A stretch of 64,000 nt of DNA from Octopus vulgaris (taxonomy: Eukaryota), in contig OX597819.1 in assembly GCA_951406725.2 (NCBI GenBank), positions 56,296,001-56,360,000 of the forward strand, given 5' to 3'. Below are positions 1 through 64,000 of this stretch, one piece after another; the stretch's first letter is position 1; each line of letters begins with the position of its first letter. The notes under the pieces were generated by a model. That model searched no databases. It was given only the letters and a program-made list of their open reading frames with translations, and was not told where the DNA came from. Both the position numbers and the translations under genes were made by a program.

Positions 1-280
1 GTGCATGTGGCTGAGCACTCCACAGACACCTGTACCCTTAACGCAGTCCTCGGGGAGTTTCAGCGTGTCACAGAGTGTGGCAAGGGTAGCCGTTTGAAAT
101 AGAGGTACAACAGAAACAGGAAGAAAGAGTGAGAGAAATTTGTGGTGAAAGAATACAGCAGGGTTCGCTGGAGCTTTAAGTGTTTTCGCTCAATAAACAT
201 TCGCAACGCCCGGTGTGGGAATCAAAACCGCGATCCTATGACTGCGAGTCTGCTGCTCTAACCACTGACCCATTGCGTCC
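1..280 (-). mobile_element. tRNA-derived SINE family C, tail variant 1 (runs off window start)
   Basis: Minus-strand head has A-box-like TGGGTCAGTGG and B-box-like GGTTTTGATTCC. Body matches 33975-34135 and 50155-50216. Tail (1-100) matches 7098-7200 inverted. Confidence 0.75.
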
Positions 281-699
281 CCACTAATTTGACACATAAG
301 CACGCGACAGAAAATACATGAGAGTATCATCATTTAGTATTGTACACGTATTAACCTTTCATATTCCTTTTCGATTTTCAGGGACGAAAAACAATTCGAT
401 ATGGAAGTGGGGAATTTAAAATAAAAAAATAAATGATAGTATCAAAGTATTTCGTATGGGACTCCAATACTTCCGCCGTGCCATCGGCCCTTATAATACT
501 GGAAAAGCCTAAAACAAAAATGTGATATTAAGTCTTTGCGAAATCAACGCCATTCTTGTCTCGGTGAATATATAATACTATGTTATTTGGGTTTTTTTTC
601 TCTTTTTCTTGAACTCTTGTACACTAATTACCTGGCCTCCATGGTGTATAAATGGTTGAAATCACATATCGCTTGAAAGAGACGCTGGTCATTTGAAGA

Positions 700-1105
700 A
701 AGCGGATAAGTCGATTGCATGGATTTCAGTACGTGACTGGTACTTTCCGATTTGAAGTGCAACGTTGACGTCACTGGGATTTGAACTCAGAACGTAAAGA
801 GCCCGACGAAGCTCCGCTAAGGATTTTGCCCAGGGTGCTGACGGCTTTGTCAGATCGCTGCATTCTTATACGTTCTTACTAGTTTTGTTACAAGGCCAGT
901 AATTTGGGTGTTTGGGTGTGTGTGTGATTTAGATTACATCTCAGCAATACTTGAATAGTATATTACTTCATCGATCTCACAAGGATCAAAGGCAAAGTTG
1001 ACCTTAGCAGGATTTGAACTCAGAACACAAAGAGTAAAAAGAAATGTTGCTAAGCATTTTGTCCTGCGCAGTGACTATAGTGCCACCTCTCCGACTTCCG
1101 CCGTC
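700..1105 (-). mobile_element. two decayed SINE family B copies
   Basis: GGATTTGAACTCAGAAC...GCTAAG.ATTTTG motifs at ~777-830 and ~1010-1062 match the intact copies at 18034-18265 and 46614-46845. Confidence 0.7.
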
Positions 1106-2212
1106 TTGTAATACTGTGTAGTATGCCTTTAATTCATACGATGATAATATGTTATTAGAAAGACAGCAGCACTCTGAATTTGATTAAAAATTAACTAGTT
1201 GTTTGACAACTTATTATTCTAAGACCGAATTTTCTCGGAAGAAGGGAAGCATATATACTATTCATATGATAAAGGTTATAAATAATTCAGAGGAAGCAAA
1301 CTGAATTCTAGCTTACGTCTTTGATTTCGCATATGAGTTCTAAAACTTCATATTTCATCGACAGTAATTCAAAAGAAAATTTACTTTGTTATATTGAAAC
1401 CTGAGCAATTGTCGATCTCTTTTCAATAACTATCTATTGTGTATGGAAAGCGATAAAGACTAAAAGGTGTCGACGTGGTTCCTTATAGAATAGTTTCATA
1501 ATAAAAGGTTGATTATAAACCAAACCCTATGTAGTCATAATACAGTAACGGTTCTGTAGTCCTCCACTATATATTGCATGATTTGGTAGTGAGCGTCATT
1601 TGCTAGTGTGTACGTACACACACACACACACACTGGCACTCAGACACACACACATTCACATACCTGCATCGTATATACATATACTTACACAAATATATTA
1701 CACCCTCACAGACACACCTATATATGTACATACACACACCACCCATAGCCTGGCAACTGAATGTTTCATGCTTACCGAGAGACCACAAGCTGTGTCATTT
1801 GCAATAATATCCAGATACTGATGGCTGCTGCAGCTCTGAGCCTTCTGGGAAAATTAAGCGCCTATTTTGATTATATGTATAATTAGTTGGAGCATCCAAG
1901 TAGTGCGTGTCTTAGTAGTGGAGATGGAAATCGTAACACAAAGGCGTAACGATACTGGAAATTGGTTCGGTCTAAACTTTGTGTAATATATACAGAATCA
2001 TTTTATTAAGTAAGGTATAAAAATGCAAAGGAAGAGATAATGCAATTCTTTACAGCTATTAACCCCAGCAATCAAACGAGCAATACCATGGAAACTGGTA
2101 AAAGCACTGAGGTTGATGAAGTGTCGGTCGAATAACGTCAGTAACACTGCACTGGTGGGCTAGATATATGTATGTATACATATATACATATCTCGCTATC
2201 TCTCTCTATGTA

Positions 2213-2258
<46 letters not shown>

Positions 2259-2282
2259 TATATATATATATATATATTTATT

Positions 2283-2568
2283 TTATTTTATTTTATCTAG
2301 TTTCAGCTCACGAGCTGTGGCCATGCTGGGGCACCGCCATTTGGTGTTGCTACATGATTTTACTTCACGAATGCTTTTTAGCAATTGCCATTTGGTGCAT
2401 GAGAGAGTTCGATGCAGCTCCCTCATCTGCACCTCCTGTGGGGAAGTTGGTTCATCTGGAACACCTGACAGGAAGAGATCCAGTTTTATTTTAAAGACAT
2501 CTGCATCCACCCCATGCAGGTCTCTCAGGTTCTTCGGGAGGATATTGAAGAGCTGTGGGCCTTCAATA
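2283..2568 (-). mobile_element. 3' fragment of a CR1/Jockey-group LINE with (TAAAA)n tail
   Basis: ORF 2283-2594 reads GPQLFNILPKNLRDLHGVDADVFKIKLDLFLSGVPDEP, resembling CR1-group ORF2 C-termini. It is followed by a short UTR and a simple-repeat tail. Confidence 0.65.
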
Positions 2569-2972
2569 TGGTTAGAAGTTTTCTTCCCAACCACATGTTT
2601 TCAAATGCAGTTCCATTGCATTGCAACTTGGGCAAGTGTTTTCTACTTTAGCCTCGGACCGACCAAAGCGTTGTGAGTGGATTTGATAGACGGAAACTTA
2701 AAGAAGCCCGTTGTATGTGTGTGTGTGTGTGTGTGTGTATGTGTGTGTGTATATGTTTGTGTGTCTGTGCTTGTCTCCCAACCATCGCTTCACAACAGAT
2801 GTTGGTGTGTTTACGTCCCTGTAATCTAGCAGTTGGGGAAAAGAGACCGATAAAATAAGTATCAGACTTACAAAGCATAAGCCCTGGGGTCGATTTGTTC
2901 GGCTAAAAGCGGTGCCCCAGCATGGTCGCAGTCAAATAACCGAAGCAAGTAAAAGAATACAGGACTAAAAGA
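2569..2972 (+). mobile_element. SINE family A (tRNA head, CORE-like segment, internal microsatellite)
   Basis: CTTGGGCAAGTG...GTGAGTGGATTTG...(TG)n...GGCGGTGCCCCAGCATGG-type tail. Matches 39361-39782. Confidence 0.85.
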
Positions 2973-2985
2973 ATACACACACATG

Positions 2986-3047
<62 letters not shown>

Positions 3048-3199
3048 CACACACATACACACACAGAGGCTTCAACATAATTTCGAATCCCAAATTACCT
3101 CATAACGCATTGATCAACTCAGAATAGAGAAATCTCTCTTTAGTGCTATGCGTTGGGATTGAGCGCGAAACCACATAATTGCGAAGCAAACTTAATCAT

Positions 3200-3800
3200 A
3201 CAACCATAACTGCGTCCATGTTTCCCGTAATCTTTCTGTAATATTTAACAACGGAATTTCCAGGTATGTCTAAAGTTGCTTTCTTTCTTAGAAGAGTGTG
3301 CGAATGCAATCTTCTGACCATGTCCCCATTGGGCTCTGCTGGAATACTACAACTACATTTCAAAATTGAAGAAGCCCTGCTACCTGCCTGCTTGTTTTTG
3401 ATCCATTGCATTACGTCAGCAAGTTTAATATGGGACCATCGAATTTAATATTAATTTCATATTTAATAGCAGTTTCTATGCGTCTCTCATAAACTGCTGT
3501 GAATTACTGAGAAGGTTCTGGAACGAAACTCTTCATTTCTCTTTTCTACTCGAATTTGTGGCTTTCGTTTTCAAATAATTCATGCTTTCATTGCCAGTCA
3601 CTTCATTGGCAATTTCCCATATTACTGACGAATGTTTGTTTGTTGCTCTCGCATGCGCAATCAAATATATTTTGTTTTCAATATATTTATGTTCTTTGAT
3701 ATCAATAAATGTAAGATCCTTGCATAATGTAGAAAATCGCGAATATTTTTCAGCGGGTTTTCACATGCAAACAGTGCAATAAAACATTGTGAAATCAATC
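3200..3800 (-). mobile_element. highly decayed LINE (RTE-like) ORF2 linker fragment
   Basis: Hand translation gives WEIANEVTG...FQNLL and IKNKQAG, reminiscent of the EN-RT linker. Broken by stops. Confidence 0.25.
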
Positions 3801-4078
3801 TTGCTGATCATAATCCATTTAAAACAGTTCAATTGAAGAGTTGAATTAACAGTGCAATTTAGATCGAGGATGAATGGTCATAGAAAATGCCGAAATATAG
3901 TGATATCGTTACACATGAAGGAATCATACACGATGTCTGTAATAGAAGTAATAGCGGGTATTGATGACTCTTTTGCATAACGATATATGATATAATCAAT
4001 TATTTAGGGATAGTGAAACAAACAAGATCAATATCCTCGACAACTTTGATAGAGACGACGAAGAAAGCACTGTGGTAT

Positions 4079-4110
4079 ATTACTGCATTACTGCTTACAC
4101 ACAACCCACC

Positions 4111-4203
<93 letters not shown>

Positions 4204-4496
4204 CTTACATATATATACAGACATAATATATATATACATATATATATATACATATATATATATACATATATATACAGACATAATATATATATACATATAT
4301 ATATACATATATATATATATGTATATATACATATATTATATTAAATTAGAGACAAAACAAACAATGAAAAACTTAAGCCAATACATAAGATTATTTTATT
4401 TATATCATTTAAATATATAACAAAATTATTAAAAAATATATATATGTATATATATATGTATATATATATATATATATGTCTGTATATATATGTATG

Positions 4497-4567
<71 letters not shown>

Positions 4568-4573
4568 GTATAT

Positions 4574-4670
<97 letters not shown>

Positions 4671-4904
4671 GGTGGGTTGTGTGTAAGCCGTAATGCAGTA
4701 ATTATATTTTTTAATAATTTTGTTATATATTTAAATAATATAAATTAAATAATCTTATGTATTGGCTTAAGTTTTTCATTGTTTGATTTGCCTAATAGTG
4801 GTTTTGTCTCTAATTTAATATAATATAATATTTTACTATAAAATTGGATTCAATCCTAAATCTGATTTTTCCCTGTAAGTTTGGATTTATTCCCTAATAT
4901 TTAT

Positions 4905-4910
<6 letters not shown>
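4079..4910. repeat. complex inverted duplication embedded in (TA)n
   Basis: 4079-4112 is the reverse complement of 4669-4702. 4335-4440 is the reverse complement of 4703-4825 with one indel. Confidence 0.85.
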
Positions 4911-4994
<84 letters not shown>

Positions 4995-5044
4995 GTGTAT
5001 GTATATATATATATATACATATATATATACATATATACATACAC

Positions 5045-5103
<59 letters not shown>

Positions 5104-6138
5104 CATATATACATATATATATATGTATGTATTTATGTACGTATATATATATCTGTGTATATATGTAAATATGTAAATATATATTCGTATATCTGCCTTT
5201 CTGTCTATCCTTCTGTGTCTGTATGTATATATATATATATATATATCAACTCTTTAGCAGCTCCAAAAATACTAAAACATATAGAATTAACAAGATTACA
5301 AAGTTACACCAATGGACACACAGCCACACTGCACAGACTGGTTTAGGAGTATAAAAGATAAGTGTAGAGCTAGATTTATGCAACTCGATATCTTAGATTT
5401 TTATCCCTAACTATCGAGACGCTAGCCTGATAAAACAGAGACGTGAAAGTGAATGTAACATACAGAATCCATATATTAAAAGAGGTATCTTCTTTCTGGA
5501 ATATAGCCGAAAAGAAAACCATTAAGATAGCTAACCACATCTGAGACCTGAACGCCAAAATATTCCACACATCACGAAGTGGAGCTACATTTACTAATGG
5601 GTAAATTGGATGCAGGCTTTATGTAACAGAAGTAGCTCATATTGTTTTTAAATTTATGAATTTCATTATCTACTGAACTCGAGTCCTGAAATTGCCACGA
5701 AGTGCAAATATTTGGGCAAATTACGCTTATCCAACTGTAAAACACCAACCTCTCAAGATTAGGCATGCAGTCTTTCCTCGTCAGATTAACCCCCATCAAC
5801 CAATGCATGTTAATCCCCATTCTAAAGAGCACCATTCTTATCTCCTTTCATTCCAAGATTTCCATTTCTCACTTCTGCAAAGGAGACTGATAGAATAAGT
5901 ACAGGGATTACAAGGAATAAGTCTTGGGGTCGATTTCTTCGGTGGTCCAGCATGGCCATAGTCAACTGACTGAAGCAAGTAATAGAAAAAAGAATATATA
6001 TATATATATAATATGTATATATCTATGTATAAATCTGCATATATATGTATAATATATGTATATATGTATAATATACGTATATATATATGTATATGCCTTT
6101 ATACAAATATATGTATATATGTATGTATATGTCTTTAT

Positions 6139-6190
<52 letters not shown>

Positions 6191-6214
6191 GGATATCGTA
6201 TGTATACATTCTTT

Positions 6215-6545
6215 TATTCTATTATTTGTTTCAGTCATTTGACTGCACCCATGCTAGAGGACTGCCTTTAGTCGAACAAATCAACCCCAGGACTTATTCT
6301 ATAAGCCTAGTACTTATTGTATCGGCCTCTTTTGCCGAACCACTAAGTTACGGATACGCAAACACACCAACATCAGTTGTCAAGCGATATTGAGTGGGAG
6401 AAACACAGACACACAAACACACACACATACACAGACACACATATCCTTGGTCTTTGATCGGCCCGAGGCTATAATAGAAGACACTTGCCCAAGGTGCCTT
6501 ACAGTGGGACTGAACCCGGAACCATGGAGTTGGTAAGCAAGCTCC
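6215..6545 (-). mobile_element. SINE family A
   Basis: TGTTTCAGTCATTTGACTGC tail through GGGACTGAACCCGGAACCATG head. Confidence 0.85.
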
Positions 6546-6996
6546 TTTATTTCATAAATTTGTCATACAGCCTTACAAAAATGTAGCTGCGGGCTGGACA
6601 AAGACACAAATAATAATGGAATGAAAAACATGAAAAGATGGTTGGTAGGGAAAGCAGACAACGCCCGCCGATTGCTACTTCCCGAAAACATTGTCCTCTT
6701 TTTCTCAACAACACAAAATGAGGTATTGAACCTCTTACCAAAGTTCAAAGAATGGATGCAATCGTCTTTACAAGACGAGGCGCTGAGCCTCTTACCAAAA
6801 AATAAGAAATTCAAATTTTGAATCGTGGCACTTAGGCCTTTCCTCCACGATCAGGCAATTTGCCTCCTGCAGGCAATCCTACAGTTCTAAGTCGGGGCCC
6901 CAGAAAAGCAAAATTGTATAGGTCCTTAGGAAAGGAGTCCATCACCCTGAACATATCATTTTCCATTATGACCGCCACAATTACTTGCGGGCCTCA

Positions 6997-7032
6997 AGCT
7001 TATGTTTCGAGCCTGCGCTTTTCAGCAGAAAG
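6997..7032 (-). ncRNA. decayed minimal hammerhead-like motif
   Basis: Minus strand CTTT-CTGCTGA-AAAGC-GCAG-GCTC-GAAAC-ATA. Homologous to 33192-33227 but core and stems are mutated. Confidence 0.3.
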
Positions 7033-7051
7033 GAACACGATGAAATAAAAG

Positions 7052-7091
<40 letters not shown>

Positions 7092-7097
7092 ACTTGA

Positions 7098-7250
7098 ATT
7101 TCAAGGAGTCAACCTTGTCTGTTCTGTGTGACGCTTAACCACCCTGAGAACCATGTTAAGAGTACGCGTATCTGTGGAATGCTGAGCTACTGGCACGTTA
7201 ATTTCATTAGCAGGTTGTTCCGTTGAGCAGATCGACCGGAACACTCGTAA
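7098..7250 (+). mobile_element. SINE family C tail-1 fragment
   Basis: Similar to the reverse complement of 1-100. Confidence 0.55.
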
Positions 7251-7409
7251 AGAGACAGAGACAGAGAGGAGAGAGAGAGAGAGAGCAGGAGAGAGAATGT
7301 GGGGTGAGATATACATATATAGCCAGCTAGCTAACTAGATGGATTGATGCACCTACACATATTTTCTCTCTGTGTCTTTCTCACACACACACACATAGAC
7401 ATGCATACA

Positions 7410-7480
<71 letters not shown>

Positions 7481-7869
7481 GTATCATTTCATCGTGGACG
7501 CTCTTTTCCGTAAACGTAAATATGGGCAATGTGTATCCTCTTGTTTCACCTTGTAGCCTGTCCAAAACACACACAAAGACGAGACGTCTCCTTAAGAGGG
7601 TATTTTCCCCCCTTTTTGTATCTTGAATTCTTTACCCGGACGTTAAGAATGGTTACTGACTGAAAAATAACGGAATTGAGAGAATATATATAGTGACATG
7701 ACTGAATGTTCGAAATATATGTTTTCCATGCTAAGAAATTAAGTCCCACGAACAGGGAATGCATTATATTCCTCAGTAAATGACTTACATAACACACTAA
7801 AAAAATTTTTTGTCATTAAATGGAAATCAATCTATAAATGTTGCTTTATCCGACTTAAGCGCGCGAGTA

Positions 7870-8247
7870 CAATAATGATGATGATGATCATTGTGGTTGT
7901 CATCACCACCACCACCATCAACATCACTACCAACAATAGCATTACCACTACCATCGTCATCATCATTATCATCATCATCATCATCATTATCATCATCATC
8001 GTCATCAGCGGAATCATCATCAACATTGACATCATCGTCTCTTTTTCCTTCTCCCATTTCCAAAAGAAAAGAATGTTGTAATCAGAACCAATACAAGACA
8101 AAACAAAACGAAAGAAATGAACCACCACGATATAAAAACAATAACAACAATACAAAATAGAACATCATGCAGAACTATTTGCGCTAAAAAAAAATAAATA
8201 AATAAAACGGTTAAAATAACACGGACCATGCCACCACCACCACCACC

Positions 8248-8279
<32 letters not shown>

Positions 8280-8290
8280 CAAAAACGATA
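7870..8290. repeat. compound trinucleotide microsatellites (CAT/CAC/CAA)
   Basis: Directly visible. Confidence 0.9.
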
Positions 8291-9777
8291 CCAATTCTAC
8301 AATCAACACCAACAGCAGCAAGAACATGAAGAAACATCATTATGAACGACATCAATGAGAGTAACATCATCAAGAATTGAGATATTCTTGCCAAAAAAAA
8401 CAAAAAAAACACAAAAAGAGCAAAAAGACAAACGCAAAATAAAAAATAAAATGTCCGAAAATAACAAAAAATGAGACTATCTGAAACCAACAATGACTGA
8501 GGTAGGAATAACGAAAGTAAGAATAATGATAATGAAAACAACAAATTCTCTACTTTTCGTTTAATCATTTTAATAGTTTCGTTGTTATCATTGTTGCTAT
8601 TGTTGTTGCCGTTGTTTCTTGTTGTTATTTCTATTGCTTTAATTCTGACGCAAGTAATTAGATTGTTTTTGCCATCTTCCAGTTCATCTGGCGGAGCAAT
8701 TCACGAAACCATTAATCAGACATGAGATGGTGATTCAACACTACTTCTGTCTTTCCTAGTTTTTATGGCTTTCGTTTATTTTATTTTGTAATTTTCAACG
8801 AATCGATTATTATTATTTTTTTTATCCTTATATGGGTTACCTTATGACAGAAAATTCTAGAAAGATATATTACTATTAAGCGGTATTTATTCGTCGAGTA
8901 ACATTGCTAATGTGTAATAGATAATTTCTGGTTTTAGCTATTTTATTTTCGTCATTAATGCTCAAACAAAAATCAAATGACAGTCGCAAAACCCAATTTT
9001 GTCGTTCGTAACATGAAGGGTTTTTGTAGTTAGTCCAAATAAACCAATATTTGAATATATAAATATAAAAAGAGCCTATTTTTGATGGATAATTAACGCG
9101 AAAGCTAAACGATAAGTAGGGCGTTATTCATAAATAATAAACCTAGATCTCTCTTACACACCTGACAGTTTCCATTTGGGTAAAGGATATATTTCTAGCT
9201 CAATACATTTTGGTATATATTTAAATTGACTGTCAAGCAAATCTTTCTCTCTAGCTGAAAGATTTTTTTGAGAAACAGCATTTAGGTTGTGTTTTGACTT
9301 GAGAAACTAAGCTGAGAGTAGATTAATATCTCGGGAATTCATGTTCCCAGTATATAATCAACCTGCAAAAAGTAACTACGATATTTGAAACCCAACATGG
9401 AAGACACATGTCGTTTATTGAACTCCTAATGAATATATAACAAATGCTATACATTTGTTTGAATATTATTAGGAGCTCAATATACGACACGTTGGTGACA
9501 TAAACTTGTAATTGATCGAAGACGTCTCAACCTGGCTCATAGCATTTGAAGCAAAAACTTACGTGGACGATTTAAAGGATAATCTACAAGATAATGATCA
9601 AAACCGTACCGGCGATGCCATTGTAAAGTTTTATCATTTGCTTATTTCATAAGCACGGGTATAAGAATAAGAATCAAAAACAGCGAATTTCTATCTCGCC
9701 GTTGCGGAAGCACAACCAACAGCAGAACGTATGAGAAGGGGTAACAACATCAACCGTGCGATGGAATCAATTATGGA

Positions 9778-10052
9778 TTCTTTATTGACCACAAAGGGTC
9801 TACACAAAGAGGAGACAGTACAGGGCATTAGAAATTGGGGTAAAAATCGAATGGAAAATGAATGATTATATAATGAGAAGAATGAAACAAGCCTGTAAAG
9901 CCCAACAATGTGTCGCAAGATATTAACTAACCATTCTGAAACAATTTATCAACAAAGGTAGTCCCAAAAGGGAAAACATGCAACAAAAACCAACGGTGAT
10001 TCACCAACAATAGACTTTTCATAACAAATGTATTTAACTAACCGTAACACTT
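9778..10052 (-). mobile_element. 5'-truncated L1/Tx1-type 3' end
   Basis: 9778-9870 is similar to 10071-10160 and to the Tx1 3' end at 14269-14318. GATGGAATCAATT lies on both sides (9760-9772, 10053-10065). Confidence 0.55.
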
Positions 10053-10069
10053 GATGGAATCAATTGGTG

Positions 10070-11270
10070 TTTCTTTATTGTCCACGCGAGACTAAACAAA
10101 GAGGGAACAGTACAGGACATTACTAAGTGGGGTAAAAATCAAATGAAAAATGAATGATCATATAGTAAGGATGAGGAAATGATGTTTACCCGGGCCCCAC
10201 GACCCAGGTAACATCATTGGACATTTTTAAAACGTACATAATTTTTCAAAAGATTATTTTCTCTTTTACTTGGCTTGCTGTTGATTGTGAAGTCACTACA
10301 GTTTTTATCTTATCTTTTCTCTTTACTCATTTGTCTCTGATGTTATTTGTTCTTGTGTGTTCGTGTTCGTATATCCTTGTGTCTTTAAACTTTTTTTGCT
10401 AGTGGGAGGGAGAGAACGAGCGTTTTTCTTCTTTCTCTTCCACCCAGTAACTTTCCATTCACTGTCACCTACCTCCGTAGTGTTGATGTTAACGGTGTGT
10501 CTTTATCGTGACCATAGCTTTCTCCATCATCACCTCCTCCTGCTTCTTCCCCTTCTCTCCTGAGATCTCCACTTCAACTCTCTCCTGCTGCACACTAGCC
10601 TCCTCCTGGCCCCCTCCCTATGCTTCGGGTTTTAGGGTCTGGGTGCACGTTTTTCTTATGTGCCGCTTCTGTCTTCACCCAAAGCACTTTGGAATTCTGC
10701 CCTGTACGGTGACTTGCAATTTCGTTTCATCCGGAAGAATATCGAATTCCGGTATATCATCAATGTCCTCTGGTGTGGCTTGAACCATTGCTCTTAAACT
10801 CTTGCCACACCAGTTCTGGACACTTCTCTTCTGAAACTTTATAAGTGTTACTTCCTCTTTTATGCTGGCGAAGGCGGCTGCCAGGAGCCATGTTGGTTTA
10901 ATTTCCGGTGCAAATCCATCTATAGTCATTTTTGTTGTTCTTTTGCCGAGGTATGTCGACAAAAGAGCCAATTCTTTGGTCTACAGGGTTATTGCTGAAT
11001 TGACCCTGGTATCACTCTCAGTTATAAACTGAGCCTCCACTTTACCGTATTTCCTTCCACGTCTCACAAACGCTAGTTTGTACATAATAGGCTTCAAGGC
11101 CCTCTCTATATCTTCTATGGACGCTATCTATCTTTTTAATCCTCAGAGATAGCTTCCCAGATTTTAATTATTTAAAAAAATGTACATTTTTTTGTTATAT
11201 GTTGATTAGGAGTTTAATACACGACAAAAATAAAAGCCAAATACACCTACAAACGAAACATACTTTAGAC
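10070..11270 (-). mobile_element. ORF1-only (half-L1-like) Tx1 derivative, decayed
   Basis: Translation ERALKPIMYKLAFVRRGRKYGKVEAQF...LLSTYLGKRTTK is homologous to EKCLKPIWQDITYLARGKKFGTIEVRL...LLIPIYMGTRASK (16904-17293). CCHC knuckle remnant KCFG*RQKRHIRKTC. The 3' end follows with no ORF2. Confidence 0.6.
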
Positions 11271-11371
11271 ATTTTTCAGCAGTATAACCACCATTCTCAA
11301 TACCTTTTAAGACGCACATCATTTACATTATTTACATTTGACGGATAATTGTCCTCATCTTGTTTGTTGTT

Positions 11372-11417
11372 AACACAACGTTTCGGCTGATATATCCTCC
11401 AGCCTTCATCAGGTGTC
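11372..11417 (-). ncRNA. minimal type-I hammerhead ribozyme
   Basis: GACAC-CTGATGA-A-GGCTG(gaggatatat)CAGCC-GAAA-C-GTT|GTGTT. Stem I 5 bp, stem II 5 bp, palindromic ACGT stem III. Confidence 0.75.
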
Positions 11418-11490
11418 TTGGGGAAATTTCGAACCTGGATTCACATTCCTATGGTATTTTTTGATGTTGTTGTTGTTGTTGTTATCATCA

Positions 11491-11546
<56 letters not shown>

Positions 11547-12014
11547 GAGTGAGAGAGCAGTTCATGCCATCAAAGTGACACTGGGGTAAAATATACGAAG
11601 CCCAATATACCCATCATGACTACCCGTCTGATAAGGGTACACCAGGCACATGCATCACAACCATATGTGCGCGACATAGTGATCTCATATCAAGATAAAC
11701 AGCAATATAAACAGCCCAGTTAGAAATTTCTTCAGGTTGAGTGGCCCATCCCGCTCAAAAGGTCCCTGAATAAGGGTTGTTTAAGGATGTTGAAAGAACC
11801 ACCCATGTTTCCAGAGGTGAATTATTCAAACCCTAAAGAATCCCTCTCAACACATGGCTATGATGCTCCCCCACTACTTCTGCTCGTGATCAGAGATGCA
11901 CATATCGTCAGCCACTAAGGGACATGCTCAACTGGTTAAGGTCAAACAACTGACAAGCAAATCTGTGGTATTGAGCAGAATATTTGCTGTAGCCCATCTT
12001 TTATACCAAGACAA

Positions 12015-12015
<1 letters not shown>
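11547..12015. mobile_element. (TAA)n-associated interspersed repeat (possibly R4/Dong-type LINE non-coding portion)
   Basis: Flanked on both sides by (TTA)n. 11739-12015 recurs at 48758-49033, again next to (TTA)n. The family assignment is inference only. Confidence 0.6.
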
Positions 12016-12061
<46 letters not shown>

Positions 12062-12169
12062 CATTATTTAAGTCACAGTCTGGAATCGAACTCGGAATTT
12101 TGGAGTTAGTAGTCTGCGCTCTTGGCCGCTATACCATATGCCTACTTATGTTTGTTTATATATGACGAA

Positions 12170-12279
<110 letters not shown>

Positions 12280-13500
12280 CTACCTACCTATCTATATATA
12301 TTCCTGTGTGACTGCGTGTGTATGTTCGCAAGTGCCAAAACTATACTATCTCTAGCGGTCGAACATACATCACCGATCAGACCAAGTAAAGTGGAAATCA
12401 CGTGAGCTGGTGGTCTTGGCGCTGGAGTTAGTGGGGTTTTATCTTCTCGCTAGCGATATGCAGTTTACACCAAAGGGAAATATGAGAGTTTCTGTCATGG
12501 TATTTACCGCAGTAAAGTTTGTTCTAACAGAACATACAGGTATAAGTGGGAATAAGTGGGAATAAATATTACCTCTCTATAATAAAAAAAAGGTCAAAGA
12601 TCAATATACATATTCTTTTTTCTCGGGGATTTCTCTTAGTGATGCAAGTAAAATGAAATATATTCAACTCGATGCTTATATTACATTCGTAGTCACTTTA
12701 CTGAGACTTAACTGAAGTCTTTCAGCGTTAGCCAGTCTCTTTTCCAATTATATATTAAGAACCTACTTCATGACGTCCAATTTTTCATAAAATTATGACA
12801 CTTTTATGTCAAAAGATACCTTTAATGCAAAGCAAATTTCTATCAGATAGTGAAAAATATTTCGATTGCAGACACTTTTCATTAGTTAATTCAAAGAACA
12901 TAAATTTTGACTTTAAATATCAACTATTTCCGATGTTTCTTTTAATATTCAGAGCTTAATAAAATTGAATAACATTAACATATTAGTGGAGGTCGAATAA
13001 CTGCTCGACCCTCATACTGCAATAAATAAATAAATAAATAAATAAATAAATATATAAATAAAAAAACTAAAGGAAAACTGTTTTGTACTTAATCGAACTG
13101 GAAGAAGAAATCAATATTGATACAGGGTTGGTTTGCGAAGGAAGGAAGAACTCTATTTCTGTTATGTAGATCAGTGCTGCTGTGACAGGAGTTACCAACA
13201 AAATTCTATCGAGTTTTAAGAAAAGTTCATTTATTTTTATGACATTGCAACAAAAGAATCTGAACGTGCGCTATTTTAGAATCTTTTAAATGCACAGTGG
13301 TGTATATTTTTCGTTTTTCCAATTCTCAGAGACCTTTAATATTTCGCCACATACATTACGTTGAAGATATTTTTTATTTAAGAATCGATATTTCTGTTTC
13401 TTCAATGTTATATGTCGTTAAAGGTTATACTTTCAAAGGCATCCCTAACCTACATCAACCCTGTTCAACACTGAATCTATGCATGAGTCATCAAACTTAT

Positions 13501-13567
<67 letters not shown>

Positions 13568-14100
13568 AGTATGTGCGTGTACTTATATGTATATATGTGT
13601 GTGAGCGTGTGTGTGTGTGTGTCTTAATTTTATCTGACATTCGTCACATATAATTGTATCATAACAACAATAGATTTCCTTTCAAGAAAATTTCCTTTTT
13701 CCGAATTCCATCCAATAGGTTACTGAATATATATTTAGGCAGAATCGTTCTATGCATGCAACACTATTTCAACTGAATCCCTAAGCCAGAAAATGTTAAT
13801 AAATTCATTTAAATGAAGGCATTATTCAACCAGGATTTAATTAGCGTCTGTCTAGTGTCAGCAGATAGATGAGCAACAACGTATGCCCCGGATAGTATTA
13901 TATCAGATAAATATACACGATGGATATTCTGATGAGAATTATGTTCAGCTAGAGAAACGCATATACAAATATTGTACCGTCACACAAACAATGAAGCGCC
14001 TGCTAAACATCTAGAGTCTCAGACTATGAGGCAGGTATCAGGATCAGATCTATTCCGCCATCTATTTTGTAATATGTCTCACGGTAGATACACAAATATT

Positions 14101-14265
14101 CTTTTCTACTCGTGGCACAAAGCCCGAAATTTTTAGGGAGAGGGCCAGTCGATTAGATCAACCACAATACGCAACTGGTACTTAATTTATCGACCCCGAA
14201 AAGATGATAGGCAAAGTCGACCTCGGCGGAATTTGAACTCAGAACGTAAAGACAGACGAAATACC
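14101..14265 (-). mobile_element. SINE family B (tail 2), 3' part; its 5' part resumes at 17804
   Basis: Matches 46447-46613. It stops at ACAGACGAAATACC and resumes at ACAGACGAAATATC-GCTAAGCATTTCG. Confidence 0.85.
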
Positions 14266-16665
14266 AAATTCTTTATTGCTCACAAGGGACCAAACACAGA
14301 AATGGACAAAACAACAGATTGGGATCAGTAATACCTTATGATTTTACATAAAATATGAATATAAAAATTATTTAAAATATAAAAAAATCAAATGAAATTG
14401 ACAATACAGAGACAACACAAATGTAACGATAACCAGGCCACGCTCCGACTCCACAAGCCCCGATCTATCAGTGGTACCTTTGTTTGTTCTTCTTTTATAG
14501 TTTATTCACACGGTCCCTTGCACGCACAACACCCGTGCAACATGCCTCCATCTTTTTTTTTAACATACTCTCTGACAGACACATCTTCTCCAGCCACACC
14601 TTCCTTTTCAAATGAAGCGTAAAAAAATGATTTTAACTCATGGCTGGAGATAAAGTTGCTTGTCTTAATCCCTTTTATCCTAGTCTTCCATACTGCCTCT
14701 TTCGCTATTGGTACAACCGTGAGAAAACAATTCTTATCTGCGTTTGTTAAATTTAACTTTCTTAAAACCTCCGGTAGGTCAACTTTTATTATTGACTCGG
14801 TCGACAGCCGTACTCATCGTTCGCCGGACAACAGCTTTTGACAAGAATCAGAGCGTTTCACAAGTGGCGACCTGCTCTTCCACAAAAAGCGAAAGAGCTG
14901 TCTCTCCAACCTGATCAACCACGAATCCGGACAGGGCATGACTGTTAGGCGGTAGGTAATGACCGATGCGATAAACACATTGGCCAAACCAGATTCCAGC
15001 AAGTTAACCGGTCCCTCTATCCAGCGCCCAACAACGCTGTCTGAAGGCATCGACTTGCGAAGGCATCGACTTTTTCCAGTTAATCTTTGCTCTTGCCACC
15101 GTCTCGTAAACCTCAATAGCCTCACCCACTTCACGTAGGCGTGCTACTGTAGTTACGCTGATAGTGATATCGTCCGCGTAAGCTGTAACAAACTCCTCTA
15201 AACCTGGTTTTCTCTAAGAATGTCACTCGACCTTCGCAGTAGGGGCTCAAGAGCCACCACATACAAAAGTGGTGAGAGCGGACATCTTTGACAAACCGAG
15301 CGCCTGATATAGAAAGGCTTCGAAAGGAAACCGTTCACCCTAATCTGGCGATAAACTCATTCTGTTGCCAGTTCGCGTACACGTCAACCAGTAGGTGCCC
15401 GAACAAGTCTGGCATAAATCTATACAGCTCGAACGGAACACCATCAAGTCCCGGTGACTTACCCGATTTACAGTCGGCCGTAGCCTCCATCACTTCCACA
15501 GGTGTGATCGGCCCTTCGCAAGACTCTGCATCCGACCCCGAGAGGCACGGCAGCTCAGCAAGAAAGTCCTCGGGGACTCCCCCACCATCAGGACCGTCAT
15601 CAGCTCCGAACAGCTGGGAGAAGTTTTCCCGAAAGGCTTCACATATCTCGAGTTCGTTTACCGAGACACCATTTTGATTCGTCAAAGATCGAATAGTGGA
15701 ACTATTTCCTTGTCGAGCTCCTACCACTCGGACCCATCCAGCGGCCTTGATTCCTTCACTTCCCATCGCACGTAACTTAGCTCTGGCAATACTTCCCCTG
15801 TTTTGGGCTTCAAGATGTTGGTTTAACTCCAGTCTTTTCACCCTCGCTTGGTCCGCATTACCAGTCCTCCAGGCTTCTTCTAGTTCCTTAACTATACCAT
15901 CTCTTATTCTACGTCCCTTCTTAGCTAATCTTATGCTAAACCTAATAGACACCTATTTTATGGTTCTTTTTAGGGCGTACCACCATTCCTTATAAATGAT
16001 GGTACCTGCCTGTGTCCTCTGTATTAACATCTCGATCCGCTTTCTGTACTCCTCAATCGCTAAAACGGACATATTGACTCGGAGAAGCGTATTTCTCATA
16101 GCCGTTCAGGAGGGTGAGGAATATCTCTTGGTCCCTTCACCCAGGTTTCCGTTGCAACAATCACATCCAATTTTCTTGACCTGATGTCATGTAGGAAATG
16201 CCCTTGCTTCCAGCTAGACATCAGGCCACAAACATTTACACAACCAATGTGAATAGACATGACTTACATATTTGACTCGGGTGTCCTGTGGAGAGGGACT
16301 CTCCACCTTTACTTGACATAGGATCGGAAGTGGCAAGTCTTGAAAAATAGATTGATTAAAATCCAATCTCATCATCGACACCGACTTTCTATACGTGTTA
16401 AGTAATACATTATGAGTCTTTTTATCCATTTTGTAGAACTCGTAGTTCTTATATTTTAAAAAAATTCTGCAATCCTAGGGGCTGATTGTTTTCTCTTTTA
16501 TTTCTCTCATTAAATCTTCATTTTTGCTGTATAACGCGACTATCCCTCTGTCTTCTGCTCTTTTTGGTTTGTCTCTTTTCACAGTTTTTTTTGTCTTATT
16601 TCGACCTGATTTTGTTGATTTGAGCTTTCATTTTCTCTTATTGTTAGTTGCTTTCTTTTCTTCTG

Positions 16666-16715
<50 letters not shown>

Positions 16716-17803
16716 CCTCTTCACTATCGGATTCTTCCTCACCGCCTCTACAGTCTATATTTTATATGTACTAGCTGGCCACACTGGACACATCGGGGCT
16801 TACACCTCTCGACGAATGCGTTAAAGAATTCTTCACCAATTTCTATTTTCTCCGGTAACTGTTCTAAAATTGACTGTTCTGCGTGTATTAGGAGGCGAAC
16901 CGTTTAACCAGTCCAATAAGCCTTTTCGGTGACGGTAGGCTGAAGGAGTGTTATATTATCTTCCTTTTTTGCCAGGACTTCCGCCATCAACAACATAGGG
17001 TCGACATGAGGTCGGACCCTTGTTATACGTATCTTTGACGCCCGGGTTCCCATATATATCGGAATTAAAAGAACGTCCTCCGTTTCTAAAGATTTAACTG
17101 AGTGCATTTGTGCAGTTTCTATATCTTTTAGTCGTACTTCGATAGTACCAAACTTCTTTCCTCTGGCTAGGTATGTAATATCCTGCCAGATGGGTTTCAA
17201 GCACTTCTCAACTCTCTCTTCGCTCACTCGATCAATTTTTTCCCCTATTAGGCAGTAAGATTTTAAAACAATTGTTTTTCTTTTTTCTAACATTAATGGT
17301 TCTTCCGGTAGGGTTGAACTTTCACAACACCGTCTTCAATTCTTATCATATCTTTGTACTTTATCATGTCATATTTGTTTGTCGACAGCTGGCGGATTCC
17401 ACCTCCAGCCGCCGACGAAAAACTTCTTTTTTGATTATTTTCTTCTGTTTGAAGGCATTTCACGTCAATATTCCTCTTTGCAACAGTACACATTGATGGT
17501 TGGGGAAATTCCCTTTCAGAAGAAACCGAAATATCGCCAAATATTAAACTTACAATCTTTTTTGCCTCCCTGTCGGTTGACGACTCTTCGCCAGTCAAAG
17601 TCACACTTTTCAGCATCTTGCCAGCAATTAATGTTTCCCCCACAGGGGAAAACACATGATAGTTTCCGAACGAAGACTATCACACAAATAATTATAACAG
17701 GAACAATAATTATAACAGGAAATAACACAAAAACAGTCAATAGAAACTTGCACTTACTATACAGACGCACTCCAATAATAATTACCAATAAATCCAAACT
17801 CAC
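14266..17803 (-). mobile_element. decayed, internally deleted L1/Tx1-clade LINE with ~14-bp TSD
   Basis: ORF1 remnant ~16750-17655 with knuckle CVQCGQLVHIK. ORF2 remnants include KSPGLDGVPFELY, QRCPLSPLLYVVALEPLL and AYADDITI (~15161-15184). TSD ACAGACGAAATA(C/T)C at 14252-14265 and 17804-17817. Confidence 0.85.
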
Positions 17804-17850
17804 ACAGACGAAATATCGCTAAGCATTTCGCCCGGCGTGCTAACGACTCT

Positions 17851-18265
17851 TATTTCTTTATTACCCACAAGGGGCTAAACATAGAGGGGACAAACAAGGA
17901 CGGGCAAACGGATTAAGTCGATTACATCGACCCCAGTGCGTAACTGTTACTTATTTAATCGACCCCGAAAGGATGAAAGGTAAAGTAGACCTCAGCGGAA
18001 TTTGAACTCATAACGTAAGACGGACGAAATACCTATTTCTTTACTACCCACATGGGGCTAAGCACAGAAGGGACAAACAAGGACAGACAAACGGATTAAG
18101 TCGATTATATCGACCCCAGTGCGTAACTGGTACTTATTTAATGGACCCCGAAAGGATGAAAGGCAAAGTCGACCTCGGCGGAATTTGAACTCAGAACGTA
18201 GCGGCAGACGAAATACCGCTAGGCATTTCGCCCGGCGTGCTAACGTTTCTGCCAGCTCACCGCCT
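17851..18265 (-). mobile_element. tandem pair of SINE family B (tail 1)
   Basis: Two units joined at GACGAAATACC|TATTTCTTT (18033/18034). Complete tRNA-like head at ~18175-18265. Confidence 0.9.
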
Positions 18266-18549
18266 TGGTAGATATACAAATATTATTGTAACTCAGGTGT
18301 TGTAGCCATCCGATAGTACCAGTAAGGCTTCACAATAACTTTATGATTTTCTTTTAAATTCAAATATATTGCAATAATATTGTTTCAGTTAATTCAGTCA
18401 GTTCAATGCTACCGCGTGAAAAAATATAAGATAATTATAAGGATTTATTAAAAATCAAAGCACATCAACATGTAAGACATCAGAAAGTGGCTAGGCACAA
18501 ATTTCATAATTTTTTATAAGAATCAAGACACACACACACACGCGCACAC

Positions 18550-18626
<77 letters not shown>

Positions 18627-20389
18627 CAACGGATGAGATCCAGAGATTCTTGATGTAGAAAACACATAGCGCTCGAATTATTCGAACATAGACTCTGGTA
18701 TCTTCACGAGGAACCAGTTCCACAGGGTAAGAGTGGCTATAAGAATAATCGAGGTGAGCAGATATGTAGGCAATTATGAGGATAAACAAATCTAACAGCT
18801 TTGGTTTGGTATACAAGATGTCCATATTTGTATACATGCAAACAGAAAGAAAGCAAAGACTGACGATTTTCAGACGATGAATATTTAAGTATAAATATGT
18901 AGGTATTTATATTAATAGATCAAAATTACACAGAGAACAAACGACAGTTTCTGGGGCTCGGAGATCAATCATAATGTTGCTAGATGTAGTTAACCAAAAT
19001 ATGAAGCCCGTAATAGAAGCAAATGAACATTGGATAAATTGAACCTCCATCTTCGGGGTAGAAAAAAGATCTTACGTTTCAAACCACGATAATGAAGGCT
19101 CGATTTATGCTATAGATATCTATTTTGGGCTTGTAATCTGAAATCAAGAGAGATATCAATTACATTCCATCTGCCATCCAGGGATAATTTGATTTCGAAT
19201 CTATTATATCTTTCGTTAAACTGTCTCTAATTTCAGGTTAATACGAAGATGGCTAACCACAAATCACTAGACTGAGACCAAATTGCACTTTGTTTCTACT
19301 TACATTCCATAAAATTTGATGTCGGTATTATTCAAGTCGTTGTTTACTCAACCTCAGTCCATCAGCCTTGAGATTTATTTAGCAAAATTTAGCTGCGCAT
19401 ATTAAATAGAAAATAAACCTGTTTAGTTAAATGTACAACCTCATAACTTCTACTACTACTACTACTACTACTACTACCATCACCACCACCACCACCATCA
19501 CATTATTTAATGGCGTGAAAATGTTTAATGTTGTATATTTTGTACTGCAGGTCCCTTCGCCATCTTATTTTACTAACAGCATTTACGAAAACGTTGCAAG
19601 CTTTTATCATACAATATTAACGTTAAACTCCAATATCACTGTTGCTGCTATGTTAACTTTAAGAGGTTTCTTTTTTTGTTTTGTTGTTTAGAGATAAATG
19701 CTCTGCATATGGACTTGGAAGGTGCAACACATATCTCACACATTTGCCTTTAGGTGAGTTTCATCAATAGCATTAATGAAATTAAAACTATTGACATTCT
19801 TTCAGGTTTTAAAACCCATGCATTGATTGTAGCATTTCATTCATTCATATTCATTTTCTTCCCTCATTTTCTGAAGCAAATGCCTTTCAATGAGAATTAG
19901 CTGCATGGTTTTACTTTGCCCATTCAACCTGCGAGCGCTTATCAAATACTATTCATAGAAAGACAGCAGACACTAGTCACACCTTAAATCTGTTTGAATT
20001 CCTGTTGGCATGGTTTAAAGATATGTAATGAGTTCGTATTTTATGCTTAATGCTTCGGTTCTTAGGCCAACTATTGCTTGCACTCAACTGTTCACTTTAT
20101 GAAAATATCAAATTAATAAGAAATCAACTAGTTCCCCAAACTATTTATTTGATTCAGTTCTAATACGACTGTATACAGGGAACAAACAAAATTGAACAAA
20201 CTTATTAGCACGGTAAGGAGAGGGACACACAGGGCCAAATGAATGATGTTAATGAATTCCGAACATAGTAAAGGGAAATTATTAAGAAATTTAAATTTAT
20301 TGCCACACAATGCATGCGTAATTTAAATTTTGTATTATGCACGCCTCCAATGTGTAATTTAAATGTTGATAAACTAAATTTTGGAGTTA

Positions 20390-20722
20390 CTCTTTTACTC
20401 TTTTGCTTGTTTCAGTCATTTGACTGCGGCCATGCTGGAGTACCGCCTTTAGTCGAGCAAATCGACGCCAGGACTTATTCTTTGGAAGCTTAGTACTTAT
20501 TCTATCAGTCTTTTGCCGAACCACTAAGTTACGGGGACGTAAACACAACAGCATCGGTTGTCAAGCAATGTTGGGGGGACAAACACAGACACACAAACAT
20601 ATACACACACATACATATATATATACATATATACGACGGGCTTCTTTCAGTTTCCGTCTACCAAATCCACTCACAAAACTTTGGTCGGCCTGAGGCTATA
20701 GTAGAAGACACTTACCCAAGGT
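20390..20722 (-). mobile_element. SINE family A (5'-truncated)
   Basis: Matches the family sequence shared by the in-window copies. Confidence 0.9.
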
Positions 20723-20801
20723 ATAGAAAAGCGAACGGGAAATTGCCCTAGGCGCATGGATGGAAAATGGTAAGCTGGAAGGAAGGAAAAGATGGTAGAG
20801 A

Positions 20802-20916
<115 letters not shown>

Positions 20917-21547
20917 AGGTATTAGTGACAGGGTTGAGAAAAACGGAAGGATAGAGTTGAAAAAGTGATAAGGTGGATTGTGTAGAGGAGGGGCGAATCA
21001 GAGATGATCCAACTTGCATGACGTGAACATGGACAGAGGGCGTGAAGAAAAAGAGCCCAAAATTTAGGACTTTAATATGTGGTGCTTATTTTAAAGAGAT
21101 TTGTGTTTGCTCAGAAATATGACCAATACTTTGATTAGATTGGTAGTGTAATACAAATCTTACTTCGACGTTGTTGGCTATTCATAGCTCGATGTACCTG
21201 ATATATTTAGTACTCATGGTAGTAATAGCACAAAGAAAAAAAAAAACAGCGAATCAAACAAAACAAACAAACATAAACCAAGAAATGACGAACGAGTCAG
21301 CTGCTACAGTGATGACGAAAATATTACATACCTCAAAAGAAAACAAAATCAATATTTCTCGTAACAAATTTCCATTTATGGAAATGTCAAAGGTGACATC
21401 AATTCCTAAGGTGTTCCATTTTCAAAACAATATTTACATGAATAAATATGATCAATAACCGAATGTTTTTCCGACAGTTCAATACACGCAAGCGTACGTA
21501 GATACGTAGGTACATATATATATATACATATATATATGTATATATAC

Positions 21548-21616
<69 letters not shown>

Positions 21617-21653
21617 AATATATATATACATATATATATGCATATATGTATAC

Positions 21654-21690
<37 letters not shown>

Positions 21691-21761
21691 TATATGTATA
21701 TATAGATATATATATATACATATAAATACATACATACATACATATATATATATACATGTAT

Positions 21762-21815
<54 letters not shown>

Positions 21816-22183
21816 ACATACACACATACATACTAAGTTCTTAGATCTTTTCACCATTTGACTAAGAACACCCAAATTATATACATGTATGTTTATACAT
21901 GAACACATAAACCCACACTAATGCACACATGTAAATACGCACACATATCTATATGATGTATTTGGAATTTTGATTGAAATACGAACTTATCGCTCTCTGA
22001 CATCTTTTCTGAATAAGATTTGCAAACATCAAAAATATAAACAACGTTGCACAATTGTAAAATACTTACAGCTATGAATAGTATAATCTCTTAATATGCA
22101 TCAGATTTAGTAAGTGATTTTTTTTCTATGTAAACGGACAAAATGCAACCAACATATTTGGGGATTATATCTACTCATAGTAT

Positions 22184-22218
<35 letters not shown>

Positions 22219-22410
22219 ATACTAAGCAATAAAGGGTTTAGCAACGAATTGCCTTACCACAGACCGAATTTAGAAATAGCAGTCAAAGAGTTATAGCTAT
22301 TTCTTCTACTAAAAAGGGAGATCTCAGTAAAAGACACAGCAATTGGAAGGCAGACACAAACAGGTAAGAGAGAATGAATTGACGGCAATCTATCATACAA
22401 TTTTAAGTTA

Positions 22411-22510
22411 TCTACGGACGCACGTTTCGAAATCAAGTTTTTAGGAAAGCATGAGAATTAAATATTAAATAATTCTACGTTACCCAAACTTCTTTTCTCT
22501 TCAGCGTAGA
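22411..22510 (-). ncRNA. type-I hammerhead ribozyme (inverted copy)
   Basis: TCTACG-CTGAAGA-GAAA...TTTC-GAAA-CGTGC-GTC|CGTAGA. Confidence 0.85.
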
Positions 22511-22650
22511 ATACTATAATCATAAGTGAATTTATATTGAATTTTGAGATACTAGAAGGCACCAACTCAACTCAGTATCAGAGCGAGCTAGAATCCGCAA
22601 CTAGTATCACCAAACTCAAAGTGTGAATGAAAGGATTGTGTCACCAGCCC

Positions 22651-22744
22651 CTGAAGAGAAAAGAAGTTTGGGTAACGTAGAATTATTTAATATTTAATTC
22701 TCATGCTTTCCTAAAAACTTGATTTCGAAACGTGCGTCCGTAGA
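22651..22744 (+). ncRNA. hammerhead copy lacking the 5' strand of stem I (inversion junction)
   Basis: Begins exactly at CTGAAGA. The remainder is near-identical to 23246-23339. Confidence 0.7.
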
Positions 22745-23239
22745 TAACTTAAAATTGTATGATAGATTGCCGTCAATTCATTCTCTCTTACCTGTTTGTG
22801 TCTGCCTTCCAATTGCTGTGTTTTTTACTGAGATCTCCCTTTTAGTAGAAGAAATAGCTATAACTCTTTGACTGCTATTTCTAAATTCGGTCTGTGGTAA
22901 GGCAATTCGTTGCTAAACCCTTTATTGCTTAGTATTACTTAAATTTTCCTCGAATGAGGCTTTTACATGCCGAAGACTACTTGGTGTAATTGATAATTAT
23001 TCCAAATTAATTAATTTCACCCTTCATTATTACGGATAACCATATTTTATCTCAGTAGATGACCATAGCATCTTGTTTTGGCTACACGCGGGTGGGAAGG
23101 GGCTGGTGACACAATCCTTTCATTCACACTTTGAGTTTGGTGATACTAGTTGCGGATTCTAGCTCGCTCTGATACTGAGTTGAGTTGGTGCCTTCTAGTA
23201 TCTCAAAATTCAATATATAATCACTTATGATTATAGTAT

Positions 23240-23339
23240 TCTACGCTGAAGAGAAAAGAAGGTTGGGTAACGTAGAATTATTTAATATTTAATTCTCATG
23301 CTTTCCTAAAAACTTGATTTCGAAACGTGCGTCCGTAGA
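23240..23339 (+). ncRNA. type-I hammerhead ribozyme
   Basis: Stem I TCTACG/CGTAGA, core CTGAAGA, stem II GAAA/TTTC with a long insert, GAAA, quasi-palindromic ACGTGCGT stem III. Predicted GUC cleavage after 23333. Confidence 0.85.
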
Positions 23340-23632
23340 TAACTTAAAATTGTATGATAGATTGCCGTCAATTCATTCTCTCTTACCTGTTTGTGTCTGC
23401 CTTCCAATTGCTGTGTTTTTTACTGAGATCTCCCTTTTTAGTAGAAGAAATAGCTATAACTCTTTGACTGCTATTTCTAAATTCGGTCTGTGGTAAGGCA
23501 ATTCGTTGCTAAACCCTTTATTGCTTAGTATTACTTAAATTTTCCTCGAATGAGGCTTTTACATGCCGAAGACTACTTGGTGTAATTGATAATTATTCCA
23601 AATTAATTAATTTCACCCTTCATTATTACGGA

Positions 23633-23749
<117 letters not shown>

Positions 23750-23759
23750 GTGTGTGCGT

Positions 23760-23947
23760 GTTTTATTTGTTTTGGTCATTTGACTGTGGCCATGCTGGAG
23801 CACCACCTTTAGTTGAGCAAATCTACCTCATGACTTAATTTTTGTAAGCCTAGTACTTATTCTATTGGTCCCTTTTGCCAAACCGCTAAGTTACGGGGAC
23901 GCAAGCACAGCATCGGTTGTCAAGCGATGTTGCGGGGACAAACAGAA

Positions 23948-24004
<57 letters not shown>

Positions 24005-24153
24005 TACGACGGGCTTCTTTCAGTTTCCGTTTACCAAATCCACTCACAAGGCTTTGGTCGTCTACCAAATCTACTCACAAGACTTCAGTGGGACTGAACC
24101 GAGAACTATGTGGCTCGTAAGCAAATAACTTGCCACACAGCCACTCCTACGCC
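23760..24153 (-). mobile_element. SINE family A
   Basis: Family match. Head ends CCACACAGCCACTCCTACGCC. Confidence 0.9.
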
Positions 24154-24449
24154 TTACATATATATAACGTAAACATCAAAGTGTAGGTTTATCATTAACA
24201 TTTTATCACATAATCTATATTGTGAATACCAAGTATTATTTTCCTCATTTGTTCCTACAAATACTACAAAATCTAGCTTAGAAAACCCACACTGGATATG
24301 TACGTCCCTAAAACAATTCCACACAAACATACACATTAACTCTATGACTTCACCACTGCTGCAACTGCCACACATACACTTCACAGTACCCCAGTGAAAC
24401 ATTAAACAAGTTTCTCACCTCCAAGTGGTCCCTGCAATGTGTGTGTGTG

Positions 24450-24598
24450 TGTGGTAAGAAGCTAGCTTCCCTACCACATTGTTCTGGGTTCAGTACCACT
24501 GCGTGGCACCTTGGGCAACTGTCCTCTACTATAGCCCCGGGCCGACCAAAGCCTTGTGAGTGGATTTGGTAGACGGACACCGAACGAAGCTCGTCGTA

Positions 24599-24647
<49 letters not shown>

Positions 24648-24860
24648 GTGTGTGTGCCTGTGTTTGTACCGCCCATCATCGCTTGACAACCGATGCTGGT
24701 GTGTCTATGTCACCGTGAATTAGCGGTTTGGCAACAGGGACCGATATAATAAGTTCTAGGCTAACAAAGAATTAGACCTGGGATCGATTTTTGGGACCAA
24801 CACCCTTTAACGTGGAGCCTTAGTATGGTCGCTGTCAAACGATTGAGACAAGTAAAAGAT
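24450..24860 (+). mobile_element. SINE family A
   Basis: Family match. Confidence 0.9.
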
Positions 24861-24946
24861 TAAATAAATAAATATGCATGTATATATGTATGTATATATT
24901 TATATGTGTATATATATGCACACATATATGTATATGTATTTATGTA

Positions 24947-24986
<40 letters not shown>

Positions 24987-25754
24987 CTATACATGTACAT
25001 ATATATATACGTATATATATTTATACACTTGCATGTATTGAACTGTCGCCAAAACATTCGTTTATTGATCACATTTATTCATGGAATCAAGCCCCCAGAA
25101 TCCAAACATCTCTTCTCTCAAATTACATCTTTTCTTTTCCTCGCGTTTCCTCTTCATACTTTATGATTTTCTTCCACTCCCCATCCCTGTTCTTACTGCC
25201 CTGTTCACCAAATCGCTGCTTTCCCCATCCCACTCTTTATACCCAAGTTCTCACCAGTCATTGCAGTCACCACCCCACTAAATACACCTGCCTTCTTGGC
25301 AATACCTGGCCACGTATATTATGTCCCCGTACCTTCAGAGCATGCCTTGGCAATTGCCACCATTCATCTCTCTCTATTCCTTACTCTACCTTCCCATCTA
25401 TGTTCTGAACCTCATTTCTTGTGATTATACCCTGGTTCTTCACCTACTTCTGCTCTCTCTTTCAATCTTGTCATCTGCCATTCTTTCTCTTTTTCTTGTT
25501 CTTCCCTCTGGCTGGGTAACCGTGTATCTCCACTACAACAGCACACCTGTTTCTATCCGTTTTCTTGTTACCACTCTTTCCCTCTCGTTCTATTTCTTTT
25601 TCCCTCTCTCTCCTTCCTCTCTTTCTCTTGGCCGAGTAACCATGTACCTCCTCTTTAGCAGGACACTTATTTATGCCTCTCTGTCTCTTTTTCTCTCACA
25701 CTCTAATCTTTCTTCACCTGACACAAAACCACCTCCTTGCAAAATTCCTTTTCT

Positions 25755-26050
25755 TGCAAGTTACTTGGCGGCCCTGCCAGTGCTGCTGCCACGTAGAAAA
25801 ACATCCAGTCCACACTGTGAAATGGTTGGGATTTGGAAAAGCATCCAGCTCTGAAAACCATGCCAAAACGGACCTCGCTTGTGCTGGTCCCAAGTAAAAA
25901 GCACTCAGTCCACTCTACGAGTGGGCAGTTGGTGTTAAGAAGGGCATCCCACTATAAAAATCATGCCAAAACAGACACAGTAGCCTGTAGGGGTCTTCTA
26001 CCTGGCCGGCTCTGTCAAACCATCCAACCCATGACGGACGTTAAATGACG
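25755..26050 (+). mobile_element. SINE-like repeat with internal duplication
   Basis: Duplicated CAGTCCACA...GCATCC...CATGCCAAAAC subunit and a GGACGTTAAATGACG end. Confidence 0.5.
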
Positions 26051-26086
<36 letters not shown>

Positions 26087-26136
26087 TCATAATCAAAGAT
26101 ATGTATATATTTATGTATAAAGTATATATCATACAT

Positions 26137-26171
<35 letters not shown>

Positions 26172-26467
26172 GGTATATGGTTATATGTTTATGTATATAC
26201 ATACATACAAGATTACATAGATATATATACATGTACTTTAAGTGTTCTTAGTCATATGGCGAAAAGAACTAAGAACTCATACGATATATATGCATAAAAA
26301 CATAGACACGCGCACACCCATAGACATTCCTTGCACATACATACATACGCACGCAAAATGCAACTGTTGCACATCTCGAATTGGTATCGGGTAAACTGTA
26401 TCTGAAGAAGGTATTCAATTCCATTATATACATATCGCAACATTTTTGTTATCAACTTGTATTACTA

Positions 26468-27033
26468 TTGGGTTGTCCGGAAAGTTCATGCCGATTTTTA
26501 AAGGAAAGAAAAAGGTCAATAAATATTTGACATTACATTTTTAGCCAACCAAATATGAACCATTTTGTTGCACAATGCGTCTCCATCTTTCCTTTAACTT
26601 GAAAATACCCTCTTCCCAGAATTGAGGTGGTTTCATGACAAAGAATTCATCAAGGTATCTTTTTACGTCATCCAAGGAATTGAAATTTGTACCATTAAGA
26701 CTATTCTGCAGAGACCTGAATAAGTGGAAATCCGAAGGAGCAACATCTGGTGAATATGGAGGGTGGGGTAACACATCCCAGCCGAGCTGCAGCAATTTTT
26801 GTCTGGTTCCCAAAGCATCAAGATCCGAAAATGAACTTTCTTATCTTCCAATTTAAAGGGTTACAGAATTAACACAGGTTACAGGGACATAAATCTTCTT
26901 TCACGAAAAGATAGCTTAATCTGTGCTCTAGATGGAGGTGTAGTCAGATCCTATTTTATGGACTCAACCATGTTCTAAAATAAGTCGAAAGGTAAGCTAC
27001 AATAAATGGGCACGAACTTTCCGGACAACCCAA
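26468..27033 (-). mobile_element. internally deleted mariner transposon
   Basis: TIR TTGGGTTGTCCGGAAAGTTC(A/G)TGCC at both ends with TA TSD. Transposase C-terminus 26541-26813 contains HPPYSPDVAPSDFHLF. Confidence 0.95.
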
Positions 27034-27768
27034 TATTATATCTGATAATAGAATTGTTTCTAAACTCATCTACGTGTAATTTAAATCTTCAACTGTCCAA
27101 ATTCTTTTCATGAGTTTGTCCGAAACTTTCATGATTGTTTTCAGTCTTTTACTTAGCTCTTGTTTACCGTAAGTTCTGATTAATATGAAGATTTCTTCCC
27201 ATAAGTCTCAAATAATCTGGTGGTTGAAAAAAAATGGGTATGCGTATAACATATATGTGTCACACGTACCAGAGAATTACGTCCAGTGTATCAAATATAA
27301 TACAGAAGTCGAGCAAAGAATTAATCCATATATGCCCCGCCAAAAATGAAATCTTAAAATTACACAGTTCTTAGGTTAAACATTATGGTAAGCTTTCACA
27401 ATCTGGAAGAGAAAAACAGTATGCAACTGTTAGCTACGGGTGTGGACTAACTACTGAACATTTTGTGTGATCAATCAGATACTTTACGGTGAGTTCATGT
27501 CAGAGAGGAACAAGAGAATGAAAAAAAGAAACGTGTATAGTTCAGCAGTCCAACATGGCGAATGTATGTACATATATCAAGGGTTGAACAGAAAGAATAC
27601 AACACGGAGACGTTAGACGAAAGAAGAGCAAACGGAAAACTGAACGAAAACTTAACGAACGGGTAATTTAGGCAAAGACATGATACACGGAATACTTGAA
27701 GCTGACATTTCGATGACAGTCAATGCCTCAAAATATCATAGTGTTTTGGTTCCATTTACTATCGAGGC

Positions 27769-27809
<41 letters not shown>

Positions 27810-27810
<1 letters not shown>

Positions 27811-28480
27811 ACATTATTATTCATAAAAGTAATAATGTTAGTGACCGCAAGCATAAAAACCGTACAGGCAAAATAAATATAGGAGTCACTAAATCCGAAG
27901 CCTCAGGCATGATAGGAAAAAATTTAAGTGAATAAGAATTGTGTATTACCTCCGCAGAGGGTGCAGAAAGAACATCAGTTAATTTGATATATTGATTTCG
28001 AATTTAGCGCCAAAGGCACTCAATTATGTTTAACCAGATCTACTACTAACAATTACTAAAATTCACTCTATCATGCCTATGTTCGTTTGAGGGCCCAAGC
28101 ACCATTGAAACAAACGATCTATGTGAATTATAAATATATATATAACAGAACATTGTTGTTTATAAAAATAGTAACGTTAGTGGCCGCAAGCATAAAAAGC
28201 CATATAGGCAAAATTAATAAATATTTTCTTTTGTTTCAGTAATTTGACTGCGGCCTTGCTGGAACACCGTCTTTAGTCGAAATCGACCCCAGGACTTATT
28301 CTTTGTAAGCTTCGTACTTATTCTATTGTCACTTTTGCCGAGCCGTTTGAGTGACCAAGCACCATTGAAACAAGCGAACTATGTGAAATATTTATAAATT
28401 TATATAAAAAAATAAACCATTATTATTCATAAAAATAATAACGTTAGTGGCCGCAAGCTGTATAAGCAACATTAATAAAT
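27810..28480 (+). repeat. degenerate tandem triplication
   Basis: CATT.TT.TT.ATAAAA.TA.TAA.GTTAGTG.CCGCAAGC occurs at ~27812, ~28151 and ~28418. CCAAGCACCATTGAAACAA occurs at ~28095 and ~28355. A SINE A tail fragment lies at 28225-28345. Confidence 0.75.
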
Positions 28481-29346
28481 ATATTTAACATATAGAAATA
28501 TATTTATATGTATACCCACATATGTTTGTATAAAGATTATTTGAGTAATTCCCAAATATTTTCTAAATATATTTGTGATCAATCAGATATTTCAAAACTG
28601 TCGTGAAATTGATTTTTTAATATATTGTAGACTTCTTTTAGACACCGTCACAAACAGAAAACAAACAGAAACGCAAACAACTTGTAACACATATGAAAGT
28701 TAATTTAGAAGGAGAAACTATAACAACGCATCTTATATAGATGATGGAGGTTATTTAAACTTTGAAAATATCAAAAAAATAACCCGATAGTAGACAATAA
28801 AAATTAATTTATAAAATTAGCGAAATGTCATAAGTGCTAGGTAAACTCACATAAATCCATCCATCGAAAGAGCTATCAAAAATATTAAAGAAAGAAAAAA
28901 CACGCTTTGATAAATTTCAAGGTACTGCAGCAAAATTCAAGAAAATTTGTCACCAGCACACATACATAGCCATCATGGTTTTCTGTCTGTTCTAGAACGA
29001 TATTTTAACATATTGAGCATTGCATGTTTCAACAACCTGTAAAATAATAAGATAAATAGCTTGGGAACGGTGGAGACAACGAATGCTATTTCATTTCAAT
29101 CACACTGCAAATGATCTTGGAAAATACATTAGTGTTATATAACCTCACGGTTTCCTATTTGCCTGAACAATTAATATATACAGGTCCCGTGTGCGACTAA
29201 AAAAAAAAAGTAAAATGACAAGTTATATATAAGCGTATGGCTAGAATGACAACGACTATAAATGATATCCATGGCTACAAATAGATATCGAAATACACAA
29301 TATTAAAGACATGTGCATATCATATATACATATATATATGAATATG

Positions 29347-29396
<50 letters not shown>

Positions 29397-29512
29397 CATG
29401 CATACATACATATATACATACATATATATACATGTATAAATATAGATTGATATATATGCCATATGTTTATTGTATTGTGTATTTCGATGTTGTGTGTGTA
29501 TATATGTATGCA

Positions 29513-29574
<62 letters not shown>

Positions 29575-29769
29575 CTCGTTTTATTGCAAGTAATATTGCA
29601 AGTGAGGCATAAAAACAATCACAATAATTTAGCAACAGTAATTGATATTTTTGTTCCGCCAGATAATCTCTCTCCTGAAATTGGTGAGTCGGAAATTTAT
29701 GTTAACAACAAACTAAATTATAGAATTTCACAAGAAATAGCAAGAGAGGCACTCGCACACGCGTACACA

Positions 29770-29801
<32 letters not shown>

Positions 29802-30007
29802 TACACACACACACACACACGCACACACTGACATAGACACTCGAATAGATACTCAGGCGCATACAAAGACAAGTACGTATACAAATACACGCATACAGAT
29901 GCTTATGCAACCGCACATCTGTGCATGCGGTTCTATATCCGTACACATGCTTATGCCTACATACGCACATAATGTTTGCATATATATGTATTTGTATATA
30001 TATGTAT

Positions 30008-30115
<108 letters not shown>

Positions 30116-30281
30116 TATATAGTCAAGACTATTGAAAAGGTTGCAAGATGCAACGAAAATTTTAGGAAAATAAAAATAAGAAATAAGTGGAAATTTTACC
30201 GGTGGGTGTGTTACATTATAAAGCACAAAAAGAAAATTACTCTTCCCAGACACAACAGAATATGCTTCAACATACGAACTC

Positions 30282-30680
30282 ATATAAAGAATCTTACAAA
30301 TCTGTCTGTGTGTGTGTCTTCAAGGATCTCGGGCATCCTCCATCCGATTGCGTTCAAATTTGATATTTAGATACTGACTTTATCAGGGCGTGTATAAGTC
30401 TTGAAGAATTACAAAAATCGATTCCAGATGAGAATGTGATCGATAAAGCCGTTCTCCCAGTCTGCAGCCTAATCATTACTGGTACTTTAAACTTCGGTTG
30501 CAAATTTGTGTGGATAAAATTGTTTTTCTTTGGACTAGAAAAAAGTCTATCTTTATTTCTTCTTTTGCTGGTGTCTCAAATTTAGATTAAATCAGTGTTT
30601 CTCAAAGGGGAGGCATATGGGACGGTCGGACAAGTTGTTTTGAGAAAATTTGATTTAAATGTTTGACAACTCAGAACCGT
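30282..30680 (+). mobile_element. possible non-autonomous Helitron 5' portion
   Basis: ATATAAAG...TCTGTCTGTGTGTGTG...CCGATTGCGTTCAAATTTG resembles Helitron 5' ends. No 3' hairpin-CTAG found. Confidence 0.35.
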
Positions 30681-30705
30681 CCATTTGACGGAGGGCGTTT
30701 TGTTC

Positions 30706-30741
<36 letters not shown>

Positions 30742-30864
30742 CGTACATACACACAGATATGTTACATATTAATGAACACATAGAAGCGGATGAGATGCAT
30801 CCATAGTTGCTTAAATGCAGGTGGTTGCGTGTTTTTATATAAGTGGTGGTAGACAAAAGCAGCA

Positions 30865-30902
<38 letters not shown>

Positions 30903-31348
30903 AGAGAGAGAGAGAAAGGCAAAGATGGAGGGAAAAGGTAGAGTGATAGAAAGGTAAAGAACGTGGAATAATTAATGTTTGCAAGAAAGGTGAAAAAAAA
31001 AAAGGAAAAGAGAGTTAGAGAGAAAGAAAAAAAAAGTGTGCTAAACGTTGGTAGACAGTGAGTAAAAATTGAAGTCATAATTTTTTTTCTGTTTAATAAT
31101 AAAAATAATAATCAATAAATGTTATATATTTTGTCATTTAGCAAAATTTCAATAAATAAGACGGACACGTCAGTGAGACAGGCGACAAGCAAACAAACAC
31201 TGCTGAATTGGTGAATGAGTATATATTTAGATGTGTGTGTGTGTTTGTTTGTGTGTATGTATGTGTGTGTACGTGTGTTTATATATGTGTATGTGTGCGT
31301 ATGTATGTTTGTATGTATATATATATATATATATCGCAGTAAAAGCAA

Positions 31349-31379
<31 letters not shown>

Positions 31380-31400
31380 CATACATACACATACACACAC

Positions 31401-31492
<92 letters not shown>

Positions 31493-31630
31493 ATACACAC
31501 ACACATACACGTATACATATATATTCGGATAGATACATATATACATATATACCTACCTACCTACCTACTTACCTACCTACCTACCTACCTCCTACCTACC
31601 TACCTACCTACAAACTTACTTGCCTAGCTG

Positions 31631-31711
<81 letters not shown>

Positions 31712-31842
31712 TTACCTACCTACCTATATATTATATGCATATGCATATATATATATGTATATATGCATCCCACTCTCTCTCTCTCACTCTCACTCTCACT
31801 CTCTCTCTCCCTCTCTCTCTTTATATATATGTATATATCTAC

Positions 31843-31895
<53 letters not shown>

Positions 31896-31988
31896 ATTAG
31901 TTCACTAATAAAATGACAACTAAATCGACCATGAGAGAACTTGAATGCATTAAAGCGAATGAAAACTTGGAGAGAAAACCACAGATAA

Positions 31989-32077
<89 letters not shown>

Positions 32078-32501
32078 AAAAGAGTTGGGGAGATGGAGTT
32101 TTGAAAGACAAATATAAGAGAATGAGAAGGAGGAGAGAGAATTTTTGAGAAATGTGGAGGAATAAATTAAAATTATTATATTCATTTTTGCTTCTTGAAA
32201 AAAAATTTGCAGCAATACAACAATTCCTGAAAGGTTTGTTGTACTGTAATGTCTATCATTGTATTGTGTATCATGATAGAACAAGGGGAAGAGTTAAATA
32301 TTTCTAAGTGATACAACATTGGGATCAGTAGTAGTTATGTGGTTAAGTGTTCTGTTTTATGATCACGTAATTTCAATTCTTTTCCAAGTGCACCTCGTTA
32401 AGTAAATGGCTTCATGGCTTCTGTTACGGCATACTTTGGTTATCACAATTTGAGTGGGACTTGATAAATGAAACTGTGCTGAAAACCCTTGTGTTCGTGT
32501 A

Positions 32502-32552
<51 letters not shown>

Positions 32553-32559
32553 ATATATA

Positions 32560-32699
32560 GTGACGTATATTTGCCATTTTAATATGGCTAACCCCTAAAG
32601 GTGGATGCTACTGTAGTTTGTAGCCCCAGGAGGAGACACAAACTACAGTAGCATCCTCCCTTAGGGGTTAGCCATATTTAAATGGCAAATATACGTCAC
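32560..32699. repeat. near-perfect hairpin, ~62-bp arms with a 16-nt loop
   Basis: GTGACGTATATTTGCCATT...GTAGTTTGT / ACAAACTAC...AATGGCAAATATACGTCAC, about 3 mismatches. Confidence 0.95.
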
Positions 32700-32746
32700 G
32701 ATGTGTTGTAGCTACTGTTTATAACTCGCTCTGAGATTTATTATTG

Positions 32747-32797
<51 letters not shown>

Positions 32798-32856
32798 GTA
32801 TATAAAGGACAAAAGACAGCCAGTCAACTACAGGGGAAACATTCCTGTCACAACTT

Positions 32857-32900
32857 GGGACCTTGAAGACTGCTTAAATGCAAGAAAGTATACTAGTCCC
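32857..32900 (+). ncRNA. variant type-I hammerhead
   Basis: GGGAC-CTTGAAGA-CTGC(ttaaat)GCAA-GAAA-GTATA-CTA|GTCCC. Stem I 5 bp, palindrome AGTATACT, one extra nucleotide in the core. Confidence 0.55.
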
Positions 32901-33191
32901 TTGATATTCAATATTTCATCTATTCAATATAACAATCATCACTTCATTTCATTTTACTATATATACTATATATACTATATATTCTATATCCTACGTTGAT
33001 ATCATAAGAATACAAATAAAACATAAAAAACAGACAGAGTTGCAATTCCTTTGAATAATATATTCCTCTATACTCAATCAAACAAACTCCTTTATGTATA
33101 TAGTTGAAATTTACAGAAAAACTAAACACGAATACATGTGTATGAACAACAAGCTGGTGTTTTAGTTTGACGCACGGGAACGTGACAAAGT

Positions 33192-33227
33192 CTTTTACGT
33201 TTCGAGCTTACGCTCTTCAACAGAAAG
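33192..33227 (-). ncRNA. minimal hammerhead-like motif with core substitution
   Basis: CTTT-CTGTTGA-A-GAGC(gtaa)GCTC-GAAA-C-GTA|AAAG. A6 is replaced by U. Confidence 0.5.
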
Positions 33228-33323
33228 GAACCCAAGGAAATAAACAGAGAGAGAGAATAAACAAACTTTTGGAGTTAGCGGTCAATCATGGCGTATATAT
33301 ATATATATATATATATACATATA

Positions 33324-33957
33324 TAAAATAAATATAAGAGAGTGGTCACTATATGGCTCACTCTAGCACTAGTTAATCCAAAAGGTTTCAACCACAAAAA
33401 TACATGTTTCCCATGAAAGTCAGTACGATTGTTAGCTCACACGGACAGGGCAAATAAAAAATAACAAAAATACAGATTATTTTGGGACAATTGTTTCGCT
33501 ATTAATGAATTAAATGTAATTTTACTTACAAAAAAATCCACTTGTAGCTCGTCAGCCAAAACTATCTGGATGAAATCCACTCAATCACACGCCAGATTTT
33601 ACCATAACGATAAATACACGTGTGGTTCAATTGATTACATCCGACGTTATAATTCAAATGCCCCAACTAACAGCGCGCCAAACTTTCACGGAAAACAAAT
33701 ACTGCATTTAGAAATAAATGTAGCATAATTATAATTAATTAATAAGGGTGAGAGAATTAGATACTAATTTAATAGCATATCTATTCAACACCAAGTGGTC
33801 TAGTGCTCCGAGAAACCTGGATTATTATAATATTTTATAATATATTATAATATTTTTACAAAATAAATATAAGAGAGTGGTCACTATATGGCTCACTCTA
33901 GCACTAGTTAATCCAAAAGGTTTCAACCACAAAAATACATGTTTCCCATGAAAGTCA
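33324..33957 (-). mobile_element. ORF-less hammerhead element, 535-bp unit with ~99-bp terminal direct repeat, in TA-rich microsatellite
   Basis: 33324-33422 is identical by eye to 33859-33957. Single internal hammerhead. Confidence 0.85.
33480..33561 (-). ncRNA. type-I hammerhead ribozyme
   Basis: TTTTGG-CTGACGA-GCTA...TAGC-GAAA-CAATT-GTC|CCAAAA. Canonical core, palindrome ACAATTGT. Confidence 0.9.
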
Positions 33958-33974
33958 ACATACATATATATATG

Positions 33975-34250
33975 TGTGTGGTTAGGGCAGCGGCTCGTGG
34001 TCGTAGGATTGCGATTTCGATTCCCAGACCGGGCGTTGTCAGTGTTTATTGAGCGAAAACACCTAAAAGCTCCACGAGGCTCCGGCAGGGGGTGGTGATC
34101 CTTGCTGTACTCTTTCACCACTCTTTCTTCTGTTGGCCTGCTCGCTTAGCGAGCGGGATGGCGTCATTCGAAGGCTAAAACAATGCGAACGCATTGTGAC
34201 CAGCGATGTGTAACAACATCTGATGGTCTTGTCGGTCACGTGATCACGTA
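33975..34250 (+). mobile_element. SINE family C, tail variant 2 (RTE-like tail)
   Basis: Head and body match 120-270 inverted. Tail ends GTCGGTCACGTGATCACGT. Confidence 0.8.
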
Positions 34251-35249
34251 GCATAAATATATATATATATGTGAGTGTGTGTGTGTATATATGTTTATAC
34301 ACACACACACACACATATATATATATATGTATATATTCTTTTACTTGTTTCAGCCATTGCACCGCGGCGACGCTGGTCAAACAGATCGCCCCTCGTACTG
34401 TCCCCTTCATTTATCAAATCCCGCTCAAATTTTCGCTTTTCTTTAAGGGTAATCTACCCAATATTTCAGCTGTTCTAACGGCGTTTCTGTGTTGTAAAAT
34501 AAGTTATCATCTTATTACTATATGTATGTTTATTTAAAATCCATGTTATTCATTTATTAAATAACGATACGCACTCACACCCGAATTTTTAAACAGTAAG
34601 TTTATATACATTCTGTGCGACACTGCTCTTCCTTCACTCTTTCTTCTGTTCTCTCTCACCCCCGTACTTCTATTTCTAGCTTGTCCTCTTTCCCCATTTC
34701 TCTGTTTCTCTCTCACCCTCTCATTTGTATTTGTAGCTTTTCTCGTTCGCCTTTCCTCTTTCATTTCTTCCCTTATTTTCTCTCTGTCACTCTCTCTCTC
34801 CTTTACCTGCTGCTGACATGTGACCTCTGGCCAGCTTTCCTTCGTTCTCTTCCTTTTTCACATCTGTCGCAAAAACATTCTCTTCTTACTATTTCCATAT
34901 CCTTTAGGATTTCTTGTCAGCATTACCTACTATTCTTGCGTTTTTGGCCCTAAAGCCGTATTTTGCTCGTTTCTCATTTATTTCGTCGTTGTCCATCGTC
35001 TTCAATTACATTTTCTTACTTTCGTATGTCCACTCTGTGTTGTTTTGTTTGCTTGAGGCCCGACATTCTCTGCGACTTTCGCTTGCACCACCAATATGGG
35101 AAGTTCTCATTCTTATGATTAATGGTGCGAAACCGAGTATTGCGATTTGGTTGATAATTAGGGACCCTCTGTGTCTGTCCCCCGTCCGGTTGTTCCTTCA
35201 GTATACATATTCGTTTTTTATCTGTCGTTTATTTACAATGCATTTTTCA

Positions 35250-35340
35250 TAGAAACGTTAGACGCCGGGCGAAAAGCTTAGTGTTATTTCGTCTGTCTTT
35301 ATGCTCTGAGTTCAAATTCCGCCGAGGTCGACTTTGCTTT
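35250..35340 (+). mobile_element. SINE family B 5' fragment
   Basis: CGCCGGGCGAAA...GAGTTCAAATTCCGCCGAGGTCGAC. Confidence 0.8.
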
Positions 35341-35342
35341 AT

Positions 35343-35745
35343 AGGCACAGGAGTGGCTGTGTGATAAGTAGCTTGCTTACCAAACACATAGTTTCGTGTT
35401 CACTCCCACGGTGTGGTATCTTGCGCAAGTGTCTTCTACTATAGCCTCGGGCGGACCAAAGCCATGTGAGTGGATTTGGTAGAAGGAAACTGAAAGAAGC
35501 CCGTCGTATATATGTATATATATATGTATGTGTGTGTAAATGTTTGTATGTGTTTGCACCCCCTCAACATCGCTTGACAACAGATGGTGGTGTGTTTACG
35601 TCTCCGTAACTTAGTGGTTCCGCAAAAGAGACCGATAGAATAAGTACTAGGCTTCCAAAGAATAAGTCCTGGGGTCGATTTGCTCGACTAAAAGGCGGTG
35701 CTCCATCATGACTGCAGTCACATGACTGAAATAAGTAAAAGAGAG

Positions 35746-35746
<1 letters not shown>
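35343..35746 (+). mobile_element. SINE family A, full length
   Basis: Family match from head to AAAAGAG tail. Confidence 0.9.
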
Positions 35747-35801
<55 letters not shown>

Positions 35802-36649
35802 GCATACATACAAACATATATGTACGTACCGACATCTACATGTATATATACATGTATATATAAATATATATATACGTACAGGACATCACAAGAAGACGGA
35901 AAAATCAACAGAACGAAAACGGAGAAGACATTTTGTTACAACAGAAGGACAGAGACGTGGAACAAGACGAAACGAAAACGAAAACGGGAAAAACAATTGT
36001 GTGCAGCAGAAAAACGAAGTACAGGACATGCTACACAAGGAAAAATCCCCTTCATCAGCTGTCGCTAGCAGACACGTGTTTCGAAGGCAGAGACAGAACA
36101 CGTAAGGTCAAGCTAGGCCTTCCTACGAGAGAATTAAAATAAAATAAACTCGTAGAGGCGTAAACGAGCAGGAAAAATGTAACACAAAAAGGGACATAAC
36201 AAAGAACTGCACAAAAAATACATACAAGAAAAAAATAATACAAAATTAAAGATACATGTACACGAAAATACATAACGAGAATTAAATTAAAATACGAGAA
36301 ATCAAAAATAAACAAGAGAACAAACGAAAAAGACGAACATATATGTACATTAGCCGACTCCCTCCATCAAATCGACGTTGCCTGAACAGATGCCTGAATA
36401 GACGTACCACATTTCAGATGTTGAAATGATTGTAGATCGACTGAGATTAAGTATTTTGCTCAGGAACACAAACCACCAGTAATTGAAACCACCATCTCAC
36501 GATCTTGAGTGCAGCAACCTAACTGCTAGGTTAAGTGCACTCTCTCCCTCACGCATTCTCTCCCTCACGCACCCTCTCTCACTCTCTTTCTCACTCTCTC
36601 TGTCTCTCACTCTCTCTCTCCCTCACACACACACACACAAAGTATGTAT

Positions 36650-36812
36650 ACAAGGGGATTCCATACAGTTTCACTCTACCAAATTTACTCACAACTCTTT
36701 GGTCGGCCTGGAGTTATAATAGAAGACAGTTGCTCAAGGTGCTGCGCAGTGGGACCGAACCTGATACCACGCGGCTGCAAATCTTCTTAACCACACAGCC
36801 AAATCTACGCCT
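36650..36812 (-). mobile_element. SINE family A 5' half, decayed
   Basis: Family match. Confidence 0.7.
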
Positions 36813-36883
36813 ATTCCATGCTATTCATGTCTCCCTCTTTTTCTCTCTCTTTCTCTCGGTTTTTTCTCTCTCTGTATGTATGC

Positions 36884-36985
<102 letters not shown>

Positions 36986-37380
36986 GTATATGTGTGTGTG
37001 AGTGTGTGTGTGTGTGAGAGAGAGTCCATATATTCCTGTGAAAACCGATGTTCTGTCCAAAGGCGAAGCATAACAATTCATCGAATATTTATATATAAAA
37101 TTTCTTGGAAAAAATACACAGAGTTTTTGAAAGGAAAATCTATAGATTTGACAAGTGGGGTTTGAAAATATAACAAAATATAACATTTACCAGTGAAGTT
37201 TATTTACACAGAAGGTAAATTTTTCGATATTAATTCATTGGTGTCCCAGGATAACTGTAGTCCACTGAATGAAAGGAACAGAAGATAACAGACAATTACA
37301 AATTACTAGTAGAAATTTTTGTCTCAGAATAGCAGAGACATTAAGCTACTCTACAAGTGGCGCCAATGATGGTGAAAATA

Positions 37381-37482
<102 letters not shown>

Positions 37483-37596
37483 ATATATATATTGGTAAAA
37501 ACGGTAAGATAACAAAAGAAAGAAAGAGACCTCAATATTATGTAAATAGAGGAAATTTATCTATAAAATAATATGTTACATTACTCAATAGTCAAG

Positions 37597-37655
37597 ATAA
37601 AACACTGAGTTTCAGATTCCGGAGTGGAAATCCACAACACCATCTCTTCGGTTAT
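37597..37655 (-). ncRNA. variant hammerhead (CCGAAGA core)
   Basis: ATAA-CCGAAGA-GAT...ATCT-GAAA-CTCAGT-GTT|TTAT, inside the TA-adjacent fragment 37491-37655. Confidence 0.45.
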
Positions 37656-38665
37656 AGGCGTAGGAGTGGCTGTGTGGTAAGTAGCTTGCTTACCAACCAC
37701 ATGGTTCTGGGTTCAGTCCCACTGCGTGGCACCTTGGGCAAGTGTCTTCTACTCTAGCCTCGGGCCGACCAAAGCCTTGTGAGTGGATATATATATATAT
37801 ATATATATAAACATTCTATCAAACATACTCTTTTACTCTCTTTTACTTGTTTCAGTCATTTGACTGCGGCCATGCTGGAGCACCGCCTTTAGTCGAGTAA
37901 CTCGACCCCGGGACTTATTCTTTGTAAGCCCAGTACTTATTCTATCGGTCTCTTTTGCCTAACCGCTAAGTGACGGGGACATAAACATACCAGCATCGGT
38001 TGTCAAACAATGCTAGGGGGACAAACACGGACACACAAACATACATGCACATACATATATATACATATATACGACGGGCTTCTTTCAGTTTCCGTCTACC
38101 AAATCCACTCACAAGGCTTTGGTCGGCCCGAGGCTATAGTAGAAGACATATGCCCAAGGTGCCACGCAATGGGAATGAAGCCGGAACCATGTGGTTGGTA
38201 AGCAAGCTACTATACCACACAGCCATTTATCTTTTACTTGTTTCAGTCATTTGACTGCAGCCATACTGGGGCACCGCGTTGAACGGTTTTAGTCGAATCA
38301 ATCAACTCCAGGACTAATTTTCTTAAAGCTTGGTACTTATTCTATCAGTCTTTTTTTTGCCAAATCCTTATGGGAACGTAAACAGACCGAGACCGGTTGT
38401 CAAGCAGTGGTGGGGCCAAGCGCAGATACAAGGACATAAATACACACACACACATACACACACATACACACACACACACTCACTCATATACACACTCTCA
38501 TACCCACACACACATACATACATATACGGCGGGCTTCTTTCAGTTTCCACCTACCAAACTCGTCCTAGGCTATAATAGTAGACACTAGAGCAAGATGCCA
38601 CGCAGCAGGACTGAACTTGGAAGCACGTGCTTGAGATGCGAACTTCTTACCACACAGCTACGCCT
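37656..38665. mobile_element. cluster of three SINE A copies (+ 37656-37787; - 37828-38225; - 38230-38665)
   Basis: Family matches. Confidence 0.9.
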
Positions 38666-38678
38666 ATCCCTCTCTGTC

Positions 38679-38731
<53 letters not shown>

Positions 38732-39360
38732 ATCTATCTATCTACCTATCTATCTATCTGTCTTTCTGTCTTTCTATCTATATCCATTTTAGTATTAACT
38801 ATTGGAAAAAAGAGTACCTAATGCCAATATTTTAATTCGGTCTACTCAGCCTATTGTCACACCGTCTTTCATTTGTATGCACACAAAATCTTCAGGCTAG
38901 TAGTGATTCGGAGCAATAGATGTGTTTGCATAAACAGAAACAATACCGTTTGCGATGCAACTCCACGTGCCGCAAAACATACACTTTCGTAAATCATACA
39001 AATATGTAACCGGTTAGATATATGAACTTTGATATAAATAAATCTTATATACACTTTGTGCGTGTTCAAGTTCATTTGTTTGATATATATATACATACAC
39101 ACAACCAGACACACACACACACATACATGGTTGCTGTTATGCAAAAGTGTTGTAAGTCCAAAACGTCACTTTTTCAGAAAAGAAAAAAAAAAAAACAGTT
39201 TCACCATTCCGTAGCAAAATCGTTGTACCACACTTTGACAATTTTTTTTAATATCTTGGCATCTGAAGCACCTGGAGATACCATAGTTTGAACAAAAGAA
39301 CCGGCTTTTCAAGCAAAAATAAGTATTGGAAAAACTAATTTGACCAAAGTTGAACATATA

Positions 39361-39782
39361 GGCGTAGGAGTGGCTGTGTGGTAAGTAGCTTGCTTACCAA
39401 CCACATGGTTCTGGGTTCAGTCCCAGTGCCTGGCACCTTGTGCAAGTGTCTTCTACTCTAGCCTCGGGCCGACCAAAGCCTTGTGAGTGGATTTGGTAGA
39501 CGGAAAGTGAAAGAAGCCCGTCGTATATATGTATATATTTTGGTATGTGTGTGTATATGTTTGTGTCTGTGTTTGTCCCCCCAACATCGCTTGACAACCG
39601 ATGCTGGTGTATTTACGTCCCCGTCACTTAGCGGTTCGGCAAAAGATACCGATAGAATAAGTACTAGGCTTCCATAGAATATGACCTGGGGTCGATTTGC
39701 TCAACGAAAGGCGGTGCTCCAGCATGACCACAGTCACATGACTGAAACAAGTAAAAGATTAAAAGAGTAAAGAGTAAAGAGT
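39361..39782 (+). mobile_element. SINE family A, full length
   Basis: GGCGTAGGAGTGGCTGTGTGG head, GGGTTCAGTCCC B box, AAAGAGT tail repeats. Confidence 0.92.
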
Positions 39783-39886
39783 ATACGACAATTTCACATA
39801 AAAGAAACAATATATATATATAAGAATTTTTTGCGTTATGAGATAAAAAAACCCAAGGGTGTGTAGATATTAAAACATTTATAGAT

Positions 39887-39938
39887 GTCTTACAGCTGTT
39901 TCCAGGATATTTATTAATTATATCCCTTCATCGGAGAC
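39887..39938 (-). ncRNA. variant type-I hammerhead (CCGATGA core)
   Basis: GTCT-CCGATGA-AGGGATAT(aattaataa)ATATCCTG-GAAA-CAGCT-GTA|AGAC. Palindrome ACAGCTGT. Lies in a ~270-bp insert between TA runs. Confidence 0.7.
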
Positions 39939-41654
39939 GGTGTGAGAAGCTGGTTAAGTAATAGTTAGTTTAGATAGGATACAAAAAAAGAGAGTGAGGT
40001 GGAGGAAAGAAAATAGATGTGTGATATGTATGGGTATATTGAATTTGTAGATCCATTTTTTAGGCAGAATGGTATATATGTAAGATTCCAATACCTTTAT
40101 ATATATATATATATATACATACATACATCTCTGTGTATATACATGCACACATATGCATACATATACATACAAGCACTCTCTTTCTCCCTCTAACGCACAC
40201 ACACATCGTGAGCCATATCCCTACTGCAAAAATGATTATTATTAATGATTATTAATTTCTATCGTCATCATATCATACTCATTACGATAATTATCGTAAC
40301 TATTGCATGTATTTTTAAATATTGTTGTTGTGATATAATTAAATTTCTCGGAAAAGTATATTTGGTGTGTTCTTTTCTAAAATGCATTTTGGGCCTAATT
40401 TCAATGCGTGAGTAAATGCGGATGGATGCAAGCCCTTCTATGTACTCAGTTACGTTTTATAGAGTTTTATAAATAGGAATTGTGATATTTCTATCTTTCC
40501 TGACGATGTACTTTTATGTGTAATATTAATTCTCCATTCCTCTTATTTGTAAAACAGCCTCCCTGCCCCCACTGGCGTTAGCTAAAATAAGATGGAAGTG
40601 TAAATATTTGACTACTCCACAGAGTAATGCGATACAACAGATTATCCATAAATTACCCTTACAATTTGATACAATAAGTTGCGCAAGTTTGAAAGATAAT
40701 TTATGGACATACTGTATACACAGTATATTTCTTAATCTTTTCAATCAACTATATTAGTCTCAGAGGATAGAAAAGAGTTGCATCGTTTATGATTTTTTTC
40801 TTAAAATCCATTATACGCAAATGTGAAATTGCTACAAACTGTGAAGAGTCAATACGCTTTGTTTTACAGCACACTTTGTAATGGTACATACAAAATAGGT
40901 GCTTCAAACACAATCTGTTTATTGATTTTTTTTATCAATGCTATCTGTCAACGGTTGTTTAGCCCTATTAACTTCAGGAAAGGAGAGAACATGGAGTATA
41001 AACGTTCAGGGATTTGTGATATAAATGACGTAAAAGAGATAAAAGTGGAAATGGAAATGGTGTGGCAGCATCAATTTATCGGAAGATTAACTCCAAATCT
41101 TTGGCGCGTGTCACAATCGGAGAATGTCAAACAGGTATTGTAAAGAAACAAAACGTACAAAGCGAAACAGCAAGAGAAACGAAACAAAAACAAACAAACA
41201 AACAAAAAACAAAACAAAAAACATGCAAATATCTTCTTAAATTTATCTCTCGCGATATTTATGGCGAGCGTACTTCAAACTAGAAACGGGTGAAAAGCAA
41301 GTATGACTAAAAGCCAATGTTTTGGAAGTTTCTAAGTATTTACCGAACAAATAAAACTCTGTGTTGAGGATTATACAGAGGATGTTATTTCTACATTATG
41401 AATCGCAGTCACCGTTCGAGGTTGGTCCCTGAATTAACATAATAGATGAGAATCCGAAAGGGTCAGTGCGTACGAATATGAAAGCCTTAGTTTCCTTCAG
41501 GATTTCATTTCTGCGAACGTTACTTGATGAAATGTGCTTTATGCTTATTATGTTATGTTAAAGGAAAACACCAAATCTAACTGTGAACAGAAATTCTCTT
41601 GTGCATGAGAGAATTGTCGCATCACTGATCAAAAGAACGTTTTAATCAATAATC

Positions 41655-41733
<79 letters not shown>

Positions 41734-41939
41734 TTACGTATGTATTTGCATACAGTATGCTTAATGGCACTCTAACTAATTATTCGACGTTAGTATTGAC
41801 GTTCAATATATTGACGCACTCACGCACATATATGGACACTTACACGTGTACAGTTTCACACACTCATATACATACATCTCAATCTTTCTCTCTTCTTCCT
41901 TCCTTCCCTCCCTCCCTATCTGTCCCTCTCTCACACATG

Positions 41940-41970
<31 letters not shown>

Positions 41971-43213
41971 AAAAGCACAGACACTCATATAACGACCCTC
42001 GGTGCGGTTTGCGTTTACTGAATTCAATTCCACTTAACAATTATCGGTCCCCTGGAAGCCATGATAGAAGTTTTACTGAGATGCCGTCCGCTGAAATGAG
42101 ATCTAAAACCACTATATGTTATGTAAAATTCCCGGCTTCACGCTTATGCACCACATAACATGTATTACATGGCAAAAGAGAGACATGGCGTGTTTTCAAG
42201 TGAGACAAACATATATTGAAAGAATTTATTCCATTTATATGAAACAGTTTTATTTTTCTATTGTTGATGTTATTTACCGTAGGTCAGCCCTAGTCAGGCA
42301 GAACTATGAGGAAATATATTTCTGCTCTGGCTATCCTAACTCCTTCGAGATATCCGGGATTGAACGAACTGAGCATTACAACTGCTTTTTCTTATCTAAG
42401 GCGTCAAATCTTTAAAAATCGTTCTCGCCCATATTTTTCTGCATTCGGCAACTTGCAGCTGTTCAAATGAAATATTAATTACTTAGGTTCTGCCGATACA
42501 AATAATGTTCATTTGTTTCCAGCGTGTAGGGCGTAATTCTATTGGAATTTTACGCCTCTTTGTATCTGTACTGACAACATCATGCTATGTACTCTCTTTG
42601 GTTTCTTTTAATTTAAGCTCTCAAACCCATCAACCTCTCTAAGATGTCCGCATGTTCGCAATACCCATAAAATACTTTGTAAGATACACGATGCGTTGCA
42701 TAAAATGAATAATCTTCGTAGATTTCGCTTTGTATATAAACCTCTTGAGGTACAATATCACGTTGCTGAGAGCACGGGTGGCTGTGATGTCAATGTTTCG
42801 AATCTTGTCATGGAGATCCTGAGTCTACAACGTCGATAAATACTGCATAACCATAACAGTCTTCATTAGGGATGGCACATACTTCAGCAATCATTAATTT
42901 CTGAAACGTCTTAAGGGATGGAAACATGACCGATAGAATACTACTTCCACATTGTAAACAACGTTGCTATTACATCTACAGAAATCCCGGAGAGCATAAA
43001 GATAGCTCGACTGATTAATACGATGTCGCTCACCACCTTTCCTCAGCCGCTGATTCATAAACTGAGTCACTAATGTCTTTACTTTTACTACCTGTATTAC
43101 GCAGATCTCTGCTCCTCGGAGTAGGATGGTCTATGGGCTTTCTTGCATCTTCCCGAGTTCTTGTTCTTCCCTATTCCCTCTTCCTTTCGTTTGTTTTGTT
43201 TTACGCATTTGTA

Positions 43214-43333
43214 TTCACTCTGATGAAGCTCCATGTACTAGATCGAATGTGCTATGAAGATGACGAATATTATTTTCGGAATTTTTTTCGTAGGCACCGA
43301 CTAACATTGGAAGTAGAAACGGCGGTAAGAAAT
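43214..43333 (+). ncRNA. decayed hammerhead with extended stem II
   Basis: CTGATGA-AGCTCCATGT...ACATTGGAAGTA-GAAA-CGGCG-GTA. Nested imperfect pairing (GTGCTA/TAGGCAC). Stem I is only 2 bp. Confidence 0.45.
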
Positions 43334-43437
43334 GTTATGTCATGTCTAGTATCAAAAAATAATCTACTGATGTGGTTCAATTTGTTTGTTTGTTGATCAA
43401 AAGTTTCCTGCATTTTCTGATTATTCAATTTTCATAT

Positions 43438-43526
<89 letters not shown>

Positions 43527-44359
43527 CATACATACACACACATTTAAACACACGTGTTATTCTGTCTCTAAATTATGTTATTGTTTTGGCGTAGCCACTG
43601 ATGAGAACGTCGCCTAGCAAATTATTTTATTTGCTAATTAGAGTTCGAAATCTAGGTATGGCTGTAAAAAAAAAACAAGGTAAAAGATTTTATTTTTCAT
43701 TTCCTTCGAAATTGTTCTTGATGTGGTTTTGGTCGTTTTGACTGCTCCTTCTAGCATGTACGGCTGCCTGTTAAGGGACGCCTCTTTTGTATTTTAAATG
43801 TACACTAAAGTTATATATATATGCGTGTGGGAGCATGTATTTAAGTAATTCTGTTTGTGTGCATGATGAGAAAGAGATACAGGGAGAGAGAGAGAGAATT
43901 AAGAAGAGTAACTCACATCCTTTATGATGATAAAACACATTTTGTCTCGGGTTCAATGTCAACTATTGTTTATCACATCTATACCGTACACACACATGTA
44001 AGTTAAACATTGAGAAGCAACTCCCACACGCAGATACACACCCACGCAGACACATTCATACATATATATACCATTAAAATAATATCCTGAAATAATTTAT
44101 TGTTTGTAGAAGAAATAGCGGAACATAAATTGTTGAACGTAAAATAAGAAATTTCTCTTAATGTATCGCTTTTTTATATTTTTATTGAAAGTGATGTTTA
44201 TTTTATAATTTTATTTGTAAAATGCAGAATATCATGTATTGATACTTAAACAAATTCCAGGGAAAATAATGTTTGAAATACTGTGACATACCAATGTATT
44301 GCCTCAACGCCTACTATTGTGAATATTACGATAAGCAATGAAAATAAAAGTACTATTTC

Positions 44360-44590
44360 GACTCACTTAGGGCCAGTTACCCGCTTTCTATGGTGTATAA
44401 GTGACGGGGCTGACAACACTTCTACTGAACGAGACGCTAAACCATTGCCGGGTAAATTTAAAACTGTGTAGACTGGAGCAACGTGAAATGAAGTGTACTG
44501 TTCAAGAACACAACGAATCTCCCAATTCGGTCTTGGAATCGAAACCTTGATATTGTGATCATGAGAGGAGCCCTCTAAATACTAGCGCAC
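44360..44590 (-). mobile_element. old tRNA-derived SINE
   Basis: B-box complement GGAATCGAAACC. Tail resembles 50065-50145. A similar decayed copy lies at ~36420-36540. Confidence 0.5.
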
Positions 44591-44651
44591 ACCTTCCCAA
44601 TAGAAGGTTAAAAAGTGGTATTAGCTGTGCAAAAAATAAAGAAAAGATTAG

Positions 44652-45080
44652 GGACCTTTTCGGTTTGAACGGCAGTTTTTAAAAATAATTTCCACGTAAT
44701 TAAACACTTTTAAACTTCGTATACTGGTAGAATGTGTTTCTAAAACATCTTTTTCTCTTGGCTTGAGAACATTCTATAGTTTGTAAGATATTTGTTGTTG
44801 TTTTTCTTCAATTTCGGCAATTTCAACCAATCAATGACGTCTATTGAGTTAAAAAACATTCTGTGCCGTATGAATATGTCCCTCGTTTAAGAAACAGATT
44901 GGGTTTATTTACATTTGTGAAGAAAAACAGATACCCTTCCCCTAACCCTAACCCTAACCCTAACTAACCCTAACCCTAAAACAGATTGAAATGCAATAGA
45001 TCGATACTAGAGTCATAATTATGGGTGACAATTTCATATGACACCGCTAGAAAAAAATGCCGTTCAAACCGAAAACATCC
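44652..45080. mobile_element. MITE-like element with ~28-bp TIR and internal (CCCTAA)n
   Basis: GGACCTTTTCGGTTTGAACGGCAGTTTTT versus AAAAAATGCCGTTCAAACCGAAAACATCC. CCCTAA array at ~44939-44979. Confidence 0.75.
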
Positions 45081-45740
45081 AAGATTAGACGACAAACAAA
45101 CAAAAATGAAGAAACATTTATGGATTCTTCCATAAAATTTGTAGTAGAAAAGAAAAGAGACGAGGTATCTCATGACTATCGTACCAGTTCAATGCAAGTG
45201 TTCACGTAGTTTAAAATTTTATTGAAGCTAATTTCAAGATTTTACTTTCTCTTTTTAATTGGTGTAGCAATGAAACAGTTGTATTAGTGACCGCTTGCGT
45301 ATCATACTAAATGTATAAACCGTTTGAAGGCTTGATGCAGAGTAGTCGTCTGAGTTAAAATCTCTCCAGAGACTTGTTCTATTAAAAACACAATATATAT
45401 ATATATATAAAGAGAGAGAAGGATATCATCGCTGCTGTGACTTATGAGAAACTTAGTCTCGTTTCGCCTTTGTTGAGACTTTGTCAATGACATGCGGTCT
45501 GATTGTCACCTGCCTGTGGCACGCATCAACTTGTTCTAATATTTTATAAACCTGGGAAACTCGTGGAGTTGCTTTTACTAAACAAATATCATAACGCATG
45601 ACACAAATAGAAAATAAGACATTCTCCAGTGGTAGAAATTTCTCAAGACGAAAAACAAGAAGGAAAAAAACTGAAGATTCTCACAACACAAACCAATTAC
45701 AAATAACAAATGATACGTTTAATACCTTTGGAACGTTAAG

Positions 45741-46137
45741 TCGGCGAGCTGGCAGAATCGTTAGCACGCCGGGCGAAATGCCTAGCGGTGTTTCGTCTGC
45801 CGCTATGTTCTGAGTTCAAATTCCCCCGAGGTCGACTTTGCCTTTCATCCATTCGGGGTCGATTAAATAAGTATCAGTTACGCACTAGGGTCAATATAAT
45901 CGACTTAATCCATTTGTCTGTCCTTGTTTGTCCTCTCTGTGTTTAGCCCCTTGTGGGTAGTAAAGAAATAGGTATTTCATCTGCTGCTACGTTCTGAGTT
46001 CAAATTCCGCCTAGGTCGACTTTGCCTTTCATACTTTCAGGTCGATAAATTAATTTCCAGTTGCGTACTGAGGTTGATCTAATCGACTGGCCCCTCCCCC
46101 AAAATTCCGGTCCTTGTGCCTAGAGTAGAAAAGAATA
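45741..46137 (+). mobile_element. SINE family B dimer (tail 1 + tail 2)
   Basis: Junction AAAGAAATA|GGTATTTCATC at 45970/45971. Confidence 0.9.
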
Positions 46138-46446
46138 TCTTTGGAACTTTACGGTGTAATACATTTGTATTTTCCCAGAAAATTTGCAAAGCTGAATACC
46201 ACTTGCTTGAGTGATCTAGAAGAAAATATGAAGTGAAAGTTCTCAAGGTTCAGAAATATATTTGTTATATTCACTACGAAGCACCTATTCATACGGCTGT
46301 TGACTTTTTTTTTACTTCAATAAGTGAATCTGTTACCTTTGTCGTGCTCCTATATCTACTGTGAAGTTCAAATCTCGCTCAAAAGAAGATGTGATATTTT
46401 GTCATATTAAAAATCATTTGGTGGGAATATATTTTTGAAATGAGAT

Positions 46447-46845
46447 TCTTTTCTACTCTAGGCACAAGACCCGAAATTTGGGGGCAGGGGGGTCAGTCAA
46501 TTAAATCGACCCCAGTACGTAACTGGTACTTAATTTATCAACCCCGAAAGGATGAAAGGCAAATTCGACCTCGGCGGAATTTGAACTCAGAACGTAGCGG
46601 CAGACGAAATACCTATTTCTTTACTACCCACAAGGGGCTAAAGACAGAGAGGACAAACAAGGACAGATAAACGGATCAAGTCGATCATATCGACCCCAGT
46701 GCGTAACTGGTACTTATTTAATCGACCCCGAAAGGATGAAAAGCAAAGTCGACCTCGGCGGAATTTGAACTCAGAACGAAGCGGCAGACGAAATACCGCT
46801 AAGCATTTCGCCCGGCGTGCTAACGATTCTGCCAGCTCGCCGCCT
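46447..46845 (-). mobile_element. SINE family B dimer (tail 1 + tail 2)
   Basis: Junction GACGAAATACC|TATTTCTTT at 46613/46614. Confidence 0.9.
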
Positions 46846-47884
46846 TAAAACGATGAGATTAAGCAATCCGTAGGGCAATTTCTCGACAATTGTGGACGAT
46901 ATTTCTTTGAAAAAGGTCTTTTGGTAATCTTGTACATAGGAAGAAATAACTTGAAAATTTAGACAGTTAGTAAGAGAAATAATAACTATGTATGTTGCGC
47001 TTTATTTGTTATAGGAACTTAGTGATTGATTTTTTTATTCTCATTTAGCCAAGGACTTATTGAACCAACTACATGTGGGTATAAACACACACAGTCACAG
47101 ACACCCACACACACAGACAGAGACACACACAGGCACACACGCACGCACACGCACATATATGTGGGTGTGTATGTGTGTGTGTATGGGTGTGTGGGTGGGT
47201 GGGTGTATGTTTGGGTGTATTGACATATTGATTCACAGTACAAACTTATATACATATATTTACATAATAATATATATGCATCTACTGAGCGCGACAGTTC
47301 CCGATTATCCGTTGAAATGATTTATATTTCACACCGTTAATGCTCTGGGGGTGTATATATAAACGTGGTTATATGCAAATCAACAGACTCTCACGCCATA
47401 TACGTTATTATACCCACTGAAATGAAACCGATATATGTGTGTATGTATGTGTGCGTGTTGAGAGAGAGAGGGAAAGAGAGAGAGAGAGTGAAAGTGAAAG
47501 TGTGTGTGTGGAAATTGTTTCGTCTAGAACTGAGTTTTCTGTTTCACGAGGCGTAGTGATTAGGACATTTGAGCTCACGAATGATAAGGTAATAAGTTCG
47601 GTTTCTGAATTGGGCGACCCGTTGTGTCCTTCCATAGGGCACATCATTCAATTTGCTTTGCAAAATGTGAGTACCAACCGACTACTGGTGCGGCTCTTTC
47701 CCCTTCTTTTGATTGTGACTGGTCAAAGGTGGGGCGGCCGAGAGGATGGTTCTCTGCTTGCGACTAGACAGATGCCTAAAACGATTAGTGAAAGCATGGT
47801 GCGTGATACCAGATCATATTTTCCTGCTAGTAACGGCTAGCAATTTATACAATTTAAATGATCGGATAATTCTTTGACAGGGAC

Positions 47885-48027
47885 TCGGGTCAGTAGTGTG
47901 ATAAGAAGCATGCTTCCCAACTACATGGTTCTGGGTTCAGTCCCACTGATTGTTACCTTGGGCATGTGATTTCTACTAGAGCTTCGAGCGACCGATGCCT
48001 TGTGGGTGGATTTGGTAGTCCGTCGTA
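47885..48027 (+). mobile_element. SINE family A 5' half
   Basis: Family match. Confidence 0.75.
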
Positions 48028-48035
48028 TATATATA

Positions 48036-48343
<308 letters not shown>

Positions 48344-48390
48344 ATTATATATAAATGGAGTTAAACGCAGGTTTTATTCAAATACCTTTG

Positions 48391-48478
48391 CTTCCGACAC
48401 ATGTTTCGAAAAAAACATTGGTATTATTCCCAAGGAATAAAATGGTGTAAAACAATGTAATCTTCTCATCAGAGAAAG
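48391..48478 (-). ncRNA. type-I hammerhead with long stem II
   Basis: CTTTCT-CTGATGA-GAAGA..ACATTG...CAATGT..TTTTC-GAAA-CATGT-GTC|GGAAG. Confidence 0.7.
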
Positions 48479-48756
48479 AAAAAAAAGAAACTAAATTCAT
48501 CAATAAGGCATTTTAACAGAATGTGATGGATGTGTATAATGATGAACGGAACGCTATTAAGTCTTTTCTAAAAAACGTTAGAGAATATAACGTCAAAGGT
48601 AGCCTGTAGACAGAGGAGGGGTAACGGAAAGAAACAAGCAGAAAACTAATAAATGAGAAATATTGAGTGATATGTGAATTAAATAAAAGCTTAAAGGCTT
48701 GGAAAAAGATACATCTAGTGGAAGTGAAATGTAAGAAGAAAATCAATGTTGAAATT

Positions 48757-49105
48757 CGAGTAGCCCATCCCACTCAAAAGGTCCCTGAATAAGGATTGTT
48801 TAAGGATGTTGAACGAAACACCCATGTTTCCGAAGGTGAATTATCCAAACCCCAAAGAATTCCTCTCAACACATGGCTATGATGCTCCCCCACTACTTCT
48901 ACTTATGATGAAAGATGCATATATCGTCAACCACTATGGGACATGGTCAACTGGTTAAAGTCAAACAACTGACAATCAAATATGTGGTATTGAGCAGAAT
49001 ATTTGATGTAGCCCATCTTTTATACCAAGACAAAACAATGCACATGATAACACTTCCAATCATTTAAGATCAGAAGCCACGAGAGCCACTGCCTGGTACT
49101 GCATC
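48757..49105. mobile_element. second copy of the (TAA)n-associated repeat
   Basis: Matches 11739-12015 and is followed by (TTA)n. Confidence 0.7.
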
Positions 49106-49194
<89 letters not shown>

Positions 49195-49569
49195 TTATCT
49201 TACATTATATCAGTACAGCTTGATACAACCCCCAAAACTGGTTCACTAATCAGCATCATTAGACTGTGGCCGGCATAATAGAATAGGAGCTTTACTGGCA
49301 TTTTCAAAAAGTTTCCCACAAACAAATTTAAAAGATAAATATACAGCTGTGTATATATGAATGTATGTATTACGTATTCATGTACATAAACACCTCGAAA
49401 CCAAATGTAAAGCATTATTGTATAAAATTTCATTTGTCTTTTCTTCATTGAATATTTACTAGTTGAAAAAGGGTTTCCTTCTAGCTACTCTGCCATAAAT
49501 AACCAAGTTTATGGAAATACTCAGTAGCACTCTGACCCATTTGGAGTTGGTTTGCGATATCAGCTGCCA

Positions 49570-49875
49570 TTCAAAGGTGTTTATTTTCATTTTTCAACAA
49601 TCTATTTTACCACGGTAAACAGACCTGTCTGAGAGCTCAGATTGACTTGAGCAGGATACATTTGGGTGCTTTCGTTTGCTGATAAATCTGTTGATTTAAC
49701 AGCGGGAATCCCAAGAATTTGTGCAATCTTACGCTGGCTAAATCCACCCTGAAAATGACTCACACTACGCCTTCTTTGAAAATGAGACGACTGCTTTACC
49801 TCTAGAGTTCGCAGCTTGGTTTGATGCTGTAAGCAATTTACATATTGCAAATTTAAGGAAAAATAACACCACTCA
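49570..49875 (-). mobile_element. possible decayed Tc1-like remnant
   Basis: HTH-like peptide GFSQRKIAQILGI and short inverted motifs GGTGTTTATTTTC / GAAAAATAACACC. Confidence 0.3.
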
Positions 49876-50034
49876 AATAAAACGATATAATGAGGGTTGC
49901 CTATTCACTTTTGAGATGTTTGTAAATATATGTATACATATGTATGTATGTATGCATGTATGTATGTATGTATGTATGTATGTATGTATGTATGTATGTA
50001 TGTATGTATGTATGTATGTATGTACGTACGTATA

Positions 50035-50216
50035 TTTTATTTATTTATGCGCCCTTTTCAAGCCTAGCCAGACTCATGGGCCCGGTTTCTCGGTTTCTGT
50101 GGCGTATTTTCCCCACAGCTGGACGGGACGCCGGTCCATCGCAGCGTTACTTATGAAACAAGAAGAGAGAGAGAGAGAGAGAGAGTGAGAGAAAGTTGGG
50201 GCGAAAGAGTACAGCA
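50035..50216 (-). mobile_element. SINE family C body with tail variant 3
   Basis: GAGTGAGAGAAAGTTGGGGCGAAAGAGTACAGCA matches 127-160, but the tail differs. Confidence 0.65.
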
Positions 50217-50840
50217 TCTCTGATGTATTTCCATTTGCAGTGATATTTAAATAATGTAGCTGACCAGAGCATCTCTGGTGTTACATGCCCAATATTCCGT
50301 GTTGTGGAGGTGCCTATAGCTTTATTAGGAAATGTAATGCCGAAGTCACAGGGACATACTTGTTGGGTGACTATAGTTCACCAAAATACACACATATAGC
50401 ATAATCCCCCGTCAGATTCACTCAGTGAAACAGTCCTTCAGATTTTCTGTAAAAGAACTTAAAAGGTTGGGCCTCCCGGTACCCTTAAAGCCAGGAACTT
50501 TTCAGCACATCCTCATATATATATATATAACTACAAATTTGGGATTTTACCTATAGTACCCACAGACAGGTAAGTTATATAGGTTCTTTCAAATATTTAA
50601 AAAAATAATTGTATTGTATTTCATAGGAGGTTTTTAAATGCTTTTATTATTTTATTAGATATAACTTTCTATGTGTATTCCATAAAATAAGGTTATCCTG
50701 AAACAGGAGTTGCGTTTCTATTGGTAAAATCCCAAATTTGCAATAATATTATAAATGATACTGGTTACATGGCATTAGTAAAGTGTAAAATAGTAAATGT
50801 CCTGATAACCTGGAATACTTATTATTCCCTAAGATTTAAA

Positions 50841-50918
<78 letters not shown>

Positions 50919-52033
50919 GGTGTGTGTGTATGTGTGTATGTAATGTCAAAATTTGACAGTCTAGTATGAGTTTTAATCTTGGCCGTTGGTGATTATATAT
51001 TCATGAGGGTACATGTGGTGTGCTGCCTGAAAGTGTGTCTGCATATGTGCGAGCGGGAGTGTACACGTGTGTATGCATGTCTGTATACATGTGCGTGTGT
51101 GTGTGTGTGTGTGTGTATGCGTGCATGTGCGTATATACAGCTATTTCTGACCGAGTATGTGTGCAATGCATGCCTCTCTGGGGCAGTTATAATAATCATC
51201 AACGCGGTTTCATTTTTCGAATTGCACGGAGAAAGAAGGAAAAAAAGAGTAAAACAAAATTAATAAACAAGAAATAAAAAAGAGACCATACACTATAAAT
51301 CTAATGAAAATATATATTTTTCTCATTTATTTGCCATTTTATTTTAGTTCCATTTCCATTGCTTTTTCATTTCTTACCGTTTTCTTTGCGTTAATATTTC
51401 ATGGTATCCATTTTTTTCCTCTTCTGTTTTTCTATCTATCTGTCATCATTTGTTTTTCACGCATTTGTTTCTCACAAATGTGTTTTCCTTAAAGAAAAAC
51501 TCAGCTACGACATTAAATATTTCATGTTTTCCGAAAATAGACGAAGAAAAAAAAATATATATATATAAATGTAGGCAAAAAAAAAACCCTACAAAAACTA
51601 TCAATACGTAAATATATGTATGAATAAAAAAATTAGTAAACAAAAAAGAAAACTAGAAAATACTTTATATAAAATAAAGAAAAAAATAGCAATTCTCTTT
51701 TTGCTTGAACTTTGCAGGAATGACATTTACCTGAACAAAGAGTCTGTCCAAACACAGCCATATCAACACGAAACCTAACGCAGATGTTTAAAAGGAGATA
51801 TTGAATTCAAACAAAATGCTGTTTCTCAACAGATATGTCAATAACAGTGCGGCAAGAGCGTTTGCTTTGGAAACGTGTCTCTCCCATGTTAATACACCTC
51901 ACCATTCCCTTTCCAATTGATGGACAAACATGTTCAACTCACGAATGACAGCCGATAAATATTTTTGTCAAACATTTGTCGGAAAGAAATTTAAAACTTT
52001 TTCTACAGCGTACGTGGATCTAACTATCTATCC

Positions 52034-52123
<90 letters not shown>

Positions 52124-52321
52124 TTATCTACCTACCTACCTACCTACCTACCTACCTACCTACCTACCTACCTACCTACCTATCTATCTATCTATCTATC
52201 TATCCATGTATCTCTCCTCGTTTATTTATATGTATATATGAAGGAAGAATCTAAATTCATATTTATATGTACATAGGCCTGTGCTTGTGGGTATCTGTAC
52301 ATGCTTATACGTAAGTATGCA

Positions 52322-52389
<68 letters not shown>

Positions 52390-52404
52390 TATACATATAT
52401 ATAC

Positions 52405-52463
<59 letters not shown>

Positions 52464-52464
52464 C

Positions 52465-52497
<33 letters not shown>

Positions 52498-52577
52498 CAT
52501 ATACATATGTATATATACATATGTATATGTATCTATCTATCATATGTATATGTATATATAGATACATATATATACAT

Positions 52578-52622
<45 letters not shown>

Positions 52623-53534
52623 CTTATACGTATATATATCTACATTTATTTATATATATAAATATTTATTTTTGTGTATGTTCATACATAAACATATATA
52701 TATATATGGATAGATAGATAGATATGGAGAGAAAGGGCGATAGAAGATAAAAACAGCACACACAAACATGCAAACACACGCACACACATACAAGCACACA
52801 CACACGCATACACACACAAACACACAAACACACAAACACACACACATACACATGAATACAGCTTCTTATTTACGCATTGGCGTTTCGAATTGCAATTTTT
52901 AATAAAAGAAATATAAACGTAAGACAATATTTTTCTGTAAGAAATAACTTATAAAAAATAAACGAAGTCAAATTTATGATTTCCTAACTATATTTCTTTT
53001 TTTTTTAATATTTAAAGAATTTAAGGAAATTCTTTTAGTAAAAAACAAAAAAACTTCCGAAAATAATGACGTATAACGTAGCCAAATATTAAAATAGAAT
53101 TTACAATGTTTACTATTCACAAATACATACTTCCTTCCACATTGAAATTTATAAATTTCTATGGTAATTTTTACTTTCATTTGCTCAGAATTTTTATTCA
53201 GTTATTACGTGGTCCTGTTGAACACGCTAGATTCACGGTAAGTTCCAATCAAGCTGAGTCTAGCTAAACGATTTCAAGTATTTTTTCCTTGCTCTAATCA
53301 TTTCATTACACCTGCATCCCTAATGCTTTCGTTTTTAGATATGATTTATGAAATGCGTTCACTGTGTATCTGCTACTTTGTTACGGTTGATTTTGTTGTA
53401 ACTATTTTCAAATTGACTCTGAATGAGAGAACGATAACTAAATACATTCCAACCATGCCAATTCCATTTTTTCTTTCAGAGGAACAAAATGCTAATTCTA
53501 CATTTTAAGTAAGTAAAGTGTAGCATACTTAAAA

Positions 53535-53860
53535 TTAGATGGCGCGAACACATAAGCAATATGGAGCTATGGCAAAGAACAAATCAAGTTTCGATTAGGG
53601 AGCAAATATTTAAGAAAAAGTGGAAGTGGATTGGTAGCACAATTAGTAAAGAAACACCAAATGTAGCGAAAGGTGCTTTACAGTGGAAACCGGGTGGATA
53701 TAGAAAGAGAGGAAGGCCTAAGAACTCGTGGCGTAGATTAACATAAAAGGAACTAGAGAAAGGGGACATTCATGGCAGAGTATTAGTACAGAAGCGACAA
53801 ATTATGCGACATGGAATTCAAATATAAGTGGTCTATACTCTGTGTTGGAGGGTTAAAGGC
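53535..53860 (+). mobile_element. RTE-type LINE 3' fragment
   Basis: ELWQRTNQ...KWKWIG...ALQWKPGGYRKRGRPKNSWRR. Confidence 0.8.
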
Positions 53861-55732
53861 AGGAAAAGAAAAGTGTTATTTATGGGAGGTTTTGACGTTA
53901 TTTCTTGGTCATCGGTTGACGACGTAGAATCTGTCTTGAAGTTAATGTTTTTGTCTTTTGCTACATGCTAGTTATAAAACTAAAATAATAAAAATTATAT
54001 TTGGTCTCTATTTCCACATAGAAGAATAACTACGATAATATTCTGTTTTTGTCGCGAAATTGCTTCGTGTGTTCTTGCATAGCTCAAGTACACTTTAGCC
54101 TATACATCAAACATTTTGTAAAATCATATACTTCATTTGTCATTAATTGAAAGCAAACATTGTATTATGTCATTCGAGATACGGTCTTGATTGCCATTGG
54201 TTACAAGTCTATCTGAGTAAACGTTGTCTGAAACTAAAAACCCACAACAAAATCATTTTGTACTTATATGTTCATATCTTCGACCTGGAAATTGGTTCAT
54301 CCCTTTTTATAACTTAAGGGTCTTATGTACAAAAACAACGTTTAAATTAATTTCATAGCAAGTAACATAGTTATCACATAACCTTTGAGTAGAATCGGCG
54401 GGAAGATTGTGTTGCATCTCTGAAAAGCAAGTATTACGTTGACTTTGTCAATATCCTTATAAAACGCATCAATAACACGCCATCAAATTTCTAACTCTAC
54501 GATCGTTTACAACTTTTCACTTTCCATAAGAAACCATTATTTCTTAAATGAGGTGGAGCTACAAAATTGATAGGCGGCCAGAATAAATTCATTAAGAATT
54601 TGAAGGGCATATGAAGGAACTCGAATGACAAAGATAATAGGGTACCGGATTAAATACATTTCGAGGATTTATTTCATTCCAATCACAGAATACTGGTAGA
54701 ATTTCTCACATAGAATACGGTTTACTTTAAACGTATTTTATAAGTTATTTCGTGTTAAAGAATCAACACCAGGAAGGAAGAAATATTATTTACATATATC
54801 TATTCGTTTGCTCGACATCGGTGTTTTAGCCATACATAAAGCGCGACAGTTTTTAAAAGAGCTATAGAGTAACGAGTCCGCATCTAGCTTTTTTGTTGAC
54901 GTATATGTAGTTTCAAAATGCCTTATTTTACAACTATGAGATGTATTGTTATTGTCATGATTGTATCTTACTATAATCAACAACAAACACATTTTGTCAA
55001 TATAAAAGATGAAGGTAAAACAAAACAAATAGCCGCTTATACACCGGAAATTGTAGTGGCTGATACAATTTCACTTGCTGGTTGCTAGTTCTAGTGTAGA
55101 AGAGAGGAAAAGAATAAGGAATGCACGGTGCTGACTAGAAAGGAAGAAAGGATAAAGGTGGCATCGACGTCGCACGCCATACGAATAGAACAGAGTGGTA
55201 ACATTTAGTAGAGATGACCCGGAAGTTATTCCTCTTCGATTACTATCGCTAACAGCAGTAGCTTTCTTCAGCCGAATACACGACCTTGATTGGTTGAAAT
55301 TACACCAGTACGACAACATTAACGCGAAATAACTTCTAAAATACGAAATTTTGTCCAAAACATTCAGAGTAAACCGTGTTCTACGTGAGAAATTCTACCA
55401 GTATTCGAAGTTTCAAACGGTTTTGTTAAAAAAAAATAATTAAAAAAATCTGTGATTGAATTTGAAAGCAATCAATGATAAAGCAAAACAGTACACTATT
55501 TCTAATAGAATGTATTTATGCTCATTATCGAAGGTTACAATTTTTAAAAAATTTAAACTCGCAGTGTAATCGAAGGGTGATATTGTAACGTACAACTAAC
55601 GATAGATGTATTTTGTATTCTGATGAAACAACTTGTTAGCTATAAAAACCATTAAAGACGGTTGACAACTCATTACCCACTTTTATGACACGCAGTTTCT
55701 CAGACAACCAAGCAGTATTACTAAAGATAATA

Positions 55733-55771
<39 letters not shown>

Positions 55772-55944
55772 TTGTTTACATACACATACACACGTATATA
55801 ATTATTTTCATCGCATATTTATGATTATTTTAATTGCAAAATGACTCAAGGACCAAGATTTTCGTGTATGTCTCTTGTCACGCTAATGAGTTTCATTGAT
55901 GCTATATACAGCTTTCTACGTCCTTGAGCCACTTTGTAATAAAA

Positions 55945-55991
<47 letters not shown>

Positions 55992-56051
55992 CTAATGTGC
56001 TGAGTTCAGTTTATCCTGCTTGTTCTACCAACCCCCACCTCATTCTATCTT

Positions 56052-56104
<53 letters not shown>

Positions 56105-56142
56105 CTGTAAATATCTATATCTATATATGCATACATATACTC

Positions 56143-56475
56143 ATTTACTTGTTTCATTGTGACTGTGACCATGCTGGAGCACCGCCTTTTAGTCGAACAA
56201 ATCGACCCCTGGACTTGTTTTTTTAAAGCCCGGTGCTTATATGGGGTGGGAGGAAACACAGGCACAAACGCACCAACATATACATCAACATATACACACA
56301 CACAAACATATACATACATATGTATATATATATACGACAGGTTTCTTTCCGTTTCCATCTACCAAATCCACTCATAAGGCTTTGGTCGGCCCGAGGCTAT
56401 AGTAGAAGACACTTGCCCAAGGTGCGACGCTGTGGGACTGAACTCAGAACCATGTGGTTGGGAAGCAAGCTTCTT
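56143..56475 (-). mobile_element. SINE family A
   Basis: Family match. Confidence 0.85.
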
Positions 56476-56505
56476 ACCACAGAGCCACGCCTACGTCTGT
56501 GTGTG

Positions 56506-56574
<69 letters not shown>

Positions 56575-57473
56575 ATATATATATAAATTATCTATCTGTA
56601 TATCTGTTTTAGCACAGATTAAGATTAGAAACGGTGTCAGCTATACCCATACGCTTCCATTTAATCATATTCTTCCTTTCGGTTCTCATTTGTATTTTGC
56701 ACATCCAATTTTTTCTTGACAATAAAACTTGAGAATATTCACTCAACAAAAAGAATATTTAATCAACCAGATTTGAAGACAATTTTGCCATTTGTTTTGA
56801 TTTCAATCTCTAAAATAATTATTCATCGTTAATTATTGTATTCTTTTTTATTATAATAGGATTTTTGTTTATATTTTTATTTTTGTGTTTCTGTCAGTCT
56901 TGAGTGCGAATGACTTCTTGGCAGTCGGTAGGTATAAATAATTAATAGCAACTTTTTCCTCACGAAGGGATAAATGAGAATAAAAATCAATAATAAAAGT
57001 TAATTTCTCCAAAGAGCATTAATTAAGAATCACAAATCTCTCAGTTTGAAGACGAATTTAAATGAAAAATTTTATCATTACACAATTATTTAAATTTATG
57101 CACACAGCTTTGTGTACATATATAAATACAAGCATAGCAACAGACACGTATACATAGGGAAAACGTGATGACATATACCCAACCATATTTCAGTATGTGA
57201 GTATAGGAAAAAAAGATACATATTTATACAAGTAACTACAGATATATCAAGGTATCAATTACCACATACACACAGATATAAACACAAATATTTATATCCA
57301 TAAATAGCCGATTTATTTTATGTAAGCAGTATATATGTGTACAAATAGAAACTGATGTATTCAACCCTGAATATCCATATATCGACAAATGTATAACTAC
57401 CCATGTTTTCACATACATACACACAAGCACAAACACACAGTCGTATAATGATACATACATACATTCATATATA

Positions 57474-57671
57474 CTCTTTTACTTGTTTCAGTCATTTGAC
57501 TGCGGCCATGCTGGAGCACCGCCTTTAGTCGATCAAATCGACCCCGGGACTTATTCTTTGTATTCTATCGGTTCTCTTTTTGTCGAACCGCTAAGTGACG
57601 GGGACGTAAACACACCAGCATCGGTTGTCAAGCAATGCTAGGGGGACAAACACAGACACACAAACACACAC

Positions 57672-57704
<33 letters not shown>

Positions 57705-57872
57705 CATATATACGACAGGCTTTTTCAGTTTCCGTCAACCAAATCCACTCACAAGGCATTGGTCGACCCGGGGCTATAGCAGAAGACACTTGCCCAAGAT
57801 GCCACGCAGTGGGACTGAACCCGGAACCATGTGGTTGGTTAGCAAGCTACTTACCACACAGCCACTCCTGCG

Positions 57873-57874
<2 letters not shown>
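57474..57874 (-). mobile_element. SINE family A, full length
   Basis: Family match. Confidence 0.92.
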
Positions 57875-57940
<66 letters not shown>

Positions 57941-57944
<4 letters not shown>

Positions 57945-60900
57945 CAGAGATACCCGGCGTTGCCCGGTTACATTCAATTGAAGAATTAGACTTTTCTGTT
58001 ATACCTTCTGTAATGAACTGGAACATCTAAGTTATGAATTTCATCAAAATTGCAGATAAGGGTTAATTCCCTCTTTACACACCCTAAAACATTGTAATCG
58101 TGCCACATGTATCCCATATTACTGATTTTTATGCGCATATTCCAAAATTCCAGTCTTATTGAACCTGTTAAAAATATTTTGCTCCTGAAAAATGAAGGTC
58201 ATGGAGCTCTAAAATGTGAGAGTTAAGGCCCCTGTTGGTGGGGGGGGGGGGCATCTTAATGTCAACCAGAGAAGTTGAATAGTTGAAAATCTTTTTAACT
58301 TGGGTCTTATATCTATTGTTTGAATTTCTTTGAAATAGGAAATATATGTTCACTGGATTTGTAAAAGAGAGCAAAGCTAAAGGAAACAAAAAGACGAATG
58401 ATCACAATAAGCAGTCAGTTACCCTACCCTAGTCGGTACCACTCCCAATGTAGGATTCATCACCATCCAGGTGACAGGCAAAGCCGTAAGATGCATTACG
58501 AATCTCTATGGCAATTGGAAGGGCGTGACCCAACTGAAATTAACATTAACAACTGTGTGACGTGAGGGCTAAGGAGTTTGCAGATGACCACTATGCTGAT
58601 ACGTAACTGGAGAGATTAATTTTAAAATCTATAAATGTCTTTGAATAACCAGTCACTCATCTGGCAAGGCCTTGAAATCAATGTTACCATCTGGGGACTA
58701 TGTGTCACCGAGTGATAATAAAAAGACTGAAAGAAAGTCTGCAATCAAATAAATTTACGCAACACTTTGCAACTGAATCAGTGGTTGCAAAGATGCCTCT
58801 CATTTACTTGACAATTTATGCAACACATTGCAGAAATCACAATGTAAGTGTATGTCAAATTAAACTGTTACACTGTTGTACCATTGAATTAGAAATAATT
58901 CCCAACTTTTATGCTCGGGTACAGTTTCCAAGAGCACAACTGTATTCGTTTTTGCTTAGATAAAATGACAAAATTGTGCGTGTTAAGTCCCCATGGAGGG
59001 GTCTTTCTAACTTCGTAAGAAAATAAATTTTATAAATATCACTTCATTTGTGTCTAATATCTATGGTTAAAATTTCATCAACAGCAAAAATATATGAATT
59101 GTCATGGGGGTTATGGACCTTATGCATAGAATATAATTTCCAAATTTCATAAAGATACATTCAGTACTTTTGACCTAGTTTGGATCATAAAAGAAATGAC
59201 TAAAATTTGGGAGTTAAGGCTCACATTAGAGTGTTATATATATATATATATACACGCACACATACAAAGATAGATTGATAGATACAACTGAGTGGGTAAA
59301 CAAAAATATGAGACACAGCCTAGTGCTTTTTTATGTTGATAAGCCTAGTACTTATTCTATTAGTTTGTTCTTGTGAAACCAGTAAGTTATGTGGATGTAA
59401 ATAAATGAACAGCAGTTGTGAAGCAGTGATGAGGGGAAACACAAAGACAAAGACACACACATACACTTACATATATACATATATATACGATTGATTTGTT
59501 TCAGTTCCTGTCTACGAAATCCATATATATTGTTGTTGGCATCCTTGTTGTCTCGGGAGACAATGGAGTTGCGCATAAAATAGTCTAGTCCGGCTTTTAC
59601 ATTTCATGTTCTAATACATCTCCTGCTGTGGCTGTGTAGTCCTATCCTGGACGGACACTCACTCTGGCAGGTGCCGCAAATGCAGCGAAGACTTTGCCTG
59701 GCTGGTTGTAATGTCCTAGTTTCTTGTTGACGTCTTTTCTTGTCTTTCCATTTCTCCTCTCTCTCTATGTCACTTCTGTGTGTTCCCTCTTTTACGGTAC
59801 GTCGCCAATCTCCACGGTTGCTGGCAACTGCTTCCCAGTTGGTAATATTGATGTTGCAGGCATTCATGTCCCATTTGCAAACGTCCTTGTATCGTAAGAA
59901 CGCTCTTCCCACAGACCTAGTGCCCCTAGTAAGCTCCTCGTTGAGTATGTCCTTGGGGATTCTGCCATCTCCTGTACGGCTAACATGTCCAAGCCATCTC
60001 ATACGTCTTTGTGTGAGGAGTGCAAATATGCTTAGTATTCCTGCTTGCTTGAGGACATCTTTGTTGGGGACATGGTTCTGTCATTTGATGCGAAGGATTT
60101 TCCGGAGGCAGCGCAGGTGAAAGATATTTAGGCGACGTATGGCGTCGTATGGCGTGTGTATGGCGTCCAAGTCTCACTTCCATACAGTAGAGTGCTAAGT
60201 ACACATGCCTGGTAAATCTTCATTTTTGTGGTCTTGGTCAGCTTATTGTTGTCCCATGCCCGTTTGGAGAGTTGGGCCATCACAGTAGCTGCCTTGCCAA
60301 TGCGTATATTGAGCTCAGCAACAAGGGATAGGTTGTAGGTGACGGTAGAGCCAAGATAGGTAAACTTCTCCACATCTTGTAGTCTGTGGTCTCCAATATG
60401 TAAGTTTGGGATGTCCAATGTAGCTTGACCCATGATGTTGGTTTTCTTGACGCTGATAACTAAGCCAAAGTTGCCACATGCTTGCTCAAAACAGTTGATG
60501 AGCCTTTGTAGGGTTTCTTCTGTGTGTGATACCAGAGCGGCACCATCAGCAAATAGCATCTCCTTGATCAGGACGCTTCTGATTTTGGTCTTGGCACGCA
60601 GATGCGAGAGATTGAACAGTTTCCCATCACTTCTACTGTGCAGAAACAGTCCATCATCTGATGTCTGAAAGGCATGTGACAGCAGCAGCGAGAAGATGAC
60701 AAATAATGTAAGAGCAAGGACACAACCTTGCTTTATTCCGTTTTTAATTTGGAAGGCGGCTGTTGTTGAACCATTGTGCTGTATGGTGCCTTGCATATCA
60801 TCATGGAAAGATTTGATGATCCTCAGCAGCTTTGGTGGACATCGGATTTTTTGGAGCAGGATGAAGAGGCCTTTTCTACTTACCAAGTCAAAGGCCGATC

Positions 60901-61664
60901 AATAAAGGCCATATATAATGGCATTTTCTGCTCTCTGGACTTCTCCTGAAGTTGCCGTATGGAGAATATCATGTCAATAGTTGATCTGCTTCTTCTAAAG
61001 CCACACTGCGATTCTGGATAAATTCAAGAAGCAAGCAGTTGCAGCCAGGATAGGGTAATGCGAGCAAAGGCCTTTCCAACAGTGCTTAGAAGAGATATTC
61101 CACGCTAATTGTTACAATTACCACGTTCAACGTTGTTTTTGTAAAGCGTGATGATGTTAGCATCCCGCATATCCTGAGGGACTGTACCCTCTTTCCAGCA
61201 CTGACATAGAAGCTCATCAAGGTGCCGAAGCAGGATGGTGTTTTTGCCGGTTTTGATTATCTCTGAGGGGATGCCGTCTTTTCCCAGAGCCTTGTTTCTT
61301 GCTAGGGAGTCAATAAACTTGGTGAGCTCTGCTATAGATGGCAGACTGTCAAGTTCACACATGACTGGCAAGATCTTGACACTCTCGATTGCAGCCTCAG
61401 CTACCGTGGTCTCTCGTGAGTACAGATCCTGGTAGAACCAAGTTTGTTGCCACACCTGCACCTATGTGTGTGTGGGGAGGGGTGGATCGGTGTGTGTGCA
61501 TGTGTATATGGGTGTATATATGTATGCATATATATATATGTATATATATATATGTGTACATATTACATGTACATCTATATATACATCTAGACATACATGC
61601 ATACATATACAGCTGTACATATACATGTATACATATACATGTATATATATATACATCCATATAT

Positions 61665-61727
<63 letters not shown>

Positions 61728-61915
61728 ATAGAGAGATGCTTCTGTTTCACTTTTAACACATAATACTGAAATAGTGGAGAAGATATGGTATTGCTATGGG
61801 CTCGCCCCAGGCAAAATGTTAAATTTGAATGAAATTGTTTGTGTAGTTCTCAGTTCTTAAGGATTCACACAGACAGACAGACAGACACACATTCTCAGTT
61901 TTATATATATATATA
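57941..61915 (-). mobile_element. probable non-autonomous Helitron, interrupted by SINE and RTE insertions
   Basis: Minus-strand 5' end TATATATAAAACTGAGAATGTGTGTCTGTCTG (~61870-61915). 3' hairpin CCGG-GCAACG-CCGG followed by GTATCTCTGTTAA (CTAG decayed). That both ends belong to one element is inferred. Confidence 0.45.
59531..61441 (-). mobile_element. RTE (BovB-like) LINE, 5'-truncated and frameshifted
   Basis: ORFs 61105-61461, 60128-60886 and 59604-60002 contain KALGKDGIP, GIKQGCVLA, LFADGAAL (catalytic DD mutated), FTYLGS, RWLGHV and a C-terminal CGTC...HSHSRRC. 3' hairpin TTGTCTC-CC-GAGACAA with a CAA tail. Confidence 0.95.
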
Positions 61916-61923
61916 TATATATA

Positions 61924-62080
61924 GGCGCACGAGTGGCTGTGTGGTAAGTAGCTTGTTTACCAACCACATGGGTCCGGGTTCAGTCCCACTGCGTGGCACC
62001 TTGGGCAAGTGTCTTCTACTATAGCCTCGGGCCGGCCAAAGCCTTGTGAGTGGATTTGGTAGAAACTGAAAGAAGCCCGT

Positions 62081-62123
<43 letters not shown>

Positions 62124-62290
62124 CTGTGTTTGTTCCCCTAGCATTGCTTGACAACTGATACTGGTGTGTTTATGTCCCCGTCACTTAGTGGTTCGGTAAA
62201 AGAATAAGTCCCAGGGTCGCGTTGCTCGATTAAAGGCGGTGCTCCAGCATGGCCGCAGTCGAATGACTGAAACAAGTAAAAGAGTAAAAG
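61924..62290 (+). mobile_element. SINE family A, full length
   Basis: Family match. Confidence 0.92.
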
Positions 62291-63043
62291 ATATATATAT
62301 ATATATATAAAGACACACGCATATTGCATATTAATTAATCTGTCAGTGTGTGAGTTCGTTGATTTTACTCTCTTGTCATCTTTTATAAATTCATAGATTT
62401 AGGTAATTTCACGTTGTTATGATAAAGCAATAACAACAACTCTGTTTAAGATGTCCAAAATAGCTAAGTAAGAAATGACAAGACTGAGAAAAAAGAAATA
62501 ATGTAAAATAGTATGATTAATCATCGATGTAAAGAGAGCTAGGGAGAGAAAGAGAGCGAAAGAGAAAGCGAGGGAGAGGAAGAGAGGAAGGAAATTGCTT
62601 GAAGTGTTGACCAATAATATGTCTTGGCATCATTAATAATGGTGTAGAATTTATTAGCTATCCATTAGCAGAAGCGCAATTAAATTTTTGTACTTACCGA
62701 TATATCAAATTCTTTACTATTTTGCATTAGTAAATGTCCAACTGTATGATTGGTGTGTAGTTGAAAAAAATTTTTATTTTAAATCTTATCTTTCTTGGTA
62801 TCATCAATACACAGATTGCTTCTCTCAAGCTAAAAATAGATAAAGCAGAAAGTTTCATGTAAAATTGAACCAATCATTTATTCATATTTAATAAAATAAA
62901 ATTTCTCACTTCAGCTCTTCCAGTAAGGACAAACACACAACGATTACGCACAAACGCACACGCACGCGCATTCAGAGAGACATACCGTAGCACTAACACA
63001 TTGATTACAGTGCAACATTTTCGGTACAATATTATGTAGGTAA

Positions 63044-63083
<40 letters not shown>

Positions 63084-63250
63084 GCATACATACATATATA
63101 TATATACATATATATATGTACATGCATACATATATATATATATATATACACATACATATATATCCTATATATCTCTCTGTCTGTCACTTTCTCTATATAT
63201 GAATATGTGTGTGTGTGTAAATATAGATATATATGTGCGTATGTATATAA

Positions 63251-63331
<81 letters not shown>

Positions 63332-63749
63332 TATATAAACATACATGCACACAAGCTCAGACAGACAGACACACACATATATATTAAAAGTTAAGAAGAA
63401 AATGCTTTTTGAATTTTACCATAAGCAAAGAAACAAAATATCTATATATTTATGAAAATATTCAATCGGTTTCTATCCCGTTAAAAACGATTTAGTAATT
63501 ACTGTAAGTGAAGGGAAAATAAAGTAAAATGAATTATATAAAATTAATGCTTAATGAAATCAGTTTTGGAAGTTCATGTATTTCTTATGAAATTCACATG
63601 GTGCTTAGAGTCGGTTTTCTTTTGATGTTTGCTGGTTTGTGGCAGTTGTACTTCGTCATTAAGGAGCGACTTCGCAAGTAACCATAGTAGTCGTGGTCGA
63701 GGCTTTATCTGTGCCGCTAGTAGAAGTAGGAGTGGTATCTGAGCATTAG

Positions 63750-63808
63750 TTGCAGTAGCAGTGGTGGTAATGGCATTTGCAGTAGCAGTAGAAGCTGCTA
63801 TGGTGGTC

Positions 63809-63847
<39 letters not shown>

Positions 63848-63930
63848 TTGTTGTTGTCGTCGTCGTCGTTGTTGTTTTTGTTGTTGTCGTCGTCGTCGTT
63901 GTTGTTGTTGTTGTTCTTCTTCTTCTTCCA
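63750..63930. repeat. compound trinucleotide microsatellite (GTT/GTC/TTC)
   Basis: Directly visible. Confidence 0.9.
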
Positions 63931-64000
63931 ATCAGGACTCACGCCTTTAGCCACAAAGAATAATCTCTAATTCGAGCCTACTCTAAGCTACTAAGAATGT

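Follow-up and report, generated by a model that had tools for sequence, protein, structure and literature searches.

Animal retrozymes were defined by Cervera and de la Pena (PMC7229834) and in a review (PMC7761336), which propose that the reverse transcriptase (RT) of Penelope-like elements (PLEs) copies circles into tandem cDNA. In the preprint by Li et al. (10.64898/2026.07.22.740005), a PLE origin is backed by co-occurrence and by pLTR similarity in vertebrates. How animal retrozymes spread and what role the hammerheads of PLEs play are questions that these texts leave open. For the PLEs themselves, Craig et al. (PMC8557442) give as marks of insertion partial tandems, an inverted 5'-truncated copy and a tail of 30-40 bp at one end. 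In the work of Frangieh et al. (PMC11167929) on PAc, this tail corresponds to the interval between a pair of internal RT start sites, cutting and extension affect both strands of the target, and a dimeric protein is predicted; uncut RNA is the preferred and main substrate in vitro, where PAc can do without its hammerhead.

Here we describe a 535-nt hammerhead unit of Octopus vulgaris which is likely an animal non-LTR retrozyme, and likely copied by a Penelope enzyme. It shares with these retrozymes a non-coding tandem unit of low GC (32%) with one type I hammerhead, a 2-bp stem III capped by a tetraloop, a strongly self-paired monomer, dispersed copies from monomer to multimer, PLEs in the same genome and the lack of an LTR structure. 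Its unit is longer than the 170-400 nt of the tested species, but lies within the range of 51-972 bp of the preprint. Unlike in those studies, cleavage and circles are here predicted from DNA, and mobilisation by PLEs, argued there from co-occurrence or pLTR similarity, is argued here from the ends of the insertions; in the main texts of these papers and in literature searches we came across no study that relates the ends of retrozyme insertions to a pair of start sites. Plant LTR retrozymes differ by a type III hammerhead carried in fixed LTRs.

The window copy and its hammerhead

The window is a stretch of 64,000 nucleotides (contig OX597819.1, positions 56,296,001 to 56,360,000). The insertion occupies 33325..33957 on the minus strand and represents 1.18 passes of the unit in a single, 5'-truncated arm with one predicted cut site. 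Unit positions are numbered in the ribozyme sense, position 1 being window 33957. The first pass through unit 1-98 (33860..33957) begins at the truncation point, and the second pass (33325..33422), identical to the first, ends at the fixed 3' end that we call site A (unit 98, window 33325), where it is joined to a (TA)n target (33294..33324). A TA/CA/TG run follows the 5' junction (33958..33978), and then a high-copy repeat. A first-pass annotation of this DNA had noted the TA-rich flanks, which hold, and a direct repeat of ~99 bp with period 535; the period is correct and the repeat is real, exact over 98 nt. As the copy is one site-A arm of 633 nt, what was described as terminal redundancy is a second round carried on for 98 nt. 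Having a single cut site, such a copy would probably be unable to release a monomer by itself. The absence of coding capacity was also borne out: no stop-to-stop frame of the circularised unit is longer than 48 aa in the ribozyme sense or 87 aa in the opposite sense, and no RT or GIY-YIG frame is present in the 535 nt, which is thus not an autonomous PLE. Elsewhere in the window, we observed by eye a near-perfect inverted repeat of ~55 nt per arm (32585-32640/32641-32700), and an RT fragment lies at 60128-60898 on the minus strand (PF00078, E 2.6e-13).

The type I hammerhead lies at 33479..33562 on the minus strand. Its core CUGACGA (33555-33549) is accompanied by stem I (GUUUUGG/CCAAAAU), stem II (GCUA/UAGC, 33548-33545/33501-33498, with a 43-nt insert), GAAA (33497-33494), the palindromic stem III ACAAUUGU (33494-33487) and a GUC triplet, with the predicted cut after 33486, i.e. 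unit 472. A motif scan of the window retrieved 5 hammerheads, where 100 shuffles yielded 0.05 on average and never more than 1, in line with the canonical hammerhead recognised in the first-pass annotation. An Rfam search returned no hammerhead, whether at the gathering threshold or at E<=5. Two further canonical type I hammerheads of other families are found next to TA runs, at 43591-43665 (+) and 48391-48477 (-). Across the subfamilies of the 535-nt element the catalytic core is kept: core changes affect mainly N7 (C/A/G, three alleles), which is a free position of the hammerhead core, as well as U4, and a subfamily with U4C spreads well. Another subfamily change, A477G, restores a pair of stem I. 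The monomer is strongly self-paired (z -6.7, 0/100 shuffles as good), and its lowest-energy fold blocks the ribozyme (-28.3 versus -22.7 kcal/mol), the active fold lying 5.6 kcal/mol above.

We searched 2.8 Gb of genome sequence in 227 contigs. With the 633-nt insertion as query, 137 matches were obtained from 40 scored candidates out of 1,268. Exact probes gave 211 matches for the core of the window subfamily, a count that concerns this subfamily and not the whole family, and 2,411, 1,895 and 1,089 matches for three other positions. The family is young and exceeds 2,000 units, and the insertion in the window is one copy of a dispersed family, which rules out a local duplication unique to this locus, one of the outcomes named in advance as a refutation. 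Copies range from monomers to multimers, with arrays of 10-14 units, and the length of the "terminal repeat" differs from copy to copy, so that there is no fixed LTR. Two samples were analysed. Sample 1 (72 insertions) comprised all loci of the first 100 of the 211 core matches together with the best hits; sample 2 (31 insertions on contig C1) was picked by the other probes and is enriched in long arrays. Two duplicate rows (L087 and L088, duplicates of L086) were excluded, as were L063 from the later variant counts, the stray second segments of L063 and L073 and, where stated, three long arrays. L086-L088 (C6:667000-704900) are three occurrences of a single insertion, spaced over 35 kb and beside a LINE-type RT frame.

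Insertion ends and Penelope-like elements

Among the 103 insertions, 3' ends in the ribozyme sense fall, within a few bases, at unit 98 (site A) or unit 228 (site B). The 130 nt between these sites form a tail (window 33730..33859, minus strand); site B (33730) is the 3' end of about half of the family arms and is internal in the window copy. Use of the two sites is strict. In sample 1, 45 of the 48 two-armed insertions combine one A and one B end, the other 3 having an unresolved end, and A/A or B/B pairs number 0; single arms end at A or B in 23/24 cases (13 A, 10 B, 1 elsewhere). Sample 2 shows no exception: its 16 two-armed insertions are all mixed, and each of its 15 single arms has its end at A or B. 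Altogether, 61/64 back-to-back insertions use one site per arm, and none uses the same site twice. (TA)3 adjoins 115 of the 117 3' ends of sample 1. The 5' ends are scattered over 101 distinct positions in these 117 arms (chi-square p 0.20), none at the predicted cut (unit 473) in either sample (0/117 in sample 1); one arm of L086-L088 that apparently ended at the cut site proved to be an artefact of a mismatch. The lengths of paired arms are uncorrelated (rho -0.02), and their 5' ends are not clearly close to each other (p 0.08). Scattered permutation points had been proposed as the signature of a circular template: this was found for the 5' ends, whereas the 3' ends are fixed at unit 98 or 228. 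The fixed ends do not refute a circle, since they resemble the pair of internal sites at which Penelope-like elements start reverse transcription.

The same end pattern is displayed by autonomous PLEs of this genome. A first family, Hydra-1, has two ends 72 nt apart, a (TA)n target and its own hammerhead, and 9/9 of its two-armed insertions with both ends seen are mixed; its 727-aa frame carries the RWK, DKT and CxCX5C motifs given for Hydra (PMC8557442), and its assignment to Nematis was rejected on these motifs. A second family with a related 722-aa frame (Hydra-2) also has two ends. The genome further contains a young Neptune-type PLE with a 781-aa frame (RT, GIY-YIG and a CX4CxxC linker). 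Because the 535-nt family and autonomous Hydra-clade PLEs share this end pattern, mobilisation of the family by a PLE is very likely. With EN+ PLEs, and the Hydra clade especially, it has in common partial tandems, an inverted 5'-truncated arm, a tail at one end (PMC8557442; PMC11167929), two internal RT start sites, a TA-rich target and a hammerhead upstream of the start sites. It differs from them in its unit without ORF and in its tail, which is matched in none of the PLE families examined and measures 130 nt compared to 30-40 nt in the PLE papers and ~70 nt in the two local Hydra families. Like the non-autonomous MRC1 of Chlamys (PMC8557442), it is non-autonomous, multi-copy in head-to-tail arrangement and, very likely, PLE-dependent; however, elements of the MRC1 type are described as generally resembling the 3' end of their autonomous partner, and belong to a clade described as without canonical hammerheads.

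Several searches for an autonomous partner were negative. The PLE loci that we retrieved cover the Neptune-type family and the two Hydra-type ones; none of these loci has a matching tail and none shows pLTR homology. None of the 31 frames scanned (30 of them flanking) revealed an ORF-bearing copy of the family. PLE proteins found near copies by tblastn with two proteins turned out to be nested neighbours, and the likeness of the tail to that of Hydra-1 was reached by 1,203 of 2,000 shuffles and is not above chance. We also noted a very young Hydra-type PLE with a 3.36-kb unit and a canonical hammerhead (L192, G000:C27:15429500-15439400), many copies of which are 99-100% identical in protein, and hammerhead elements of another family nested in TA runs at Neptune 3' ends (L128 and L109), the one in L128 having two ends ~120 nt apart.

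The tail itself links the 535-nt unit to a 595-nt hammerhead unit also present in the window. The first-pass annotation saw no similarity between them, which is contradicted by an alignment over the tail with a local score of 66, compared to 34.5 +/- 5.3 (maximum 52) for 300 shuffles. The common part is a predicted hairpin, ACUUGGUGU...CACCCUU (33744..33796, minus strand; core also written ACUUGGUG...CACCCU), which recurs in other sister families; its pattern gave 769 matches against 0 for a control, and the 595-nt family prevails among the 100 matches listed. A two-armed insertion of this sister family, at 22215..23641, follows the two-end pattern of the 535-nt family with a tail of ~105 nt. 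Six clearly resolved two-armed 595-nt insertions are of the mixed type; L154 is an exception. The two families are probably sister parasites of one enzyme. A 595-like tail seen in one Hydra-2 subfamily is not the PLE's own tail, but belongs to a passenger insertion in a TA run: the small two-armed element sits in the TA-rich 3' region, once per tandem unit (L246:2300-2520, L237-L245). A further sister family has the same tail motif (L133:600-2640, L207 and L220; core CCGAUGA in L207).

Nature of the copied template

We consider it probable that the hammerhead repeat is cut to 535-nt monomers, which are circularised and then reverse-transcribed into (TA)n DNA by a PLE protein with RT and GIY-YIG domains. 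Multi-unit copies would be transcribed, cut by the hammerhead at unit 472 and closed as monomers by a ligase. As suggested by the insertion ends and by the biochemistry of PAc (PMC11167929), the PLE protein, probably a dimer, would then nick both strands of a TA run and prime each strand at one of the two fixed internal sites, 98 and 228. The later steps can be read from the DNA: each arm goes back through the unit over a variable length, often of more than one round, up to a random stop, and the two cDNAs are joined head to head. The window copy retained the site-A arm of 633 nt.

A circular template is favoured by the seamless crossing of the cut site and by the near-identity of units within an insertion (0.2-0.3% divergence versus 1-2.6% between insertions). 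In sample 1, whose selection for the core biases such counts upwards, 36/117 arms cross the cut site twice, and the site was exact in 148 of 154 passes, substituted in 5 and altered by an indel in 1. Successive passes diverge by 0.33%, compared to 1.03% between insertions, and alleles common to at least 3 insertions are concordant between successive passes in 51/52 cases (60/65 when three long arrays are included). Variants private to one of the 72 insertions sampled, out of a family that is far larger, also recur in successive passes of one arm (13 variants in 10 insertions). The monomers of sample 2 diverge by 0.27% inside an arm and by 0.19% from one arm to the other, compared to 2.57% from insertion to insertion, and the nearest neighbour lies in the same insertion for 69/69 monomers, ties included. 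The subfamily changes of the core, which spare all but N7 and U4, and the stem I pair restored by A477G speak for a circle as well. Points against it are the spread of the U4C subfamily and the inherited variants, which show no significant depletion in the ribozyme (p 0.52). The circular or tandem RNA template advanced in the first-pass annotation fits these data, although the link to Penelope had been missed.

Alternatively, the same PLE enzyme may copy uncut, linear multimeric transcripts of tandem arrays, the ribozyme being incidental or serving another step. This agrees with the preference of PAc for unprocessed RNA in vitro (PMC11167929), with the full tandems that autonomous PLEs make as well, with the arrays of 10-14 units and with the lowest-energy fold, which blocks the ribozyme. 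Mosaic sites in 3/10 long arrays (4 sites) point the same way: L291 (G000:C1:176055500-176064000), a ten-monomer two-armed array, mixes two core alleles and is mosaic at unit 373 (A/G) and 404 (C/T), with patterns that are not aligned between arms. Homogeneous source arrays may also exist outside the samples. Yet single-pass variants outnumber all-pass variants (114 versus 36), while shared alleles are discordant in only 1/52 cases. The long arrays L067 and L097 have periodic higher-order variants, the core of L067 being changed in about every second unit, and the unit-specific variants of these two arrays appear in no other sampled insertion. Moreover, copying from a linear template can only shorten arrays, and the catalytic core is conserved across subfamilies. 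On balance we regard linear multimers as an unlikely template, albeit one that keeps an appreciable share of probability.

A self-cut linear monomer, with multimers arising as the RT jumps from the end of one molecule to the next, would impose the same monomer bottleneck, and jumps between molecules would explain mosaic arrays such as L291. Against it, the cut site is free of scars in 153/154 passes, no 5' end of the 117 falls at unit 473 and there is no excess just 3' of the cut (1,895 versus 2,411 exact matches, a comparison confounded by subfamily variants), which makes it improbable. Amplification at the DNA level without an RNA step, by satellite expansion or DNA circles, is highly improbable and largely refuted as a route of dispersal, since it leaves unexplained the two strand-specific fixed 3' ends, their strict one-of-each pairing, the (TA)n target and the same pattern in autonomous PLEs; the higher-order periodic variants of three long arrays, as from unequal exchange after insertion, make it a possible source of growth of some arrays.

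Possible expression and editing, and significance

Contigs from 4 of 23 listed runs were analysed. Run X1, presumed to be RNA, contains one 565-nt contig (535+30) whose ends join up and whose haplotype is the one most common in the genome; such a contig could stem from a circle, from a tandem transcript or from tandem DNA. In contigs of run X2, also presumed to be RNA, 13 differences are left once 8 rows that are common genomic alleles have been removed, and A>G on the ribozyme strand accounts for 11 of them, T>C for 1 (p 0.006); this excess comes from a single run, and two of the 11 sites also reach a high share in X7 and X15. Among the genomic variants, A>G changes make up 12/36 of the all-pass, inherited variants and 12/114 of the single-pass ones (p 0.003). 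The X2 excess hints at editing; T>C is likewise raised among all-pass variants (7/36), so that the A>G excess falls short of showing it. In a more specific form of the circular reading, one PLE dimer primes both strands on a single closed 535-nt ring and copies it as a rolling circle, each insertion becoming a multi-pass record that includes A-to-I edits. This is possible but rather doubtful; under it, the several hammerhead families that share one tail hairpin would compete for one enzyme.

The element is a real, young family of an already known kind, and its value lies in the testability of the proposed mechanism. It offers countable genomic support for the proposed route, a PLE enzyme working on a circular template, and provides exact start sites and a short RNA for testing in vitro. 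Finally, the strictness with which paired arms divide the two start sites between them constrains the mechanism of PLEs themselves.
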